Notes under the pieces: model-generated | Database searches by the model: none | What the model was told of the DNA's origin: nothing | Seen by the model: only the letters and a program-made list of their open reading frames with translations | Shown: positions 1 to 64,000 of the stretch, piece by piece | Numbering within the stretch: the first letter of the stretch is position 1 | How the letters are laid out: every line of letters starts with the position of its first letter | Translations under genes and position numbers: made by a program | DNA from: an uncultured Actinomycetes bacterium | GTDB taxonomy: Bacteria > Chloroflexota > Dormibacteria > Aeolococcales > Aeolococcaceae | Assembly (NCBI GenBank): GCA_964499205.1 | Contig: CAZCJX010000002.1 | Location: forward strand, 9,102-73,101 | Length of the DNA: 64,000 nucleotides | Direction of reading: 5' to 3'

Positions 1-1
1 C

Positions 2-103
2 GGCGAGAACCCCACCATCACCGAGCCCATCGACTACGAAGGGTTTTGCTTGAATCCGAATCTCGTCGCGCAGTCCGAAGACGGGTTGGTCGCAGCTCAC
101 TAG
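2..103 (+). CDS. 3' end of an unidentified CDS entering from upstream of the window (..GENPTITEPIDYEGFCLNPNLVAQSEDGLVAAH*)
   Basis: Open frame from window edge to TAG at 101-103 with GC-rich third positions. 33 residues are too few to assign a family. Confidence 0.3.
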   Translation, partial: GENPTITEPIDYEGFCLNPNLVAQSEDGLVAAH

Positions 104-117
104 TCGGGAGTCGCGAC

Positions 118-222
118 CAGGGCACATACCCGCCCTGCTCAGACAGTCCTCGTCGCCCGCGCGCGCCTGACGGCGCTGTGCGGCGGGCTCCTGCGGAACT
201 CGCTGGGCGGGTATGCGCCCTG
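118..222. repeat. Copy 1 of a ~105-nt GC-rich hairpin repeat (outer arms CAGGGCACATACCCGCCC / GGGCGGGTATGCGCCCTG)
   Basis: 18-bp terminal inverted arms with one A/C mismatch. The internal blocks GACAGTCCTCGTC, GCGCGCGCCTG and CCTGCGGAACTCGC are shared with 50898-51003. Lies between two convergent gene ends. Confidence 0.7.
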
Positions 223-234
223 TCCGCTCTCGTC

Positions 235-1011
235 TCAGGGCAACTGGTCGAGGAAGCTCGATAGGGCGCTGTTGAAGGTGTCCCAGCGTTCGAGGTTGGA
301 CAGGTGGCCGGCGCCGTCGATCACCTCGAGGCGGGCGTTGGGGATGGCGTCGGCCATGCGTCGCGCTTCGTCGGGTGGGGTGAGTTTGTCTTCGCTGCCG
401 ACCATCACCAGCGACGGGACCCTGATGTCGCTGAGCATCGGTGTGGAGTCCGGCCGAGCGGCCATGGCTTCTTGGCAGGCAGCGACGCCTTCCGGAGTGC
501 AGCGGCGGATGCGGCCGCGGACGGGGTCGGAGATGTGGAATTCAGAGAGGTTGTGGGGCGCCAAGAGTCGCTCCGTCATCGACTCCACGACCACTTCGAC
601 GCCGTCGCGGCGCACCTTCTCCGCCATGGCGAGGCGGTCGGCGCGGGCCTGGTCGGAGTCGGCGCCGGCGCGCGTGTCGCAGAGGACGAGGGCGCGGATG
701 CGCGCGGCGGCGTGGCGCAGCAGGGGGAAAGAGGTGTAGCCGCCCATCGACAAACCCACGAGGGCGAATTCGTCAATGCTCCGCGAATCCAACGCCGCGA
801 GAACCGACTCCGCAACGGAATCGAGGGTCAGATCAGGGGGAGGGGGCGGGGAGCTCCCGCATCCGAAGGCGTCGGGCCTCAAACACCTGTAGCGGTCGGA
901 GAGGGCGGCGACCTGGTGGTCCCATTGGGAGGCGTCGAGGGGGAAGGCGTGGAGGAGGACGACGGCGGGGCCGGAGCCGGTGTCGTGCACGTGGGGGAAC
1001 GCCGGGGGCAT
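235..1011 (-). CDS. alpha/beta-fold hydrolase (3-oxoadipate enol-lactonase-like)
   Basis: 258-aa ORF. HAFPLD oxyanion region, nucleophile elbow GLSMGG and a C-terminal GAGH histidine motif. Confidence 0.85.
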   Translation of the reverse strand: MPPAFPHVHDTGSGPAVVLLHAFPLDASQWDHQVAALSDRYRCLRPDAFGCGSSPPPPPDLTLDSVAESVLAALDSRSIDEFALVGLSMGGYTSFPLLRHAAARIRALVLCDTRAGADSDQARADRLAMAEKVRRDGVEVVVESMTERLLAPHNLSEFHISDPVRGRIRRCTPEGVAACQEAMAARPDSTPMLSDIRVPSLVMVGSEDKLTPPDEARRMADAIPNARLEVIDGAGHLSNLERWDTFNSALSSFLDQLP

Positions 1012-1055
1012 GGGGCGAGGAGTGTACGACGGGGTGGCGGGCGGGAAGGGAGGGG

Positions 1056-2231
1056 TCAGGAGGGGGAGGGGCCGGCGATGGGGAGGGTCAGGGTGAAGCA
1101 GGAACCGGCGCCGGGGGCGGAGCGGACGGTGATGTCACCGCCGTGCAGGCGGGCGAGCTCGCGGGCCAGGTAGAGGCCCAGGCCGGTGCCGGGGATGTGC
1201 GAGTTCTCGCGGGTCACCAGGCGGCCGAAGCGCGAGAAGAGGCGCGGCAGGTCGTCGGGCGCGATGCCCAGTCCCTGGTCCCAGACGGAGACGATGCCGA
1301 CGCCGTCGTCGGCGGTGACGAAGCACTGCACGACGCCGCCGCGCGGCGAGTACTTCACCGCGTTCTGGAGGAGGTTGGTGACGATGATCACCGTGCGCAC
1401 CTCGTCGGCGACGGCGGTGATCGGCTGGCGCGGGGGCGTGTAGATGACCTCGTGGCGGCTGCTGGCCAGGGGTGTCACGGCGTCGACGGCGCGCTGCACG
1501 ATGCTGCCGAGGTCGATGGTCGACAGCTGCAGGGTGAGGCGGCTCTCCTCGAGGCGCGCGGTGTCGAGCATCTCGTTGACCAGGGTGTTCATCTCCAGCA
1601 CCTTCTGGCCGATCACCGGGGCGACGCGGCGCATGTCGACGGAGGACAGGTCGCCGAAGGACCCGTCCTGCACCATCGAGACGTAGCCGCTGACCACGCC
1701 GAGGGGGCCGCGCAGCTCGTGGGAGGCGACGTTGAGGAACTGCGACTTCACCCGTTCCAGCGTGGCCATGCGCTCGCCGTGCTCGCGCTCGCGGACGTAG
1801 CGCTCCAGGGCGCGCCTCTGCAGCAGCCCGACCAGGAACGCGACGGCGAGGCCGCAGGGGATGAAGAGCAGCACGCGCGTGGCGCCGTCGTTGGTCCACA
1901 TCGGCGGCCAGATGGCGGTCGACTCGTGGATGGCGAGGAACACCGAGGAGATCGCCGCCGCCAGCACCCCAGCCCGGGCACCGCCGACGAAGGCGCCGAC
2001 CACAACGGCGAAGAGCAGCGGCGCGCCGGTGGCGCTGACCGTGGTGACGAAGTGCTCGACCACCGCGATGGTGGCGACCACGATCGCCGACGGCAGCGTC
2101 CCCCAGAACAGCCGCCGGGCGAGGCCCGAACGGGGGAGCGCCGCTGCAGAGCGTCGTGGGCGAGGAGGGCCGTCGGTCCGTTCGGCGCCGGCCCGGGCCG
2201 TGGTCCCTCCCGCGAGCATGCCCTCCTGCAT
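1056..2231 (-). CDS. membrane-bound sensor histidine kinase (HisKA + HATPase_c), no adjacent response regulator
   Basis: N-terminal hydrophobic helices, H-box SHELRGPL, and N/G boxes LLQNAVKYSP and GTGLGLYLAREL. Confidence 0.85.
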   Translation of the reverse strand: MQEGMLAGGTTARAGAERTDGPPRPRRSAAALPRSGLARRLFWGTLPSAIVVATIAVVEHFVTTVSATGAPLLFAVVVGAFVGGARAGVLAAAISSVFLAIHESTAIWPPMWTNDGATRVLLFIPCGLAVAFLVGLLQRRALERYVREREHGERMATLERVKSQFLNVASHELRGPLGVVSGYVSMVQDGSFGDLSSVDMRRVAPVIGQKVLEMNTLVNEMLDTARLEESRLTLQLSTIDLGSIVQRAVDAVTPLASSRHEVIYTPPRQPITAVADEVRTVIIVTNLLQNAVKYSPRGGVVQCFVTADDGVGIVSVWDQGLGIAPDDLPRLFSRFGRLVTRENSHIPGTGLGLYLARELARLHGGDITVRSAPGAGSCFTLTLPIAGPSPS

Positions 2232-2292
2232 GGCAGGGCAAGCATACTCACGCCGGGGCTCGAAGCCGGCCCCGCCGCAGGCGCGAACGCGC

Positions 2293-3480
2293 TTAGGCCG
2301 AAGCGGCCTCGGTCTGCACCGGCGGGAACTCGTCGAGGGTGGCCGGCTCGATGTGCGTCTGCGCCATGCGCTCGACGTCGCGCAGCTTGAGGATCTCGCT
2401 GGGCGTGATCAGGGTCACGGCGACGCCGTCGCGGCCGGCGCGCGCGGTGCGGCCGACGCGGTGCAGGTACTCCTCGGGCGACAGCGGCACGTCGTAGTTG
2501 ATGACGTGGGAGATGTCGTCGATGTCGAGGCCGCGCGAGGCGACGTTGGTGGCGATCAGGTATTTGACGTGCGAGTCCTTGAAGCTCGCCATCGACTTGT
2601 CGCGGTCCTTCTGCGACAGGTCGCCGTGCAGGTGGGCGACGCCGTAGCCGCGGCGGGAGAGCTGCACCTGCAGGATGTCGGCGTTGCGCTTGGTCTCCAC
2701 GAAGATCAGCGCCATCGACACGTCGGGCTGGTCGAGGATGCGGGCCAGCACGTCGAGCTTGTCGGCCCACGTCGTCTGGATGTAGAGCTGGCGCACGTTG
2801 GGGGCCACCTCGGGCCGCACGCTGAACGACACCGACACCGGGTCGGTCATGTAGCGCTGGGCGAGACGGCGCACCCAGTCGGGCACGGTGGCGCTGAAGA
2901 GCAGGGTCTGCCGCTGCGCGGGGCACTGGCGGAGCACGCGCTCGACGTCGGGCGCGAAGCCCATATCGAGCATGCGGTCGGCCTCGTCGAGCACGGCGAT
3001 GCGCACGCCGTCGAGACGGACGGAGCGGCGCTGGCAGTGGTCGAGCAGGCGGCCGGGCGTGGCCACCACGATGTGCGGGTTCTTCTTGAGGGCGTCGAAC
3101 TGCTTCTTGTAGGACTCGCCGCCGTAGATCGAGACGGTGGTGATGCCGCGCTCGGCGCCGATGCGGGTCAGCTCCTCCTGCACCTGCAGGGCGAGCTCGC
3201 GGGTGGGGCAGAGCACCAGGCCCTGGAAGGCGGGTCCACTGGGGTCGAGGCGCTCGACCATGGGGATCCCGAAGGCGGCGGTCTTGCCGCTGCCGGTGTG
3301 GGCCTGGCCGATGACGTCCCGGCCGGTGAGGGCCGGAGGGATCGCCTGCGCCTGGATGGGCGTGGCGGTGACGAAGCCCATGCCGTCGACGGCGGCGCGC
3401 ACCGGCGCGCTCAGTCCGAGTTCGTCGAACGTGACAGACGGTTGGGGTTCGGGCGTCGCGGCCTCGTCGACCGCCGGCAT
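2293..3480 (-). CDS. DEAD-box ATP-dependent RNA helicase
   Basis: Motifs AHTGSGKT, PTRELA, DEADRMLDMGF, SAT, ASRGLDI and HRVGRTARAG. Start placed at ATG 3480 (MPAVDE..) because the 34 upstream codons of the tracked ORF are Arg-rich low complexity. Confidence 0.9.
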   Translation of the reverse strand: MPAVDEAATPEPQPSVTFDELGLSAPVRAAVDGMGFVTATPIQAQAIPPALTGRDVIGQAHTGSGKTAAFGIPMVERLDPSGPAFQGLVLCPTRELALQVQEELTRIGAERGITTVSIYGGESYKKQFDALKKNPHIVVATPGRLLDHCQRRSVRLDGVRIAVLDEADRMLDMGFAPDVERVLRQCPAQRQTLLFSATVPDWVRRLAQRYMTDPVSVSFSVRPEVAPNVRQLYIQTTWADKLDVLARILDQPDVSMALIFVETKRNADILQVQLSRRGYGVAHLHGDLSQKDRDKSMASFKDSHVKYLIATNVASRGLDIDDISHVINYDVPLSPEEYLHRVGRTARAGRDGVAVTLITPSEILKLRDVERMAQTHIEPATLDEFPPVQTEAASA

Positions 3481-3604
3481 TCCCCAGACGGGGGCGGCGG
3501 GACGCGGCCTCGCGACGGTCGGCCGGATGCCCGGCCGGAGGCGTGAACGAGATCGCAAGACGTCGTGCAGTCTACCATCCATCCCCCGTCACGCCGTCGC
3601 TACG

Positions 3605-4618
3605 ATGCGTGCCGTGACGACCACAGTGCTCTGCACGCTCGCCCTCCCCGAGCCCGCGCCCTCCCTGCTCTCGGCGCGCGCCGAGCTCGTCGTGCTGGGC
3701 CGCATCCCCTCGCCCGACGAGCTGCGCGAGCGCCTCGCGGCGGGCGTCGACGTGCTCTGCCCGCAGCTGCGCGACCGCATCGACGCCGCACTGCTCGACG
3801 CCGCCGGCCCGCGGCTGCGGGCGGTCTGCAACTACGCCGTGGGCTTCGACAACATCGACGTGCCCGCCTGCACCGCGCGCGGGGTGATCGCCACCAACAC
3901 GCCCGGCGTGCTCACCGGCGCCACCGCCGACTGCGCCATGGGCCTGATCCTGGCCGCCGCCCGCCGCCTCTGCGAGGGCGACAACGAGATGCGCAGCGGG
4001 CGCTACACCGGCTGGGAGCCCGAGTACCTGCTCGGCCTCGACCTCGGCGGCGCCACCCTGGGCATCGTCGGCTTCGGCCGCATCGGCCAGGCGCTGGCCC
4101 ATCGTGCCCTGGCCTTCGACATGACCGTGCTCTACGCCGACGAGCAGGACCCGCCGGTCGCCGAGGAGCTGCGCGGCCGGGTGGAAAAGGTCGATTTCGA
4201 CACGATCGTGCAGCGCGCCGACGTCATCTCGCTGCACACACCGCTGACGCCGCAGACGCGGCATCTCGTCAACGAGGACGTGCTGCGGCGCATGAAGTCC
4301 ACGTCGGTGCTGGTCAACACCTCGCGCGGCCCGGTGATCGACGAGGCGGCGCTGGTGCGCGCGTTGCGCGAGGGCTGGATCGCCGCGGCGGGGCTCGACG
4401 TCTACGAGCGCGAGCCGGAGATGGCGCCAGGGTTGGCCGAATGCCGCAACGCGGTGCTGGCGCCCCACCTGGGCAGCGCCACGGTGAAGACGCGCGCGGC
4501 GATGGCCGAGCTGTGTGCCCAGAACGCCATCGCGGCGCTGGACGGGCGCATGCCACCGACGGCGCTCAACCCCGAGGCGTGGGCCTCCAGCGCGCCGGCC
4601 GCGCTGCCCGGCCGATGA
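3605..4618 (+). CDS. D-isomer-specific 2-hydroxyacid dehydrogenase (glyoxylate/hydroxypyruvate reductase-like)
   Basis: The tracked ORF 3137..4618 is 5'-extended over the helicase antisense. In-frame ATG 3605 gives 337 aa with the NAD fold GFGRIGQA plus the NTSRG and PHLGSAT motifs. Confidence 0.85.
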   Translation: MRAVTTTVLCTLALPEPAPSLLSARAELVVLGRIPSPDELRERLAAGVDVLCPQLRDRIDAALLDAAGPRLRAVCNYAVGFDNIDVPACTARGVIATNTPGVLTGATADCAMGLILAAARRLCEGDNEMRSGRYTGWEPEYLLGLDLGGATLGIVGFGRIGQALAHRALAFDMTVLYADEQDPPVAEELRGRVEKVDFDTIVQRADVISLHTPLTPQTRHLVNEDVLRRMKSTSVLVNTSRGPVIDEAALVRALREGWIAAAGLDVYEREPEMAPGLAECRNAVLAPHLGSATVKTRAAMAELCAQNAIAALDGRMPPTALNPEAWASSAPAALPGR

Positions 4619-5505
4619 GCCGGCTCTTCGCCACGCCACCGGCCATCGCCGCCGCTCCGCTTCCCGCCGAACGCCCGCGCCTGGTCATCCTCGACCTCGA
4701 CGGCACCTGCCTCGACGTCACCGACCAGAGCATGCACCCGCGCACCCGCGCCGCGGTGCGCGCGGCGGCGCACTCCGGCACGGCGGTGATCATCGCCAGC
4801 GGCCGCATGTACCGCTCGGCGCTGCCCCATGCGCTGGCGCTCGGGGTGGTGGAGCCCATGGTCTGCTACCAGGGCGCGGTGGTGCGGGCCATGCCCGCCG
4901 ACGGCGACCCGCTGCTCGACGGCGTGCCGCTGGGGCGGCTGCTCTTCGAGGACCCGCTGCCGCCCGACGTGGGTCTGCGGGCGTTGGACGTGGCCCGGCG
5001 GGGCGGATGGCATCGCCAGGCCTACCGCGACGAGCGGCTGCTCTGCGAGGAGGACCGCCCCGAGGCCCACCTCTACGCGCGCATCGCCCAGGTGCCGATC
5101 ACCTTCGTCGACGACCTCGCCGTCGAGGTCGAGCAGGGAACCACCAAGCTGGTCTGCGTGGTCGACGGGTCGCCGGCGGTGGAGGAGTGCGAGGCGGCGC
5201 AGCGGGAGGCGCTGGGCGAGTCGGCGCACGTCACCCGGTCGCTGCCGCAGTTCGTCGAGATCACCAACCCGGTGGCCAGCAAGGGCAAGGCGCTGGCCCG
5301 GCTGTGCGCCCAGCTCGGGGTGCGGCTCGACCAGGCGGTGGCCGTCGGCGACGCCCCCAACGACGCCGACATGCTGGCCGCCGCCGGCTATGCGGTGGCG
5401 GTGAGCGGGGCGCCGGAGTCGCTGCTGCAGTACGCCGACGCGGTGTGTGCGCCGCCGCGCGAGGCGGGGGTCGCCGACGTGCTGGAGCGGCTGGGACTCG
5501 CCTAG
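4615..5505 (+). CDS. Cof-type HAD-IIB family hydrolase
   Basis: ATG 4615 overlaps the upstream stop (ATGA). Motif I is ILDLDGT and the C-terminal motif is GDAPNDADM. In frame with tracked ORF 3565..5505. Confidence 0.8.
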   Translation: MSRLFATPPAIAAAPLPAERPRLVILDLDGTCLDVTDQSMHPRTRAAVRAAAHSGTAVIIASGRMYRSALPHALALGVVEPMVCYQGAVVRAMPADGDPLLDGVPLGRLLFEDPLPPDVGLRALDVARRGGWHRQAYRDERLLCEEDRPEAHLYARIAQVPITFVDDLAVEVEQGTTKLVCVVDGSPAVEECEAAQREALGESAHVTRSLPQFVEITNPVASKGKALARLCAQLGVRLDQAVAVGDAPNDADMLAAAGYAVAVSGAPESLLQYADAVCAPPREAGVADVLERLGLA

Positions 5506-5939
5506 GAGGTGTGCTGGCCGAGCACCAGCTCGTCCAGCGCGCGCTGCGCCTCGTCGGTGCGCGAGCCGGGCACCAGGATGAAGTCGCGCCGGTAGGTGGC
5601 CAGCGAGAGCACCGGGATGTCGCGCGCCGCCAGCGCCTCGCACACCTTGGCGAGGTAGCCGGTCACCCCGAAGTCGAACGGCGCGTAGAGGCCGAACACG
5701 GTCCACGGCCCGTCGTGCTCGGCCACCGCGACGGCGTTCTGCAGCGTGGGCAGCTCGGCCTCGGGCAGGAACACGGTGGCGCCGTCGGGCTCGACGGTGA
5801 TGCACAGCGGCGGCGGCTGGAGCTGCACCACGCGGTCGAGCGGAGTGCCGGGCTGCAGCCGGCAGACCACGTAGGGCACCTCCTCGCGGCGCACCCGGGT
5901 GGCGGCGAACAGTTTCTGGAGCGCCTCGAACATCGGCAT
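5502..5939 (-). CDS. ACT-domain-containing small protein (ACT_7-like)
   Basis: 145-aa ORF with high GC3. C-terminal half GVTGYLAKVCEALAARDIPVLSLATYRRDFILV resembles ACT ligand-binding folds. The assignment rests on pattern only. Confidence 0.55.
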   Translation of the reverse strand: MPMFEALQKLFAATRVRREEVPYVVCRLQPGTPLDRVVQLQPPPLCITVEPDGATVFLPEAELPTLQNAVAVAEHDGPWTVFGLYAPFDFGVTGYLAKVCEALAARDIPVLSLATYRRDFILVPGSRTDEAQRALDELVLGQHTS

Positions 5940-5992
5940 GGTGCTGCGCAGTGTAGGGCGGCGACACCCGCGACAACTATCATCCCCGGCCC

Positions 5993-6841
5993 ATGGCCAG
6001 CCGATCCCCCGCCGACGCCGCCGCGCTGCTCGCCGCCGCGCGCGAGCCCGGCCGCTTCGACGCCGACACCGCTGTTCGTGCCGAGGATGGCCACTACGTC
6101 GCCGTCCTCGACCCGCGCTGGAACGGCCTCGGGCCCAACGGCGGGTATCTCGCCGCGGTGATGCTGCGAGCGATGACCGTGGCGCTGGGCGAGCCCGCCC
6201 ACCCGCCGCGGTCGCTGACGGTGCACTACCAGCGCTCGCCCGCGCCGGGCGAGGTGCGCATCGACGTCGAGGTGGCGCGGCGCGGCCGCACCGTCGCCTC
6301 GGTGGAGGCGCGGCTCAGCCAGGAGGGCCGCCCCGCGCTGGCGGCGCTGGGCGCCTTCATCGCGGTGGGGGACGGCCCGGAGTTCCACGAGCTGCCCATG
6401 CCCGACCTGCCCCCGCCCCACGCGGTGCAGCCCTATCCCTTCGACAGCGTGCGCATGCCGCCCTTCGCGGCGTGCTGGGACGGCCGACCCGCGCTGGGCA
6501 GGCCCTTCAGCGGCGGCGACGAGGCGACCGTCGGCGGCTGGCTCCGACTCGCCGAGCCGCGCCCACCGGATGCGCTGTCGATCGTGGCCATGACCGACGC
6601 GATCATCCCCTCGATCACCCCGCGCCTCAGCGGTCCCACCCACCTCATGCCCACCATCGACCTCACCGTGCACCTGCCCAACCCGCTGCCCCAGCTGGAG
6701 CCCGACGCCCAGTTCGCCGTGCTCTTCCGCACCCACGTCGCCGCCGGCGGCGTGTGCGTCGAGGACGGCTGGATCTGGACGCGCGACGGGCTGCTGGTCG
6801 CGCAGTCGCGGCAGCTGGCGCTTCTCGTCGCCGTCGGCTAG
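5993..6841 (+). CDS. acyl-CoA thioesterase-like (double hotdog, thioesterase-like superfamily) protein
   Basis: 282 aa with the pattern NG..NGGYLAAV..R.L.V.Y.R...G in the N-half and a repeated hotdog-like C-half. Confidence 0.7.
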   Translation: MASRSPADAAALLAAAREPGRFDADTAVRAEDGHYVAVLDPRWNGLGPNGGYLAAVMLRAMTVALGEPAHPPRSLTVHYQRSPAPGEVRIDVEVARRGRTVASVEARLSQEGRPALAALGAFIAVGDGPEFHELPMPDLPPPHAVQPYPFDSVRMPPFAACWDGRPALGRPFSGGDEATVGGWLRLAEPRPPDALSIVAMTDAIIPSITPRLSGPTHLMPTIDLTVHLPNPLPQLEPDAQFAVLFRTHVAAGGVCVEDGWIWTRDGLLVAQSRQLALLVAVG

Positions 6842-6882
6842 CGGCGGCGGCCCTGAGCGGGTCAGCCCCACGGTGGGCGGTT

Positions 6883-7812
6883 ATGCTGCCCGCCATGCTC
6901 TCCTTCGACGGCGAGGCGGAGTCGCTCGATCTCGATCTCGACCTCGACGAGGCGGACGGCGACGACGGCAGCCGCGACTACGCGCGCGGCGAGGTGCACC
7001 CGCGCAACCGGCTCAACGCGCTGAGCGGCAACGAGTGGCTGTACTTCACCAAGACGGTGTTGCGCACCTCGTATCCGGCGCACGTGGGGCAGGACCTGCG
7101 GCGGCGGCACGGTGCCAACAAGCCGCCCTACCTGATGCGCCATCTCATCGAGTTCTTCACGCCGCCTGGCGGAACCGTGCTCGATCCCTTCGCCGGAGTG
7201 GGGGGCACGCTGCTGGGGGCGTCGATCGCGCAGCCGGCGCCGCGCGCCGCCACGGGGATCGAGATCAACCCCGAGTGGATCAGCGTGTACCGCTCGGTGT
7301 GCGCGCGCGAGGAGCTGGACGAGCAGGAGGTGGTCGAGGGTGACTGCCGCCTGGTCCTCGACCGCTTCGCCGAGGAGGGCCGCCTCTTCGACTGCATCGC
7401 CACTGACCCCCCGTACTCCATCGCCCTGGACAAGACGATGTGCGACGGGCGCTACGACGTGCAGGCCCGGCGCACCGACTTCGACCGCTTCAGCGAGAAC
7501 GGCGCCGACCTGCGCAATTTGGAGTCGTTCGCCGACTTCTTCGCGGCGATGGAGGACGTCGCGGCCAAGCTGCTGCGGGTGCTGCGGCCCGGCGGGTACT
7601 GCGCGGTGATCATCCGCGACTCGTACCAGCGCGGTCGCTACGTGTTCGCCACCGCCGAGCTGGCGGCGGGGTTCGAGCGCGCCGGCTTCGTGCTGAAGGG
7701 AGTCAAGGTCTGGTATGGGACGGGGTCACGGGTGCGCCCCTACGGGTACCCCTTCGGCTACGTGCCGAACATCGTGCACCAGAACATCCTGATCCTGCAG
7801 CGACCGCGTTAG
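6883..7812 (+). CDS. N4/N6 DNA methyltransferase, motif order permuted (AdoMet motif I before DPPY), orphan
   Basis: In-frame ATG 6883 of tracked ORF 5899..7812. HGANKPPYLMRHLIEFFTPPGGTVLDPFAGVGGT is followed ~70 aa later by GDCRLVLDRF..FDCIATDPPY and RVLRPGGY. Confidence 0.75.
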   Translation: MLPAMLSFDGEAESLDLDLDLDEADGDDGSRDYARGEVHPRNRLNALSGNEWLYFTKTVLRTSYPAHVGQDLRRRHGANKPPYLMRHLIEFFTPPGGTVLDPFAGVGGTLLGASIAQPAPRAATGIEINPEWISVYRSVCAREELDEQEVVEGDCRLVLDRFAEEGRLFDCIATDPPYSIALDKTMCDGRYDVQARRTDFDRFSENGADLRNLESFADFFAAMEDVAAKLLRVLRPGGYCAVIIRDSYQRGRYVFATAELAAGFERAGFVLKGVKVWYGTGSRVRPYGYPFGYVPNIVHQNILILQRPR

Positions 7813-8678
7813 CGGGCGTACTCGTAGAAGCCCTTGCCGGTCTTCCGGCCCAGCTCACCGCGGGCGGTCCGACCGGTGAGGATCGGCGTCGGCTTCCAGC
7901 GCTCCTCGCCCGTCTGCACGTGCCCCTGGGACAGGATGTCCTGGGTCACGTCGAGCCCGACGAGGTCGGCCAGCTCGAACGGCCCCATCGGCCAGTTGAG
8001 TCCATTCTTGACCGCAAGGTCGGCGTCCTCCATGGACACGTAGCCGTCCTCGACCAGCCGGAACGCCTCCTGCATGGCGATGAAGAGGATGCGGTTGGCG
8101 ATGAACCCGTAGGTCTCCTTCGCCACCAGCACCGGCGTCTTGCCGATGCGGCGGACGAACTCGGTGCAGGCCTCGATGGTCGCGTCCGAGGTGTGCGGAC
8201 CGCGCACCACCTCGACCAGCTGCATCACCAGGGCGGGATTGAAGAAGTGGACGTTGAGCAGGCGCTCCTCGTTCTCGATGCAGTCGGCGAAGAACGACGA
8301 CGCCATGGTCGAGGAGTTGCTGGCGATGATGGCGTCCCTGCGGGCGTGCTCGCTGAGCTGCTGGCAGATCCGGCGCTTGGTCTCGCGGTCCTCGGCCACC
8401 GACTCGATGACCAAGTCGGCGTCGGCGCAGGCCTCGGCGAGATCGGTGTGGGTGCTCACCCTGGCCAGCGCGGCCTCGCACTCAGCCGCGTCCAGCTTGC
8501 CCTTCTCGACGCGCTTGCCGAGGAGCTTGGCGTTGCTGCTGACGGCGGCGTCGAGCCGCTCCTGCGACCGGCTGTAGAGCCGGACCGGGTAGCCCGCCAG
8601 GGCCACCTGCTGGGCGATCTGGGCGCCCATGGTTCCGGCGCCGACCACGCAGACCTTCCTGATCTCGTCCACTGTCAT
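7809..8678 (-). CDS. 3-hydroxyacyl-CoA (3-hydroxybutyryl-CoA) dehydrogenase
   Basis: Rossmann motif VCVVGAGTMGAQIA, the SNSS and HFFNPA motifs, and a C-terminal 3HCDH dimerisation domain. Start placed at ATG 8678 (MTVDEIRK). Confidence 0.85.
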   Translation of the reverse strand: MTVDEIRKVCVVGAGTMGAQIAQQVALAGYPVRLYSRSQERLDAAVSSNAKLLGKRVEKGKLDAAECEAALARVSTHTDLAEACADADLVIESVAEDRETKRRICQQLSEHARRDAIIASNSSTMASSFFADCIENEERLLNVHFFNPALVMQLVEVVRGPHTSDATIEACTEFVRRIGKTPVLVAKETYGFIANRILFIAMQEAFRLVEDGYVSMEDADLAVKNGLNWPMGPFELADLVGLDVTQDILSQGHVQTGEERWKPTPILTGRTARGELGRKTGKGFYEYAR

Positions 8679-8793
8679 GGCGGGCGATTCTACTGCGCAC
8701 TGCGTCAGAGACGCGTCATGCGGCACAGAGGGATGACGGTTTCCCCTGCCGCCGCCGATCGGCGGTTATCCTCCCCCGCCGGATGCGACGCCC

Positions 8794-9435
8794 ATGGAGC
8801 TGATCCGACACCTCGACGGTGTCGAGGCCTACCTGCTGATCTGCAGCCTCGTCTTCGTCGAGGAGGCAGGGATTCCCCTGCCCTTCCTGCCGGGCGACCT
8901 CATCCTGCTCGCCGCGGGGTACCTCGCCGCGGTGCACTCGACCCGCCTCGCCGTCTTCCTGCCGCTCGGCTGGGGCAGCGCGGTGGCGGGTGCGCTGCTC
9001 TGCTACGCGGCCAGCCGCCACCTCGGCCGGCGGGCGGTGCTGCGGCTGGGCCAGCGTGTCCACCTCACCCCGCAGCGGCTGCAGCGGGCGGAGGACTGGC
9101 TGGCCCGGCGCGGCGCGACGGCCATCTTCGTCGCGCGCGTGCTGCCGGGGACGCGGATCAACGCGTCGATCGCAGCGGGCTGCCTGCGGCTGCCGCTGCG
9201 CACCTTCGTGCTCGGGGTGCTGCCCTCGACGGTGGTGTGGCTGGGCGGGTTCACCGTGCTCGGCTACCTGCTCGGCGACCGGGTCACGCCGTACCTGCCG
9301 TGGTTCGACCGCGCCGTCGGCGTGGCGGCGACGGTGGTGGCGCTGGTGGTGCTGGCGCTGTGGTGGCGCCGGCGGCGTCGCGGTCGTGGGCTGGCGTCCG
9401 GGGCAGGGATGGAGGAGGACGTGCTGGCGGCGTGA
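8794..9435 (+). CDS. DedA/SNARE-associated family membrane protein
   Basis: 213 aa. Matches EEAGIPLPFLPGDLILLAAG and the R.LPG.R loop typical of DedA proteins. Multiple TM helices. Confidence 0.8.
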   Translation: MELIRHLDGVEAYLLICSLVFVEEAGIPLPFLPGDLILLAAGYLAAVHSTRLAVFLPLGWGSAVAGALLCYAASRHLGRRAVLRLGQRVHLTPQRLQRAEDWLARRGATAIFVARVLPGTRINASIAAGCLRLPLRTFVLGVLPSTVVWLGGFTVLGYLLGDRVTPYLPWFDRAVGVAATVVALVVLALWWRRRRRGRGLASGAGMEEDVLAA

Positions 9436-9449
9436 GCCGTCGGGGTGCC

Positions 9450-10907
<1,458 letters not shown>

Positions 10908-10999
10908 TGCGAACGAGTGAGTGCCACCAGCGTAGCGAGGTGCGGGGCGAGCCCGCTTCGCAGCGCGCCCTTCGCCCGCGCCGGGTTCCTCGCGCGGCG

Positions 11000-12070
11000 C
11001 TAGTTGCTCAGCGGCAGGGTGAGCTCGAACTCGGCCCCGCCCTGCGGGCCGGACCGCGCCGCCACCGTGCCCCCGTGGCGCTCGACCACCGTCTTGACGA
11101 TGAACAGGCCCAGCCCGGTGCCGGGAATGCCGCTGTCGCGCTCGACCGCCGAGCGGTAGTACTTCTCGAACAGCCTTTCGGCCTCCTGCGGCGGAAACCC
11201 GGGACCGCCGTCGATGACCGAGAGGTGCAGCGCAGTGTCGTTGCGGATGGCGCGCACGCGGATGACGCCGTTGCTCGGCGAGTGCTTGATGGCGTTGCTG
11301 AGCAGGTTGGTGAGGGCCAGGCAGAGGCGGCGGCGGTCGCCCTGCAACGGCAGCGACGGGTCGCCCGAGGCCTCGATGCTGATGCCGCGCAGCCGCGACT
11401 CGGTGATCACCTCGCCGACCGAGTCGTGCACCAGGTCGCCGAGGGTGAAGCGGTCGATGACCGGCTGGTCGTCGGCGTCCTCCAGGCGGGCCACCTCGGC
11501 CAGCGCCTCGATGAGGTGGCTCATCACCTCGGTGGCGCCGCTCATCCCCTGGATGCCGGTGCGCGCCGGGTCGGGCAGCTCGCCGAGGGTGCCGTCGCCG
11601 AGCAGCTCGGCGTAGCTGGTGAGGATGGTCAGCGGGCGGCGCAGCTCGTGGACGGTGACGCCGAGCGCGGCGCTCTTGGCCTCCAGCCGCTCGCGCAGGT
11701 CGGACGCGCGCTCGCCGAGCAGGGTGGCGGTGCGGATGGCGACGCGGCGCTGCAGCCCGGCGATCTCGGTGTGCATCTCGTGGCGCGAGTCGGGGTGGGC
11801 CTCGGCGGCGAGGGCGTCGACAGCCCGTCCCAGCGCCTCGAGGTGGCCCAGGGCGACATCGAGGTGGGCGGCGGCGTCGGTGTCCGGTGTGTCCGGATCG
11901 AGGAAGCTGGCGAGGAGGAAGGCGCCCTCACTGCCGCCCGCCAGCGCACTGACCACAGCGTCGAGCAACCCCGGCGCGTCGGTCGCGCTGGGGCCGTCGG
12001 CGTCGGCGACCCAGAGCTGGATCGCGTGGTCACGCCGCAGGGTCAAGAGGTCCGCGAGTTGCCCAGCCAT
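11000..12070 (-). CDS. soluble sensor histidine kinase (HisKA + HATPase_c), orphan
   Basis: H-box VHELRRPLT, N box LLSNAIKHSP and G boxes GTGLGLFIVK. No TM segments. Start placed at ATG 12070 (MAGQLADLL). Confidence 0.75.
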   Translation of the reverse strand: MAGQLADLLTLRRDHAIQLWVADADGPSATDAPGLLDAVVSALAGGSEGAFLLASFLDPDTPDTDAAAHLDVALGHLEALGRAVDALAAEAHPDSRHEMHTEIAGLQRRVAIRTATLLGERASDLRERLEAKSAALGVTVHELRRPLTILTSYAELLGDGTLGELPDPARTGIQGMSGATEVMSHLIEALAEVARLEDADDQPVIDRFTLGDLVHDSVGEVITESRLRGISIEASGDPSLPLQGDRRRLCLALTNLLSNAIKHSPSNGVIRVRAIRNDTALHLSVIDGGPGFPPQEAERLFEKYYRSAVERDSGIPGTGLGLFIVKTVVERHGGTVAARSGPQGGAEFELTLPLSN

Positions 12071-12202
12071 CCCGCGCGCAGTGTAGCGGTGTCCCGGCGG
12101 ACGGGCGTGACGATCGCGGCACCGCCCGATCACGGAGCGGGCTTGGTGGTGCTGTGCCCGCTCTTCCCTGCCGGCCCGTCTCGGCCGGCGGCTCAGTAGT
12201 CG

Positions 12203-14071
12203 CTACTCTCCCGGCCGACCGCGATAGGGCTCCCGGAATGCGGTCTGCTCGGCGATGAACACCAGGTCGATGTCGCGCACCGGACCGTTGCGGTTCTTGG
12301 CAACGATCAGCTGCGTCAGCGACTTGTCGACCTCCTGGTTGTGCATCCCCTCGCGATACAGGAACAGCACGATGTCGGCATCTTGCTCGATCGAGTTGTG
12401 CACCACCATGTCGGCGGCCACGAAGTTGTGCAGGTCGTCGACGGTGAGGTCGTACACGTCCTCGCGGCCGGCGGGCTCGATGCTGACCACCTGGTCCCAA
12501 TACACGTCGCCGCTCATCAGACGCGGGGGATCGAGCACGGCGGCGACCGTCGACGCACTTGCCGAGGCCGACACGCAGCGCGCGAGGTCGGCGGGCGATT
12601 CGAGGCTTTCCGACGGCAGCGCGAGGTGATCCGACGGCGTGAGCTCGTCCAGTCGCTTCCATCCATCCAGGGTGAGGAAGCGGTGATTGGCGGTGGCGCG
12701 GATGGTCCGGCCGAGGCGGGTCGTCAGGTCGTAGACCTCGCGGTGGCCGGTGGGGAAGGCCTTGAGGACGGTGCGGGGCACCAGCTTCCAGGTCTCGGTG
12801 TCGAGAGCGAGCACGCGGAAGCCGCTGTGGCCGACCAGCTCCGCGATCGGGCGGCTGCGGCCCTCGTCGGGCAGGAAGACAGGGGTCGAGCCGACCAGGC
12901 AACCGGAATCACGAAGGTCGCTGAGCTGGGGGCGGCGGTCGGTGCGGCGTTCGGATTCGCGCGAGAGCTGGGAGAGGGCGACGATGGGGAGTTGCAGCTC
13001 CTTGGCGATCGACTTGAGGCCGCTGGAGATGTCGGAGACCTCCTGCACGCGGGATTCCTGGCGGCCGCCGTGCATGAGCTGGAGGTAGTCGACGATGATC
13101 AGGGAGATGTTGTGCTGCGCCTTCATGCGGCGGGCGCGGGAGCGCATCGCCTGGATCGAGAGCGCGGGCGTGTCGTCGATCCAGAGCTCGGCCTGAGTCA
13201 GGCGGTCCATCGCCTGGGCGATGCGCGAGAAGGCGGCGGCGTCGGCCTGGCCGGTCTTGAGCAGAAACGAGTCGACGTGCGCTTCGCTGCAGAGCAGGCG
13301 CTGTACCAGCGACTCCTTGGACATCTCCAGCGAGAACACGGCGACGGGCTTCTTGCCCAGCACCGCCGCGTTGCGCGCCAGGTTCAGGGCGAACGAGGTC
13401 TTGCCGACGGATGGCCGGGCGGCGAGGATGATCAGCTCTCCCGGCTGCAACCCCTGGGTCACGTTGTCGAGCTCGGAGAAGTTGGTGGGCACGCCGGTGA
13501 TGAACTTCTGCCCGCCGAGCAACGTCTCCAGCTGCGACCAGGTGTCCTTCAGGACCGGGGCGATGTGGGTGGCCTCGGCGCTGCCGCGCTCGTCGCCGAT
13601 GGTGAAAACCTGTTGCTCCGCCTGGTCGATCGCCTCGTGCACCGGCAGGCTCTCGTCGAACCCCAGCGCCGACACCGTGCCGCCCGCCTGGATCAGGCGC
13701 CGCCGCGTCGCCTTCTCCACGACGATGTCGGCGTAGTGCTTCACCGACGCCGCCGTCGGCGTGATGATCGACAGCTCGGCGATGTAGTCGACGCCGCCGC
13801 TGCGCGGCAGGGTGCCGGCGCGTTCCAGCTGCGCCCGCAAGGTGACGGGGTCGATCGGCTCTCCGCGGTCGCTGAGGTCGAGCGCCGCCTGGTAGATGTG
13901 GCGGTGGCGCTCCTCGTAGAAGTCGTGCGGCTGGAGGATGTCGCGGACTGCGGCGACGGCGTTCTCGTCGAGCATCAGCGCGCCGAGAACCGACTGTTCC
14001 GCCTCGCGATCCTGCGGCTGGATGCGACCGGTGGCGGCGGCCCCTGCGACCTGCGGGCCGGCGAACTGCAT
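12203..14071 (-). CDS. dnaB: replicative DNA helicase DnaB, interrupted by an in-frame mini-intein
   Basis: N-terminal DnaB domain (PQDREAEQSVLGA), Walker A ARPSVGKT, and IIVDYLQLM. The RecA-fold motif DLRDSG / SIEQDADIV is split by 169 aa. Confidence 0.95.
   Translation of the reverse strand: MQFAGPQVAGAAATGRIQPQDREAEQSVLGALMLDENAVAAVRDILQPHDFYEERHRHIYQAALDLSDRGEPIDPVTLRAQLERAGTLPRSGGVDYIAELSIITPTAASVKHYADIVVEKATRRRLIQAGGTVSALGFDESLPVHEAIDQAEQQVFTIGDERGSAEATHIAPVLKDTWSQLETLLGGQKFITGVPTNFSELDNVTQGLQPGELIILAARPSVGKTSFALNLARNAAVLGKKPVAVFSLEMSKESLVQRLLCSEAHVDSFLLKTGQADAAAFSRIAQAMDRLTQAELWIDDTPALSIQAMRSRARRMKAQHNISLIIVDYLQLMHGGRQESRVQEVSDISSGLKSIAKELQLPIVALSQLSRESERRTDRRPQLSDLRDSGCLVGSTPVFLPDEGRSRPIAELVGHSGFRVLALDTETWKLVPRTVLKAFPTGHREVYDLTTRLGRTIRATANHRFLTLDGWKRLDELTPSDHLALPSESLESPADLARCVSASASASTVAAVLDPPRLMSGDVYWDQVVSIEPAGREDVYDLTVDDLHNFVAADMVVHNSIEQDADIVLFLYREGMHNQEVDKSLTQLIVAKNRNGPVRDIDLVFIAEQTAFREPYRGRPGE
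12395..12901 (-). mobile_element. DnaB mini-intein (169 aa, Cys1 .. His-Asn, +1 Ser), no homing-endonuclease domain
   Basis: Residues 391-559 of the 622-aa ORF. Block A is CLVGSTPVFL, block B is IRATANHRFLT, and blocks F/G are VYDLTVDDLHNFVAADMVVHN followed by SIEQD. Codons checked directly: TGC at 12899-12901 and CAC-AAC-TCG at 12392-12400 on the minus strand. Confidence 0.9.
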
Positions 14072-14517
14072 TACTGCGCGGCGACGACCACGCGGAGGGT
14101 GGCCACCACGTCCTGGTGCAGCTGCACCGTGACCTCGTGGGGCCCGAGCGACTTGATGGCCGGCTCGACGTCGATCTTGCGCTTGTCGAGGTCGATGCCC
14201 GATTCGCGCTTGAGCTGCTGGGCGATGTCGGCGTTGGTGACCGAGCCGAACAGGCGGCCACCCTCGCCGGCCTTGGCGTACATGGTGACGGTGATGCGCT
14301 GCAGGCGCTTCTCGATCTCGCGCGCCTCGGTCAGCGCCTTCTCGGCACGCCGGCGGGCGGCCTCCTCGCGCTGACGGATCTGGTCGACCACCTTGTCATC
14401 GGCGACGACGGCCAGCTTCTGGGGGAACAGGAAGTTGCGCGCGTAGCCGGGGGCGACCTCCTTGACGTCGCCGGCACGGGCGGTTCCAGACACTTCCTTC
14501 AGAAACAGAACCTTCAC
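14071..14517 (-). CDS. rplI: 50S ribosomal protein L9
   Basis: MKVLFLKEV..GDVKEVAPGYARNFLFPQKLAV is the canonical L9 N-terminus. The stop overlaps the dnaB ATG by 1 nt (TAATG). Confidence 0.9.
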   Translation of the reverse strand: MKVLFLKEVSGTARAGDVKEVAPGYARNFLFPQKLAVVADDKVVDQIRQREEAARRRAEKALTEAREIEKRLQRITVTMYAKAGEGGRLFGSVTNADIAQQLKRESGIDLDKRKIDVEPAIKSLGPHEVTVQLHQDVVATLRVVVAAQ

Positions 14518-15002
14518 GCTTTGAACACTCCGCTGACATCCGGTGTGGCCGCCGACGGGTGCTCCTGTGCGACCCCGACGAACTCCATCTCACTCTTCGG
14601 CTGACGGCGCACCAGGCGCGACAGCGCAACCGCCAGGCGCTCTCCCCGGGCGACGTCCATGTCGAAGCGGCTGCGCCGCTCCTTGATCAGGCGCTCCTGC
14701 TCCTCGACCACCTCGCGCGGCGCCGTGCTGATGAACAGCCGGGTGGCCAGCAGGGTCAGCGCCAGCAGATCCATCTCGCCGAGCACCGGGATCCACTCCG
14801 GCAGGTTGACGAACGGGGTGACGATCATCCCCATCGCCCCGACCACGGCCACCCGGTTGACCAGCGAGACGCGGTCGTCGAAGAGCAGGCAGTAGGTCAG
14901 CTTCACCTGGCGCGGCAGATCGCGGAACAGGCGCTTGACCAGGGAGAGTCGCTTGAGCACGGGGCTGGAATTGTACGCGGGCAGCGGCAGCGGCGCCCTC
15001 AC
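14514..15002 (-). CDS. DUF1232 (YkvA-like) membrane protein
   Basis: 162 aa. LTYCLLFDDRVSLVNRVAVVGAMGMIVTPFVNLPEWIPVLGEMDLLAL matches the DUF1232 pattern. ATGA overlap with the rplI start. Confidence 0.6.
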   Translation of the reverse strand: MRAPLPLPAYNSSPVLKRLSLVKRLFRDLPRQVKLTYCLLFDDRVSLVNRVAVVGAMGMIVTPFVNLPEWIPVLGEMDLLALTLLATRLFISTAPREVVEEQERLIKERRSRFDMDVARGERLAVALSRLVRRQPKSEMEFVGVAQEHPSAATPDVSGVFKA

Positions 15003-15012
15003 CGGCCCTCTC

Positions 15013-16410
15013 TCAGTCTCCCTGCAGCACCTCGGGGTGGGCCGCCAGCCACCGCCGCGCGCCCTCCTTGTCCCCTGGCGCCACGGTCCCCTCGATGACC
15101 GCGTCCTCCAGGGCCCGCTTGGCCGCGCCCACCCAGCGACCCGGCCCGCGGCCGGCCAGTGCCATCAACTCTTCGCCGTCCAGCGGCGAGGCGAAGGCCG
15201 TCCGCGCGTCGCCGCTCTCGGCCTCCAGCTGCTCCATCCGCTGTCCCAGCTGGTCGATGCCGGAGACGTCGGGAAACGCCGAGGCGCGGGTGTCGGCGCG
15301 GGCGACGTCGAGCAGGCGTTCGCGGAGGTCGCCGGCGTCGCGCATCAGCCGGCGCACCGCGCTGTCGCCGAAGGTGGCCGGGTCGTACTGGATGGGACGC
15401 AGGTGATGGCGCACCAGCTCGGCCACCGCGTCCACCTCGGCATTGCTGAAGCGCAGCCGCTCCAGGATGGTGCGCGACATCGCCGCGCCCACCTCGGGGT
15501 GGTCGTAGAAGGTGTGCCGCCCGTCCTCGGCGACGGCGTGGGTGCGCGGCTTGCCGACGTCGTGCAGCAGCACCGCGACGCGCGTCAGCAGGTCGGGCGG
15601 CGCCAGGTCGAGGGCCACCATGGTGTGGTCCCACACGTCGTAGATGTGGTAGCCGCTCTGCTCGACGCCGATCATCTCCAGCAGCTCGGGCAGATGCACG
15701 GCGACGAGTCCACCGTCGCGCAGCACCTCCATGCCCTTGCGCGGATGCGGCGAGGTGAGCAGCCGCCGCACCTCCTCGGCGACGCGCTCGACACTGAGGA
15801 TCGCCGCGCGCGGCGCCACGTCGCGCATGGCGTCGAGCATGCCCTCGCCGAGGTCGAAGTCGAGCTGCGCGACGAAGCGCGCGGCGCGGTACATGCGCAG
15901 CGGGTCCTCGCTGAAGGTCTCGCGGGCGTCGAGCGGGGTGCGCAGCACGCCGGCGTAGAGGTCGATGAGGCCGCGGCCGGTGCGGTCGAGCAGCTCGCCG
16001 TCGAGCGATTGGCAGAGGGTGTTGACGGTGAAGTCGCGGCGCCACACGTCCTCGTCGAGCGATCCCGGTGTGACCGACGGCTTGCGCGACGCCGGGTCGT
16101 AGCGCTCGGCGCGCGCCCGCACCGCCTCGACGATGAAGCCGTCACCGCGGATCTGTGCGGTGCCGAAGTGCTCGAAGACCTGCGGCGGCGCCCAATCGAA
16201 CCTCTCCGCGACCGCGGCGAGCAGCGGCACCGCGCCCTCGCCGACGACCAGGACGTCGATGTCCTTGCCGTCGTTGCCGAGCAGGCGGTCGCGCACGAAG
16301 CCGCCGACGAGATAGGCCTCGATGCCCGTCGCGTGGGCCTGCTCGCGCAGGGCAGCGAGAACGTCGTCGATCTGCGGTGCGGTGTGGACGCGGTGCACGG
16401 CGGGCGGCAT
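15013..16410 (-). CDS. cca: CCA-adding tRNA nucleotidyltransferase / poly(A) polymerase family with HD domain
   Basis: In-frame ATG 16410 of tracked ORF 15013..16902. Nucleotidyltransferase motif LVGGFVRDRLLG..DIDV and HD motif LLHDVGKP. Confidence 0.8.
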   Translation of the reverse strand: MPPAVHRVHTAPQIDDVLAALREQAHATGIEAYLVGGFVRDRLLGNDGKDIDVLVVGEGAVPLLAAVAERFDWAPPQVFEHFGTAQIRGDGFIVEAVRARAERYDPASRKPSVTPGSLDEDVWRRDFTVNTLCQSLDGELLDRTGRGLIDLYAGVLRTPLDARETFSEDPLRMYRAARFVAQLDFDLGEGMLDAMRDVAPRAAILSVERVAEEVRRLLTSPHPRKGMEVLRDGGLVAVHLPELLEMIGVEQSGYHIYDVWDHTMVALDLAPPDLLTRVAVLLHDVGKPRTHAVAEDGRHTFYDHPEVGAAMSRTILERLRFSNAEVDAVAELVRHHLRPIQYDPATFGDSAVRRLMRDAGDLRERLLDVARADTRASAFPDVSGIDQLGQRMEQLEAESGDARTAFASPLDGEELMALAGRGPGRWVGAAKRALEDAVIEGTVAPGDKEGARRWLAAHPEVLQGD

Positions 16411-16427
16411 GGTGCTGCGCCGCGCGC

Positions 16428-18329
16428 TCAGCTGCCCGCGCTGCCCATCGCCAGGGCGACGGGGGCGGCCACCTGTGTACCGGGCCGGCGGCGCAGCAGA
16501 GTTGCAGACAGAACTGTCGCAATCAGGGCGCACACCGCGGCGCCGAGGAACACCGAGTGCAGCTCGTCGACGATGGCGTGCTTCACCAGGGCATCGTACG
16601 CCGGGCAGGTTGCCGTGGTGGGGCAGAGCGTCAGCGGCGAGGGGATGCGCGACTGCGCGGCGTAGTAGGCGTGCAGGCCCACCGCGGTGAGCACCGACAG
16701 GCCGACTAGCATGCCCACCATGCGGGCCACCACCACCAGCGCGGAGGCGAGCCCGTGCAGCGCCGCCCGCACCGCGCCGAGCACCGCCGCGTTGACCGGC
16801 GCGATGGCCAGGCCGAAGCCCAGCCCGCAGGCGGCGAGAACCACGTCGCTCTGGTTGACCGGCGTGTGCCACAGCGAATCGGAGAGCGCCGACGCGGGCC
16901 ACGAGGCCATCACCGCGAACATCGCGGCGCTGAGCGCCATGCCGATGGCCGCGGTGGCGCGGTGGGAGAGGCGCTCGGTGAGCAATCCGCCGAGCACCGC
17001 GCCGACGGGGACGGCGGCGAGGAAGCGCACCAGGACCAGTGCGGCGCCGACCTGGGAGTCGGGGTAGGCGGTGACCCGCGCGAAGATGGGTACGTCGACC
17101 AGCGCCGCCATCAGCGCGGCGCCGACGGCGAAGTTGGTCAGCAGTGAGCCGAAGGCGGCGCGGTCGGCGACGGCGCCGAGGGGGACCAGCGGGTCGCGCG
17201 TGCGCGACTCGCGGAGGACGAAGAGCACGGCGAGGACGGCGGCGAGGGGCAGCAGGAATGCCGCCGCGGGGGCCAGCACCTGGCGCTCGGGGTCGGCGGC
17301 GGCGAAGGCCACGATGACGCAGCCCAGCGCGCCGCCGAGCAGCAGCGCCCCCGGCCAGTCGGCGGCGCCGGCCAGCTCGCCGGCGCGGCGCAGGGGGAGC
17401 AGGGGGCGGACACCGAAGGGCTGCAGGAACTCCCAGAGGAGCGCCAGGAGCAGCAGGCCGACGGCGGCCAGCGCTATCGGCGTGGTCAGCGCTCCGGCGG
17501 CGCCGCCGGCCAGCGGGGCATAGAGCTGGCCCCAGGTCTCGTCGGCGGCGAGGGCGGAGGGCTGCACCAGCGCCAGCGCGCCCGCAGCGGTGGCGGCGAG
17601 GAACAGCACGGCGCCGGGAACGTCGCGGCGGGTTGCGGCATGTCCGGTCCGACCTCGCCGGCTGCTGCGCGGCACCAGCGCCTCGCCGTCCGGCCGCCGT
17701 GGGTCGCGCGCCAGCAGAAAGGCGCCTGCCAGCAGCGCCGACAGCGGCAGGTTGATCCAGAAGATCGTCCGCCAGGAGCTGTGCTCGACGATCACCGCGC
17801 CGTACAGCGGCCCCAGCACCGACCCCAGCTCCTGCACCGCGCCGACGATCCCCAGCGGCAACCCCCGCCGCCCCACCGGCCAGCCGTCGGCGACCAGGGC
17901 CAGGGTCACCGGCACCAGCCCGCCGCCGCCCAGCCCCTGGATGGTCCGCCCCGCCACCACCGCCGGCAGCCCCTGCGCCGAGGCGGTGAGCAGCGACCCG
18001 ACGGCGAAGGCCACCAGGCAGGCGACGAACACCGGTCGCCGTCCGTAGAGGTCGGACAGCCGCCCCAGCAGCGGCAGCATGGCCACGTAGCCGAGCAGGA
18101 AGCCGCTGATGATCGGCGTCGCCTCCTGCAGGTGCTCCAGCCCGACGCCGAGGTCGTTCATCATCGACGGCAGCGCCAGCACCACCACGTAGGTGTCCGC
18201 CGCGGCGAGCAGCACCGCGGCGGCGGCGAAGACCAGGCGCCGCCGCGGCGCGGCCGGGGCGCGCGGCGCCGCGGTCACCTCAGGCGGGCGGGGTGATCGT
18301 GACGTTCTCGCCATAGTTGTCGAGAACAA
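16428..18329 (-). CDS. MFS transporter, 14-TMS DHA2 (EmrB/QacA, P55-like) type
   Basis: 633 aa with about 14 hydrophobic helices and MFS motif A GRLSDLYGRRP. Its 5' end overlaps the upstream lipoprotein gene. Confidence 0.85.
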   Translation of the reverse strand: MFSTTMARTSRSPRPPEVTAAPRAPAAPRRRLVFAAAAVLLAAADTYVVVLALPSMMNDLGVGLEHLQEATPIISGFLLGYVAMLPLLGRLSDLYGRRPVFVACLVAFAVGSLLTASAQGLPAVVAGRTIQGLGGGGLVPVTLALVADGWPVGRRGLPLGIVGAVQELGSVLGPLYGAVIVEHSSWRTIFWINLPLSALLAGAFLLARDPRRPDGEALVPRSSRRGRTGHAATRRDVPGAVLFLAATAAGALALVQPSALAADETWGQLYAPLAGGAAGALTTPIALAAVGLLLLALLWEFLQPFGVRPLLPLRRAGELAGAADWPGALLLGGALGCVIVAFAAADPERQVLAPAAAFLLPLAAVLAVLFVLRESRTRDPLVPLGAVADRAAFGSLLTNFAVGAALMAALVDVPIFARVTAYPDSQVGAALVLVRFLAAVPVGAVLGGLLTERLSHRATAAIGMALSAAMFAVMASWPASALSDSLWHTPVNQSDVVLAACGLGFGLAIAPVNAAVLGAVRAALHGLASALVVVARMVGMLVGLSVLTAVGLHAYYAAQSRIPSPLTLCPTTATCPAYDALVKHAIVDELHSVFLGAAVCALIATVLSATLLRRRPGTQVAAPVALAMGSAGS

Positions 18330-18873
18330 GCGTGAAGGTGCTGTCCTTGCGCGCGTCGAAGAACGGCCCGGTCAGCACCACGCGGCGGATCTGGTGGTTG
18401 CCGCTGTCGATGCCGATGCGCCCCTTCACCGGCTTGGACCGGTCGGCGCTGGTGAGCAGTGCGGCGACGCGGTCGCCGGGAAGCGAGACGTCGACTTCGT
18501 CGAGCTCCTCGCCGTTGAAGCGGTCGCGGTCGGCCATGCTGGCGCTCAGCGTGTTGACCAGCAGGCTGCTCAGCCCCTTGTCGGGATCGAGCAGCGTGGC
18601 GGGATCGCCGAAGCCGTACTTGGAGGGATCGGTCTGCTCGTAGGTGGTGGTGAAGGGCAGCTCCACCAGGAACCTGCCGCCCGTCGAGAGGATGTGGACG
18701 GTGACGCCGAAGCCGCTCTGCAGCACCTTCAGGGTGCCGCGGAACTGGTCGGGGCGGTGCGCGTCGCCCTCGCCGCCGGTGATCAGCGTGCCGGTGCCAC
18801 TTGCGCCGGTGCTGGTCAGCGTGAAGTGGAGTGACGGCGTGGCGTCGATGGCCTGCTTGGCCTGGCGCAGCAC
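18280..18873 (-). CDS. LppX/LprAFG-family (LprG-like) lipoprotein; true start probably upstream near 18984
   Basis: The mature domain resembles the LprG/LppX lipid-binding fold pattern. The same frame stays open upstream and encodes ..VLHRAAPRLAAAASVLGALAATAGC (signal peptide + lipobox) with no ATG/GTG/TTG. GAGGAG lies 6 nt before ATC at 18984. Confidence 0.7.
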   Translation of the reverse strand: MLRQAKQAIDATPSLHFTLTSTGASGTGTLITGGEGDAHRPDQFRGTLKVLQSGFGVTVHILSTGGRFLVELPFTTTYEQTDPSKYGFGDPATLLDPDKGLSSLLVNTLSASMADRDRFNGEELDEVDVSLPGDRVAALLTSADRSKPVKGRIGIDSGNHQIRRVVLTGPFFDARKDSTFTLVLDNYGENVTITPPA

Positions 18874-19082
18874 GGCATGTGGGTCGACCCCGTTGGTGGT
18901 GCTGCCGCATCCGGCCGTCGCGGCGAGCGCGCCGAGAACGCTCGCGGCGGCGGCGAGGCGGGGTGCGGCGCGATGCAGGACGATGTGGCTCTCCTCGGTG
19001 GCCGGCGCGGGTGCTCGGTTGGGCCGAGTATAGGCACCCCACTCGTATACTTCGGCGCGCCGTGGCCGAGAACCTGGCGCGC

Positions 19083-19787
19083 ATGCGCGACGCCGACAGT
19101 GAACCCGTTCCCCTCGTCCTCGGCGACGTGATGCTCGCGCTGGGCGACAGCATCGCCGCCGGGATCGGCGCGGGTCACGTCTCCGAGGGCTGCATGTGGC
19201 TGCTCGCCGACCGCCTGCGGCGGCTGCGGCCCGCGCTGGAGTTCCACCACCTCGCCGTGCCCAGCGAGAGCAGCGCCTCGATGCTGCACCCGGGCGGGCA
19301 GCTCGACCGCGCCGAGCAGGTGATCGCGGACGCCGCTGCTGCGGGAAGGGTCGTCGGCCCCGTCGCCATCAGCGTCGGCGGCAACGACATCATGGAGGCG
19401 GCGCTGATCGGCGACGACGAAGCGCTGCGCCAGCTGGAGGAGAACCTCGCCGTCATCCTGCGCCGGCTCGACGCGGCGCTGCGGGTCGGCGGCCAGTCGA
19501 TCGCCACGGCGGGCGCGGTGCAGACGGTCTACAACCCTTTCGAAGCGCTGCCCGCCGACGACGCCGACATGATGGCGCCGCGCCGCGCCTCGCGCAGCGG
19601 CTACAACGCGGTCATTCGCCGGGTCGCGCAGAACATGGGCGTGCGCGTCGTCGACGTGTCCTCGCTGTTCCGCGGCCGCACCTTGGAGCTCACCTGGGTG
19701 CGCACCGGTGACATCCATCCCACCGGCGAGGGACACGCGCTGATCGCCGCCGAATACCTGCGCGTCGGCGGCTGGGAGAACGGGTGA
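19083..19787 (+). CDS. SGNH/GDSL-family hydrolase
   Basis: In-frame ATG 19083 of tracked ORF 18831..19787. Block I is LALGDSIAAG, block III is SVGGND, and block V is the C-terminal DIHPTGEGH. Confidence 0.75.
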   Translation: MRDADSEPVPLVLGDVMLALGDSIAAGIGAGHVSEGCMWLLADRLRRLRPALEFHHLAVPSESSASMLHPGGQLDRAEQVIADAAAAGRVVGPVAISVGGNDIMEAALIGDDEALRQLEENLAVILRRLDAALRVGGQSIATAGAVQTVYNPFEALPADDADMMAPRRASRSGYNAVIRRVAQNMGVRVVDVSSLFRGRTLELTWVRTGDIHPTGEGHALIAAEYLRVGGWENG

Positions 19788-20140
19788 GCGACGCGGCAGC
19801 ACTGCCGCAGGTCGCGCCCGAACAGTTCTTCGCCGTCGACATCCGGGTCGGGCGGGTGGTGCGCTGCGAGCCGTTTCCCGAGGCGCGCACGCCGGCATAC
19901 AAGCTGCTCATCGACTTCGGCCCGCTGGGGATGCGGCGCTCCTCGGCGCGCATCGTCGACATGTACGCGCCCGCTGACGTGGAGGGGTCGCTGGTGGTGG
20001 CGGTGGTGAACTTCCCGCCGCGCCAGGTCGGGCCGGTGCGCAGCGAGGTGCTCGTGCTGGGGACGTACGTGCGCGGGTCGAACGTGGTCGGACTGCTGCG
20101 GCCCGACGGCGACGTGCAGCCGGGCGACCGCGTCGGCTGA
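19784..20140 (+). CDS. tRNA-binding domain protein (CsaA/EMAP-like)
   Basis: 118 aa. FFAVDIRVGRVV..E.FPEAR.PAYKL.IDFG..G.R.S.A and the ending VLVLG are typical of CsaA. Confidence 0.8.
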   Translation: MSDAAALPQVAPEQFFAVDIRVGRVVRCEPFPEARTPAYKLLIDFGPLGMRRSSARIVDMYAPADVEGSLVVAVVNFPPRQVGPVRSEVLVLGTYVRGSNVVGLLRPDGDVQPGDRVG

Positions 20141-20160
20141 ACGCGGGTGCAGGCGTGGGT

Positions 20161-21045
20161 TTAGCGCCGGCCGGCCACCGCTCCCTCCGGCGGCGTCACC
20201 GGTTGCAGCCCGGCTAGGGTGCGCAGCGTGTTGACGTTGTGCAGGTCGGGGCCGCGCTTCTCCAGGCCCGGCACCTCGAGGATCCAGGGCAGGTGCCGCA
20301 GCCGTTTGTCGTTGAGCAGCAGGGCGAATGCGTCCTCGCCGAGAAAGCCGTCGCCGATGTTGGCGTGGCGGTCGACGTTGCTCTGGAACTCGGCGCGCGA
20401 GTCGTTGGCGTGGATGGCGACGAGGCGGTCGAGGCCGATGGTTGCGTCGAAAGCCTGCAGCGACGCGTCGATGGCCTCGGCGGTGCGCAGGTCGTAGCCG
20501 TTGGCGAAGGCGTGCGCGGTGTCGAGGCAGACGAAGACGCGGTCGGAGCCGGCGGCCTCGACGATCCGCCCCACCTCGTCGAAGCTGCAGCCGACGCAGC
20601 CGCCCTGGCCGGCGCTGTTCTCGACGATCAACTTGGCGTTCGACTCGCTGCGCGCCAGCACCTCGTCGAGCGCGCGCCCCATCTGCTTCAGCATCGGCTC
20701 GAAGCCCGCGCCCTTGTGCGAGCCGGGATGGAAGATCACGCCGTCGGCGCCGATGCGCTCGGCCAGCTCCATGTAGAACACCAGCGAGCCGACCGACTGC
20801 TTGAGCAGGGTGCTGCTGGTGGTGGCCAGGTTGATCAGGTACACGGCGTGGAAGAAGTGGCCGCGCAGGTTGGCTGCGCTGGCCTTGTCGCGGTAGGCCT
20901 GCACCATCGCGTCGTCGACGGTGACGCGGCGCCAGGTCTGCGGCGGCGTGGGGTGCGTCTGGATCACCTCGGCGCCGATGGCGATCGCGTTGTCGACCGC
21001 CTTGTCGATGCCGCCGCGGGTGGAGACGTGGCCTCCGATGAGCAT
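20161..21045 (-). CDS. nfo: deoxyribonuclease IV (endonuclease IV, AP endonuclease family 2)
   Basis: MLIGGHVS.. start at ATG 21045. Contains the metal-ligand blocks HAVYLINLA, IFHPGSH, CLDTAHAF and HANDS. Confidence 0.85.
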   Translation of the reverse strand: MLIGGHVSTRGGIDKAVDNAIAIGAEVIQTHPTPPQTWRRVTVDDAMVQAYRDKASAANLRGHFFHAVYLINLATTSSTLLKQSVGSLVFYMELAERIGADGVIFHPGSHKGAGFEPMLKQMGRALDEVLARSESNAKLIVENSAGQGGCVGCSFDEVGRIVEAAGSDRVFVCLDTAHAFANGYDLRTAEAIDASLQAFDATIGLDRLVAIHANDSRAEFQSNVDRHANIGDGFLGEDAFALLLNDKRLRHLPWILEVPGLEKRGPDLHNVNTLRTLAGLQPVTPPEGAVAGRR

Positions 21046-21134
21046 CGCGCGACATTGTCGCAGCCGCTCCGGGGGCGGGCGCCGTACACTGCCCGCGCGA
21101 ACGCCTGTGCGTCCAAGGGAGGCATCGATCACCC

Positions 21135-22481
21135 GTGAGCCCCGACGAGCCCGAGCAGCCGGCCGGCGAGCCGAGCCTTCCGCCCCTGCCGGACAGGTCC
21201 ATGGAGCCGGGGATGCCGACGCCGGGGCCGGCCTGGCACCGGCAGCCGATGCGGCCGGAGGACCGGTCCGCTGAGCCCCCGGGGGAGGCGCCGGGCGCGG
21301 TGCCGTACGGCCAAACGCCGGCGGGGGAGCGTGCGGCCGAGCCGGGCGCAGCCGCTAGGGCGGGTGGCGCCGAGGCGGCTCCGCCGTCCGGCCCGCCGCC
21401 GGGGACCCTCGCGGCCGGCGAAACCCCTCCCGGCGGAGCCGGCCTGCACGGCGGCCACCTCGCCGCCGGCGTCTTCCTCTTCCTCGGCGGGATCTCGGTG
21501 CTCGGCGGCCTGCTCGCCCTGCTCTCCGCCGAGGGTGTCGGCTTCCCGGTCAACTCGATCGGCTGCGGCATCGCCTTCGCCGCCCTCTTCCTGCTCGCCG
21601 TCGGCCTGCGCGGCTCGACCCGGCTCGACCCCCTGCGCTCCACCTTCGGGGTCCTGGCCGTCCTCTTCCTCACCGCCTGCTTCGCCTTCGCCGTCGTCAC
21701 CGGCGACGGCGGCAGCCTGGCCGACCAGGGCCTGCGCATCAAGGCAGCCGGCGCGTCCGCGGTGACCACCGCCGGCATGCTCCTCGTCGCCGTGCTGGTG
21801 CCCTCGGCGGTGGCGGCCGGCTTCGCCGTGCTGGCCCTGCAGGCGGCGCTGGTCTTCTCGCTGCTGGCCGCGGGGATGGACTCGGCGAGCCAGCTGGGCG
21901 TGTCGGCCCTGGTCGCGGCGGTGGTCTCGCTGATCGTCGCGGTGCGGCTGCCGGCGCTGCGTCCCCATCGCCGGGCGCTGGCCTGGATGCTGAGCGTGGC
22001 GGCGCTGCTCGCCGCCGGCGACGCGCTGGGGCCGGCAATCGGCTTCAACGGCGCGGGCGTCGCGGCCAGCGGCGTGCTCGGGATGGCCCTGGCCCTGATC
22101 GCCTGGCGCTACCGCCTGGTGGTGCCGGCGATCGCTGCCGTGCCCGCGCTGGGGGTGCTCGAGGCGTACCTCGTCGACCAGGTGGCCAGCGGCACTGACG
22201 CCAACGGCCGGGCGGTGGCGATCCTGGTCATCGGCGTGGTGACGCTGCTGCTGGTGGGGCTGGTGGCCGCGGGTTTGCGGGGGCGTGCGCCGGCGGCGCG
22301 GCCGGGGCGGGCGTTCCTGCCCGAGGAGTTGTTGCTGGTCGCCGTGGTGGTGCTGGCGCTGATCTCGCTCGGTGAGACGACGCGTAGCCCGATCCCCTTC
22401 TTCGGCGGGTCGAGCGGCGGTACCTTCGGCGGCAGCTCGGTCGAACCGCCCACCCCGTTCCCGAGCCTGCCGCCGGGGTGA
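21135..22481 (+). CDS. uncharacterised polytopic membrane protein with ~110-aa Pro-rich N-terminus (paralog 1)
   Basis: 448 aa with strong GC3 and T-at-position-2 hydrophobic periodicity and about 10 predicted TM helices. No family recognised. Paralogous blocks are shared with 22537..23997. Confidence 0.6.
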   Translation: MSPDEPEQPAGEPSLPPLPDRSMEPGMPTPGPAWHRQPMRPEDRSAEPPGEAPGAVPYGQTPAGERAAEPGAAARAGGAEAAPPSGPPPGTLAAGETPPGGAGLHGGHLAAGVFLFLGGISVLGGLLALLSAEGVGFPVNSIGCGIAFAALFLLAVGLRGSTRLDPLRSTFGVLAVLFLTACFAFAVVTGDGGSLADQGLRIKAAGASAVTTAGMLLVAVLVPSAVAAGFAVLALQAALVFSLLAAGMDSASQLGVSALVAAVVSLIVAVRLPALRPHRRALAWMLSVAALLAAGDALGPAIGFNGAGVAASGVLGMALALIAWRYRLVVPAIAAVPALGVLEAYLVDQVASGTDANGRAVAILVIGVVTLLLVGLVAAGLRGRAPAARPGRAFLPEELLLVAVVVLALISLGETTRSPIPFFGGSSGGTFGGSSVEPPTPFPSLPPG

Positions 22482-22536
22482 TCTCCTGAGCCGTCCGCGA
22501 TCGAGTCGCGCGCAGTAGACTGCCGCGAACGGGTGT

Positions 22537-23997
22537 GTGTGCGCGCCCGAGGCAGCAGGCGAGGGTGAGAGAGTGAGCGAGCGCGACGACCTGCGGGCGG
22601 GGGAGGCGCTGCCCGGCGAGTCCCCGCCGGACCCCTTGCCCGAACCTCCCTCCCCGCCGCAGCCTCCCGTTCCCGTCGCGGCGCAACCGCCGGCGCTCCC
22701 GCCGTGGCTGCGCAGCCAGGACACCGGCCTCCCGCCTCCCGGCTCCCCCGGACGCGTCGACGCCACCCACCCCGCCCCGGCGGCGCCCGCGCCCGAGCCG
22801 TTCCTCCCATCTCCACCCACCCCGACCGCGGCGGGGCCCCTCCTCCCACCCCCGCCAACCACCACCGCGGCTGGCAACGAGCAAGCAGTCGCAACGGCGG
22901 CGAGCAACGAGCAAGCAGGCGCAACCGCGGCTGGCAACGAGCCATCGGTGGCAACGCCGCCGCGCCCCTTCGGCGCCGCCATGGCCACCGGCGTCCTGCT
23001 CACCCTGGCCGGCGGCTCGGTGGCGGCGGGCGGCATCCTCGGCCTCTGGCAGGCCGAGCAGCCCGGCTTCGCCGTCAAGGCGCTGATCTCCGGCGCCGTC
23101 GCGGTGGTGCTGCTCGTCGGCGCGGTGCTGATGCGCCTGGTGCGCGGCAGCGAAGACCTGCGCGGCCTGCTCGCCGTGGTCGGCATCGCCTTCGCCGCGG
23201 CCAGCCTCACCTTCGCCTACGACCCCGCCGACGCCGGAGATCACGACAACCTCGTCAAATTCGCGCTGGTCGCCGGAGTTGTGGCCGTGCTTGGCTGGTT
23301 CTGCTCGGTGGTGGTGCCGTCCGCCGTGGCCGGACTGCTCGCCGCCGTCGCGCTGCCGGCCGCCGCCGGCGCCGGCGTGTGGCTCGGCGTCGACGCGCCG
23401 ACGTGGGTCGAGGCCTACGTCGCCGCGCTCGGCACCGGGCTGGCTCTCGCCGCCGTCCTCCCCCGGGTCACCGCGCTGCGCCCGCATGCCACCGGCCTCG
23501 GTTGGACGCTGGCCGGCGCCGCCCTGGCCGTCGCCGTGCCCGCCGTCGCGCTGATGACGCGCGGCGACGCCGTGGCGCTCGCCGCGGGCGCGACCGCGAG
23601 CGCCGCGCTGCTGGCGCTGGCCGCCCGCCACCGCCACCTGCCAGCCGCCCTCGGCGCGCTGGCCGGCTTCGCCACCCTGGAGAGCGTGCTGATCAGCAGC
23701 TTCCTGGTGCAGTCGGGCGGCGGCGACGGGCAGGCGTCACGCCTGGTGGCCGTGGCCATCGCCGGCGCCGCGCTGCTCGTCCTCGTCGCCGCCGCCGTGC
23801 TGCTCGACGCGCGCGGTCGCCTCCCGCGGCCGAGCGCGCGTCTGGCCGCGAGCATCGCCGACGTCCTGCTCGTCGCCGCACTGGCGCTGGCCGTGGTGTC
23901 GATCTTCACCGGCCCCGGCGAGGTCCCCGTCAAGCCGACGCAGTACATCACCGTCGGCTCGACGGCGACCCACGCGCCGCCCGCCGCGCGCAGCTAG
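22537..23997 (+). CDS. uncharacterised polytopic membrane protein with ~150-aa Pro-rich N-terminus (paralog 2)
   Basis: 486 aa. Shared blocks with the upstream gene: VVPSAVAG vs LVPSAVAAG, TALRPHATGLGWTLA vs PALRPHRRALAWMLS, and RHRHLPAALGAL..LES vs RYRLVVPAIAAV..LEA. The start is uncertain (GTG 22537 or GTG 22573). Confidence 0.6.
   Translation: MCAPEAAGEGERVSERDDLRAGEALPGESPPDPLPEPPSPPQPPVPVAAQPPALPPWLRSQDTGLPPPGSPGRVDATHPAPAAPAPEPFLPSPPTPTAAGPLLPPPPTTTAAGNEQAVATAASNEQAGATAAGNEPSVATPPRPFGAAMATGVLLTLAGGSVAAGGILGLWQAEQPGFAVKALISGAVAVVLLVGAVLMRLVRGSEDLRGLLAVVGIAFAAASLTFAYDPADAGDHDNLVKFALVAGVVAVLGWFCSVVVPSAVAGLLAAVALPAAAGAGVWLGVDAPTWVEAYVAALGTGLALAAVLPRVTALRPHATGLGWTLAGAALAVAVPAVALMTRGDAVALAAGATASAALLALAARHRHLPAALGALAGFATLESVLISSFLVQSGGGDGQASRLVAVAIAGAALLVLVAAAVLLDARGRLPRPSARLAASIADVLLVAALALAVVSIFTGPGEVPVKPTQYITVGSTATHAPPAARS
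22867..22956 (+). repeat. 3 x 30-bp imperfect in-frame tandem repeat (AAGNEQAVAT / AASNEQAGAT / AAGNEPSVAT)
   Basis: Read directly. The units are 22867-22896, 22897-22926 and 22927-22956. They lie inside the Pro-rich N-terminal region of the paralog-2 gene. Confidence 0.8.
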
Positions 23998-24022
23998 AAC
24001 AGCGCGCCGGCAACCCTACGCG

Positions 24023-24925
24023 CTACTTCCCCCCGAGGAAGGGAATCCCGTAGCTCTCCAGCTGCTGCCCCACCGACGAGCTCCACACCTCGGCGATCGC
24101 GTCCGCGGTCCAGCCGCCGTCGCGATAGGCCATGCGGATCTCCTGGGGATGCGACCACAGTGAGAGCTTGTCGCCGCCCAGCCCGATGCACTGCCCGGTC
24201 ACGTCCTTGGCGGCGTCGGAGGCGAGGAACACCAGCAGCGGCGCCACGTCCTCGGGAAGGCCCATGCCCATGCCCTTGCGGATCATGTCGGGCAGCGGCT
24301 CACCGCGCTCGGCGGCCTCGACCAGCGGCCCCATGCCGGGGATCGAGGCGATCATCCGGGTGATCGCGTTGGGCACGATGGCGTTGACGGTGATGTTGAA
24401 CTTGGCCAGCTCCATCGCCCAGGTGCGCGCGTAGGCGGCGATGCCCGCCTTGGCGGCGGCGTAGTTGGTCTGCCCGAAGTTGCCGCGCTGGCCGGCGATC
24501 GACGACACCACCACGATGCGTCCGCCCTCGTTCTGCTCGCGCATGCGGATCGCCGCGGAGCGGGCGCAGGTGAAGGTGCCGCGCAGGTGGGTCTCGATGA
24601 CGGCGTCGAAGTCGTCGTCGGTCATCTTCCACAGCGTCTTGTCGCGGAGGATGCCGGCGTTGGTGCACATGATGTCGAGCCGGCCGAAGGCCTCGACGGC
24701 GCGGTTGACCAGGCGGTCCGCAGCCTCGCTGCTGCCCACGCCGACCACCTCGGCGACGGCGCGGCCGCCCGCCTTGGTGATGTCGTCGACAGTGCCCTGG
24801 GCGACGTCGCCGTCGATGTCGTTGATGACCACAGCCGCGCCGGCCTGCGCCAGCGCCTCGGCGTACGCACGCCCGATGCCGCGACCACTCCCGGTGACAA
24901 CGGCGACCTTTCCCTCGAGATTCAT
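24023..24925 (-). CDS. short-chain dehydrogenase/reductase (SDR) with C-terminal extension
   Basis: TGSGRGIG cofactor motif, NAG, and catalytic SS..YAAAKAG. Confidence 0.85.
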   Translation of the reverse strand: MNLEGKVAVVTGSGRGIGRAYAEALAQAGAAVVINDIDGDVAQGTVDDITKAGGRAVAEVVGVGSSEAADRLVNRAVEAFGRLDIMCTNAGILRDKTLWKMTDDDFDAVIETHLRGTFTCARSAAIRMREQNEGGRIVVVSSIAGQRGNFGQTNYAAAKAGIAAYARTWAMELAKFNITVNAIVPNAITRMIASIPGMGPLVEAAERGEPLPDMIRKGMGMGLPEDVAPLLVFLASDAAKDVTGQCIGLGGDKLSLWSHPQEIRMAYRDGGWTADAIAEVWSSSVGQQLESYGIPFLGGK

Positions 24926-25000
24926 CGTTCTACCTAACTCCCTGAAACGGGCATCGCGCCCAAACCCGCGAAAGTGTGCCGGAACCGCTCCTCGACCCGC

Positions 25001-25999
25001 TCAGCCCTGCAGCTGCGTGCCGGCGATGAGCACGACCAGGACGTAGGCCACCCAGGGGATGCCGTTGAGCGCCAGCCGCGTCCCGCGGGTGCGGCCGTCG
25101 TGGACCAGCAGCAGGGTGTAGAGCCCGGTGACCAGGGTCAGGCCGAGGTTGATCACTCCCAGCCGCCCCGGTGACCAGGTGGTGAAGGCCAGCCCCAGCG
25201 CGCCCAGCATGCAGGCCTGGAAGGTGACCGCGCCGGCGACGTTGCCGAAGGCCAGCCCGTCGCTGTGCGCGTGGATCCAGAGCACGCTGTTGAGCGTCTC
25301 GGGCAGCTCGGTGGCCAGGGGGACGAGCACCAGGGAGAGCAGCAGCGGCGAGATCTTCACCGCGTGCGCGAGGTCCTGCAGCGCGTGCACGAAGACCTCC
25401 GCGCCGCCCACCAGCATGGCGATGGCCAGCGCCAGCTGCAGGCTGATCACCCAGGGCTGCGGCAGGCCGGTCCGGTCCTCGTCCCAGCGCAGCAGGTGGA
25501 GCGGCTCGGGGAGCTCGTCGGTGGGAATCCCGCTGCGCAGCGTGGCCCGGACGTAGCGCGCGTAGAGCAGCACCAGCAGCACGGCGCAGATCGCTCGCGC
25601 CCACTGGGGCAGCACCACCGCGACCAGCAGGATCCAGAAGGCGCCGATGAAGCTGCCCAGGTCGCGCCGCACCTGCGCCGCCTCGACGTGCAGCCGGGTC
25701 TGGCTGCGCCGCACCGCCACGGCGAAGCCGGCCACCGCCATGCCCAGGGTGATGAGCAGGAACGGCGCCCCGATCACGGCGCCGACGGCCACCGCGTCGG
25801 CGGTGGGGCCGCGGCCGATCAGGGCGACCACGGGCACGGCCGTCTCGGGCAGGGCCGTGCCCAGGGCGGCGAGCAGCGAGCCGGTGGCGCCGCTGCCGAG
25901 GTGGAGGCGGTAGCCGGCCCACTCGATGGCGTTGGTGAACAGCTCCGAGCCGGCGACGATGAGCACCAGGCTCACCGCGAACTCCAGCCCCGTCGTCAT
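25001..25999 (-). CDS. Ca2+/cation antiporter (CaCA, YrbG-like sodium/calcium exchanger)
   Basis: 332 aa and about 10 TM. Two alpha-repeat signatures, GTALPETAV and LATELPETL. Its ATG overlaps the selB stop (ATGA). Confidence 0.8.
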   Translation of the reverse strand: MTTGLEFAVSLVLIVAGSELFTNAIEWAGYRLHLGSGATGSLLAALGTALPETAVPVVALIGRGPTADAVAVGAVIGAPFLLITLGMAVAGFAVAVRRSQTRLHVEAAQVRRDLGSFIGAFWILLVAVVLPQWARAICAVLLVLLYARYVRATLRSGIPTDELPEPLHLLRWDEDRTGLPQPWVISLQLALAIAMLVGGAEVFVHALQDLAHAVKISPLLLSLVLVPLATELPETLNSVLWIHAHSDGLAFGNVAGAVTFQACMLGALGLAFTTWSPGRLGVINLGLTLVTGLYTLLLVHDGRTRGTRLALNGIPWVAYVLVVLIAGTQLQG

Positions 26000-27885
26000 C
26001 GCGCTCCGCCCCCGGTCCGCTGGCGCAGCCGGCGCAGGTCGCCGTCGCGGACCGTGATGCGGGCGGCGTCGAGGTGCTCCAGCAGGGGAACGACCAGGCG
26101 GCGGGTCGCGCCGAGCACGTCGCGCAGCTCGGCGACGGTGGCGCCGTCGTGGCTGGCGAGGTGCTGGCTGACCGCCTGCTGCGCCCGCGCGTACGCCGCG
26201 GCACCCATCACCACGTCGGCGCTGAGCCGGACCACGCGGCGCTCGTCGATGAGCAGGCGCAGCAGCGGCGCGGTGAGGCCGGCGGCGCGCAGGTCGGCCA
26301 TGCCGGGCGGGTCATAAGGGCGGGCTTCGAGCAGGGCGACGACGGCGTCGGCGGCGGCGCGCGCGGTGTCGCTGACGGCGCGGCCGCGGCCGGGCAGGGC
26401 GAGCGCACCGTCGTGCTCCTCGACGGCACCCTCGGCGCGCAGGCGGCGCAGCGCCTCGGCGCCGATCGCGGCGGTGAGTCGCAGGCGCGAGCGCCACTCC
26501 TCGCGGGCCATGCCGGCGCGCAGCGGCTCGGCGTCGTGGTAGGCGGCGAGGACCCGCAGCGCCCGCTGGCGCAGCTCGGCCCAGCGCTCGCGGGCGATCC
26601 AGCGCTTCTCGCCGAACGGCATGACGCTGTCGCCGAGCTCGGCGACGGCCGCCTCGACCTGGCGGTGGCCGGCGCCGCTCAGGCGCACCAGGGTGGGCAG
26701 GTCGACGCCGAGGCGCTGCTTCCGCAGCTCTTCGAGCACCAACGCGGCCGCCTCGCCACCGGCGCGCCGCTGCAGCGCCTCGGCGACCGCGGGATCGCGC
26801 CGCCGGTGCCGCTTCGGCGCCACGTCGAGCACCACCCCGCCACCCACCGTGGCCGCCGGCGTGGCCCGGCGCAGCACGACGTGGTCGCCCGGTGCCGCGA
26901 CGACCGGCGCGTCGAGGTGGATCTGCGCGAACCCCTCCGCACCGGCTGGCAGTTCGCTGCCCTCCAGCAGCCAGACGCTGCCGGAGACCTCCTGGGTGCC
27001 GAGGTAGAGCATCACCGGGCCGCGGTGGCGCAGCGGCGCCGGCGAGTCGTCGAGCACGCGGACGCGGAGGTCGAGGCGGTTGGCCGGCACCAGGGTGCCC
27101 GGCAGCACCAGGGCCATGCCGTGGTGCAGGTCGGAGACCTCGACGCCGCCGAGGTTGACCGCGGTGCGCCGCCCCGGCTCGGCGCGCTGCACCTCGTCGC
27201 CGTGGTGCTGCAGGGTGCGCACCCGGGCGCGCAGGCCCGGCGGCAGCACCAGCACCTCGTCGCCGGTGTGCAGGCGGCCGCCCTCCAGGGTTCCGGTCAC
27301 GACCGGCCCGAACCCGGGCAGGGCGAAGGCGCGGTCGACGAACAGCCGGGGCCGGCCGCGGTCGGGTCGCGCGGGCACGCCCCGCAGCTCGCACTCCACG
27401 GTGCGTGCCAGCTCGTCCAACCCCTGGCGCGTCACCGCCGAGCAGGCGACGATCGGCGCGCCGCGCAGGGGCGATGCGGCGATCACCTCCTCGACCTCGG
27501 CGCGGGCCAGCTCCAGCATCTCGGCGTCGACCAGGTCGCACTTGCTCAGCGCCACCACCGCGCGCGAGGCGCCGAGCAGGCCGCAGATGGCCAGGTGCTC
27601 GCGGGTCTGCGGCATGACGCCCTCGTCGGCGGCGACCACCAGCAGCACCAGGTCGATGCCGTGCGCCCCGGCCAGCATGGTGCGGATGAAGCGGCGGTGC
27701 CCCGGCACGTCGACGACGCCGACGCGCTCGCCGCCGGGGAGCGTCCAGGCGGCGAAGCCCAGCTCGATGGTCATGCCCCGCCGCTTCTCCTCGGCGAGGC
27801 GGTCGGGGTCGGTCCCGGTCAGGGCGAGCACGAGGCTGGACTTGCCGTGGTCGACGTGGCCCGCGGTGCCGACGACGTGCTGCAC
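25996..27885 (-). CDS. selB: selenocysteine-specific translation elongation factor SelB
   Basis: GTPase motifs [13 protein letters not shown] and SKCD. EF-Tu-like domains II/III plus a long C-terminal winged-helix extension. GTG start. Confidence 0.9.
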
Positions 27886-27933
27886 GACGGCCGACGGTAC
27901 ACGCGGAGAACACCGCCCCGCGACTCGCCCGGG

Positions 27934-28452
27934 CTAGCGGGGACGGCGCAGGGCGTCCACGATCACCGCCAGCCAGCGGGCGCCGAAGAAGAGGACGTGG
28001 CGCAGGCTGACGGGCTGGACCCGGTGCACCGGCGGCGCGCCGGCGGCGGCGGCGACCGCGTCGGCGACGCGCTGGTGGATCCAGGGGAAGGTGGTGTGGG
28101 GGAGGTGCCGCGGGTCGACGAAGCGCACGCGCAGCGCCTCGATGCTGCGCCGCCACTCGCCGCCGGTGATCTCGCCGATGTAGACGGCGTCGCTGGTGCG
28201 GCGCAGGCCGTCCCAGGTGTAGACGCCGGCCAGCCCGGTGACCCGGACGGTGTAGCCGGTCTCCTCCTCCGCCTCGCGGGCGGCGGCCAGGGCGGGGTCC
28301 TCGCCGGGGTCGCAGTGGCCGCCGGGCAGCTCCCAGCCGGGCGGCCAGGGGCGGAGCTGGACCAGCACCCGGCCGTCGCGGACCAGGGCGAGCTGAGCCC
28401 CGGTGATCGGCAGGAGGGCGCCGTCGACGGTGACGGTGGGGCGCTGCCTCAC
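27934..28452 (-). CDS. NUDIX hydrolase
   Basis: Nudix box [26 protein letters not shown] 28452 overlaps the selA stop (GTGA). In frame with tracked ORF 27934..29640. Confidence 0.8.
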
Positions 28453-29822
28453 CCGGCGCGGTGGACGGTCTGCCAGGCGCCGCGCACGGCGTCGAGCAGC
28501 GGCGCCTCGTCGTCGCCGAGCACGGTGCGGGGGTCGAGCCAGACCAGGCCCTGCTCGGCGCGGGCGACCACGGGTGGCTGCTGGGCGCGCAGGGCGACGA
28601 GGAGCTGGCCGGTGCGACCGGGCAGGGTGAGGCAGGTGGTCGGCAGGGTGGTGCCGGGCAGCGAGCCGCCGCCGGCGGCGCTGTCGGCGCTGGCCGTGCC
28701 GGCGGGGATGCCCTCCTCGCGCAGCGCGTCGCACCAGCGCTGGGCGGTGGCGGCGAGATCGGCGGCGTTCCGGCGCAGCATCTGTTGCACCGGCACGCTC
28801 TCCGCCGCGTCGCCGCGCAGGTGGGCGGCGAGGGTCGCGCCGAGCGCCGCGAGCACCATCTTGTCCGGACGCACCGCGCGCATCAGGGGATGGCGGCGCA
28901 GCCTGGCGATGAGCTCGGCGCGACCGGCGATCAGTCCCGCCTGCGGGCCGCCGCACAGCTTGTCGCCGCTGGCGGTGACGATGTCGGCGCCGTCGCCGAT
29001 GCACTGCTGCAGCACCGGCTCGCCGGCGAGCTGGGGGGCGACGGCGGCGTGGTCGGCGAAGGCGCCGCTGCCGGCATCCTCGATGAGCAGCAGGCCGTGC
29101 CGCCGGGCCACCGCGGCGACATCGGCGGTGGTGGGGCGCTCGGTGAAGCCGACGATGGCGAAGTTGGAGGGATGCACGCGCACGATGGCGCGGGTGCGCG
29201 CGGCGACCGCCTGCTCGTAGTCGGACGCGCGGGTGCGGTTGGTGGTGCCGACGTCGACCATGCGCGCGCCGCTCAGCCGCATCACCTCGGGGACGCGAAA
29301 GCCGCCGCCGATCTCCACCGCCTCGCCGCGCGACACCAGCACCTCGCCGCCCTTGCACAGCGCGCTCAGGGTGAGCAGCACCGCCGCCGCGTTGTTGGTG
29401 GTGACCAGCGCGTCCTCGGCGCCGCAGAGAGTCGCCAGCAGCGCGCGCACGTGGTCGTGGCGGGAGCCGCGTGCACCGCTGTGCAGGTCGAGCTCGAGGT
29501 CGGAGTAGCCGGCGGTGGCTGCCTGCACGGCGTCGCGCGCCGCCTGCGACAGCGGCGCGCGGCCGAGGTTGGTGTGCACCACGATGCCGGTGGCGTTGAT
29601 CACCCGGCGCGGGCCGGGCTGCAGGCGCGCGGTGAGCCACTCCGCAGCGGCAGCCGCCAGCGCGTCGTCGTTCTCGTGCAGCGATGTGCCGGCGAGCCTG
29701 CGCTCGCGCTCGGCGTCGATCACGGCGCGCACCGCGGTGACCAGCGCGGTGGTGCCGTGCCAGGGCGCCAGCCGTTGGTGCGCGGCGAGCCGGTCCACCG
29801 ACGGCAGGTCGCGCGGCAGCAC
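28449..29822 (-). CDS. selA: L-seryl-tRNA(Sec) selenium transferase SelA
   Basis: LPSVDRL N-terminus, INATGIVVHTNLGRAPL, and PLP-lysine block SGDKLCGGPQAG. Start placed at GTG 29822, directly after the upstream gene's stop. Confidence 0.9.
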   Translation of the reverse strand: MLPRDLPSVDRLAAHQRLAPWHGTTALVTAVRAVIDAERERRLAGTSLHENDDALAAAAAEWLTARLQPGPRRVINATGIVVHTNLGRAPLSQAARDAVQAATAGYSDLELDLHSGARGSRHDHVRALLATLCGAEDALVTTNNAAAVLLTLSALCKGGEVLVSRGEAVEIGGGFRVPEVMRLSGARMVDVGTTNRTRASDYEQAVAARTRAIVRVHPSNFAIVGFTERPTTADVAAVARRHGLLLIEDAGSGAFADHAAVAPQLAGEPVLQQCIGDGADIVTASGDKLCGGPQAGLIAGRAELIARLRRHPLMRAVRPDKMVLAALGATLAAHLRGDAAESVPVQQMLRRNAADLAATAQRWCDALREEGIPAGTASADSAAGGGSLPGTTLPTTCLTLPGRTGQLLVALRAQQPPVVARAEQGLVWLDPRTVLGDDEAPLLDAVRGAWQTVHRAG

Positions 29823-29823
29823 C

Positions 29824-30630
29824 CTACGTCCCTGCAGGTGGTGGGAAGAGCATCCACAGACGCGGCAGATCGGCGCCGAAGAATGGCGATGCGCCCACCA
29901 CCGTGGTGAAGATCGTGTCGTTGACATGCATGATCAGCGACCAGAGCGGGTTGTTGGCGCCGCCGGTGGCGAGCGGGATGCCGATGAGGAAGGCGAAGGC
30001 GAGCAGGTACACGATCTGCCGGTTGCGATCGATGAGGTGGAACAGTTCGGGAACGGCCCGGCCGAAGAGCCCACGCGCCACCGTGTACCCGTCCAACGGC
30101 GGGATCGGAATGCTGTTGAAGACGAACAGCACCACGTTGATGAAGAACGCTTCGGCGAGGAAGAGGTAGAGGATCACGTCGGCGCCACCATGGCCGAAGG
30201 TGAGGAACAGGTGCGGCTCGTTGCCGTACAGGCCGGGCACGAAGGCGTCGGTGACGACGCGCCCGGTGAGGCCTGGGCCGGAGACCAGCAGGAGCACCCG
30301 CAGGGCCAGGCCGAAGATGCCGGCGAGGACGAGGTTGGTGAGCGGTCCTGCGGCGGCGACCAGCGCCTGCTGGGTGGCCGTCCGGATGTATGCGGTGCTG
30401 AACGTCACCGGCTTGGCCCAGCCGAATCCCGCGGTGATGAGCAGGCCGAAGCCGATGGGGTCGATGTGTTGCCGCGGGCTCAGCGTCATTCTTCCCATGC
30501 GCCGCGGCGTGGGGTCGCCCAGCCGGACGGCCGCCGCGGCATGGGCGAGCTCATGGAGGACGAAGCCGATGATCAGCCCGGGCAGCGCGTAGAGCAGATA
30601 GGCGACGTACTCGGCGATCGATGCGCTCAT
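29824..30630 (-). CDS. site-2 protease family (peptidase M50) intramembrane metalloprotease
   Basis: HELAHAAAA (HExxH) in TM1 and the NSIPIPPLDG motif. Polytopic. Confidence 0.8.
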   Translation of the reverse strand: MSASIAEYVAYLLYALPGLIIGFVLHELAHAAAAVRLGDPTPRRMGRMTLSPRQHIDPIGFGLLITAGFGWAKPVTFSTAYIRTATQQALVAAAGPLTNLVLAGIFGLALRVLLLVSGPGLTGRVVTDAFVPGLYGNEPHLFLTFGHGGADVILYLFLAEAFFINVVLFVFNSIPIPPLDGYTVARGLFGRAVPELFHLIDRNRQIVYLLAFAFLIGIPLATGGANNPLWSLIMHVNDTIFTTVVGASPFFGADLPRLWMLFPPPAGT

Positions 30631-30642
30631 GGGGGGCTTGGC

Positions 30643-30861
30643 TTACTCCAGCTCGATCTTCACCGGCCGCCGCGACTCGCGGCGCGCCTTGCGCTCCTCG
30701 GTCTGCACGTGCCGCGCGTGGTGCTCGATGGTCGCCTTGACGGCGAGGAACAGCTCGGCCTGCGCCTTGATGAGGTGCGCCTGCGCCTCCGGCGGGATCA
30801 GCTCGGAGAACGCCGTCCCGGCCAGCTGCGCCGCCTCGGCGGCGAGGCGACCGGGACACAT
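30643..30861 (-). CDS. small (72 aa) helical protein of unknown function
   Basis: ATG 30861 lies 17 nt after the ArsA stop. Very high GC3 throughout. Predicted amphipathic helices and a basic C-terminus. No family recognised and no clear SD. Confidence 0.5.
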   Translation of the reverse strand: MCPGRLAAEAAQLAGTAFSELIPPEAQAHLIKAQAELFLAVKATIEHHARHVQTEERKARRESRRPVKIELE

Positions 30862-30878
30862 GGTGCAACGGTCGTCGC

Positions 30879-32051
30879 TCAGCTCTTGGCACTCCCGAAG
30901 GTGATGCGCAGCATGCCCTCGTCGAGGCGGGCGCCGCGGGTGACCCGGCCGCGCAGCGAGCGCGGCAGCGAGATCTCCCGCTTGTACGGTCCGACGGTGA
31001 CGAAGAGCTCGTCCTCGCGGTGGGTCAGCTCGATCTCGTCCTTGCTGACGAAGGGAAGATGCAGCAGCAGCTCGTACTCGCTGCCCTTCTTGCTGATGCG
31101 CTGGGGCACCGAGTGGTAGTAGATCTCGGCGGGATCGCGGTCGCCGAAGATCGATTCGGACATCTCGGCCAGGGCGTCGACGCCGACGATCTCGTGGTCG
31201 AAGAGCTTGGTGCGCACAATGGGCACCGGCGAGAACGCCGATTCGACCACGCTGTCGTAGCGCTGCTGCGCGGCGCGCCAGGACGCGAAGTAGCTGTCGG
31301 TCACCTCGGGCGGCAGCACCCGGTTCACCACCACCAGGTCGACCAGGTAGTCGTAGAGGCTGAGGTAGGTGAAGGCGCGCTGCGCCTCCTTGACCACCAT
31401 CTTCTCCAGGTTGAGCACCAGCCGCACCGTGCAGTTCTTGGGGTCGCCGAGCACCTTCTTCATGCCCTCGAGGTCGAGCAGCAGGTCCTTGACGCTGCCG
31501 AAGATGTCGTCCGAGGGAAGCGGGATGTTGACGAACGGCTGCACCATCGGCCGCGCCACCTTCATCACCCGGCGCTCGATGGGGAAGATCTTGTTGAGGT
31601 ACCACTTGGCCACATCGGGAAACGCCAGCAGCTGCAACGTCTCGCCGGTGGGCGCGCAGTCGACCACCAGCACGTCGTACTCGCCACGCCGCTGGTGATG
31701 CCTGATCCACATCAGGCTGGCCACCTCCTCCATCCCCGGCGGCGAGGCCAGCTCCTCGGCGACGATGTCGTCGACGCCCTGCGAGGCGAACAGTGCCGTG
31801 AGGTAGTCGTGGATGCGGTCCCAGTGGTTCTCCAGCTCGTGGAGCGCATTGACCTCCTGGGCCCAGAGATTGGGCTCGATCTCGACAGGATGGTCGGCGA
31901 TCTCGACGTCGAGGCTGTCGCCCAGGCTGTGCGCCGCGTCGGTGCTGATCACCAGGGTGCGATAGCCGAGGCGTGCGCAGCGGACCGCGGTGGCGGCCGC
32001 GACGGACGTCTTGCCGACGCCGCCCTTGCCCGTGTAGAGGATGACTCGCAT
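30879..32051 (-). CDS. ArsA/Get3-family ATPase with C-terminal HSP20-like (ArsA_HSP20) domain
   Basis: P-loop YTGKGGVGKTS and the STDAAHSLGD switch. C-terminal ..LHLPFVSKDEIELTHREDELFVTVGPYKREISLP.. is alpha-crystallin-like. Confidence 0.9.
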   Translation of the reverse strand: MRVILYTGKGGVGKTSVAAATAVRCARLGYRTLVISTDAAHSLGDSLDVEIADHPVEIEPNLWAQEVNALHELENHWDRIHDYLTALFASQGVDDIVAEELASPPGMEEVASLMWIRHHQRRGEYDVLVVDCAPTGETLQLLAFPDVAKWYLNKIFPIERRVMKVARPMVQPFVNIPLPSDDIFGSVKDLLLDLEGMKKVLGDPKNCTVRLVLNLEKMVVKEAQRAFTYLSLYDYLVDLVVVNRVLPPEVTDSYFASWRAAQQRYDSVVESAFSPVPIVRTKLFDHEIVGVDALAEMSESIFGDRDPAEIYYHSVPQRISKKGSEYELLLHLPFVSKDEIELTHREDELFVTVGPYKREISLPRSLRGRVTRGARLDEGMLRITFGSAKS

Positions 32052-32092
32052 TGGCTTCCGTCAGCCCGCGCGGCGACGCGCCGGCCGCGAGG

Positions 32093-32635
32093 TCACTTGA
32101 CGATCGCGTTGATGACGAAGTTGGCGACGACGATGAGCACGATCATCAGTCCCGCGATGATCAGCACCCGCCGCAGGTCGCCGGGGACGTAGGGAACGCG
32201 GTCGAAGGGGATGGCGGCGTCGTCGGGCGGCAGCGGCTCGAACATCGCCGCCGTGTTCTGGGCGCGACCGCCGCGGGGCCGCTGGCCGGGGCGCTGCGCC
32301 ACCGCGGTGGCTCCCGCCGCTGCCGCGGCGGCGTTGGGATCGATGCGCCCGACCCTTCGGCGCTCGGTGGACGTGCCGGCGCTGGTGCCCGTGCCCGCAC
32401 CGTTGGCGGCGGGTTGCGCCCGCTCCACCTCCGGGGGCGGCAGCGGCATGGGGCCGTCGCTCTCGGGGACGGGCAGCGCGCCGCTGGCGTAGTCGTCCGG
32501 GGAGCCGTCGAGGTCGACGTCGGGCAGGTCGACAGCGGGCGCCGGCGCGCCCTGGCCCCGCGACATCGGCGCCTGGGGCTGGGGCCGTCTCGGCTGCTGC
32601 TTGCGTGCCGGCGGACGCTTCGACTTCTTCGCCAT
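32093..32635 (-). CDS. tail-anchored membrane protein (disordered K/R/P-rich N-terminus, single C-terminal TM)
   Basis: In-frame ATG 32635 (MAKKSKRPPARK..). The last 25 residues are RRVLIIAGLMIVLIVVANFVINAIVK*. GC3 is high from 32635 downstream and drops upstream of it. The gene lies 41 bp upstream of the ArsA-like gene. Confidence 0.6.
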   Translation of the reverse strand: MAKKSKRPPARKQQPRRPQPQAPMSRGQGAPAPAVDLPDVDLDGSPDDYASGALPVPESDGPMPLPPPEVERAQPAANGAGTGTSAGTSTERRRVGRIDPNAAAAAAGATAVAQRPGQRPRGGRAQNTAAMFEPLPPDDAAIPFDRVPYVPGDLRRVLIIAGLMIVLIVVANFVINAIVK

Positions 32636-32816
32636 GGTGCGGCCGTGAAGGGTAGCAGGAGCCGCCGTTGGGGAGGCAGGAATGGCTGTCCCGGCGGCAG
32701 TCGGATTGGCGCTCGGTGGCGCGCTGCTTCGCGAGCGCCGAACGCTTGACCGCCGCAACATGCTGGGGTACCATTCCGCGCGGACCACAAGATGTGGGCT
32801 GCACCCGCACAGTTCG

Positions 32817-32913
32817 GGTCCACAGGCAGCAGGCGCCGGGCTCGCCCACCAGCCCCAACCGACCGTTCGTGCAACGGCCACCGTTATCCGGCGTTCTGCT
32901 GCCTGTGCGGACC
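32817..32913. repeat. long interrupted inverted repeat (about 22 bp stem) inside a 336-bp non-coding region
   Basis: GGTCC-ACAGGCAGCAG-GCGCCGG (32817-32839) pairs with CCGGCG-TT-CTGCTGCCTGT-GC-GGACC (32888-32913). The apical 48 nt contains further small hairpins (CCGTT..AACGG). Confidence 0.5.
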
Positions 32914-32937
32914 TGAAGAGATTCCAAGCTTGTCCGA

Positions 32938-32972
32938 CCAACCTTGGAATTCGCCCCTGGAATTCCAAGGAT
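32938..32972. repeat. AT-rich palindromic unit L: CCAACCTTGGAATTCG-CCCCTGG-AATTCCAAGGAT
   Basis: 11-bp perfect arms CCTTGGAATTC/GAATTCCAAGG (32942-32952 and 32960-32970). The last base overlaps the Fic stop codon. 28 of its nt are identical to unit R. Confidence 0.85.
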
Positions 32973-34234
32973 CAGCGCGCCTGGCGATGGGTCCCCAGGC
33001 GGCTCGACTGGCGTCGTTGCGAGGCCTTCGCCGGCGGCTCGACCACGGTGATCGCCGCGGCCGGGGTGGCCAGGCGCCGCTCCACCGCGTCCACCATGTC
33101 GAACACCTCGTTGGCAGCCCAGGCTCGGCGGTATCGCGAGGTGCTGAGGCTGCGGATGATCCCCGCCTCTTCCAGCTGCAGCAGCGCGGTTCGCGCCGCC
33201 TCGTGCGACACGCCGAACATCTCCTGCACCGCGGCGGTGTCGACGATCGGCGTGCCAGCCAGCCGTTCGATGAGCCGCGCGGCCGTCGAGCCCTGCCGCG
33301 GCCGGCCTGCGGCTTCGAGCCACCGCTCCCGCTGCGCTGCCACCTCGTCGGCGAGACCCAGCGCTGTCTGTGCCGCGATCGTCGTCGAGCGGGCGAACAT
33401 CGAGATCCACTCCGAGACGCCGCCATTGCGGAAGGCGGTGAGGCCCGCGATGTAGCCGCGGCCGTTGGCGGCGAGCACCAGGCTGATCGGCGGCACGAAA
33501 CGCGGCGCCAGGCCACGCCGCACCAGCACCGCATGGATCAGGCAGCGGCCGATGCGCCCGTTGCCGTCACCGAAGGGATGGATGACCTCGAACTGGGCGT
33601 GGGCCACGGCAGCCTGCACCACGGCCGGCATGTCGTCGCGAGCGACGAAGCGAACCAGGTCCTGCAGCAGGTCGGGGACCAACTCGGGCGGCGGTGGCAC
33701 GAAGGCGGCGCCGACGGGATTCCAGTCGTTGCCGCCGATCCAGTTCTGCGTGGTGCGCACGGTCCCGGCGATCTGCGACTCGTCGGTTGCTTCGAGCAGG
33801 ACGCGATGCATCGCCACGATGTCGTCCACCGCGAGCCGCCGCGGCGTGCGCGCGCGGGCGATGGCCGCCTCCATGGCGTGGACGTTGTTGACGACTTCGC
33901 GCGCAACCCGGTCATGCACCGTCGCGTCGAAGGCGACGCGGGCGAGGCGCTTCTGGCCGACGCGCAGCCCCTCGATGCGCGACGAGGCGTTGCTCTCGGC
34001 GCGCAGCAGCAGCGATGCCATCGAGTCGAGGCCAGCGATGGCGGTGGCGCGGTCCTGCAGGGCTTGCACCGCCTTCTCGGCGTCGACCACCTCCTGGGCG
34101 GTGGCCGCACCGACCAGCAGGTCGAGGTGGGCGACCGGGTCCGGGACGAACGCCTGGTACGAACCGCCGACCCTGGCCACCTTGGACGGGGCACCGGGGA
34201 CGCCGGGCCAGCGGGCTCTGACGTAGTGGGACAT
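32972..34234 (-). CDS. Fic family protein (Fic_N + Fic + C-terminal winged-helix), AMPylation-competent motif
   Basis: Active site HPFGDGNGRIGR. N-terminal inhibitory-helix motif SSRIEG matches (S/T)xxxE(G/N). C-terminal wHTH-like segment VQEMFGVSHEAARTALLQLEEAGII. Confidence 0.9.
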   Translation of the reverse strand: MSHYVRARWPGVPGAPSKVARVGGSYQAFVPDPVAHLDLLVGAATAQEVVDAEKAVQALQDRATAIAGLDSMASLLLRAESNASSRIEGLRVGQKRLARVAFDATVHDRVAREVVNNVHAMEAAIARARTPRRLAVDDIVAMHRVLLEATDESQIAGTVRTTQNWIGGNDWNPVGAAFVPPPPELVPDLLQDLVRFVARDDMPAVVQAAVAHAQFEVIHPFGDGNGRIGRCLIHAVLVRRGLAPRFVPPISLVLAANGRGYIAGLTAFRNGGVSEWISMFARSTTIAAQTALGLADEVAAQRERWLEAAGRPRQGSTAARLIERLAGTPIVDTAAVQEMFGVSHEAARTALLQLEEAGIIRSLSTSRYRRAWAANEVFDMVDAVERRLATPAAAITVVEPPAKASQRRQSSRLGTHRQAR

Positions 34235-34238
34235 GGGG

Positions 34239-34272
34239 CCAACCTTGGAATTCGAGCGTCAATTCCAAGGAT
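34239..34272. repeat. AT-rich palindromic unit R: CCAACCTTGGAATTCG-AGCGTC-AATTCCAAGGAT
   Basis: 10-bp perfect arms (34243-34252 and 34261-34270). Begins 4 nt from the Fic ATG. On the mRNA strand the only SD-like AAGG lies inside the 3' arm. Confidence 0.85.
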
Positions 34273-34280
34273 AGACCAAG

Positions 34281-34315
34281 TTCCTTGGATTGCCTAGCCG
34301 GGATTCCAAGGTTGT
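34281..34315. repeat. degenerate third palindromic unit (inverted orientation): TTCCTTGGATT-GCCTAGCCGG-GATTCCAAGGTTGT
   Basis: Arms CCTTGGA(-)T/ATTCCAAGG with a one-base gap. GATTCCAAGGTTGT repeats GATTCCAAGCTTGT at 32920-32933. Confidence 0.55.
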
Positions 34316-34334
34316 TCTTGCCGGCCTGGGACGC

Positions 34335-35426
34335 TCAGACGTTGAAGCGGAAGTGCATCACGTCGCCGTCCTGGACGAGGTAGTCGCGGCCCTCGAGGCG
34401 GAGGCGGCCCTGCTCGCGGACGGCGGCGTAGGAGCCGGCGGCGATGAGGTCGGCGGCGGACACCACCTCGGCGCGGATGAATCCCTTGGCGAAGTCGGTG
34501 TGGATCTCGGCGGCGGCGTCGAGGGCGGTCTCGCCGCGGCGCACGGTCCAGGCGCGCACCTCCTTCTCGCCGGCGGTGAAGAAGGTGATCAGGGCGAGGA
34601 GGTGGTAGGCGGAGCGGGCCAGACGGTTGAGGCCGGGCTCCTCCAGGCCCAGGGAGGCGAGGAACTCGCGCTGGTCCTCGGCGTCGAGCTCGGACAGCTC
34701 CGACTCGATGCGCGCCGACACGGCCACCGCCTCGCCGCCGCTGCGCTCGGCGCGCTCCTCGACGCGCCGCAGCACCGCGGCGCCGGCCGGGTCGTTCTCG
34801 TCGACGTTGGCCACAACCAGGATGGGCTTGGCGGTGAGCAGGAAGAGGTCGCGCAGCGGTGCCTGCTGCTCCTTGGTGAGGCCCATGGTGCGCACCGGCT
34901 GGCCGGAGTCGAGGTGCTCGCGGACCCGGCGCAGCACGGCGATGTCCTCCTCGGCGTGGTCCTTCTGCAGCCGCGAGGTGCGCTCCGACCTGTCGAGGCG
35001 CTTGGTCACCGATTCGAGGTCGGCGAGCTGCAGCTCCAGCTCGAGCAGGTCGATGTCGCGCACGGGGTCGACCGAGCCCTCGACGTGGGTGACGTCGGGA
35101 TCGTCGAAGCAGCGGACCACCAACGCGACGGCGTCGGTCTCGCGGATGTGGCCGAGGAACTGGTTGCCCAGGCCCTCCCCGCGGGAGGCGCCGCGCACCA
35201 GGCCGGCGATGTCGGTGAAGGTCACCGTGGTGGGGATGACCCGCGGAGGGTTGAAGATCGCGGCGAGCTGCTCGAGGCGGGGGTCGGGGACGGGCACCAC
35301 GCCGGTGTTGGGCTCGATGGTGGTGAAGGGGTAGTTGCCCACCGCCGCCCCGGCCCGCGTCAACGCGTTGAAAAGGGTCGACTTCCCGGCGTTGGGCAGG
35401 CCGACGATGCCGACGCTCAGACCCAT
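34335..35426 (-). CDS. ychF: redox-regulated ribosome-binding ATPase YchF
   Basis: GIVGLPNAGKSTLFNALT, and the TGS domain ending DGDVMHFRFNV. Confidence 0.95.
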   Translation of the reverse strand: MGLSVGIVGLPNAGKSTLFNALTRAGAAVGNYPFTTIEPNTGVVPVPDPRLEQLAAIFNPPRVIPTTVTFTDIAGLVRGASRGEGLGNQFLGHIRETDAVALVVRCFDDPDVTHVEGSVDPVRDIDLLELELQLADLESVTKRLDRSERTSRLQKDHAEEDIAVLRRVREHLDSGQPVRTMGLTKEQQAPLRDLFLLTAKPILVVANVDENDPAGAAVLRRVEERAERSGGEAVAVSARIESELSELDAEDQREFLASLGLEEPGLNRLARSAYHLLALITFFTAGEKEVRAWTVRRGETALDAAAEIHTDFAKGFIRAEVVSAADLIAAGSYAAVREQGRLRLEGRDYLVQDGDVMHFRFNV

Positions 35427-35427
35427 G

Positions 35428-35628
35428 TCAGGAATCCGCCGCGGAGATGTGGCCGACGACCGCGCGCAGGCGGGACTCGAGCCGCTGGCGGGTGAGAATC
35501 AGCCGCGCGCCGCACCCGGCGCAGGAGAGGCGGACGTCGAGCGCGACATGGGTGATCACGAAGCGGTCCGAGCCGCACACATGAGGCTTCTTGAGCTGGA
35601 CGATCTGTCCGGCTGCCGGTCCTTCCAC
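35428..35628 (-). CDS. DUF951 family small protein
   Basis: 66 aa. The pattern KKPHVCGS..F.I..V..D.RL.C.GCG..L.L.R matches DUF951, which is commonly found next to ychF. Confidence 0.7.
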   Translation of the reverse strand: MEGPAAGQIVQLKKPHVCGSDRFVITHVALDVRLSCAGCGARLILTRQRLESRLRAVVGHISAADS

Positions 35629-35632
35629 ACCC

Positions 35633-36856
35633 TCACAGCTCGTCGAGCTGGTACGCGCGGTGGAGCGCCTGCACCGCGGGACGCACGTCGTCGCGCTTGA
35701 TGATGCAGGTGATGCGGATCTCGCTGGTGCTGATCAGCTCGATGTTGATGCCCGCGTCGGCAAGGGTGCGGAACATCGTCGCCGCGATGCCCGGCGTGTT
35801 GAGCATCCCCGTGCCCACCACCGACACCTTGGCGATGTCCGCGGTGGCCTCGTACCCGTCCGCGCCGACCGACGCGGCGATCGACGACACCAGTGGCTCG
35901 GCCTGGCGCAGATCGGATTCGGCGAGGGTGAAGGAGAGGTCGGTGGTGCCGTCGTGGCCGATGTTCTGCAGGATGACGTCGACGTTGATGTGATGCTCGG
36001 CGAGCGGCCCGAAGATGCCGGCCGCGATGCCCGGCCGGTCGGGGACGCGCAGCAGCGTCACCTTGGCGACGTCCGTCTCGTGGGCGATGCCCCGGACCTT
36101 CTGGCGATCTTCCAACTTCGGATGCCTGCAGATGACCGTTCCGGGCGAGTCGTCGAAGGACGCCTTCACCCAGATCGGCATGTCGTACGCCTCGCCGATC
36201 TCGACGGCGCGCGGGTGCATCACCTTGGCGCCGACGGCGGCGAATTCTAGCATCTCCTCGTAGGAGATCTCGGGGATGGGAACCGCCTCGGACACCAGGC
36301 GGGGATCGGCGGTGAACACGCCGCGCACGTCGGTGTAGATCTCGCACTGCGACGCGCCCAGCGCCGCCGCCAGGGCCACCGCGGTGGTGTCGGAGCCGCC
36401 GCGGCCGAGGGTGGTGATGTCGAGCTGCTCGGTGACGCCCTGGAATCCCGCGATCACCGCGACCCGGCCGCCGGCGAGGGCGTCGACGATGCGCTCGGGG
36501 ACGATGTCGACGATGCGCGCCTTGCGGTACGCGCCGCTGGTGCGGATGCCCGCCTGCAACCCGGTCAGCGAGATCGCCGGCGTGCCGATGGCGCACAGCG
36601 CCATGGCCAGCAGCGGCGCGGTGATCGTCTCGCCGGTCGACAGCAGCATGTCCATCTCGCGCGACGGCGGCGAGTCGGTGATCTGGTGGGCCAGCTCGAT
36701 CAGCTCGTCGGTGGTGTGCCCCATGGCGCTGACCACCACGCAGACGCCGTCGACGCCGTCGAGCGACAGGGTGCGCTGCACCCGCTGCGCCACGTTGCGG
36801 ATCTTCTCCGGCGTGGCCACGCTGGTGCCGCCGTACTTCTGGACGACATAGGCCAT
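35633..36856 (-). CDS. lysC: aspartate kinase (with tandem C-terminal ACT domains)
   Basis: In-frame ATG 36856 of tracked ORF 35633..37858. Starts MAYVVQKYGGTSV and contains GRGGSDTTA. The ATG overlaps the thrB stop by 1 nt. Confidence 0.9.
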   Translation of the reverse strand: MAYVVQKYGGTSVATPEKIRNVAQRVQRTLSLDGVDGVCVVVSAMGHTTDELIELAHQITDSPPSREMDMLLSTGETITAPLLAMALCAIGTPAISLTGLQAGIRTSGAYRKARIVDIVPERIVDALAGGRVAVIAGFQGVTEQLDITTLGRGGSDTTAVALAAALGASQCEIYTDVRGVFTADPRLVSEAVPIPEISYEEMLEFAAVGAKVMHPRAVEIGEAYDMPIWVKASFDDSPGTVICRHPKLEDRQKVRGIAHETDVAKVTLLRVPDRPGIAAGIFGPLAEHHINVDVILQNIGHDGTTDLSFTLAESDLRQAEPLVSSIAASVGADGYEATADIAKVSVVGTGMLNTPGIAATMFRTLADAGINIELISTSEIRITCIIKRDDVRPAVQALHRAYQLDEL

Positions 36857-37743
36857 TACGCGCTCACCTCGACGCGAGCACCCCAGTTGCGCACGCGGGA
36901 GACGATGCACCTTCCCGGGACTCCGCAGGAGGACATGGCGTCGGCGACCGGCTGGGGATCGGCGTCGGTCAGCGCCACCACGGAGGGTCCCGCGCCGCTC
37001 AGCGCTGCACCCCTGGCGCCGGCGTCGCGCGCCGCCTCGATCAGCGCCGGAAGCGCCGGGAACAGCGCGGTGCGCGCGGGTTGGTGCCAGCGATCCTCCA
37101 TGGCGGTGCCCAGCAGCGACCAGTCGCGGGTGGCCGCGGCGCGGACCCACAGGCCCACGCGGGCGGCGTTGAACACGGCGTCCGGCATGGTCACCGCTCC
37201 GGGCACGACGCTCCGCGCCAGCCGGGTCTCCAGCTCCATGTCGGGAACGAAGAGGACCGCACGCAGCTCGTCGGAAAGCTCCAGGTTCACCGTCGGCGCA
37301 CCCGGGGTGACGATCACCAGCCCGCCGAAGAGCGCGGCGGCGGCGTTGTCGGGGTGGCCTTCGATGCCGCTCACCCAGTCGAGGATGCGCTGCTCGTCCC
37401 ACGGCGCGGCGTGCAGGGCCGTCGCGCACAGCACGCCGGCGAGCGCCGCCGCCGCCGACGATCCCAAGCCGCGCCGGAAGGGAATCCGGTTGACACACTC
37501 GATGTGCAGCCCGTCGGGCAGCACGCCCAGCTCCGCGCAGGTCGCGGTGTAGGCTCGAGCCACCAGGTTGCGCGCAGGATCGCGCAGCTCCTCGGGCGCG
37601 TCCGGGCCCGGGTCGATGACGATGCCCGCCTCGCCGGTCTGCCGCGCCACCACCTCGTTCTGCAGCTCCAGGGCAAGCGCCAGCACGTCGAAGCCGGGGC
37701 CCAGGTTGGCCACCGTCGCCGGGACGGCGATGCGGACCTGCAT
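36856..37743 (-). CDS. thrB: homoserine kinase
   Basis: PATVANLGPGFD and the GHMP-kinase motif GLGSSAAA. Confidence 0.9.
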   Translation of the reverse strand: MQVRIAVPATVANLGPGFDVLALALELQNEVVARQTGEAGIVIDPGPDAPEELRDPARNLVARAYTATCAELGVLPDGLHIECVNRIPFRRGLGSSAAAALAGVLCATALHAAPWDEQRILDWVSGIEGHPDNAAAALFGGLVIVTPGAPTVNLELSDELRAVLFVPDMELETRLARSVVPGAVTMPDAVFNAARVGLWVRAAATRDWSLLGTAMEDRWHQPARTALFPALPALIEAARDAGARGAALSGAGPSVVALTDADPQPVADAMSSCGVPGRCIVSRVRNWGARVEVSA

Positions 37744-38838
37744 CTACAGCTTGAGCAGCCGGGCGATGTTGTCGACGTCCTCGTCGACCGACACCGGGGC
37801 GGCCAGCTCCTTGCGCGCCGCGTCGGGATCCTTGAGCCCGTTGCCCGTCAGCACGCACACCGCCGACGACCCCGGCGCCACCGCGCCGCTGCGCACCGCC
37901 TTGACCAGCACCGCGAGCGATGCGGCCGAGGCCGGCTCGGCGAACACACCCTCCGACGAGGCCAGCAGGCGCTGCGCCGCCAGGATCTCGCCATCGGTGA
38001 CCGAATCGATCAGCCCCTCGGACTCGTCGCGCGCCGCCTCCGCCTGCTGCCAGGAGGCCGGGTTGCCGATGCGGATCGCCGAGGCCACGGTGCGCGGCTT
38101 CTCCACCGGGTGGCCCAGCACGATCGGTGCCGCCCCCTCGGCCTGCCCGCCGATCATGCGCGGCAGCCGGGAGGACAGCCCGTCGCGGTGGTACTCGCGG
38201 AAGCCCTTCCAGTAGGCGGTGATGTTGCCCGCGTTGCCCACCGGGATGGCCAGCACGTCGGGCGCGTCGCCGAGCTCGTCGACGACCTCGAACGCCGCCG
38301 TCTTCTGCCCCTCGATGCGGTGTGGGTTGACGCTGTTGACCAGGGTCACCGGGTAGCGCTCGCAGAGGTCGCGCACCGCCTGCAGGGCGCGGTCGAAGTT
38401 GCCATTGATGGCCAGAACCTTGGCCCCGTAGACCTGCGCCTGCACCAGCTTGCCGTGGGCGATCTTGCCGCTCGGCACCACCACGATGGCCCGCAGGCCG
38501 AAGCGCGCGGCGTATGCCGCCGCCGACGCCGAGGTGTTGCCCGTCGAGGCGCAGACGATCGCCTCCGACCCCGCCTCGATGGCCTTGGCCACCGCCATGA
38601 CCATGCCGCGGTCCTTGAAGGACCCGGTCGGGTTGAGCCCCTCGAACTTGAAGTGCAGCGAGCCCAGGCCCAGCTGCCGGCCGATGGTGCGCGACTCGAT
38701 GCAGGGCGTGCCGCCCTCGTTGAGGGTGATGCGCGGCGTGCGCTCGGTCACCGGCAGGCGATCCGCGTAGCGCAGGATCACCCCTGGGTGGGGCGGCGGT
38801 GTGTGAGTGGGAGCGGTGGGCACGGTCTCGATGGTCAT
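37744..38838 (-). CDS. thrC: threonine synthase
   Basis: PLP-lysine region [14 protein letters not shown] and the ASTGNTSAS block. Confidence 0.9.
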
Positions 38839-40133
38839 GCGTCGACGGGAAGGGCGCGCAGGAAGGCGGCGACCGCGTAGACGGTGGGCAGGGCGTCGAG
38901 CCGCTGCCGCGCCTGCTGCAGCGCCTCCTCGCGCGCGGGGTGGGTGAGGATCACCAGCTCGGCGGCGGCGTGCTCGACGATCAGCGACTTCTGCACGATC
39001 GAGGAGATGCTGACGTCGAGCGAGCCGAGGATGCTGGTGACGTCGGCGAGCACGCCGGGCTTGTCGGCGACGTGCAGCCGGATGTACGCCGCCGTGCGCA
39101 CCTCCGACATCGGCAGCAGCGCGCGCTGCCGCGAGAAGTCGACGGCGATGCGGTTGTCGACGCCCTTGCGCAGCGAGAGCACCAGGTCGAGGATGTCGCC
39201 CACCACCGCGCTCGCCGTCGGGCGCCCGCCCGCGCCCTGCCCGTAGAGCAGCACGCGGCCCACCAGGTCGCCGTCGATGACCACCGCGTTGTACGCGTCG
39301 TGCACCGCGGCCAGCAGGTGCGACTGGGGGATGCAGGTGGGGTACACGTGCGCCTCGACGTGTCCGTTGCTCGCCTGCGCGAAGGCGAGCAGCTTGATGG
39401 CGTAGCCCAATTCCGCCGCGTAGCGGAAGTCGACGGGGTCGAGCGCGCGGATGCCCTCGCGATGCACGCAGGCGGGATCGATGCGGGTGCGAAAGGCGAT
39501 CGAGGACATGATGGTCAGCTTGAAGGCGGCGTCGTAGGCCTCGACGTCGTAGGTGGGATCGGCCTCCGCGTAGCCGAGGCGCTGCGCCTCGGCGAGGGCG
39601 TCGTCGAAGCTCTGGCCGTCGATGGCCATGCGGTCGATGATGAAGTTGGTGGTGCCGTTGATCACCGCCTCGATGCGCGAGATCTCGTTGGCCAGCAGGT
39701 CGATCTTGAAGGTGCTGATCAGCGGGATGCCGCCGCCGACGGCGGCCTCGAAGTACACGTCGACGCCCTTCTCCCGGGCCAGCTCGAGCAGCGCCGGGCC
39801 GTGGTGCGCCATCACCTCCTTGTTGGCGGTGACCACCGCCTTGCGGGCACTGATGGCGCGCTCGATGTAGCTGCGCGCCGGCTCCATGCCCCCCATCACC
39901 TCGACCACGACACTGATCGAGGGATCGTCGAGGATGTCGCCGGCGTCGGTGGTGAGCACCTCGGGGCGCGGCGTGTAGGCACGCTCCTTCGCCGGGTCAC
40001 GCACCAGGACCCGGGCCAGCTCGACGGCCACGCCGGTCCGCTCGGTGATCAGCGCGCTGGCCGAGTCGAGCCGCTCGGCCACCTGCGCGCCCACGGTGCC
40101 CAGGCCGAGCAGGCCGATGCGGATCGCGGTCAT
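38835..40133 (-). CDS. hom: homoserine dehydrogenase (with C-terminal ACT domain)
   Basis: [13 protein letters not shown] fold, the NGTTNFI block, and a C-terminal ACT-like [12 protein letters not shown]. Confidence 0.9.
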
Positions 40134-40419
40134 GGTCCGCCGGATTGTAGAGGGGCGCCTTCCGACGATGCCTCGCCGCTGACCCGTCGCAGAGCGACAA
40201 CGAAGCCCGCCGCCGGGCCCGGTGGCTCCGTAGCATTGCGCCGCCCTGATCGCCGACGCCCCTCCCCACCGTCCCGCCGGTTCACCCCGGGGGCGTCGCC
40301 TGCCCGGACCCGCCTGGCCCCGCCGGCGCTCGACCTGGCTGCCGCCGTTCGCCCTGCTGCTGCTCTACACCGGGCTCGCCTTCCTCCTCTTCGCCCCCGC
40401 CTGGGCTCACCCAAGCGGC

Positions 40420-42057
40420 GTGCTGGTCGGCAACCAGGTCGACAGCGGGCCGCACGCCTGGTTCCTCGCCTGGGGCCCGTACGCGCTCGGCCACGGCCAC
40501 AACCCGCTGTTCACCGACTACCTCGGGGCGCCCCACGGGGCCAACCTCGCCTGGAACACGCCGGTGCTGGTGCCGGGCCTCGCCTCCTGGCCGGTCAGCG
40601 CCCTGGCCGGGCCGGTGGCCGCCTTCGACCTGGTGCTGACGCTGGGCCCCGCGCTCACCGCCTTCGTCGCCCACCTCGCCTTCCAGCGCTACACGCAGAG
40701 CCGGGCGGCCGCCGCGCTCGGCGGCCTGCTGGTGGGCTTCTCGCCCTACCTGCTGGCCCACGCCGCCGCCGGGCACAGCAACCAGGTCACCGCCCTGACC
40801 GCGCCCCTGCTGCTGCTCCTCGTCGACTCCCTGGTGATCCGCCAGCGTCGCTCGCCCTGGGTGCTGGGGCTGGCGCTCGGCGTCCTGGCCGCGGCGCAGA
40901 TGTACATCGCCGAGGAGATGCTCGCCGGCGAGGCGCTCGCCGCCGCGGTCGGCCTGCTGGTGCTGGCCGCCGTCGCCGGGACGCCGCTGCGCCGCCTCAT
41001 GGCCCGGCGCGTGGCGACCAGCGTCGTGCAGGCGTTGCTGGCGGCGCTGCCCGTCTTCGCCCTGGCCACCGCGCCGCTGCTGCTCACTCAGTTCTTCGGC
41101 CCCATGCGGATCACCGGCGGCGTCCAGCCGCGCGGCCGCTACGTCACCGACCTGGCCAACCTCGTCGTCCCCACCCACCTCCAGGCACTCGCGCCCGGCG
41201 CCGCCACCTCGATCAGCGACCGCTTCACCGGCAACCTCGGTGAGTGGGGCGGCTACCTCGGGCTGCCGCTGCTGCTGGTCCTCGCCGCGGTGGCCGCCTG
41301 GCAGTGGCGCCGCCTCGCCGTGCGCTGGGCGGCCCTCACTGCCCTGGCCATGGGGGTGCTCTCGCTCGGCCCGAGCCTCCACGTCGCCGGCCACGACACC
41401 CACATCCCCCTGCCCTGGCGCCTGCTCGGCCACCTCCCCCTGCTCGACAGCGCCCTGCCGGCGCGACTCTTCCTCTTCGCCGTCATCCCCTGCGGGCTGC
41501 TCCTCGCCCTCGGCGCCGATGCCCTGCTCATCCAGCCCCGCCGCCGTTCCCTGGGCGGGGCCGGCCTGGTCGCCCTGGCCGCCATCGCGGCCACCCTGGC
41601 ACCCGCGCTGCCCTTCCCCACCCGCCCCACGGCCACGCCCGCCTTCTTCACCGGCGCCGCCGTGCGCGCCCTCCCCGCCGGCTCCACCGCCTACGTCCTG
41701 CCCTCGATCACCCCCGACGTGATGCTCTGGCAGCTGCAGTCCGGCATGCGGTTCCGCATGCTCGGCGGCTGGTACTTCTCACCCGACGCCCAGGGCCACG
41801 TCCACGACGGCCCCGCCCCCACCCCGCTGTTCACCGCCGTCGACCACGTCGAGCACAGCGGCACCGTCCCCGCCCTCAGCGACGCCGAGCGGGCGACCTA
41901 CCGCACCGAGCTGCGCGGCGACGGCGTCACCTCCATCGTCGTCACTCCCAACGAGCCCCACGCCGCCGCGGTCACCCAGTTCTTCACCGAACTGACCGGA
42001 ACTCCGCCGCACGACGCCGGCGCCGGCACCCTCTACTGGGCCGCGTTGCAGCTCTAG
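40420..42057 (+). CDS. large polytopic membrane protein, possible GT-C-fold glycosyltransferase-like; true start probably upstream (about 40300)
   Basis: 545 aa from GTG 40420 with many TM helices plus a C-terminal soluble domain. The same frame is open from 40234 and encodes a basic stretch plus a TM helix (RRRSTWLPPFALLLLYTGLAFLLFAPAW) with no canonical start. Confidence 0.65.
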   Translation: MLVGNQVDSGPHAWFLAWGPYALGHGHNPLFTDYLGAPHGANLAWNTPVLVPGLASWPVSALAGPVAAFDLVLTLGPALTAFVAHLAFQRYTQSRAAAALGGLLVGFSPYLLAHAAAGHSNQVTALTAPLLLLLVDSLVIRQRRSPWVLGLALGVLAAAQMYIAEEMLAGEALAAAVGLLVLAAVAGTPLRRLMARRVATSVVQALLAALPVFALATAPLLLTQFFGPMRITGGVQPRGRYVTDLANLVVPTHLQALAPGAATSISDRFTGNLGEWGGYLGLPLLLVLAAVAAWQWRRLAVRWAALTALAMGVLSLGPSLHVAGHDTHIPLPWRLLGHLPLLDSALPARLFLFAVIPCGLLLALGADALLIQPRRRSLGGAGLVALAAIAATLAPALPFPTRPTATPAFFTGAAVRALPAGSTAYVLPSITPDVMLWQLQSGMRFRMLGGWYFSPDAQGHVHDGPAPTPLFTAVDHVEHSGTVPALSDAERATYRTELRGDGVTSIVVTPNEPHAAAVTQFFTELTGTPPHDAGAGTLYWAALQL

Positions 42058-42656
42058 CTGATCAGGTGCCGCTTCCACGCCGTCAGCACCGCGGCGGCCC
42101 GGTCGTTGCAGCCGAGCTTGGCCAGAATGTTGCTGACGTGGGTCTTCACCGTGTTCTCGCTGACGAAGAGCTTCTCGGCGATCTGCGCGTTGCTGTGCTG
42201 CGCCGCCATCAGCTCCAGCACCTCCAGCTCGCGGCTGGTCAATCCCTCGCGGGCCTTGGCCTGGTCGGCGATCTGCGGGTCGAGCAGCGACTCGCCCCGG
42301 TGCACGGCGCGGATCGCTGCCGCCAATTCCTCGCGTGAGGCGTCCTTCAACAGGTAGCCGCGCGCCCCGGCGCGCAGCGAGGGAAAGATGTAGTCCTCGT
42401 CGCGATAGGTGGTCAGCACGATCACCCGCGCCGCGGGGTCCTCCTCGCGGATGCGCCGCATCGCCTCGATGCCGTCGACGTTGGGCATCTGCACGTCCAT
42501 GAGGATGATGTCCGGCTTGGTCTCGCGCGCCTGGGCCACCGCCTCGGCGCCGTCGGCAGCGCGGCCGACGATGACGAAGTCGTCCTCGATCTCCAGCATG
42601 GTGCAGAGCCCGTGGCGCACCACGGGATGGTCGTCGGCGACCAGCACGCGGATCAT
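42054..42656 (-). CDS. NarL/LuxR-family response regulator
   Basis: In-frame ATG 42656 (MIRVLVADDHP..). Receiver residues DD..D..K, and a C-terminal LuxR HTH LTSRELEVLELMA..SNAQIAEKLFVSENTVKTHV. Confidence 0.9.
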   Translation of the reverse strand: MIRVLVADDHPVVRHGLCTMLEIEDDFVIVGRAADGAEAVAQARETKPDIILMDVQMPNVDGIEAMRRIREEDPAARVIVLTTYRDEDYIFPSLRAGARGYLLKDASREELAAAIRAVHRGESLLDPQIADQAKAREGLTSRELEVLELMAAQHSNAQIAEKLFVSENTVKTHVSNILAKLGCNDRAAAVLTAWKRHLIS

Positions 42657-45286
42657 CAGGCCGGCACCGAGACCGACACCGGCACCGCGGCCTCGCCGAG
42701 CGGCAGCCGCACCGCCACCCGGGTGCCCTCGCCGGCCGCGCTGGTGACCTCCAGCACGCCGCCCGCCTGCCGGGCGCGCTCGCCCATGCCGACCAGCCCG
42801 AAGCTGCCCGGCTGCGGCGCCGCCTTGCTGTCGAAGCCGTCGCCGTCGTCGGACACGCAGATCTCCAGGGCGCCGTCGCGCCGCGCCAGGCTGACCTCGC
42901 AGCGCCGCGCGTGGCTGTGCCGGGCGACGTTGGCCAGCGCCTCCTGGACGATGCGGAACAGGGCCACCTCGGCGGCCGGCTCCAGCGGCAGCGGGTGGGG
43001 CAGGCCATCGACGCGGATCCGCGCGGGGATGCCGCTGTACTGCCGCCAGCGCCGCACCTCGCGTTCCAGCGCCGCCACCAGCCCGGTCGCCTCCAGGGTC
43101 GCCGGGCGCAGGTTCCACACCGAGCGGCGTGCCTCCTGCAGCGCCGAGCGGGCCAGGTCGCGCGCCGCCACCACCACCGCCCCGGCGCGCCCCGGGCTGC
43201 GCTCGACGAAGGCCTCGGCGGCCTCCAGCTGCAGCACGATGGCGGTGAGCTGCTGGGCGAGGGTGTCGTGGATCTCGCGGGCCAGACGGGTGCGCTCCTC
43301 GAGCACGGCCAGCTCGCGGCCCTCGGCGGCGAGCTCGACGGTGCGCAGGGCCAGGCCGACCTGGTCGGACACCGCGCCGAGCAGGGTGCGGGTGCGCTCG
43401 GCGAGGTGGGTGCCGGGCTGGCAGGCCACCGCCAGGGCGCCGAGGTCACCCTCGCTGGTCTGGAAGGGCAGGCCGACCAGCAGGGGGTCGGTCCGCTCGC
43501 CGTGCTGGATGGCCACGCCGTGCTCGCGCAGCGCGGTGCGGGCCACCTCGCAGAGCGCCTCGTCGTCGAGCTGCTCGTCGGGCACCTCGGGCGCCCAGCG
43601 GCGCTGCTCCTCCAGCGTTCCGCCCTCGCCGCAGAGGTAGGCGCGTGCCGCCACCGCGGGAAGGACCGCCTGCGCCGTCTCGATGGCGCCGGCGAGCACC
43701 GAGTCGCTGTCGAGCGCCCGGGTCAGCGAGCCGGCCAGGGCGTTGAGCGCCACCAGCTCCTCGTTGCGGGTGCGCAGCTCGTGGGTGCGCTCGGCGACGC
43801 GCCCCTCCAGCTCGCGGGCGGCGGCGAGGATGGCGTCGCGCGAGGCGTTGATCTCGCGGCGCATCCGCTCCAGGGAGTCGGCGAGCATGCCCACCTCGTC
43901 GGTGCCCTGGGGCGGCACGGGAACGTCGGTGCGGCCGCGGGCGAGCCGCTCGGCGGAGACCTGGAGCGCCCGCACCGGCCCGACCAGCCGCCGCGCCACC
44001 AGGGTGGCCAGCAGGAAGGCGAGCAGGCAGAGCACCAGGGCGATGGGGATGACGTCGAGGAGGATGCGGTGGATGCCGTTCTGGATGCCCTTGGTCAGGC
44101 CGGTGACGTCGGGCTCCAGGTCGGTCACCGGCACCGAGGTGGCCAGCACCCAGTGGGCGGTGTAGATGGGCGCGGGGAAGAGCTCGCGGTCGACGCCGCC
44201 GAGCATGGTGCGCAGCTTCTCGGCGTGGCCGGTCTGCTCCACCGCGAGCAGCCCGTCGCCGAAGTCGGTGCCGGTCTTGAGCGGCAGCGAGACGCCGGTG
44301 GTCCGGGCGGGGAGCTTGAAGTCGGACACCGCCTGGTCGCCGGCGGAGAGCACCTTGTTGTTGCTGCTCAGCAGCAGGGGGTAGGCGCCGGGCTCGCCGG
44401 AGATCACCGGCTGGATCAAGGTGGCGGTGATCTGGCTGACCGCGATGTCGGCGCCGACCAGGGTGCGGCCGTCGGTGCCCACGGGCATCCACACGGTGAC
44501 GCCCTCGTCGCCGGCACGCGTCTGGTAGGGGTCGGTCCAGAAGGGGCCGTCGCTCTGCGGCTCCGGCTTGGCCGGGTCGGACCAGGCCTGGGGGAGGTCG
44601 GCGGCGGCGGCGAAGCGGGCCTGCGAGGTGGAGAAGACGGTGTCGCCGTCGGGGCCGAGCGGCTGGTCGGGGTCGATGCGGTGGCCGAGGATGGCGCCGG
44701 GGACGTCGATGGCGGGCACGGTGCGGATCACCAGGTCGTCCTTGTTGACGATCCAGACCGCCTCGATCTCCGGGTAGTTCTTGTGCATGCCCTCCATGAA
44801 GGGCACCAGCGGGGCGCTCGGCGCGGCGATGGCGGCGGTGTGCGCCTGGCGGTCGAGGTGGCCGCCGAGGACCAGGTGGCTGGTCTGCCCGACGATCACC
44901 GAGGTGTCGGGCTCGGCGGTCGACGAGTAGTAGGCGCCATGCTCGTTGCGGAAGCTGAGCTGGCCGCCGTCGGCGGGCGGCCTGCCCAGCGCCGAGGCGG
45001 TCTGGTCGCGGAGCTGGCGGACCTCGCCGGCGATGCTCGCCAGCCGCACGTCGATGACCTGGGCGCGGTCGCTGACCTGGTTCTCCTGGCGCTGCTCCTG
45101 GTCCTGGAGGATGGTCTGGTGGGTGTCCTCGACGGTGCTGTGGCCCACCGCGCCGAGGTCGGCGGCGACGATCGCGGTGAAGGCGACCAGGGGCACCAGC
45201 GCCACCACCAGCATGCCGACCAGCATGCGGTCGCGGAAGCGCTGCCGCCCGGGCAGCCGGCGGAACGCCAGCAGTCGTCGGATCAT
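42656..45286 (-). CDS. sensor histidine kinase: TM - dCache-like periplasmic domain - TM - HAMP - GAF - HisKA_3 - HATPase_c
   Basis: 876 aa with two TM helices flanking a ~330-aa extracytoplasmic domain. H-box REIHDTLAQQL (HisKA_3) and a C-terminal ATPase with GSFGLVGMGER. Confidence 0.85.
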   Translation of the reverse strand: MIRRLLAFRRLPGRQRFRDRMLVGMLVVALVPLVAFTAIVAADLGAVGHSTVEDTHQTILQDQEQRQENQVSDRAQVIDVRLASIAGEVRQLRDQTASALGRPPADGGQLSFRNEHGAYYSSTAEPDTSVIVGQTSHLVLGGHLDRQAHTAAIAAPSAPLVPFMEGMHKNYPEIEAVWIVNKDDLVIRTVPAIDVPGAILGHRIDPDQPLGPDGDTVFSTSQARFAAAADLPQAWSDPAKPEPQSDGPFWTDPYQTRAGDEGVTVWMPVGTDGRTLVGADIAVSQITATLIQPVISGEPGAYPLLLSSNNKVLSAGDQAVSDFKLPARTTGVSLPLKTGTDFGDGLLAVEQTGHAEKLRTMLGGVDRELFPAPIYTAHWVLATSVPVTDLEPDVTGLTKGIQNGIHRILLDVIPIALVLCLLAFLLATLVARRLVGPVRALQVSAERLARGRTDVPVPPQGTDEVGMLADSLERMRREINASRDAILAAARELEGRVAERTHELRTRNEELVALNALAGSLTRALDSDSVLAGAIETAQAVLPAVAARAYLCGEGGTLEEQRRWAPEVPDEQLDDEALCEVARTALREHGVAIQHGERTDPLLVGLPFQTSEGDLGALAVACQPGTHLAERTRTLLGAVSDQVGLALRTVELAAEGRELAVLEERTRLAREIHDTLAQQLTAIVLQLEAAEAFVERSPGRAGAVVVAARDLARSALQEARRSVWNLRPATLEATGLVAALEREVRRWRQYSGIPARIRVDGLPHPLPLEPAAEVALFRIVQEALANVARHSHARRCEVSLARRDGALEICVSDDGDGFDSKAAPQPGSFGLVGMGERARQAGGVLEVTSAAGEGTRVAVRLPLGEAAVPVSVSVPA

Positions 45287-45530
45287 GATGGGGTCTGCCG
45301 CTGGCAGCTTCGAAGCGGTCGCGGCGGGCCCAGTATATGAGTGACCGTCACGGCGATAGGTGAAAAATCACCCTGACGGGGGATGCGGCGCCCTTTCCCG
45401 TTTCTCAGACTTCCGTGCGCCGGACGACTGCCCGGATTCCCTGGGCAGCGCACGCCGGCATGAGACCGAGGGGACCGGTCGGCGACACCAGCGGAGGTCC
45501 GACCGGGGCTCCGGGAGTCAGGAGGTGTGC

Positions 45531-47492
45531 ATGGAAGTCATCTCGTTCAGACGCCGGGTTGCCGGAGTGGTCGGCGTCGGCGCGGCCCTGGCCTTCGCGG
45601 CCTGCGGCGGCGGCGGCGGCACCAGTCAGAGCAGCTCGTCCAGTTCGACCCCGTCCGAAACCCAGAGCGGCGCGGTCAACGGTGGCACGCTGAACATCGG
45701 CCTGGTCCAGGAGCCCACCAGCTTCCTGGCCGCAGGCATCACCGACAGCATGACCTTCTCCTACGCTGTCGACGCGCTCACCAACGAGGGCCTGCTCTGG
45801 TACCGGTCGGTCGACGAGACCGCCAACGCCAAGACCCAGGCCGACTTCTGGCGCCCCGACCTGGCCACCGAGGTCCCCACCACCGCCAACGGTGACGTCA
45901 AGACCTCGGGGTGCAAGGACACCTCGGCCAAGATGTGCGTCACCTGGAAGCTCCGCCAGGGCGTCAAGTGGCAGGACGGCACCGCGTTCAGCTCCAAGGA
46001 CGTCTGCGACACCTTCCAGTTCTGGTGGCTCAAGTACAAGGACAAGAACCCGACGGCGGTTCTCACCACCACCGGCTGGGACCAGGTCATCTCCTGCGAT
46101 GACAGCAATCCCAGCCAGGCCGTCGTCAACTTCAAGTCGACGTTCGGCCCGTACCTGACCTTCGGCACCGGCGTGTACGGCATCATGCCGTCCAAGCAGG
46201 TGGAGGCAGCCTTCGCCGCCAACAGCGACCTCGAGAAGACCCCGCAGACCGTCGACCTGACCCTCGGCTCGGGCAACACGGACGCCTTCAAGGGCACCGA
46301 CACGCTCGACAAGATCACCGTCGGCACCGGTCCCTACGTCCTCTCGAAGTACGAGCCGACCAAGGACATCATCCTGGTCCGCAACAAGAACTACTGGGAC
46401 AAGGCGCACCAGCCGCACCTCGACTCGGTGGTCTTCAAGATCATCTCGGGCACCGCGGCGCAGCTGACCGCAGCCAAGGCGGGAGCCATCGACTTCGGCC
46501 TCGACTACCGCCTCAAGTTCCTTCAGGACCTGATCACGGAGTCGGCCAACGGCAAGCTGAAGGTCGAGACCATCCCGGAATCGGGCGCTGAGAAGATCGA
46601 CCTCAACACCTGCGACAACGCCCAGGGCCTGTGCGGCTCCGCGGCCAAGAAGTCGCCGTATCTCGCCGACAAGACCATCCGTCACGCGATCCTGCAGGGC
46701 ATCAACCGGCAGCAGATCGTCGACACGCTGGCCAGCGGCAAGACCGTCGTCCCCCAGGACTCGTGGATCTACCTGGGTTCCGAGTTCATCAAGACCACGG
46801 ATGACCCGACCACCAAGTTCGACCCGCAGGCGGCCAACTCCGCCCTGGACGCGGCCGGCTACAAGCTGAGCTCCAAGTGCGACGGCGGCAAGACCCGCGC
46901 GTTCAAGGACGGCAGCTGCATCGACCTCGACATCTCCACCACGGCCGGCAACGCCGCCCGTGAGGAGGCCGAGCCGCTGATCGCAGCCGACCTGCAGAAC
47001 ATCGGCATCCACGTCAACACCCCGTACAAGAACGTCACCCCCGGCAAGCTCTTCGGTTCCTTCGCCGACGGCGGTGTGCTCTACACGCACACGTTCGACA
47101 TGGCGATGTACACCAACACGCTGAGCAGCCCGGCGGAGCCGGACAACTGGTACGCGGGCTACCACGGCAACTGCGGCGGCTCGTGCCCCAGCGAGGTGCA
47201 GATCCCCTCTGCCGCCAACCAGGGCCAGGGCCAGGACGACACCGGCGAGGACAATCCCCAGGTCGACCAGTGGTTCGACCAGGCCCGCAACAGCATCGAC
47301 CTGAATACCCGCGCCAAGCTGTACAAGCAGATCGAGGTCCAGCTCGCCAAGGACCTGCCCGAGATCCCGCTGTACCAGCAGGTGACGGTCAACAGCTACA
47401 CGGTCAAGCTCCAGGGTCTGAAGCGCAACGACCTGGTCTGGACCTACAACTCGTACGACTGGTACTGCACTCAGGGCAACTGCCAGGCGTAG
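45531..47492 (+). CDS. ABC transporter substrate-binding lipoprotein, family 5 (peptide/nickel, OppA/DppA-like)
   Basis: In-frame ATG 45531. Signal peptide + lipobox LAFAAC. SBP_bac_5-type blocks (RNKNYWD, VFKII). 12 further Cys arranged in six close pairs. Confidence 0.85.
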   Translation: MEVISFRRRVAGVVGVGAALAFAACGGGGGTSQSSSSSSTPSETQSGAVNGGTLNIGLVQEPTSFLAAGITDSMTFSYAVDALTNEGLLWYRSVDETANAKTQADFWRPDLATEVPTTANGDVKTSGCKDTSAKMCVTWKLRQGVKWQDGTAFSSKDVCDTFQFWWLKYKDKNPTAVLTTTGWDQVISCDDSNPSQAVVNFKSTFGPYLTFGTGVYGIMPSKQVEAAFAANSDLEKTPQTVDLTLGSGNTDAFKGTDTLDKITVGTGPYVLSKYEPTKDIILVRNKNYWDKAHQPHLDSVVFKIISGTAAQLTAAKAGAIDFGLDYRLKFLQDLITESANGKLKVETIPESGAEKIDLNTCDNAQGLCGSAAKKSPYLADKTIRHAILQGINRQQIVDTLASGKTVVPQDSWIYLGSEFIKTTDDPTTKFDPQAANSALDAAGYKLSSKCDGGKTRAFKDGSCIDLDISTTAGNAAREEAEPLIAADLQNIGIHVNTPYKNVTPGKLFGSFADGGVLYTHTFDMAMYTNTLSSPAEPDNWYAGYHGNCGGSCPSEVQIPSAANQGQGQDDTGEDNPQVDQWFDQARNSIDLNTRAKLYKQIEVQLAKDLPEIPLYQQVTVNSYTVKLQGLKRNDLVWTYNSYDWYCTQGNCQA

Positions 47493-47533
47493 TCCCGGTC
47501 ACCGGACAACAGAACACGGCTGAATGAACGAGG

Positions 47534-47577
47534 CGGTCCGGGGTCCCGACGTGGGGCCCCGGACCGGCCTTTGTCTG
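47534..47577 (+). terminator. putative intrinsic terminator after the SBP gene
   Basis: 10-bp GC stem CGGTCCGGGG (47534-47543) / CCCCGGACCG (47557-47566), followed by GCCTTTGTCTG. Confidence 0.5.
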
Positions 47578-47782
47578 CAGCGGCATCCCCTCCAGTGACC
47601 CGCCGTCCCCCATGCGTCCTTCCCGCACGAAGTGGATGTTGCGCCGAGAGGCCGTTGATATACTCGGCCTCACCTGAGCCGAGGAGGACGCAGTGACGCC
47701 GTACATTCGTTTGGCGTCTCAGGAGGCAGCCCGCAACCGGATGTCGACGTCGATCCTCACCCGCGCACCGCGCCACTGACCC

Positions 47783-48709
47783 ATGGCCAGCACCAACGTC
47801 GTCCTGCAGCCCGGAACCGCGCCGTCGACTCCCGCGATCGACTTCGAGACGACCAAGGAGATCGGCTTCTACCAGCTGGTCTGGCGCCGCTTCCGCAGGC
47901 GCCGGATCGCGGTGGTCTCGATCTCCGTGCTCGCCCTCCTGGCGCTGGCCTGCGCCGTCGGCCCGATGCTGCTCCCCGCCGAGCACGTCGAGCCGACCCA
48001 CGCCAACCTCGGCCCGCTGCAGGCCGGACACCTGCTCGGCACCGACGACATCGGGCGTGACCTGCTGGTGCGCAACCTGAGCGGCGGCCGCATCTCGCTG
48101 GCGGTCGGCGGGCTGGCCATGCTGCTGACCATCGCCATCGCCACCTTGCTCGGCGCCCTGTCGGGCTTCTTCGGCGGCATCATCGACACCATCGTCAGCG
48201 CCATCACCAACGCGCTGCTGTCGATCCCCTCGATCCTCATCCTGGTGGTCTTCGCCAAGGCCTTCGGCCAGAGCATCCAGACCATCGTCATCGGCATCGC
48301 CCTGCTGGCCTGGCCGTACACCGCGCGCATCGTCCGCGCCGTCGTCCTCAGCGTCCGCGAGAAGGAGTTCGTCGAGGCCGCCAAGGCGCTCGGCACCTCG
48401 CGAATGCGGATCATGGTCCGCCACCTGGTGCCCAATGCCCTGGGGCCGATCGTGGTCAGCGCGTCGCTCACCATCGGCGCCGCCATCTTGCTGGAGTCGG
48501 CGCTGTCCTTCCTCGGGGTGGGCATCGGGCAGCCCACCGCGACCTGGGGCAGCCTGCTCAACCAGGGCTACTACGAGCTGACCGGCGGCGGCAACGGCTT
48601 CTTCTTCTCGCTCTGGCCGGGGCTGCTGATCCTGGTGACTGTGCTTTCCTTCAACTACATCGGCGACGCCCTGCGCGACGCCTTCGATCCACGCTCCCTG
48701 GAACGCTGA
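47783..48709 (+). CDS. ABC peptide transporter permease, DppC/OppC type
   Basis: OppC_N-like N-terminus ([18 protein letters not shown]), [10 protein letters not shown], and the EAA loop [25 protein letters not shown]. Confidence 0.85.
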
Positions 48710-48717
48710 GAACCAAC

Positions 48718-49778
<1,061 letters not shown>

Positions 49779-49782
<4 letters not shown>

Positions 49783-50855
49783 GCGTCGCGCCGGGCGTCC
49801 CGGCCGCGGAGTCGGTTCCCACTCCGCCGCCGCCCCAGTCGGCGGCGCCGATGTATCGCGTGCAGGGACTGCGCAAGTGGTTCCCCATCAAAGCCGGCTT
49901 CCTGCGCCGCACCGTCGCCGACGTCCGCGCCGTCGACGACGTCGACTTCGACATCAGCCGGCGCGAGACGCTGGGGCTGGTGGGCGAGTCGGGGTGCGGC
50001 AAGACGACCACCGGTCGGTTGCTGCTGCGCCTGATCGAGCCCACCTCCGGTGTGCTCGAGTTCGAGGGGCGCGACATCACCCGCCTGCCCTACGCGGAGA
50101 TGAAGCGCCTGCGCGGGGAGATGCAGATCATCTTCCAGGACCCCTACGCGTCCTTGAACCCGCGCCTGCCGGTCGGCGACATCATCGGCGAGGGCCTCTA
50201 CAACCTGGGCATGCGCAATGCCGCCGAGCGCGAGAAGCGCGTCGCCGACATGCTGGAGCGGGTCGGCCTGCGCAAGTACTACATCAACCGCTATCCGCAC
50301 GAGTTCAGCGGCGGGCAGCGCCAGCGCATCGGCATCGCCCGCGCCCTGGTGCTGCGGCCCAAGTTCATCGTCGCCGACGAGCCGGTCTCCGCCCTCGACG
50401 TGTCGATCCAGTCGCAGGTGCTCAACCTGCTCAAGGACCTGCAGGAGGAGTTCGGGCTCACCTACCTGTTCATCTCACACAACCTGCAGGTGGTGCAGCA
50501 TGTGTCGGATCGCATCGGGGTGATGTACCTGGGGAAGATGGTGGAGCTGGCGTCGGCGGAGGATCTCTACCGGACGCCGCGGCACCCGTACAGCCAGGCG
50601 CTGCTGTCGGCGATCCCGCTGCCGGACCCGACGCGCAAGCGGGATCGGATCCTGCTGCGCGGTGATGTGCCGTCGGCGATCAATCCGCCCAGCGGGTGCC
50701 GATTCCATACCCGCTGCCCGCTGGCGCAGGACATCTGCCGCGAGGTGGAGCCGGTGTTGGAGCCGAAGGGGAAGGCGGATCACCTGGCGGCGTGTCATTT
50801 TGCGGATACGCGGGAGGCGAGGGAGTTGGGGGCGAAGGTGGCGATCACGGCGTAG
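49779..50855 (+). CDS. ABC peptide transporter ATP-binding protein (DppF/OppF type)
   Basis: Walker A GESGCGKT, signature FSGGQRQR, Walker [17 protein letters not shown] overlap with the upstream gene. Confidence 0.9.
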
Positions 50856-50897
50856 GGTCTCTAAGCCACGGCGCTTGCGGGTAGGGTGGGCGGGGAT

Positions 50898-51003
50898 CAG
50901 GGCGCACGGAGTCCCGGCTCGGACAGTCCTCGTCTGCCGGCGCGCGCCTGTCGGCGCAGCTGCGCCGGCGCCTGCGGAACTCGCCGGGACTCCGTGTGCC
51001 CTG
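50898..51003. repeat. Copy 2 of the ~105-nt GC-rich hairpin repeat (outer arms CAGGGCGCACGGAGTCCCGGC / GCCGGGACTCCGTGTGCCCTG)
   Basis: 21-bp terminal stem with one G/T pair. Same conserved internal blocks as 118-222 but different, mutually complementary arm sequences. Confidence 0.7.
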
Positions 51004-51028
51004 CTCCCCTGCGACACTCTGCGCGGCG

Positions 51029-51074
51029 GGCGCTACGACTGGCGCTACGACGGGGCGCTACGACGGGGCGCGCT
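51029..51074. repeat. 3.5 x direct repeat of GGCGCTACGAC (period 12-13 bp) upstream of the MsrP-like gene
   Basis: Read directly. The copies start at 51029, 51041 and 51054, with a partial copy at 51067. They lie about 80-125 bp upstream of ATG 51153. Confidence 0.6.
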
Positions 51075-51152
51075 GGCTGGTGGGTCGCGAGTGCCAACGG
51101 GTCCGCCTGCGCGGGGGATCCGCTCGTCACCGGAGGGGCGTATAAGCAGGGT

Positions 51153-51899
51153 ATGGACGAGGAGACGGCGCCGTTCGGGAAGCCGGTGGGGCGGCGCATA
51201 TTCCTGGGGTTGCTGGGGGCGGGGGCGGCGGGGCTCGCCTTCACGCAGTGGGGGTTGCGGGGGGACGATGCGGACCCGGGGAGCGTGGCGCAGGCGGTGC
51301 CGCTGGGGAGCATGGATGTCGACAAGCGGGAGGCGTCGGAGGGGTATCACCCGAACATCGTCACCACCGAGCGGTTCCGCTACTACTCGGTGGGGTATCC
51401 GCCGGGGTACGACAGGAGCAGGTGGCGGCTGGCGGTCAACGGGGAGGGGCTGGATCGGCACCTGGCGATGACGCTCGACGAGCTGAAGGCGTATCCCAAC
51501 GTGGCGATCAAGGCGACGTTCCGGTGCGTCACCGGGTGGCGGGTCAGGGACAACCTGTGGCGCGGGGTTCGGGTCAGGGATGTCATCGACGGGTTGGGGC
51601 GCAACGGCAAGGCGAAGTTCGTCACCTTCTATTCCGGCGACGGCGTCTACACCGACTCGCTGACCATCCAGCAGGCGCGCAGCGACAACGCGATGCTGGC
51701 GTGGGAGCTCAACGGCGCGCCGCTGATCAAGGAGCAGGGGTTCCCGCTGCGGCTGGTGTATCCCGATATGTACGGATACAAGAACGTCAAGTGGGTGCAC
51801 CGCCTGGAGGTCAAGTCGACGCGCGACATCGGCTTCTGGGAACAGAACGGGTGGGACATCGACGCCTATGTCTACAACCCGCCGAAGTTCAATGGCTGA
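51153..51899 (+). CDS. molybdopterin-dependent oxidoreductase, sulfite-oxidase fold (MsrP/YedY-like), Tat-exported
   Basis: In-frame ATG 51153. Twin-arginine signal GRRIFLGLLGAGAAGLAF. Contains the CVTGW Mo-ligand Cys block and PLRLVYP.MYGYKNVKWV. Confidence 0.8.
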   Translation: MDEETAPFGKPVGRRIFLGLLGAGAAGLAFTQWGLRGDDADPGSVAQAVPLGSMDVDKREASEGYHPNIVTTERFRYYSVGYPPGYDRSRWRLAVNGEGLDRHLAMTLDELKAYPNVAIKATFRCVTGWRVRDNLWRGVRVRDVIDGLGRNGKAKFVTFYSGDGVYTDSLTIQQARSDNAMLAWELNGAPLIKEQGFPLRLVYPDMYGYKNVKWVHRLEVKSTRDIGFWEQNGWDIDAYVYNPPKFNG

Positions 51900-52581
51900 G
51901 CACGCGGCCCCCGAGCTCCTCCACCGCTTCGACGCGCGCGACCGCATGGTGCACTGGCTGTTCGCGCTCTTCTTCATCCTGCTGCTGTTGAGCGGCCTCG
52001 GCCTCTGGCTGCCGCCCGGCCAGAACCCGGTGCTCGACCATCGCGACCTGGTCCGCGCCGTGCACCTCGACTCCGCGCTCGGCCTGCTGGCAACCATGAT
52101 CCCCGCCCTCAGCAAGGGCTCGCCGCTCAGCAACCTCTGGCAGCAGGTGCAGTGGTTCGACCGCGACGACTGGCTGTGGCTGCGCCGCATCGTCGTCCCC
52201 AAGCCGCTGCGCCGCGCGCCGCTGCCCCCGCAGGGCCGCTACAACGCCGGCCAGAAGCTCAACACCATCGCCATCGCCGCCGCGACAGTTGGCTTCGTCG
52301 TCACCGGCGCGCTGATGTGGCAGGGCGAACATCTGCCCACCAGCCTCAGCGAGGCCGCCGACACCTGGCATCTCTGGCTGATGGTGCTGGTCATCCCGCT
52401 GGTGCTGGGACATCTCGTGCTCTCCACCCTGCTGCCGTCGACGCGGCCGGCGCTGCGCGGCATTCTGTTCGGCTCGGTGCGCGCCGAATTCGCCCGCCGC
52501 CGCCACGCGCGCTGGGCCGCCAGCGTGCAGGGCAGCAACGAGGCGCCGCCCGAGTCGCCGTCCCAGGGTCCGACGGCGTAG
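51892..52581 (+). CDS. b-type cytochrome membrane subunit (FdnI / Ni-Fe hydrogenase cytochrome b family)
   Basis: In-frame ATG 51892 overlaps the upstream stop. RF...R.VHW.FA..F..LL.SGL, GRYNAGQKL, and conserved His residues in TM helices. Confidence 0.7.
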   Translation: MAEHAAPELLHRFDARDRMVHWLFALFFILLLLSGLGLWLPPGQNPVLDHRDLVRAVHLDSALGLLATMIPALSKGSPLSNLWQQVQWFDRDDWLWLRRIVVPKPLRRAPLPPQGRYNAGQKLNTIAIAAATVGFVVTGALMWQGEHLPTSLSEAADTWHLWLMVLVIPLVLGHLVLSTLLPSTRPALRGILFGSVRAEFARRRHARWAASVQGSNEAPPESPSQGPTA

Positions 52582-52632
52582 CATCGGGCGCGCGGTCAGC
52601 CCAAAAGCTCGCATTCCCCGGAGGTTCGTTCT

Positions 52633-54072
52633 GTGCGCGACCTCGCCGAGCGTGCCCTCGACACCGCCACCGCGGGTGGGGCGGCGTATGCCGACTGCCG
52701 CGTCGTCTCGCGCGCGGTGCAGGTCGTCGTCGTCAAGAACGGTGCGGTGGCGCGGATCGCGCTGTCCGAGGACGAGGGCATCGGCATCCGCGTCATCGTC
52801 GACGGCTGCTGGGGCTTCGCCGGCGTCGACCGCCTCGACGGCCGCAGCATCGACGAGACGGTGGAGCGCGCCCTGCGCATCGCCAGGGCGAGCGCCCGCG
52901 TCGCCGGCCCGCCGATCCGCCTCTCGCCGCTGCGACCGGTGGTCGCCGAGTACAGCACGCCGATCGAGCAGGACCCTTTCGCGGTGCCGCTGGATCGCAA
53001 GGTCGACCTGCTGCTGCGCACCGACGCCGCCATGTCGCGCGTCCCCCAGGTCACCGTGCGCGAGACCTCGCTGGAGTTCGTGCGAGAGCGCCGCTTCTTC
53101 GCCAGCAGCGAGGGCGCGCGTATCGACCAGACCATCGTCGAGTCGGGCGGTGGCCTCGACGCCACCGCCACCAGCGCTGACGAGGTGCAGACGCGCAGCT
53201 ACCCCAACAGCTTCGGCCGCCACCAGCTCTGCGCCGGCTGGGAGGCCATCGAGGCGATGGACCTGCCCGGCAACGCCGAGCGCATCGCGTCGGAAGCCGC
53301 CGCGCTGCTCACCGCGGAGCAGTGTCCCTCCGGGGTGATGACGGTGATCCTCGACGCCACCCAGGCCGCGCTGCAGGTCCACGAGTCGTGTGGCCATCCC
53401 ACCGAGCTCGACCGCGCCCTCGGCGCCGAGGCCGCCTTCGCCGGCACCAGCTTCCTCACCCCCGACCTGCTCGGCTCCTTCCGCTACGGCAGCGACCAGG
53501 TCACCATGACCGCCGACGCCACCCGCCCGCAGGGCCTGGGCACCTTCGGCTACGACGACGAGGGCGTCCCCGCGCAGCGCACAGTTCTGGTCGACCATGG
53601 CATCTTCACCGACTACATGTCGTCGCGGGAGACCGCGCCGGAGCTGGGCCGCGCCAGCAACGGCACCATGCGCGCCGACGGCTGGTCGCGCATCCCGCTG
53701 ATCCGCATGACCAACGTCAACCTCGAACCCGGCGACTCCTCGCTGGAGGAGATGATCGCCGGCACCGAGCACGGCGTGTACCTCGAGACCAACCGCAGCT
53801 GGAGCATCGACGACCGCCGCCTCAACTTCCAGTTCGGCACCCAGAACGGCTGGGTCATCGAGAACGGAAAGCGGACCAAGCTGGTGCGCAACGCGCTCTA
53901 CAGCGGCATCACCCCCGAGTTCTGGCGCTCCTGCGACGCGGTGGCCGGCCCGGCCGAGTGGCAGATGCTCGGCGTGGTCAACTGCGGCAAGGGCGAGCCG
54001 GGGCAGGTGATGCACGTCGGCCACGGCGCCGCACCCTGCCGCTTCCGCAACGTGCGCGTCGAGGCCTCCTGA
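52633..54072 (+). CDS. tldD: TldD metalloprotease
   Basis: 479 aa. HESCGHPTELDR (HExxxH) and the C-terminal GxC motif VNCGKGEPGQ. Confidence 0.9.
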   Translation: MRDLAERALDTATAGGAAYADCRVVSRAVQVVVVKNGAVARIALSEDEGIGIRVIVDGCWGFAGVDRLDGRSIDETVERALRIARASARVAGPPIRLSPLRPVVAEYSTPIEQDPFAVPLDRKVDLLLRTDAAMSRVPQVTVRETSLEFVRERRFFASSEGARIDQTIVESGGGLDATATSADEVQTRSYPNSFGRHQLCAGWEAIEAMDLPGNAERIASEAAALLTAEQCPSGVMTVILDATQAALQVHESCGHPTELDRALGAEAAFAGTSFLTPDLLGSFRYGSDQVTMTADATRPQGLGTFGYDDEGVPAQRTVLVDHGIFTDYMSSRETAPELGRASNGTMRADGWSRIPLIRMTNVNLEPGDSSLEEMIAGTEHGVYLETNRSWSIDDRRLNFQFGTQNGWVIENGKRTKLVRNALYSGITPEFWRSCDAVAGPAEWQMLGVVNCGKGEPGQVMHVGHGAAPCRFRNVRVEAS

Positions 54073-54075
54073 CCC

Positions 54076-55419
54076 ATGGCGCTGCGCGACCGCGACGCTG
54101 TCGAGGCGCTGGCCCGCGAGGTGCTCCGCCGCGTCCCCGACGGCACTGACGCCGAGGTGATCGTCGACGAGACCGACTCCGCGCTCACCCGCTACGCCCT
54201 CAACGCCATCCACCAGAACGTCGCCGAGCGCGGCCTGCGCCTGCGACTGCGCCTGGTGCGCGACGGCCGCGTCGGCGTCGCCGAGCTGCGCGGCGAATCC
54301 GAGGACGTCGCCGACCGCCTGGTCCGCGCCGCCGAGGACGCGCGCCGCCTCGCTCCCGCGCGCAACGACCTGCCGCCGCTGCCCGACCGTGACGTTGCCC
54401 GCCCCGACAAGGGCGGCTCCGCAGCGTGGAGCGACAGCACCGCCGAGGCCACGCCGGAACTGCGCGCCGACGCCATCGCGGTGGTGACGCGCGCCGCCAG
54501 CGCCAAAGGCCTGCAGGCGTTCGGCGCCCTGGAGACCACCGCGCAGCAGGTCGCCGTGGTCAACACGCGCGGCGTCAGCCGCCACGCCCGCAGCACCGTG
54601 GCGCGCCTCACCGCCGTCGCCCGCGGCACCGACGGCGCCGGCTACGCCGACCGCTGCGCCGCCGCCGCCGACCGGCTCGACCCCGAGGCGGTCGCCGCCG
54701 AGGTCGTCGACACGGCGCTGCGCAACCAGCAGGCGCAACCGGTCGAGCCGGGCGACTACGAGGTGGTGCTGGCGCCGTACGCCGTCGCCGAGATGCTCGA
54801 GTACCTCAGCTGGATGGGCTTCAGCGCTCTGGCCAAGCAGGAGGAACGCAGCTTCATGCGCCCCGGCGAACGCATGATGAGCGAGAGCGTGACCCTGCGC
54901 GACGATGCCGCCGACCCGCGCGGGCTGCCCTTTCCCTTCGACTGGGAGGGTGTCACCGCGCAGCCCGTCACCTTCGTCGACAACGGCGTATGCCGCGACT
55001 TCGTGTACGACTCGCCGACGGCGATGGTCGACGGCGTGCGCACCACCGGACACGCGCTGCCCCAGCCCAACACCGACGGCCCGGTGGCGACCCACCTGGT
55101 CATGGAGCCCGGCGAGCTCACCCCCGACCAGCTCGTCGCCAACGTGCGCCGCGGCCTCTACGTCACGCGCTTCTGGTACGTGCGCGAGGTGCATCCGCTG
55201 CGCACCATCATCACCGGCATGACGCGCGAGGGCACCTTCCAGATCGACGAGGGACGGCTGACCCGCCCGGTGCGCGACCTCCGCTTCACCCAGAGCATCG
55301 TCGGGGCGCTGGCCAGCGTGCGCGGCATCTCCCGGGAACGGCGCCTGGAGATTCCCGACGAGGGCACCGCCACCCTGGCTCCCTGGCTGCACGTCGGACG
55401 GTTCCATTTCAGCTCCTGA
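54076..55419 (+). CDS. pmbA: PmbA/TldE family protein (TldD partner)
   Basis: 447 aa of the same fold without the HExxxH motif. Located immediately downstream of tldD. Confidence 0.85.
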   Translation: MALRDRDAVEALAREVLRRVPDGTDAEVIVDETDSALTRYALNAIHQNVAERGLRLRLRLVRDGRVGVAELRGESEDVADRLVRAAEDARRLAPARNDLPPLPDRDVARPDKGGSAAWSDSTAEATPELRADAIAVVTRAASAKGLQAFGALETTAQQVAVVNTRGVSRHARSTVARLTAVARGTDGAGYADRCAAAADRLDPEAVAAEVVDTALRNQQAQPVEPGDYEVVLAPYAVAEMLEYLSWMGFSALAKQEERSFMRPGERMMSESVTLRDDAADPRGLPFPFDWEGVTAQPVTFVDNGVCRDFVYDSPTAMVDGVRTTGHALPQPNTDGPVATHLVMEPGELTPDQLVANVRRGLYVTRFWYVREVHPLRTIITGMTREGTFQIDEGRLTRPVRDLRFTQSIVGALASVRGISRERRLEIPDEGTATLAPWLHVGRFHFSS

Positions 55420-55437
55420 GCGCGCCGTGCTGCTACG

Positions 55438-56169
55438 GTGCGGAGCGACATGCCCAGCGCACCCGTCGTCGGCATCACCCTGCGTTCCCAGGAGGCGGCG
55501 CCCGGCCGCCCGCCGCGCCTGGTGCAGAACCGCGCGTACCTCGACGCCATCGAGGCCGCCGGCGCCGTCCCCCTCCCGCTGCCACTGCTGCGCGATCCCG
55601 AGCGCCTGCGCGGGCTCTACGACGCCTGCGACGCCATCTGCCTGCCCGGTGGCCCCGACATCGAGCCGCGGCGCTACGGTGAGGATCCGCTGCCCGACGC
55701 CGGCATCAGCAGCAACCCCGAGCTCGACCTCACCGAGATGCTGCTGACCCGCTGGCTGGTCACCGACGACCGTCCCACCCTGGCCATCTGCCGCGGCATC
55801 CAGGTGCTCAACGTGGCCATGGGAGGCACGCTGTGGCAGGACATCGCCGCGCAGGGCGTCAGCCCCCACCATCCCCACGACAACCCGCGCGACGCGGTGG
55901 TCCACGACGTGCACATCGAGAGCGGCACGCTGCTGCATCGCGTCGTCGGCGCCGACACGGTGCAGGTCAACACGCTGCACCACCAGGCGCTGCGCCGCAT
56001 CGGCGACGGCCTGGAGGTGAGCGGTCGCGCCGGCGACGGCGTGGTCGAGGCGGTGGAGATGCCCGACCGCCGCTTCCTGCTCGGCGTGCAGTGGCATCCC
56101 GAGGAGCTGGTCGGGCAGCACGACTGGTCGCGGCGCCTCTTCGCCGCACTGGTGGCCGCCGCCCGGTGA
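55438..56169 (+). CDS. class I glutamine amidotransferase-like gamma-glutamyl hydrolase (peptidase C26, PuuD-like)
   Basis: Nucleophile block CRGIQVLNVAMGGTL, and HH..GVQWHPE. Confidence 0.8.
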   Translation: MRSDMPSAPVVGITLRSQEAAPGRPPRLVQNRAYLDAIEAAGAVPLPLPLLRDPERLRGLYDACDAICLPGGPDIEPRRYGEDPLPDAGISSNPELDLTEMLLTRWLVTDDRPTLAICRGIQVLNVAMGGTLWQDIAAQGVSPHHPHDNPRDAVVHDVHIESGTLLHRVVGADTVQVNTLHHQALRRIGDGLEVSGRAGDGVVEAVEMPDRRFLLGVQWHPEELVGQHDWSRRLFAALVAAAR

Positions 56170-57737
56170 CGTGGCCGCTGCGCCGCACCGCGGCGGCGCT
56201 GCAAAACAATCCCTGGCCCGTCGCCTTCGGTGTGGCCTTCGCCGCCATCGCCGCGCTGCACCTCGTCGCATTGGGCACGTCGCCGCCCGGCCTCTACGTC
56301 GACGAGGCGTCGATCGGCTACAACGCGTGGTCGGTGGCGCACACCGCGCGCGACGAGCACGGCCACTTCCTGCCCTTCTACTTCGAGGCCTTCGGGGAGT
56401 ACAAGAACCCCGTCTACATCTACGCGCTGGCGCCGTTCACCTGGGTGCTGCCGCTGACGCCGTACGTGGTGCGCCTGCCCGCGGCGCTGTTCGGGCTGCT
56501 CACCTGCGCCATGCTGGCGCTCTTCGCACACGTGGTCACGCGGTCGCGCGCCGTCGCCCTGCTCACCCTGGTCACCGCCGGCATCACGCCCTGGTTGGTG
56601 CAGGAGAGCCGCCTCGGCTTCGAGGTGATCTCGATGGTGGCGTTGCTGGCGGTGATGCTGTGGTGCCTGGCGCGCGCGCTCGAAGGCGACTCCTGGCGCT
56701 GGTACGCAGCCGCCGGCGCCGCGCTGGGACTGTCGACCTTCGCCTACAGCACCGGCCGCGCCTTCACCCTGGCGGCGGTGCTGGCCCTGGTGCTGTCGGT
56801 GGGACGGCTGGCGCGGAGCAACCGCTGGGCCGCGGCGCTGGTGGCGCCGCTGGCCTCAGTTGCGGCCATCGCCGTCTACAACCTGGTGCACGACGGGGCC
56901 ATCACCGCGCGCTTCAACGCCATCGGCATCACCGCCGACCACCCCGGCCCGCTCACCCTGGTGCAGCGCTTCGCCGGCAACTACGTCGACTACTGGAACG
57001 TCCCCTTCCTCTTCACACACGGCGACAGCAACCTGCGCCACAGCACCGGCTTCGGCGGCATGCTGCTGGTCACCACCCTGCCGCTGCTGCTGGCCGGCAT
57101 CGCGGTCTGTGTGCGCCGTTGGCGCGAGCCGTTGCCGCGCTTCCTGCTCATCGCCGCCGTCCTCGCTCCCGCACCCGCTGCGCTGACCGCGGAGGGCACG
57201 CCGCATTCGCTGCGCGCCGCCACCATGCTGCCCTTCCTGCTCGCCCTGATGGTCTACGGCTGGGCGGCGCTGCTGCCCCGGCTGGCCACCCGCCGGGTCG
57301 TCGCTGCGGTGCTGGGCGCGGCAGTTCTGGTCGAAGCCGGCGGATACATCGGCGACATGTTCACCGCATATCCCGGACGGGCGCTGGCCGCCTTCGACAC
57401 CGGCGAGGCGGCCGCCATCGCGGAGGCGGGCAGCATCGCCGGCGGCAAACACGACGTCTGGATCTCCACCACGCTGGAGGGCGCCACCATCGAAGCGCTC
57501 TTCGCCCTGCACCCCGACCCGCCCGCCGAAGGTGCCGACGACCAGGCGGCACTGGCGCGCATCGGCGTGCACGTCGAGGACTCCGCCAGCATCGGCATCG
57601 ACGCGCGCGCCGGCGACATGCTGGTCCTCAGCGGCGCCGACCCGGTGCCCCAACGTGCCCGTGTGGTCCTGGTGGACCGGCGCACCACCGGCGACGGCAG
57701 CGTCGACCTCGTCGCCGTTGCCCGGCAACAGCCCTAG
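56166..57737 (+). CDS. GT-C-fold membrane glycosyltransferase (PMT/ArnT-like, family 39/83 type), paralog A
   Basis: GTG 56166 overlaps the upstream stop (GTGA). First-loop acidic motif YVDEASIGYNAWS, about 11 TM helices, and a C-terminal soluble domain. Confidence 0.75.
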   Translation: MTWPLRRTAAALQNNPWPVAFGVAFAAIAALHLVALGTSPPGLYVDEASIGYNAWSVAHTARDEHGHFLPFYFEAFGEYKNPVYIYALAPFTWVLPLTPYVVRLPAALFGLLTCAMLALFAHVVTRSRAVALLTLVTAGITPWLVQESRLGFEVISMVALLAVMLWCLARALEGDSWRWYAAAGAALGLSTFAYSTGRAFTLAAVLALVLSVGRLARSNRWAAALVAPLASVAAIAVYNLVHDGAITARFNAIGITADHPGPLTLVQRFAGNYVDYWNVPFLFTHGDSNLRHSTGFGGMLLVTTLPLLLAGIAVCVRRWREPLPRFLLIAAVLAPAPAALTAEGTPHSLRAATMLPFLLALMVYGWAALLPRLATRRVVAAVLGAAVLVEAGGYIGDMFTAYPGRALAAFDTGEAAAIAEAGSIAGGKHDVWISTTLEGATIEALFALHPDPPAEGADDQAALARIGVHVEDSASIGIDARAGDMLVLSGADPVPQRARVVLVDRRTTGDGSVDLVAVARQQP

Positions 57738-57853
57738 CGCCACGACACGCGACGAACCAACACCCGAACGGACGTGCCCCGCTGGCAAAGCGTGCGAAAC
57801 CTCGCCGCTGCTATCCTCGGCCAACAGGCAGAAGGTGTGGGAGTACAGTTCCG

Positions 57854-59020
57854 ATGACTGATGTGGTGATCGTCGAGGCCGTCCGGACCCCGCTGGGCCG
57901 CGGCAACCAGAAGAACGGCGACCTCAAGGACGTCCACCCCGTCAAGCTCGGCGCCCACGTGCTGCGCGAAGTGGTGAGCCGCGCCAAGCTCGATCCCGCC
58001 ATGGTCGACGACGTGGTCTTCGGCTGCGTGTCGCAGACCGGCGAGCAGTCGATCAACGTGGCCCGCCAGGCGGTGCTGCTGGCCGGCTTTCCCATCGAGG
58101 TGCCGGCGACCACCGTCGACCGCCAGTGCGGCTCGTCGCAGCAGGCGGTGCACTTCGCCGCCAACCTGATCTCCTCGGGCGTGTGCGACATCACCATCGC
58201 CGCCGGCGTCGAGAGCATGAGCCGCGTTCCCATGGGCAGCACCGTGCTGCAGGGCCCGGGCTCGCCGTTCCCGCCCGAGCTGCTCGAGCAGTACAACCTG
58301 GTGTCGCAGGGACTCGCTGCGGAGATGATCGCCGAGCAGTGGGGCATCAGCCGCGACGAGGCCGACCAGCTGGCCACCGAGTCGCACCGCCGCGCCGCGC
58401 GCGCGCAGGCCGAGGGCCGTTTCGACCGCGAGATCGCGCCCTACGTCGTCGGCGACAACGGCGACAGCCGCGTGGTCTCGCAGGACCAGGGCATCCGTCC
58501 CAGCACCACGCCGGAGACGCTGGCCGGCCTGCAGCCCTCGTTCAAGCCCGACGGCATCCTCCACGCCGGCAACTCCTCGCAGATCACCGACGGCGCCAGC
58601 GCCATCCTGCTGATGTCGCGCGAGAAGGCCAACCAGCTGGGCCTCAAGCCGCGCGCCCGGGTGCGCGCCCAGACCGTGGTCGGCGTCGACCCGGTGACCA
58701 TGCTGACCGGTCCCATCCCCGCCACCACCAAGGTGCTCGCCAAGGCGGGCATGCAGATGTCCGACATCGACCTGTTCGAGGTCAACGAGGCCTTCGCGGT
58801 GGTGCCCATCGCCTGGGCGCGCGAGCACAACCCCGACATGGAGAAGGTCAACGTCAACGGCGGTGCCATCGCCCTGGGTCATCCCCTCGGCGCCAGCGGC
58901 GCGCGTCTGATGACCACGCTTCTGCACGAGCTGGAGCGCACCGGCAAGCAGGTCGGACTCGAGACCATGTGCTGCGGCGGCGGCATCGGCACCGCGACGA
59001 TCATCGACCGCGAGGTCTGA
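57854..59020 (+). CDS. acetyl-CoA acetyltransferase (thiolase)
   Basis: In-frame ATG 57854 (MTDVVIVEAVRTP). Active-site Cys block VDRQCGSSQQA and C-terminal NVNGGAIALGHPLGASG..CCGGG. Confidence 0.9.
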   Translation: MTDVVIVEAVRTPLGRGNQKNGDLKDVHPVKLGAHVLREVVSRAKLDPAMVDDVVFGCVSQTGEQSINVARQAVLLAGFPIEVPATTVDRQCGSSQQAVHFAANLISSGVCDITIAAGVESMSRVPMGSTVLQGPGSPFPPELLEQYNLVSQGLAAEMIAEQWGISRDEADQLATESHRRAARAQAEGRFDREIAPYVVGDNGDSRVVSQDQGIRPSTTPETLAGLQPSFKPDGILHAGNSSQITDGASAILLMSREKANQLGLKPRARVRAQTVVGVDPVTMLTGPIPATTKVLAKAGMQMSDIDLFEVNEAFAVVPIAWAREHNPDMEKVNVNGGAIALGHPLGASGARLMTTLLHELERTGKQVGLETMCCGGGIGTATIIDREV

Positions 59021-59023
59021 GCC

Positions 59024-60634
59024 TCAGCGCCTCCACACCGAGGCGACCACGAGGTCCTGCTGCTGCGGCTGCTGCACCTGGTCGACGGGCGTGTCCAGCG
59101 TGACCGTCTGGCGAGCCAGCAGCGTCGCTCCCGGCGGCGCGACGTCGAAGGGGCCGAGCACCATGATGTCGCCGGGCGCCGCCATCATCGCCGCGTTGCC
59201 GATGCGCACCCGGATCGCCTGCGGTCCGGCGACGGCGATCTCGCGCGGGTCGGCCTGCACCCAGAAGTAGGCGAAGATATACGGCGCCTCGAAGTGGTCG
59301 GAGATGACCACCTCGTGCCCGTCCGCCAGCCGGTGCGCCTGGGCGATCGCCGGACCCAGTCCCGCTTCGAAGTAGAGCGCGGAGCGCTGCGGCCAGTAGT
59401 GGTACAGGTCGTTGAAGAACACCCCGCCCTCGACCAGCGCGGCGGCGGCGAGCACGGCCGCGGCGGTGCGGCGCGATGCCAGCAGCGGGAGCAACCGCTG
59501 CCACCCGTACACCGAGGCGAGCAGCAGGAAGGGCACCATGATGGCGGCGCGGACGGCGTGCGGCGTGCCCTCCATGGTCAGCGCGGCCGGCGCCGGTGAG
59601 AAGAGCAGTCCCAGCAGGGTGAAGCGCGGCAGCGGCTCGCGCCAGCGCCGCAGGCACACCGCGATGCCGAGCAGGATCGCCGGCAGGGTGACGATGAGCA
59701 GCTCGCCGCCGTAGCCGGTGTTGTGGCGCAGGTTGGCGTCGCCGTGGGTGGCCAGGAAGGGCGCGCCCCAGTACTGCACGTAGTTGTTGACGAAGCGGGC
59801 CACAACCGTGAACGGCCCGGGATGCCCGTTGAGGATGCCGACGACGTCGAAGCGGGAGGTCAGCGCGCCGGGATGCCCTGTCGACCAGGCGAGCAGCACC
59901 GCGTAGGCCCCGGCCACCGGCACGGCGCTGAGCCACCATTGCCGGAAGCGGCGCAGCGGCAGGCCGAAGGCGAGCGCCGCCGCGATCCAGAGCATGGCGC
60001 CGAAGATGCGGCCGGTCTGGTAGGCGTACACCGCGGCGGCGATCCAGAGTCCCAGCGCGGCGAACCAGCGCGGGCGGTTCTCGGCGGCGTGCGTCGCCGC
60101 CCAGATCGCCCCGGCGACGCAGAGCACCACCATGTTGACGTCGAAGCCGACGCGGTTCTCCACCACCAGCCAGGGCTCCACCGCCGCGGTGAGCATGACC
60201 AGCAGCGCCACCGGCCGCGAGCGGGTGATCCGCCACGCCGCCAGGGCCAACAGGATGCACACGGCGATCCCCGAGACCGCCGCGGGCAGGCGCTCGACGG
60301 CGGGGGTGAGCCCGAAGATGCGGGTCAGCGGCGCCAGCACGTAGAAGTAGATCGGGCTCTTCCAGTCGCCGAAGGACTCGAAGAAGAGCGGCCAGGCGTG
60401 GCCGTGCTCGTCGATGCCGGCGTTGGCCACCGCCCAGGCGTTGTAGCCGATCGCCGCCTCGTCGTTGTACTGCCCGAGCGGCACGCTGCCCAGGGCGGCG
60501 AGCCGCTGCAGGACGATCGCCAGCAGCGCGGCGGCAAAGGCCAGCGGCCAGCTGTTCTCCCCGGCCCATCGCGCCAAACGGTCCAATCGCGAAGGGCGGC
60601 GCTGCGCCCGCTCGGCGACCGCCACGTGCTCCAT
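59024..60634 (-). CDS. GT-C-fold membrane glycosyltransferase, paralog B
   Basis: 536 aa, collinear with paralog A: YNDEAAIGYNAWAV vs YVDEASIGYNAWSV, and HGDANLRHNTGYGG vs HGDSNLRHSTGFGG. Confidence 0.75.
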   Translation of the reverse strand: MEHVAVAERAQRRPSRLDRLARWAGENSWPLAFAAALLAIVLQRLAALGSVPLGQYNDEAAIGYNAWAVANAGIDEHGHAWPLFFESFGDWKSPIYFYVLAPLTRIFGLTPAVERLPAAVSGIAVCILLALAAWRITRSRPVALLVMLTAAVEPWLVVENRVGFDVNMVVLCVAGAIWAATHAAENRPRWFAALGLWIAAAVYAYQTGRIFGAMLWIAAALAFGLPLRRFRQWWLSAVPVAGAYAVLLAWSTGHPGALTSRFDVVGILNGHPGPFTVVARFVNNYVQYWGAPFLATHGDANLRHNTGYGGELLIVTLPAILLGIAVCLRRWREPLPRFTLLGLLFSPAPAALTMEGTPHAVRAAIMVPFLLLASVYGWQRLLPLLASRRTAAAVLAAAALVEGGVFFNDLYHYWPQRSALYFEAGLGPAIAQAHRLADGHEVVISDHFEAPYIFAYFWVQADPREIAVAGPQAIRVRIGNAAMMAAPGDIMVLGPFDVAPPGATLLARQTVTLDTPVDQVQQPQQQDLVVASVWRR

Positions 60635-60841
60635 GTCCGACGCAGGGAAGCACAGCCGCGGGCCTCGCGGCCAGTGCTCGGTCCTGTGCGGGCGCTGGCG
60701 CGTCCGGTGAAGGGCGTATGGGGTCGCCGATGGGCCGGGAAAGAAGCGGTCACGGGAGTGTCGCAGCCGATCGGGAGGTCAGACATGCCCGTGCTATGCT
60801 CAGCGCCGCTTCAGCCGCCCCACGTTGTGCTGTCACCCGAT

Positions 60842-61225
60842 ATGACCACCGGTACGTCCATGAAGAAAGTCCTGATCATCGAGGACTACTACGCCCTCGC
60901 CGACATCGAGTCGCTCCTCTGCACCATGGAGGGGTACGAGGTGAAGGTGGCGAAGTCCGGTGACGAGGGGCTGGCCCTGTTCAGCGAGTTCCAGCCGGAC
61001 CTGATCCTGCTCGACCTCATGCTCCCCGGCGAGCTGAGCGGGTCGCAGGTGCTGGAGCGCATCCGTGCCGAGAACGGCAGCGAGCCCAAGGTCCTGGTGG
61101 TCAGCGCCCTGGTCAACCCGACCACCGCGCCCAAGCTCGAGGCCTACGGCAACGTGGAGACCCTCGGCAAGCCCTTCAAGATCAAGGAGCTGGCGGCGCG
61201 CATCCAGGCGATGCTCGACGCCTGA
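60842..61225 (+). CDS. stand-alone receiver-domain response regulator (CheY-like)
   Basis: KVLIIEDY.., phospho-acceptor LILLDLMLP, and the conserved S and K residues (VVSAL, GKPF). No output domain. Confidence 0.8.
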   Translation: MTTGTSMKKVLIIEDYYALADIESLLCTMEGYEVKVAKSGDEGLALFSEFQPDLILLDLMLPGELSGSQVLERIRAENGSEPKVLVVSALVNPTTAPKLEAYGNVETLGKPFKIKELAARIQAMLDA

Positions 61226-61237
61226 GGCCTTCCAGCC

Positions 61238-61540
61238 GTGCGGGCTGAGCCACCGCCGCCCCCACGCCGCCGCCGCCACCAGGACGACGCGGCACCGCCC
61301 CATCGGGGCTACACCGGCCCGCGGCGACGCTGTCCCTACCTGGAGCAGATCCTCCGCGAGAGCGCCGGCCCCTTCGGGATGCTGACGCGCTACAAGGCCG
61401 ACTGCCACGTCGATCGGCGCACCCACAAGTTCACCGGCCGCAACCCCATGCCTCCCTGCATCACCGACCCGGTGAGCTGCTCGCTCTACCAGCGGGAGCG
61501 CAGCGAGGAGGACCGGCAGATCAGCAGGTACACGGACTGA
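61238..61540 (+). CDS. small hypothetical protein with four Cys (CPYL..C..PPC..SC)
   Basis: GTG start 12 nt after the receiver gene. GC3 is high from about codon 30 onward. The N-terminal 30 residues are low complexity, so the start is uncertain. No family recognised. Confidence 0.4.
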   Translation: MRAEPPPPPRRRRHQDDAAPPHRGYTGPRRRCPYLEQILRESAGPFGMLTRYKADCHVDRRTHKFTGRNPMPPCITDPVSCSLYQRERSEEDRQISRYTD

Positions 61541-61573
61541 CGCGCGCCGCCTCGTAAACGGCCGCCCGTGGCG

Positions 61574-63094
61574 CTAGCTCGCCTTCGGCACCGTCACCGA
61601 CGACGCGGGCCCGGTGCCGATGGCGTTGACCGCCACCACCGTGAAGGTGTAGGCGACAGTGCGCTTGACGTTGCCGTAGCTCACCGACGTGGTCGCCGCA
61701 CCCACCGTCTGGGTGGTGCCCCCTGGTGAGACGGTGATGCGATAGCCGGTGATCGCGCTGCCGCCGTTGGACAGCGGCGCCGACCAGCTCACGGTGATCG
61801 ACGTCTTGCCGCGCACCGCGGTCAGGTTGACCACCGCGCCGGGTGGATCGAGCCGCTCGTAGACGCCCATGTCGACCACGCCGTTGACGATGCGCGCGTG
61901 GCCGTCGAGGTCGGTGCTGGGCAGGCCCGCGGCGCTGTTGGTGCCGGCATCGGCGACGGGCGAGGCGCTGCCGAGGTGGTAGTCGCCGCCCGTCGCGTTG
62001 ACGAACTGCGGGTCCACCGAGAGGTTGCCCTTCGACGCCGGGTTGGCCAGGCAGGGGCCGCTGAACGACGCGCTGCCACCGCCGGTCATGTCGTCGGTGA
62101 TGAAGGCCGGCGGCACTGCGTCGTAGGTGGTGTCGCAGGCCAGCGGCATGTCTCCGGACGGCGCCACCAGCAGCGTGTTCGACACCACCATGCGGTCGTC
62201 GAACCCGCCGACCCACAGCCCGGTGCCGTTGTTGCTGACGATGGTGTCGTTGGTGAGCGTGGGACCCTGCGTCCCCGAGGGGGGTGAGAGGTACAGGCCC
62301 GCGCCGGTCGGCGCCGTGTTGCTGGCGACGATGTTCTGCACGACCAGCGCGTCGGACTGGTTGACGGCATAGACACCGCCGCCCTCAGAGCCCGCGCCGT
62401 TGCCGGTGATGACGTTGTTCTCCACCGTCGGGGTGCCGGCGGCGAAGAGTGCGATGCCGCCGCCGAAGTCCGCGTGGTTGCCGGTCATGGTGTTGCCGAC
62501 GATCTGCGCCGAGGCGGCGCCGCGGACGTAGATGCCGCCGCCCTGGCCGCCGCTGCAGGTGTTCTGCAGGTTGTTGCTGATGGTGTTGCCCTGGATCAGC
62601 GGGGAGGCGAAGGCCACCGAGATGCCCATCCCGGAGCAGCCGCCGTTGCCGGTGATCACGTTCTGCAGGATCGACGGAGAGGCGCTGCTGATGTGCACGC
62701 CGCCGCCCTCGTAGCCGAACGAGGCGGGCGTGGTGCCGTCCTGCAGGGTGAAGCCCTGCAGCACCGAGGAGCGGGTCTCGCCGGTGGAGAAGTTGGCCAC
62801 CGGGCCGATGCCGCCGCCGTCGATCACCGTCGTCGCCGCACCCTGGCTGCTGGCCACGGTGATCGCCTTGCCCTTGAAGTCGATGTTCTCGTGGTAGGTG
62901 CCGGGGTTGACGAGAACCGTGTCACCCGGCGAGGCCGCGTCGATGCCGGCCTGGATGGTGGGCTGCTGGGTGGGCACGACGATGGTCGTGGCGGCGCGGG
63001 CTCCGGTGGCCCACACCACCGAGAGCGCGAGGGTGGCGGCGGCGAGGGCGGCCGCGCTGACGGTGCGGCGGACGCCGCCCGATGTCCTGCCCAT
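61574..63094 (-). CDS. secreted right-handed parallel beta-helix repeat protein with C-terminal fibronectin type III domain
   Basis: Signal peptide ..ATGARA/ATT. Repeated G.GG.I....S...I..N.I..N turns (PbH1-type). C-terminal Fn3 (SWSAP..NGGS.ITGY.I). Confidence 0.8.
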   Translation of the reverse strand: MGRTSGGVRRTVSAAALAAATLALSVVWATGARAATTIVVPTQQPTIQAGIDAASPGDTVLVNPGTYHENIDFKGKAITVASSQGAATTVIDGGGIGPVANFSTGETRSSVLQGFTLQDGTTPASFGYEGGGVHISSASPSILQNVITGNGGCSGMGISVAFASPLIQGNTISNNLQNTCSGGQGGGIYVRGAASAQIVGNTMTGNHADFGGGIALFAAGTPTVENNVITGNGAGSEGGGVYAVNQSDALVVQNIVASNTAPTGAGLYLSPPSGTQGPTLTNDTIVSNNGTGLWVGGFDDRMVVSNTLLVAPSGDMPLACDTTYDAVPPAFITDDMTGGGSASFSGPCLANPASKGNLSVDPQFVNATGGDYHLGSASPVADAGTNSAAGLPSTDLDGHARIVNGVVDMGVYERLDPPGAVVNLTAVRGKTSITVSWSAPLSNGGSAITGYRITVSPGGTTQTVGAATTSVSYGNVKRTVAYTFTVVAVNAIGTGPASSVTVPKAS

Positions 63095-63130
63095 GGGGCG
63101 CCGAGTATATCGCCGCTTTTGACGCAGTGC

Positions 63131-63967
63131 TCATGTCGCGGCGAGGGAACCCAGCATGGCCATGCTGAGCAGGGCGCGGAACACCGTGGGGTAGTCGTCG
63201 TGGGTGAAGCGCAGGGTGCGGCCGGCGGGGCGCTCGACGCCGGGGATGGTCGAGCCGTAGTCGGCGGCGAGGGTGGTGTGCACGTCGCACTCCAGCACGT
63301 AGGGTGGTTCGACGACGAAGGGATGCAGGTGCCCGGCGGCCACCCGCTGCAGGCCGTCCCGCGCCGCCGCGGCGATGCGCTCACGGGCCACGGTGGGATG
63401 CAGGCTGTAGGCCGCCTCGTTGCCGAAGGCCGCCTTGGTGGCCACGGTGGACAGGTCGGGGCCGAGCGCGGCGCGCGCCTCGGCACAGGTCGCCTCGTCG
63501 CCGCTCACCATCGCCACCGGCACGCCGCTGTGTCCGGCCAGTGCGGCGTTGAGGGTGGTCTCTGTCTGGCGCACCCCGTTGATGCGCACCGCGCGGAAGG
63601 TCCGCGACGAGTAGGTGTGGTCGAGAATCGCCGGGGCCGAGCCCGCGCCGCCGTGGTAGCCGAGGAAGATGGCGGCGTCGAAGCGGGGACCGATGCCGGC
63701 CATCATGTAGAAGGGCTTGGGATAGCCGATGCTGCACTCGGCGCGCGGGTCGAGCAGCTCGGGATCGAGGTTGAGCATGCGCGCGTGCGAGTCGTTGACC
63801 ACGATGCGCGTGGCCCCGGCGGCGGCGCAGGCCTGCACCGCGGCGTTGGCCTCCTCGGTCATCAGCCGGCGGGCCTGGCGGTAGGCGTCGGTCTGCGCCG
63901 GGATCACCTGCTCCCGGGCCACGATTCCCGCCACGCCTTCGAGGTCGATGCTGATGTAGACGTCCAT
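63131..63967 (-). CDS. D-aminopeptidase, peptidase M55 (DppA) family
   Basis: MDVYISIDLEGVAGI N-terminus and the NDSHA and GYHG blocks. ATG 63967 preferred over TTG 63970. Confidence 0.85.
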   Translation of the reverse strand: MDVYISIDLEGVAGIVAREQVIPAQTDAYRQARRLMTEEANAAVQACAAAGATRIVVNDSHARMLNLDPELLDPRAECSIGYPKPFYMMAGIGPRFDAAIFLGYHGGAGSAPAILDHTYSSRTFRAVRINGVRQTETTLNAALAGHSGVPVAMVSGDEATCAEARAALGPDLSTVATKAAFGNEAAYSLHPTVARERIAAAARDGLQRVAAGHLHPFVVEPPYVLECDVHTTLAADYGSTIPGVERPAGRTLRFTHDDYPTVFRALLSMAMLGSLAAT

Positions 63968-64000
63968 CAACGCTCGGGCGCGCCGGGACCGACCAGCTCG
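63967..64000 (-). CDS. 3' end of an unidentified CDS running out of the window (..ELVGPGAPER*)
   Basis: Open minus-strand frame ending at the TGA (complement of 63967-63969), which overlaps the downstream ATG by 1 nt. Too short to identify. Confidence 0.3.
   Translation of the reverse strand, partial: ELVGPGAPER

Follow-up and report, generated by a model that had tools for sequence, protein, structure and literature searches.

A Get3d-class ATPase encoded with a small I-x-I-tailed protein, a tail-anchored protein and an M50 protease in the Dormibacteria

Get3 homologues equipped with an alpha-crystallin domain have a wide distribution, in bacteria as well as in the chloroplasts of plants. 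The Get3d proteins, represented by At1g26090 from Arabidopsis (PDB 8ELF) and All4481, or NosGet3d, from Nostoc (3IGF/8EGK), have been reported to capture a tail-anchored (TA) protein in vitro (Barlow et al. 2023, PMC10248533). Their alpha-crystallin domain occupies the binding site of Get4 and is described as being without the usual oligomerisation features (PMC10248533). A broader survey, The natural history of Get3-like chaperones (Traffic 2019, PMC6593721), placed the bacterial homologues with an alpha-crystallin domain in a 'group 6', with members in the Chloroflexi, Actinobacteria, Firmicutes and other phyla, assigned them no function, and reported no correlation of these homologues with TA-protein abundance. 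According to the same paper, binding of TA proteins has been demonstrated for the Get3 homologues of archaea. In the parts of the two papers available to us neither names native clients, partners or a role for the crystallin domain. Those of PMC10248533 describe no operon partner of Get3d, and those of PMC6593721 contain no gene-neighbourhood analysis and mention neither the PF27253 partner nor the TA neighbour described here.

Here we describe a locus in a window of 64,000 nucleotides, the whole stretch of DNA analysed, from an uncultured soil bacterium of the class Dormibacteria. Photosynthesis is not known from this organism, a point of difference from the Get3d hosts with which it is compared. 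Open reading frame (ORF) calls on the minus strand give a string that runs from a TA protein to an ATPase, a small protein, an M50 protease, selA and selB (Table 1). An earlier note on this DNA had listed five minus-strand ORFs, and all five are real and lie at the coordinates it gave. Within the window 41 nt separate the TA stop codon from the ATPase start, 17 nt the ATPase stop from an ATG of the small ORF at 30861, and 12 nt the small-ORF stop from the M50 start. The arrangement recurs in every related genome examined, which places it far beyond chance.

Table 1. Positions of the features of the locus in the window, with the evidence for each
Feature	Position	Strand	Evidence or remark
Non-coding spacer, 336 nt	32636..32971	-	separates the TA gene from fic
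TA protein, 180 aa	32093..32635	-	ORF; one hydrophobic segment; family in the class
TA residues 141-180: motif AIPFDRVPYVPGDLRRV, TM helix VLIIAGLMIVLIVVANFVINAIV, terminal K	32096..32215	-	
Get3d-type ATPase, 390 aa	30879..32051	-	Pfam ArsA_ATPase and ArsA_HSP20; motifs; AF2; Foldseek
Alpha-crystallin (HSP20-like) domain of the ATPase	30894..31103	-	residues ~317-386
Small helical protein, 79 aa from CTG (likely start)	30643..30882	-	start-codon overlap; PF27253; AF2
C-terminal pentapeptide K-I-E-L-E of the small protein	30646..30660	-	I-x-I-type tail
M50 (site-2 protease family) protease, 268 aa	29824..30630	-	Pfam; motifs; topology
selA	28449..29822	-	Pfam SelA, 391 bits; continues the string, context only
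selB	27885..25996	-	SelB domains (Pfam); further downstream of selA

Architecture of the ATPase

The earlier note had read the ATPase as an ArsA-family protein with a C-terminal alpha-crystallin-like domain, and Pfam, the AF2 model and Foldseek agree on this. The protein scores 303.4 bits against Pfam ArsA_ATPase (cut-off 24.3) and 254.4 bits against TIGR00345 (cut-off 135), while PF17886 (ArsA_HSP20) matches residues 324-385 with 74.6 bits (cut-off 22.5). A deviant Walker A motif, GKGGVGKT, occupies residues 8-15 and conforms to the pattern KGGxGK[ST], with the switch II motif DCAPTG at residues 131-136. Residues 139-205 form a putative client-binding insert of the TRC40 type, consisting of two long helices with three methionines, and this region aligns to archaeal Get3 without large gaps. 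Cysteines occur solely at residues 25, 132 and 207, and the ATPase contains no CxxC motif. In the AF2 model (pLDDT 81, pTM 0.80) the alpha-crystallin domain is built from seven beta-strands, running from E317-322 to E380-386.

The core is nearest, in both sequence and fold, to archaeal Get3/TRC40. The nearest solved sequences are Get3 from M. thermautotrophicus (3ZQ6, 9e-48) and M. jannaschii (3UG6), and in Foldseek the core of the model matches 3ZQ6 and the second M. jannaschii structure, 3UG7, with a TM-score of about 0.8 on the target. Like the ATPase, archaeal Get3 has no CxxC motif; unlike the ATPase, it has no alpha-crystallin domain. Among the 50 Foldseek matches listed, only NosGet3d (8EGK/3IGF) and AtGet3d (8ELF) span about 385-412 columns. 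With these Get3d proteins the ATPase has in common the Get3/ArsA core, the seven-strand alpha-crystallin domain and the missing CxxC zinc motif, at an identity of only 20-23%. The protein has the Get3d architecture, with its catalytic motifs intact. Within the Get3d class it belongs to a subgroup other than NosAFP, the equivalog of which (NF050088) it matches with 150.7 bits, under the cut-off of 325. The intact motifs and the archaeal-like core fit the green non-sulfur/Sll0086-type subgroup, as far as this is set out in the available parts of PMC10248533. The single Get3 domain, TRC40-type insert, nucleotide site and alpha-crystallin domain likewise place it in group 6 as outlined in those of PMC6593721.

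The small protein encoded beside the ATPase

The earlier note treated the small protein as incidental. The gene neighbourhoods point the other way, and the small protein is the strongest and most widely conserved partner of the ATPase. Its gene lies directly 3' of the ATPase gene in 30/30 loci of the order, and follows it in 13/13 Dormibacteria and in 22 of the 45 Chloroflexota outside the class whose ATPase reaches 47% identity, making 35 genomes. It likewise sits directly 3' of the ATPase gene in all three metagenome contexts checked for family members further removed, and was absent from 28 more distant alpha-crystallin-bearing paralogues. A precomputed PF27253 (AF_1253) assignment covers the 72-aa product of the window and 100+ homologues. 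The AF2 model (pLDDT 86.7) contains two helices, at residues 10-26 and 31-70.

The position of the small ORF is as first described, but the 72-aa ATG start is probably not the one used. About 20 of 30 relatives have a start codon that shares bases with the ATPase stop codon, as ATGA, GTGA, TTGA or TGATG, and in the source genus the overlapping codon is CTG (CTGA). A conserved SDDRC-x-x-C segment sits 5' of the ATG at 30861, and the ATG itself is replaced by TTG, CTG or GCG in close relatives. The overlap, the conserved upstream residues and the unconserved ATG together make it likely that the small ORF runs from 30882 to 30643 and encodes 79 aa. Translation of the small protein probably occurs by termination-reinitiation at the ATPase stop codon, and this coupling of its start to that stop means that both proteins are made together. 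A two-protein core, consisting of the Get3d-class ATPase and the PF27253 small protein, is well supported.

The last five residues of the small protein follow a conserved pattern. All 120 homologues and all 42 alignment rows carry [IV] at position -4 together with [IVL] at -2, and 116 of the 120 homologues have an acidic residue at -1, giving the consensus [KR]-[IV]-x-[IVL]-[ED]; in the window's protein a basic stretch precedes this tail. In small heat-shock proteins IXI motifs, such as their C-terminal IXI, bind the beta4/beta8 groove, and the IPV motifs of BAG3 dock on the alpha-crystallin domains of HSPB8 and HSPB6. The small protein similarly ends in [IV]-x-[IVL] and is encoded with an alpha-crystallin-bearing protein, although, unlike in these systems, its motif is placed at the extreme end of the chain, with an acidic residue after it. 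By analogy with the known IXI binding, the K-I-x-I-E tail may dock in a beta4/beta8-type groove of the alpha-crystallin domain of the ATPase and regulate the ATPase/chaperone cycle. As the alpha-crystallin domain of Get3d lies at the Get4 site, a regulator bound there would be analogous to Get4. We know of no small IxI-tailed partner for archaeal Get3.

The tail-anchored protein and the protease across genomes

From its N-terminus the TA protein consists of the basic peptide MAKKSKRPPARKQQPRRPQ, a Pro/Ala-rich linker of low complexity, a conserved juxtamembrane motif and a TM helix, after which no more than five residues follow. Topology prediction agrees with the tail-anchored assignment made earlier: residues 157-175 are the single hydrophobic segment (Kyte-Doolittle 3.12, against a maximum of 0.76 elsewhere), no other TM segment is present, and the layout with one C-terminal TM helix is seen in 36/36 aligned TA homologues. 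Over residues 141-180, the alignment of these 36 sequences shows no variation at P, D, L and M and almost none at P, D, R, Y and R. The first 30 residues are strongly basic, not hydrophobic, with a net charge of +9, and an N-terminal motif, M-[AS]-[KR]-K-x-[KR]-[KR] (MARKNKR.., MSKKGRKKGR..), is conserved across orders. The dN/dS ratio is lowest at the N-terminus (0.24-0.29), intermediate at the C-terminus (0.45-0.60) and highest in the linker (0.65-1.0); both termini are under purifying selection and the linker evolves almost neutrally. The protein matches no Pfam or NCBIfam family, and strong matches to the TA family were confined to the Dormibacteria, in 145/151 genomes.

The protease scores 48.3 bits against PF02163 (cut-off 27.2) and has HELAH at residue 26, NSIPIPPLDG at residue 172 and four hydrophobic segments, together with a weak NCBIfam match to daptide protease. 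It thus carries the HExxH and NxxPxxxxDG motifs of the site-2 proteases found in pairs such as RseP-RseA, RasP-RsiW/FtsL and YydH-YydF. Its candidate substrate, the TA protein, is predicted to be N-in and single-pass with almost no ectodomain, the state that site-2 proteases accept. Unlike in those pairs, the M50 protease has no PDZ or CBS domain and the TA protein no sigma or anti-sigma domain.

Within the Dormibacteria all 104 ATPase-bearing genomes also have the TA gene, which lies upstream of the ATPase on the same strand in 102/102 genomes with both on one contig, at a median gap of 94 nt. Of the 94 genomes with an M50 orthologue, 87 have it 3' of the TA gene with contig and strand shared. 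In the window's own order the TA, ATPase and small genes are contiguous in 30/30 loci, with gaps of 5-140 nt, and about a third of the loci no longer have M50 and selA nearby. The linkage proposed in the earlier note therefore holds within the class but not outside it, where the ATPase and small pair has neither a TA nor an M50 neighbour.

Nor do the genes always travel together inside the class. The TA gene is kept in 41 of the 151 Dormibacteria genomes from which the ATPase and the small protein are absent; the juxtamembrane motif is retained in the TA-bearing family without the ATPase and is intact in the seven ATPase-less loci read. In the loci read of one such family, f3, the order is TA-bactofilin-M50-selA-selB, the TA gene leading to M50 either directly (72-87 nt) or past one bactofilin gene (about 600 nt). 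At least 16 genomes have the TA protein, ATPase and small protein and no M50 orthologue, scored across the whole assembly at E <= 1e-15. There are thus three locus states, TA with ATPase, small protein and M50, TA with ATPase and small protein, and TA with M50, and the TA gene is their sole common element. The hydrophobicity of the TM helix is not associated with the presence of the ATPase, being 2.65 without it and 2.63 in two ATPase-bearing families. Distant TA-like genes also occur in ATPase-less families, two of them adjoining selA without M50. A YchF-TA-(ATPase-small)-M50-selA-selB block is conserved across the class, and the synteny with YchF is equally old.

Possible roles of the locus

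We favour, with a probability of roughly 40%, a reading in which the ATPase and the small protein are a core unit, the TA protein is its privileged client and a plausible substrate of the M50 protease, and neither the ATPase nor the protease is obligatory. Since the TA gene is common to all locus states and the ATPase and M50 are each missing somewhere, the TA protein is the hub; the ATPase and the protease would be dispensable accessories, because entire lineages have the TA gene and lack one of the two. In the Dormibacteria the ATPase-small pair would sit inside an older YchF ... TA - M50 - selA - selB string. The lineage-specific, very hydrophobic TA protein encoded directly upstream of this pair is the most likely privileged client. 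Once its C-terminal helix leaves the ribosome, the ATPase dimer would cover it and pass it on to the membrane, the same working model as for the eukaryotic GET/TRC system (Get3-Get1/Get2, Get4/5, Sgt2). With its N-terminus inside and an ectodomain of at most five residues, it would be a plausible direct substrate of a PDZ-less M50 protease, and cleavage would release its basic cytoplasmic part. From the gene content, conservation, coupling and fold observed here we infer the physical interactions among the locus proteins, and it is gene order only that suggests a functional link among the ATPase, TA protein and M50. The earlier note had proposed a dedicated module for tail-anchor insertion and proteolysis, which is partly supported, by genomics only. 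The class-wide linkage, the Get3d type and the topology agree with it, and the TA genes without an ATPase in 41 genomes do not. For M50 as a part of such a module, topology and the 87/94 adjacency speak in favour, and the genomes with the other three genes and no M50 against.

Sharing an operon is weak evidence in this case, as selA and selB, which are unrelated, belong to the string too, and together with the old YchF synteny this means that inherited gene order could explain much of the linkage. Taken to its end, this would make the ATPase and its small partner a general holdase, or a chaperone for membrane proteins, serving many clients, with TA, M50, selA and selB as neighbours by descent that have no particular functional tie to the ATPase, a reading which we consider somewhat unlikely. 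Conservation of the whole block across the class, unrelated functions included, is in its favour, as are the survival of the TA gene without the ATPase and the absence of a TA neighbour in other Chloroflexota classes. In the literature, the available parts of PMC6593721 also lean towards the alpha-crystallin-bearing Get3 homologues of bacteria acting as general chaperones. Inheritance of this kind fits less well with the TA-ATPase-small contiguity in every locus of the order, although M50 and selA have been lost from about a third and fic was found in no relative, or with the presence of TA in all three locus states.

A reading bolder than the one we favour appears unlikely, namely that a minimal GET-like pathway is encoded side by side as an insertion-plus-proteolysis circuit, in which the alpha-crystallin domain is a receptor for the I-x-I tail provided in trans by the PF27253 helper, which gates the ATPase in a Get4-like manner, the TA protein is the client and M50 sets free its basic cytoplasmic domain as a signal. 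TA and M50 need not occur as a pair; each is also found in the absence of the other. We found no homologue of Get1, Get2, Get4, Get5 or Sgt2 in the locus; its proteins are unrelated in sequence to the eukaryotic GET partners, and the presumed insertase (YidC?) is not linked. On the bolder reading, the TA protein would count as the first client of a prokaryotic Get3 that is both native and linked to it genetically. More generally, the locus yields candidates for a helper with a docking-type tail, conserved across the Chloroflexota, a specific TA client and a protease, all of them small. Were the interactions real, they would show a GET-like system working without Get1, Get2, Get4 or Get5 and offer a handle on chloroplast Get3d; were they not, this would favour the bacterial alpha-crystallin Get3 ATPases acting as general holdases.

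With its charge and arrangement, the basic N-terminal part of the TA protein is similar to the tether of Get2. The N-terminus of Get2/CAML recruits Get3 to the membrane or stimulates its ATP hydrolysis, and basic N-terminal peptides of ParB, MinE and PomX act likewise on ParA/MinD-type ATPases. By analogy, the TA protein might be a membrane receptor or tether and not a client, its N-terminal peptide, borne on a long disordered linker, recruiting the ATPase dimer to the membrane or stimulating hydrolysis. The charge of this peptide, its conservation across orders with the lowest dN/dS in the protein, and the near-neutral evolution of the linker, as expected of a tether, are consistent with this. 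We nevertheless consider it improbable, as the N-terminal motif is also kept in the 41 ATPase-less genomes and in distant TA-like proteins from families lacking the ATPase, and the locus contains no polytopic insertase-like (Get1/WRB-like) partner.

It is also improbable, and perhaps marginally more so, that the TA protein and M50 are the functional pair, a tethered factor being freed by intramembrane proteolysis, into which the ATPase-small cassette was merely inserted. The f3 loci, where TA and M50 occur without the ATPase and a bactofilin gene fills the ATPase-small position, argue for such a pair, as do the type II topology and minimal ectodomain, which, by what is established for RseP and RasP, suit a site-2 protease without prior site-1 cleavage. 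Small M50 proteases encoded beside their own substrates have precedent in YydH-YydF and the daptide protease. Against this stand the genomes, at least 16, with a TA gene and no M50 orthologue anywhere in the assembly, and the distant TA-like genes that adjoin selA without M50. Finally, the ATPase as the ArsA subunit of an arsenite pump is effectively refuted, its sole support being the Pfam family name ArsA_ATPase, as the protein is single-domain, at 390 aa, with no tandem duplication, falls far below the cut-offs of TIGR04291 (90 bits vs 650) and NF041417 (117.6 vs 800), has no ars gene among the neighbours scanned, and carries, besides its alpha-crystallin domain, a helical insert of the Get3 type.

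At the 5' end of the string, the 336-nt spacer before the TA gene is probably its promoter or leader region. The spacer matched no family in Rfam (best E 0.32), its minus strand showed no consensus promoter, and no internal terminator-like site was found on that strand between 33100 and 29500. The fic gene upstream of the TA gene in the window was not found in any relative examined. At the other end, selA begins with a GTG at 29822, 1 nt past the M50 stop codon, and the selA adjacency is also seen in several other orders of the class.

Organisation of the gene string

The earlier note had described five genes on the minus strand, encoding a tail-anchored protein (TA protein), an ATPase that joins a Get3/ArsA domain to an alpha-crystallin domain, a small helical protein, an M50 site-2 protease and SelA. 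All five were present as described, coordinates included. A promoter/terminator scan found no terminator-like site on the minus strand within the string, so the tight spacing is consistent with a single transcription unit. The same scan detected no minus-strand consensus promoter in the spacer upstream of the TA gene, where Rfam also gave no match. No tRNA gene lies between 25000 and 36000, and selC is thus not encoded there. The G+C content of the window is ~72%, and the TA and ATPase genes occupy different reading frames. We also observed a GGAAG Shine-Dalgarno-like site 3 nt 5' of the ATPase ATG, and no obvious Shine-Dalgarno sequence for the TA gene. The 41-nt spacer between these two genes (window 32052-32092) holds a 6-bp GC stem, CGCGGC ... 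GCCGCG, without a T-run.

Genes of the string and its surroundings in the window
Feature	Coordinates	Strand	Remarks
TA protein	32635..32093	-	180-aa ORF; 41-nt gap to ATPase
ATPase	32051..30879	-	Pfam ArsA_ATPase 303 bits, ArsA_HSP20 74.6 bits
Small ORF, from the ATG of the earlier note	starts 30861	-	72 aa; ATG 17 nt past ATPase; 12-nt gap to M50
M50 protease	30630..29824	-	HELAH at residue 26, NSIPIPPLDG at 172; four hydrophobic segments
selA	GTG at 29822	-	start 1 nt past M50 stop
selB	27885..25996	-	farther downstream than selA
ychF	34335-35426		upstream of the TA gene, as is a fic gene

The ATPase and its small partner

The ATPase scored above the cut-off of the TRC40/GET3/ArsA subfamily model and reached 150.7 against a cut-off of 325 for the Nostoc NosAFP equivalog, the match spanning the full length of that model. 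An identity as an arsenite pump was rejected, the scores being far under the cut-offs of the ArsA pump equivalogs. Among solved proteins, archaeal Get3 (3ZQ6, 9e-48; 3UG6) and Chlamydomonas ARSA1 are the nearest in sequence, with matches to Nostoc Get3d at 8e-23 and to Arabidopsis Get3d at 1e-8. The AF2 model (pLDDT 81, pTM 0.80) consists of a nucleotide-binding core and a C-terminal seven-strand sandwich, with two long helices of low confidence (residues 135-201) at the client-binding region of Get3 proteins. In a Foldseek search archaeal Get3 was the best match for the core, and among the 50 hits listed only NosGet3d (8EGK/3IGF) and AtGet3d (8ELF) matched over ~385-412 columns, crystallin domain included. 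Both the Walker A and the switch II motif are intact, and the protein lacks the CxxC zinc motif found in eukaryotic Get3. The domains, the motifs and the full-length fold matches together identify the architecture of the ATPase as that of Get3d. This class of ATPase is already described: our protein fits the catalytically intact Get3d subgroup of green non-sulfur bacteria and Sll0086 (Barlow et al., PMC10248533) and 'group 6' of a 2019 survey (PMC6593721), and both papers give the function and native clients of these homologues as unknown.

The ATPase and the small protein form a unit that we regard as firm. A profile search returned 784 relatives of the small protein, and PF27253 (AF_1253) was precomputed on almost all of the 120 listed; a copy of Pfam without that model gave no match to the small protein, DUF5304 included. 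From the phylum of the window's genome, which also includes genomes labelled Chloroflexota/Chloroflexi in public records, we sampled 151 genomes and grouped them by ATPase identity to the query. The small gene lies directly downstream in 13/13 genomes at an identity of at least 57% (all Dormibacteria), in 22/45 at 47-56% and in 0/28 at 38-46%, where the ATPases are distant paralogues. In three contexts of more distant relatives, of unknown taxon, it again directly follows a gene for ArsA_ATPase plus ArsA_HSP20.

The AF2 model of the small protein shows a short helix and a 40-residue helix (pLDDT 86.7). Foldseek found no match to this model among solved folds, and a profile search of the PDB gave chance hits only (E of at least 0.17). 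The last five residues follow the pattern [KR]-[IV]-x-[IVL]-[ED], with both aliphatic positions kept in 120/120 homologues and 42/42 alignment rows. In small heat-shock proteins, IXI peptides dock on the alpha-crystallin domain at its beta4/beta8 groove, and the IXI-type tail of the small protein may bind the corresponding groove of the ATPase. According to PMC10248533, the crystallin domain of Get3d takes up the position on the Get3 dimer where Get4 binds, and a ligand at that position could thus regulate the ATPase cycle. Only some members of the small-protein family carry an N-terminal CxxC(P) pair, among them those of the window (30844-30867, minus strand) and of the compared loci L013, L014, L015, L017, L019, L021, L026 and L037.

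The small ORF of the earlier note is real, although probably longer than the 72 residues proposed. In ~20 of 30 related loci its start codon shares bases with the ATPase stop (ATGA, GTGA, TTGA or TGATG). The overlap is made by CTG (CTGAGCGAC...) in the window's genus and in a few sister genera, giving CTGA with the ATPase TGA stop. The residues SDDRC-x-x-C, encoded between this CTG and the proposed ATG (window 30862-30882, minus strand), are conserved at the protein level. The position of the ATG itself reads TTG, CTG or GCG in close relatives, and three relatives have no canonical start ahead of the conserved core. The overlapping starts, the conserved upstream residues and the unconserved ATG place the probable start at CTG 30882, a non-canonical codon giving 79 aa, and translation probably occurs by termination-reinitiation at the ATPase stop. 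Apparent long frames suggestive of natural fusions between the ATPase and the small protein proved to be overlapping alternative frames.

The tail-anchored protein and its linkage across genomes

The C-terminal transmembrane helix previously assigned to the TA protein is confirmed as its sole hydrophobic segment (residues 157-175, Kyte-Doolittle 3.12; elsewhere <=0.76), and residues 1-30 have a net charge of +9. Neither Pfam nor NCBIfam contains a family covering this protein. Its 113 homologues are all unnamed proteins, and all those with an organism name come from Candidatus Dormibacteraeota/Dormibacteria metagenome-assembled genomes. The conserved layout of the TA protein begins with a basic peptide at the N-terminus (MAKKSKR.., MARKNKR.., MSKKGRKKGR..), continues with a linker of low complexity and the motif (I/V)P-x-D-R-(V/T)-P-Y-x-x-x-D-L-R-R-(V/I), and closes with a transmembrane helix containing an invariant Met and a tail of a few residues. 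Against two congeners, dN/dS is 0.24-0.29 at the N-terminus, 0.45-0.60 at the C-terminus and 0.65-1.0 in the linker, showing that translation begins at the first ATG and that both ends are constrained. One block of the otherwise rapidly changing linker, DDYA-x-x-A-(L/I)-P-x-x-ESDGPMPLPP (window 32450-32500), is retained within the genus.

At the level of the class we counted linkage in 151 Dormibacteria genomes. Strong TA matches are confined to this class, where they occur in 145/151 genomes and nearly always as one copy; weak matches of the same layout (E 2e-7 to 1e-3) appear in other Chloroflexota families. The ATPase is present in 104 genomes, each of which also has the TA gene (104/104). 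Both lie on one contig in 102 genomes, with TA upstream on the same strand in 102/102 and a gap of 8-1874 nt (median 94). In the order of the window's genome TA, ATPase and small gene are contiguous in 30/30 loci, followed by M50 in ~20 and selA in ~8. An M50 orthologue (E <= 1e-15) was found in at least 94 genomes, in 87 of them downstream of TA on the same strand at 72-3616 nt; in the remainder the assembly is fragmented and M50 is on a different contig, or the genome has no TA match. The linkage expected by the earlier note thus holds within Dormibacteria, but not outside the class, where nine loci with the ATPase and small gene had no TA-type ORF or M50 nearby. The searchable literature gave no description of a translationally coupled PF27253 partner with an IXI-type tail, of a class-wide pairing of the ATPase with a tail-anchored protein, or of the alternation with an M50 protease, nothing relevant on AF_1253/PF27253 and no relevant operon description.

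The TA gene also occurs without the ATPase, even at E <= 1e-20, in 41 genomes, almost all from one Dormibacteria family (f3), and no small protein was found in the f3 genomes sampled at phylum level. The order in most of seven f3 loci is ychF - lplA-like - TA - bactofilin (PF04519) - M50 - selA - selB, and in some M50 directly follows TA. The bactofilin gene (PF04519, E 8e-25; L079:5297-5710, L083:4470-4934) takes the position of the ATPase and small gene between TA and M50.

Two of the weak matches, distant TA-like genes of one Chloroflexota family that lacks the ATPase, lie directly upstream of selA, with neither ATPase nor M50 beside them (L095:3001-3336 and L099:3004-3444, both minus strand). 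Their products start with a basic stretch, continue with a low-complexity linker and a Y..DLR motif and finish in a C-terminal transmembrane helix; the two genes hint at an old association of TA with selA. In the window and three distant Chloroflexota loci (L052, L077, L090) ychF lies within one or two genes of the ATPase and small gene, which is an old synteny.

Possible roles of the TA protein

Three states of the locus occur: TA with ATPase, small gene and M50; TA with ATPase and small gene, in at least 16 genomes of the window's family that have no M50 orthologue; and TA with M50. Only the TA gene is present in every one of them, as expected if both a chaperone-type ATPase and a protease act on its product. 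Our tentative reading, to which we give a probability of about 40%, is that the TA protein is a client of the ATPase and a substrate of M50, and so the hub of the locus; we infer every physical interaction in this model. The protein suits both roles by its topology, being N-in with a very hydrophobic helix at the C-terminus and hardly any ectodomain. Helices of this kind fit Get3-type grooves, and an N-in helix whose ectodomain has been trimmed is accepted by site-2 proteases. The groove of the ATPase would take the TA helix, and M50 would accept the TA protein as an N-in helix that is almost without an ectodomain.

Some findings speak against this reading. Genomes that lack the ATPase conserve the juxtamembrane motif and the basic N-terminus just as well, and helix hydrophobicity did not differ with ATPase presence beyond lineage (2.65 without the ATPase vs 2.63 in two families that have it; 3.13 in the window's order). 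Functionally unrelated genes likewise stay in order within the block, and hence plain inheritance may account for part of the linkage. To pure synteny, with the ATPase a general chaperone, we give a somewhat lower probability than to the client reading. It is improbable that the TA protein is a Get2-like receptor or tether, and marginally more so that TA and M50 form a pair into which the ATPase is an unrelated insertion. The three states also imply that neither ATPase nor protease is required for TA. The dedicated insertion and proteolysis module proposed in the earlier note is supported in part, by genomic evidence, TA being kept without the ATPase in some genomes and without M50 in others.

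Elsewhere in the window's genome, on contig C7 of G000 (32954-34800), we observed two adjacent, more distant ArsA-family ATPase matches (L002 and L003; E 1e-15 and 2e-25 against PF02374), a pair that may resemble the paired mycobacterial BagA/BagB type.

What the first reader, a model, noticed from the sequence alone, without database searches (positions are those of the whole stretch)
32920..34315. Fic AMPylase-type gene bracketed to the nucleotide by near-identical AT-rich palindromic units (CCTTGGAATT / AATTCCAAGG array)
Two 34-35 bp units share 16+12 identical nt: CCAACCTTGGAATTCG-N6/7-AATTCCAAGGAT at 32938-32972 and 34239-34272. Each can form a perfect 10-11 bp hairpin.

The left unit ends on the first base of the Fic stop codon. 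The right unit starts 4 nt from the Fic ATG, so the only SD-like AAGG (8 nt before the ATG) lies inside a hairpin arm.

Further degenerate copies sit outside both units. GATTCCAAG[C/G]TTGT occurs at 32920-32933 and 34302-34315, and an inverted unit lies at 34281-34315. That gives 8 CCAAG/CTTGG cores within about 150 bp of flanks, in an otherwise very GC-rich context. The motif was not seen elsewhere in the window.

The Fic protein has an intact HPFGDGNGRIGR site, an intramolecular inhibitory SSRIEG motif and a C-terminal winged-helix domain. Two readings fit:
- an autoregulatory operator / SD-sequestering hairpin array for a potentially toxic enzyme
- a gene cassette inserted into a pre-existing palindrome (the ychF terminator) with duplication of the target

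I do not recognise this arrangement as a described element.
Basis: partly seen in the sequence, partly recalled or inferred. Interest (0 to 1): 0.7.

Follow-up and report, generated by a model that had tools for sequence, protein, structure and literature searches.

The report
Self-repression operator sites around fic
The palindromes around this Fic (AMP-transferase) gene are real and conserved, and are most likely the DNA sites where the Fic protein's own C-terminal winged-helix domain binds to repress its gene, a mechanism already shown for related Fic proteins.

Summary
TTCCAAGG occurs 5 times in 64 kb, always at fic (0.45 expected).

The units are not hairpin cassettes. They form an array of CCTTGGAAT half-sites in alternating orientation:
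- four lie upstream of fic (core spacings 17/12/16 nt), over a -10-like TATCCT and the ribosome-binding site;
- three lie just after the stop codon (spacings 17/12).

The upstream array is present in all 8 syntenic Dormibacterota fic loci (60-100% protein identity). Three close relatives lacking fic have no palindrome at the empty site, which rules out insertion into a pre-existing palindrome.

Among 78 Fic_N-Fic-wHTH loci from several phyla, 50% carry a strong palindrome within 120 nt upstream of fic, against 6% of control ORFs. Copies are confined to fic flanks, so this is not a REP element.

Operator sequence class is best predicted by residue 345, in the predicted recognition helix. It ranks first of 419 alignment columns.

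Yersinia CccR and Shewanella SoFic are experimental precedents for Fic-HTH proteins binding their own promoters.

Verdict: a new member of a known kind. The 3' cluster, present in a subclade and independently in Microbispora, is the only unusual feature, and its role is unknown.

The parts
32972..34234 (-). fic gene (420 aa): class II Fic AMP-transferase type with N-terminal inhibitory motif SSRIEG, catalytic HPFGDGNGRIGR, C-terminal winged helix and a disordered basic tail
   Evidence: ORF and translation. Pfam Fic_N + Fic. AF2 model pLDDT 87.9. Closest solved structure 7cb8, M. marinum Fic, TM 0.85.
33068..33286 (-). Coding region for the winged-helix domain (residues 317-389). The predicted recognition helix is residues 344-356 (33167-33205).
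   Evidence: DSSP of the AF2 model: H317-325, b330-332, H333-340, H344-356, wing b361-364/b370-373. Residue 345 is the best predictor of operator class in the family.
34302..34313 (-). Half-site H1 (minus strand AACCTTGGAATC), the most distal upstream site
   Evidence: Present in all 8 orthologous loci.
34291..34296 (-). Candidate -35 hexamer TAGGCA, 17 nt upstream of TATCCT, in the H1-H2 spacer (weak; not conserved among orthologues)
   Evidence: Read from the sequence. L006 has TGGACA-17-TATCCT at the same place and the promoter scan flags it. The window version scores 8 of 12 and is below the tool's threshold.
34281..34291 (-). Half-site H2 (minus strand AATCCAAGGAA), inverted relative to H1; 17 nt between the 6-bp cores
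34268..34273 (-). -10-like hexamer TATCCT (TANNNT) overlapping the start of H3. The TAT is invariant in all 8 orthologues.
   Evidence: alignment by eye of the 8 upstream regions. (tool hit in L006).
34261..34270 (-). Half-site H3 (minus strand CCTTGGAATT); 12 nt between the H2 and H3 cores
34243..34252 (-). Half-site H4 (minus strand AATTCCAAGG), 16 nt from the H3 core. Its AAGG is the only SD-like sequence and ends 8 nt before the ATG.
32961..32970 (-). 3' cluster half-site H1' (minus strand CCTTGGAATT), starting 1 nt after the fic stop codon
32942..32951 (-). 3' cluster half-site H2' (minus strand AATTCCAAGG), 17 nt from the H1' core
32920..32929 (-). 3' cluster half-site H3' (minus strand GCTTGGAATC), 12 nt from the H2' core. 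There is no TAT in front, so no -10-like element.
   Evidence: (family D11).
34335..35426 (-). ychF (context). Its stop codon lies 21 nt before H1.
   Evidence: Pfam YchF-GTPase_C, MMR_HSR1. Homologues are named redox-regulated ATPase YchF of Candidatus Dormibacteraeota.

Best explanation
The repeats are an operator array for negative autoregulation of fic by its own product.

Proposed mechanism (inferred):
- Fic dimers bind through their C-terminal winged-helix domains to CCTTGGAAT half-sites.
- Upstream there are four half-sites in alternating orientation (H1> <H2 H3> <H4).
- By my reckoning, treating each site as a 9-mer, centres are about 19-21 bp apart, so all sites would lie on one face of the helix.
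- The array covers the probable promoter (-10-like TATCCT inside H3) and the ribosome-binding region (H4).
- Occupancy would therefore block RNA polymerase and keep a potentially toxic enzyme at a low, self-limited level.

The 3' cluster (inferred):
- Three half-sites lie directly after the stop codon.
- They reproduce the 17/12-nt spacing of H1-H2-H3 but lack the -10-like element.
- This is an auxiliary operator cluster present only in a subclade.
- I think it most likely strengthens repression by looping to the 5' cluster, or acts as a bound roadblock or insulator at the gene's end.

Shown here: the sites, their conservation, their exclusive association with fic, and the covariation with the recognition helix.
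Inferred: binding, repression, the transcription start site, and the role of the 3' cluster.
For: 1. The half-sites are real and confined to fic in the 64-kb window.

2. All 8 syntenic Dormibacterota loci with fic (60-100% Fic identity) keep four CCTTGG/CCAAGG cores with the same order and orientation, nearly the same spacing, and an invariant TAT before H3. The spacers between the cores diverge.

3. The sites travel with fic. In L006 a GNAT gene separates ychF from fic, and the array sits next to fic. Fic-less relatives have none.

4. The pattern holds across the family. A palindrome scoring at least 9 lies within 120 nt upstream in 50% of 78 fic loci from Actinomycetota, Chloroflexota, Gemmatimonadota and other phyla, against 6% of 236 control ORFs (Fisher p 2e-16).

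5. Arm sequences differ between clades but stay palindromic. The palindrome centre is often exactly 25 nt from the start codon.

6. Copies of each locus's own half-site are essentially confined to fic flanks within the 7-kb loci.

7. Operator class is best predicted by residue 345: Q with TTGAA, P with TTTAA, K with TCCAA/TATAA. It ranks first of 419 columns, with MI 1.57 of 1.68 bits and 0 of 500 shuffles reaching it. Residue 345 is the second residue of the predicted recognition helix.

8. Precedents exist. CccR, a class II Fic with a C-terminal HTH, represses its own promoter through inverted repeats near the -35/-10, shown by lacZ fusion, EMSA, footprinting and ITC (PMC9755527). Dimeric SoFic binds its own promoter within 100 bp of the start codon (bioRxiv 10.64898/2026.07.09.737422). 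CbFic2 binds DNA through the same domain (PMC10628234).

9. In L006 the promoter scan flags TGGACA-17-TATCCT exactly at the corresponding position.
Against: - There is no binding or expression data for this protein or its subfamily.
- It is only distantly related to CccR (about 19% identity; whole-chain TM 0.54).
- The window's own promoter candidate (TAGGCA-17-TATCCT) is below the scan threshold.
- TATCCT overlaps a half-site, so its conservation cannot be separated from conservation of the operator.
- The covariation analysis is not corrected for phylogeny. Classes partly coincide with clades, and one locus (L068) has arms that disagree with the rule.
- In several distant homologues the palindrome extends through the SD and an upstream anti-SD (L042, L028, L082, L072). 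That hints at an additional RNA-level role.
- The role of the 3' cluster is untested, and four of eight orthologues do without it.
- I could not scan the rest of this genome for further sites.
Confidence: 0.75

Rival explanations
1. The palindromes act mainly as RNA hairpins. The H3:H4 hairpin would sequester the SD-like AAGG to limit translation, and the hairpin after the stop codon would terminate or stabilise the fic mRNA.
For: - H4 contains the only SD-like AAGG, 8 nt before the ATG.
- Perfect 10-11 bp arms are present.
- In distant homologues the palindrome ends 2-13 nt before the start codon and sometimes includes the SD plus an anti-SD (L042, L028, L082, L072).
- Read-through transcripts from ychF would contain all the arms. 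The folds are somewhat more stable than shuffles (z -2.2 and -2.4).
Against: - Arm sequence, not just pairing, is conserved among copies within a genome and among orthologues, while the spacers diverge.
- Distal copies have no relation to the SD.
- Mismatches in 51 family palindromes show no sense-strand wobble bias: G-T 15, A-C 11, other 27.
- No intrinsic-terminator-like site is found.
- The -10-like TATCCT lies inside H3, so the fic-promoter transcript would lack most of the left arm.
- Operator class covaries with a protein residue, which an RNA hairpin does not explain.
Confidence: 0.1
2. The sites are operators for a different transcription factor encoded elsewhere, and Fic's winged helix has another role, for example non-specific DNA binding that controls its enzymatic state as in CbFic2.
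For: - CbFic2 binds random DNA with nanomolar affinity, and DNA binding switches its activity.
- No direct binding data exist for this subfamily.
- A similar palindrome occurs in a soil contig with no fic within 2 kb (L103).
Against: - The palindromes accompany fic in many unrelated genomic contexts and phyla, with no other regulator consistently adjacent.
- Their sequence class tracks residue 345 of Fic's own recognition helix better than any other of 419 columns.
- CccR and SoFic bind their own promoters specifically.
Confidence: 0.08
3. fic is a mobile cassette. Either the flanking units are a duplicated target palindrome (a former ychF terminator), or they are recombination sites that move the gene.
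For: - Near-identical 34-35 bp units in direct orientation lie at both gene ends.
- fic is present or absent among close relatives at the same site.
- In other lineages fic homologues sit next to tRNA genes (L012, L030).
Against: - Empty sites in L091, L092 and L093 contain no CCTTGGAA palindrome.
- Four orthologues have upstream sites only.
- The two units differ in spacer length and sequence, which does not fit lox/dif-type exchange or a recent duplication.
- No recombinase is adjacent.
- fic occupies the same site at 60-74% protein identity, roughly in step with YchF divergence. That fits vertical descent with losses.
- Upstream palindromes sit at a fixed distance from the start codon across phyla.
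Confidence: 0.03
4. The units are copies of a generic genome-wide REP/MITE-like repeat that happen to flank fic.
For: They are palindromic, AT-richer than their surroundings, intergenic and multi-copy.
Against: - No copy lies elsewhere in 64 kb.
- None lies elsewhere in the 9-kb syntenic loci of relatives.
- In 39 family loci the locus-specific half-sites are confined to fic flanks.
- Position relative to the fic start codon is conserved.
Confidence: 0.02

Closest known systems
CccR of Yersinia pseudotuberculosis (Wang et al., Nat Commun 2022, PMC9755527; crystal structure probably PDB 7xux, judged by chain length and release date)
   Same: - Class II Fic with an N-terminal inhibitory (S/T)xxxE(G/N) helix, a Fic core and a C-terminal HTH.
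- A dimer that binds inverted repeats lying at the -35/-10 of its own promoter and represses it.
- The enzyme is toxic when overproduced.
   Different: - Only about 19% identical. By sequence only the Fic core aligns (E 4e-9), and whole-chain TM is 0.54.
- The CccR operator is one pair of 10-bp repeats separated by 26 bp. Here there are four 9-10 bp half-sites about 20 bp apart, plus a 3' cluster.
- CccR is a T6SS effector. No secretion context is seen here.
SoFic of Shewanella oneidensis (PDB 3eqx/3zcn; bioRxiv 10.64898/2026.07.09.737422)
   Same: - Fic_N + Fic + wHTH architecture (TM 0.68-0.70).
- The dimeric protein binds specifically to DNA within 100 bp upstream of its own start codon.
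   Different: - The binding site is not defined at nucleotide level in the passages I read, and no palindromic or 3' sites are reported there.
- 18-20% identity.
Mycobacterium marinum FIC-domain protein (PDB 7cb8)
   Same: Closest solved relative over the whole length, including the winged helix: 34% identity, TM 0.85, phmmer E 2.6e-59. It belongs to the same subfamily as the 78 loci analysed.
   Different: I found no publication on its DNA binding or regulation. Its upstream region could not be examined with the collections available.
Type II toxin-antitoxin operators (for example Phd/Doc) and the AbiEi wHTH autorepressor
   Same: Negative autoregulation of a growth-inhibiting enzyme through palindromic operators that overlap its promoter. 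Doc is itself a Fido-fold protein.
   Different: Here there is a single polypeptide. The inhibitory helix and the DNA-binding domain are fused to the enzyme, and there is no separate antitoxin gene.

Membership tests
Fic-HTH autorepressors (CccR/SoFic type) | Fic core with catalytic HxFx(D/E)GNGRxxR motif | tested here: met
   HPFGDGNGRIGR in the translation. Pfam Fic E 9e-19.
Fic-HTH autorepressors (CccR/SoFic type) | Class II intramolecular inhibitory helix (S/T)xxxE(G/N) N-terminal to the Fic core | tested here: met
   SSRIEG at residues 84-89, invariant in 27 homologues. Fic_N E 8e-12.
Fic-HTH autorepressors (CccR/SoFic type) | C-terminal (winged) helix-turn-helix domain | tested here: met
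   The AF2 model has H-b-H-H-b-wing-b at residues 317-373 with pLDDT above 90. The whole chain matches 7cb8, SoFic, 7xux and CbFic2.
Fic-HTH autorepressors (CccR/SoFic type) | Inverted repeats within the gene's own promoter region, overlapping the -35/-10 | tested here: inconclusive
   Inverted half-sites within 80 nt of the ATG are certain and conserved. The promoter itself is only predicted: invariant TATCCT, and a tool hit in L006 but not in the window.
Fic-HTH autorepressors (CccR/SoFic type) | Sequence-specific binding of the protein to those repeats and repression of its own transcription | not testable with these tools
   Indirect support only: operator class covaries with residue 345 of the recognition helix.
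REP / MITE-type dispersed palindromic repeats | Many copies dispersed at unrelated intergenic sites of the genome | tested here: not met
   No copies outside fic flanks in the 64-kb window or in the related loci. The whole genome was not available.
Site-specific recombination modules (lox/dif-type, integron cassettes) | Flanking sites with identical central spacers, plus an associated recombinase or a single site left at empty loci | tested here: not met
   Spacers differ: GCCCCTG against CGAGCGTC on the plus strand. No recombinase is nearby. Empty sites lack any unit.
Intrinsic terminators / described RNA families | GC-rich stem followed by a U-tract, or a match to an Rfam model | tested here: not met
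   0 terminator-like sites. No Rfam hit at gathering threshold in the window and none credible at E up to 1 in 32400-34400.

The most novel reading that the evidence does not exclude
The 5' and 3' half-site clusters may work together. Fic oligomers bound at both ends of the 1.3-kb gene would loop it out, or hold the enzyme in a DNA-bound, inactive or de-AMPylating state. Under this reading the gene-bracketing operator is a distinct control architecture for a single-protein toxin.

The arrangement arose at least twice:
- in a Dormibacterota subclade;
- in Microbispora (L034), which has a different half-site sequence.

In addition, one recognition-helix position (residue 345) would act as a simple, transferable specificity code across phyla.
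Probability: 0.2. Interest if true: 0.55.

Novelty: new member of a known kind. Interest (0 to 1): 0.38.

Why it matters
Fic enzymes can be toxic to their own cell, and how bacteria keep them in check is only partly understood. CccR (2022) and SoFic (2026 preprint) showed that two gammaproteobacterial Fic-HTH proteins bind their own promoters.

The evidence here suggests this is general for a large, separate subfamily related to the M. marinum 7cb8 protein. That subfamily spans Dormibacterota, Actinomycetota, Chloroflexota and Gemmatimonadota.

It also yields things that can be tested directly:
- nucleotide-level operator predictions for dozens of loci;
- a candidate specificity-determining residue.

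The 3' operator cluster is a small but real oddity. It could reveal looping or insulation in a one-gene module. For genome annotation, the result removes a false lead: this is neither a mobile cassette nor a new repeat class.

Tried and rejected
1. Metagenome pattern scan (CCTTGGAATTN{7,12}WTCCAAGG).
- None of the 80 stored loci encodes a Fic homologue.
- It is therefore uninformative about other genomic targets.
- Only L103 (soil, 63% GC) carries a convincing look-alike palindrome.

2. The genome-contig scan returned only homologues of 37-51% identity. The window's own species was not among the kept rows, so a whole-genome count of sites was not possible.

3. Rfam found nothing, both at gathering threshold over the whole window and at E up to 1 around the locus.

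4. The terminator scan found none.

5. The promoter scan in the window missed the proposed promoter (8 of 12 matches). Its only hit is on the opposite strand at 32746-32774.

6. The G-U against A-C mismatch test gave no strand bias. It argues against an RNA role but has low power.

7. RNA folding of both clusters gave only modest z-scores, with competing pairings among the interchangeable arms.

8. A literature search for 7cb8 found nothing relevant.

9. Rejected readings: a lox/dif-like module, an integron attC, target-site duplication, and a ychF terminator. The reasons are given under the rival explanations.
Full report
OBSERVATION

The sequence is as described. The 420-aa ORF at 32972-34234 (-) is a Fic_N + Fic protein. 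It carries SSRIEG and HPFGDGNGRIGR.

A 35-bp unit at 32938-32972 overlaps its stop codon. A 34-bp unit at 34239-34272 begins 4 nt after its ATG in plus-strand coordinates. The two share CCAACCTTGGAATTCG and AATTCCAAGGAT. Each has perfect 10-11 bp arms, with different spacers of 7 and 8 nt.

The motif is far above chance and is confined to this locus:
- TTCCAAGG: 5 hits in 64 kb, all here, against 0.45 expected.
- The 16-mer with up to 3 mismatches: 3 hits, all here.
- CCTTGGAAT with up to 1 mismatch: 8 of 9 hits here.

ANATOMY

The locus is clearer when read in the direction of the genes (minus strand) and as half-sites rather than hairpin units.

Upstream of fic there are four half-sites in alternating orientation:
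- H1 AACCTTGGAATC
- H2 AATCCAAGGAA
- H3 CCTTGGAATT
- H4 AATTCCAAGG

The 6-bp cores are separated by 17, 12 and 16 nt. If each site is taken as a 9-mer, the centres are about 19-21 bp apart by my reckoning. That is two helical turns, so all sites would lie on one face of the DNA.

H3 is preceded by TAT, which gives a -10-like TATCCT. A weak -35 (TAGGCA) lies 17 nt upstream, in the H1-H2 spacer. H4 contains the only SD-like AAGG.

Directly after the stop codon there are three more half-sites (H1' H2' H3'). Their spacings are 17 and 12 nt, the same as H1-H2-H3, but there is no TAT.

ORGANISM AND SYNTENY

YchF homologues identify the source as Candidatus Dormibacterota.

Eight distinct loci from relatives carry fic at the same site, between ychF and a small tail-anchored-type ORF followed by an ArsA-like ATPase. 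Fic identity ranges from 60 to 100%.

Every one of them has the four upstream half-sites in the same order and orientation, at nearly the same spacing. The TAT before H3 is invariant, while the spacers between the cores diverge. In L006 a GNAT gene lies between ychF and fic, and the array stays with fic. In L006 the promoter scan flags TGGACA-17-TATCCT at exactly the expected position.

The 3' cluster is present only in the window, in L007/L090 and in L216. In L006, L214, L215 and L217 the stop codon is followed within a few nucleotides by the next conserved element.

THE CASSETTE IDEA

Three close relatives (YchF 88-91% identical) lack fic: L091, L092 and L093. At their empty site there is no CCTTGGAA palindrome. 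L093 instead has a tandem array of about 22-bp units.

The palindromes therefore come and go with fic. They were not a pre-existing target that became duplicated. The two units also differ in spacer, and no recombinase is nearby.

The presence/absence pattern fits vertical descent with repeated loss. Fic identities fall roughly in step with YchF identities.

FAMILY-WIDE PICTURE

A profile scan of one genome per species returned 80 loci with Fic homologues of 37-51% identity. They come from Actinomycetota, Chloroflexota, Gemmatimonadota and other phyla, in unrelated genomic contexts.

Printing the 120 nt upstream of each start codon showed long palindromes in most of them. They follow a shared layout but use clade-specific sequences:
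- TTATTCAAGGTTA-N5-TAACCTTGAATAA
- TATCCTTTCACG...CGTGAAAGGATA, often two units in tandem
- TTAGTTCAGTTTA-N5-TAAACTGAACTAA

A palindrome scoring at least 9 occurs in 50% of 78 fic loci, against 6% of 236 control ORFs from the same loci (Fisher p 2e-16). In many loci the palindrome centre is exactly 25 nt from the start codon. Copies of each locus's own half-site are essentially restricted to the fic flanks within the 7-kb loci. This rules out a generic REP element.

WHO BINDS

The AlphaFold model (pLDDT 87.9) shows a canonical winged helix with recognition helix 344-356. The closest solved structure is the M. marinum Fic protein 7cb8 (TM 0.85). SoFic, 7xux and CbFic2 follow.

I grouped loci with the canonical TAACCT-xx-AA half-site by the two variable bases. 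The alignment column that best predicts the group is residue 345, the second residue of the recognition helix:
- Q (once S) goes with TTGAA;
- P goes with TTTAA;
- K goes with TCCAA or TATAA.

With programmatic labels it ranks first of 419 columns, at MI 1.57 of 1.68 bits, and 0 of 500 label shuffles reach that value. This is not corrected for phylogeny. However, shared descent affects all columns, and only this one stands out.

Published work gives the mechanism a precedent:
- CccR, a class II Fic with a C-terminal HTH, binds AGATAATCAT-N26-ATGATAATCT at the -35/-10 of its own promoter and represses it (PMC9755527).
- Dimeric SoFic binds its own promoter within 100 bp of the start codon (bioRxiv 10.64898/2026.07.09.737422).
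- CbFic2 binds DNA through the same domain (PMC10628234).

DNA OR RNA

Several points favour a DNA operator:
- Arm sequence is conserved, not merely pairing.
- Several interchangeable copies occur per locus, including copies far from the SD.
- Mismatches show no wobble bias: 15 G-T, 11 A-C, 27 other.
- Fold z-scores are modest, -2.2 and -2.4.
- No terminator-like sites are found.
- There is no Rfam match.

With TATCCT as the -10, the fic transcript would start inside H3 and could not form the H3:H4 hairpin. Read-through RNA from ychF could form it, so a secondary insulating role is not excluded. In some distant homologues the palindrome includes the SD and an anti-SD. I leave that open.

THE 3' CLUSTER

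This is the one feature without a precedent in the papers I read. It copies the H1-H2-H3 geometry.

Within each genome, H1' resembles that genome's own H1:
- window: CCTTGGAAT in both;
- L007: GCTTGGATT in both.

An analogous duplicate of the complete two-unit operator lies after the fic stop codon in Microbispora siamensis (L034). It uses that lineage's own TATCCTTTCA half-site.

Possible roles are an auxiliary operator for looping, a protein roadblock at the gene end, or a sink that holds Fic on DNA. None could be tested here.

VERDICT

The operator reading is well supported. The hairpin/SD reading is secondary at best. The cassette and REP readings are rejected.

The locus is a new member of the known class of self-repressing Fic-HTH proteins. 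It has a different operator geometry and an unexplained 3' site cluster. Interest is moderate.

Noticed in passing
window 32739-32908 (between fic and the small tail-anchored-type ORF starting at 32566, minus strand): - A roughly 175-nt element lies here that is far more conserved than the flanking intergenic DNA.
- It is present in all 10 relatives examined, including those without fic.
- It has an invariant 12-bp stem CACAGGCAGCAG/CTGCTGCCTGTG, a 6-bp stem CGCCGG/CCGGCG and the box CCCACATCTTGTGG.
- Three pairs in a second stem covary.
- There is no Rfam match.
- A promoter-like TTGACC-17-TACCAT lies inside it on the opposite (+) strand at 32746-32774.
- It may be an undescribed leader or sRNA of Dormibacterota.
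   Followed up: partly
L093 5093-5520: In one fic-less relative, the site where fic sits in the window holds about 20 tandem copies of a unit of roughly 22 bp (GGCGCAAACCCCGCGCCGCA-like), between ychF and the conserved element.
   Followed up: no
L034 4315-4406 (Microbispora siamensis): A complete second copy of the two-unit operator (TTTCCTTTCAC..GAAAGGAAA, TATCCTTTCAT..GAAAGGATA) lies after the fic stop codon. An ATG follows 15 nt later, opening an unconvincing 84-aa ORF. This is an independent instance of a fic gene bracketed by its own operator type.
   Followed up: partly
L103 2060-2140 (soil metagenome contig Ga0182021_10068351): AAGGTTA..TAACCTTGGAATctcggggcgcAATTCCAAGGTTA lies in intergenic DNA among small ORFs. 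No fic homologue is found within the 4.1-kb contig. It could be a further target of a Fic-type regulator, or chance.
   Followed up: partly
L042, L028, L082, L072 (about 45 nt before the fic start codon): In several distant homologues the upstream palindrome has 16-21 nt arms that include the SD (GGAGG) on the right and its complement (CCTCC) on the left. In 13 loci the palindrome centre is exactly 25 nt from the start codon. This may reflect an added RNA-level control, or palindrome extension by template switching.
   Followed up: partly
window 30879-32566 (minus strand) and syntenic loci: A 157-aa ORF with a lysine/arginine/proline-rich N-terminus and a single C-terminal hydrophobic segment has no Pfam or NCBIfam hit. 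It is always followed by an ArsA/Get3-like ATPase with an HSP20-like domain, a 72-aa ORF and an M50 peptidase. This conserved neighbourhood is reminiscent of tail-anchored protein handling.
   Followed up: no
L006 3416-3889 and L091 5089-5553: A GNAT acetyltransferase gene overlapping the ychF stop codon is present in some relatives, both with and without fic, and absent from the window. The ychF-downstream interval is therefore a hotspot of gene gain and loss.
   Followed up: no
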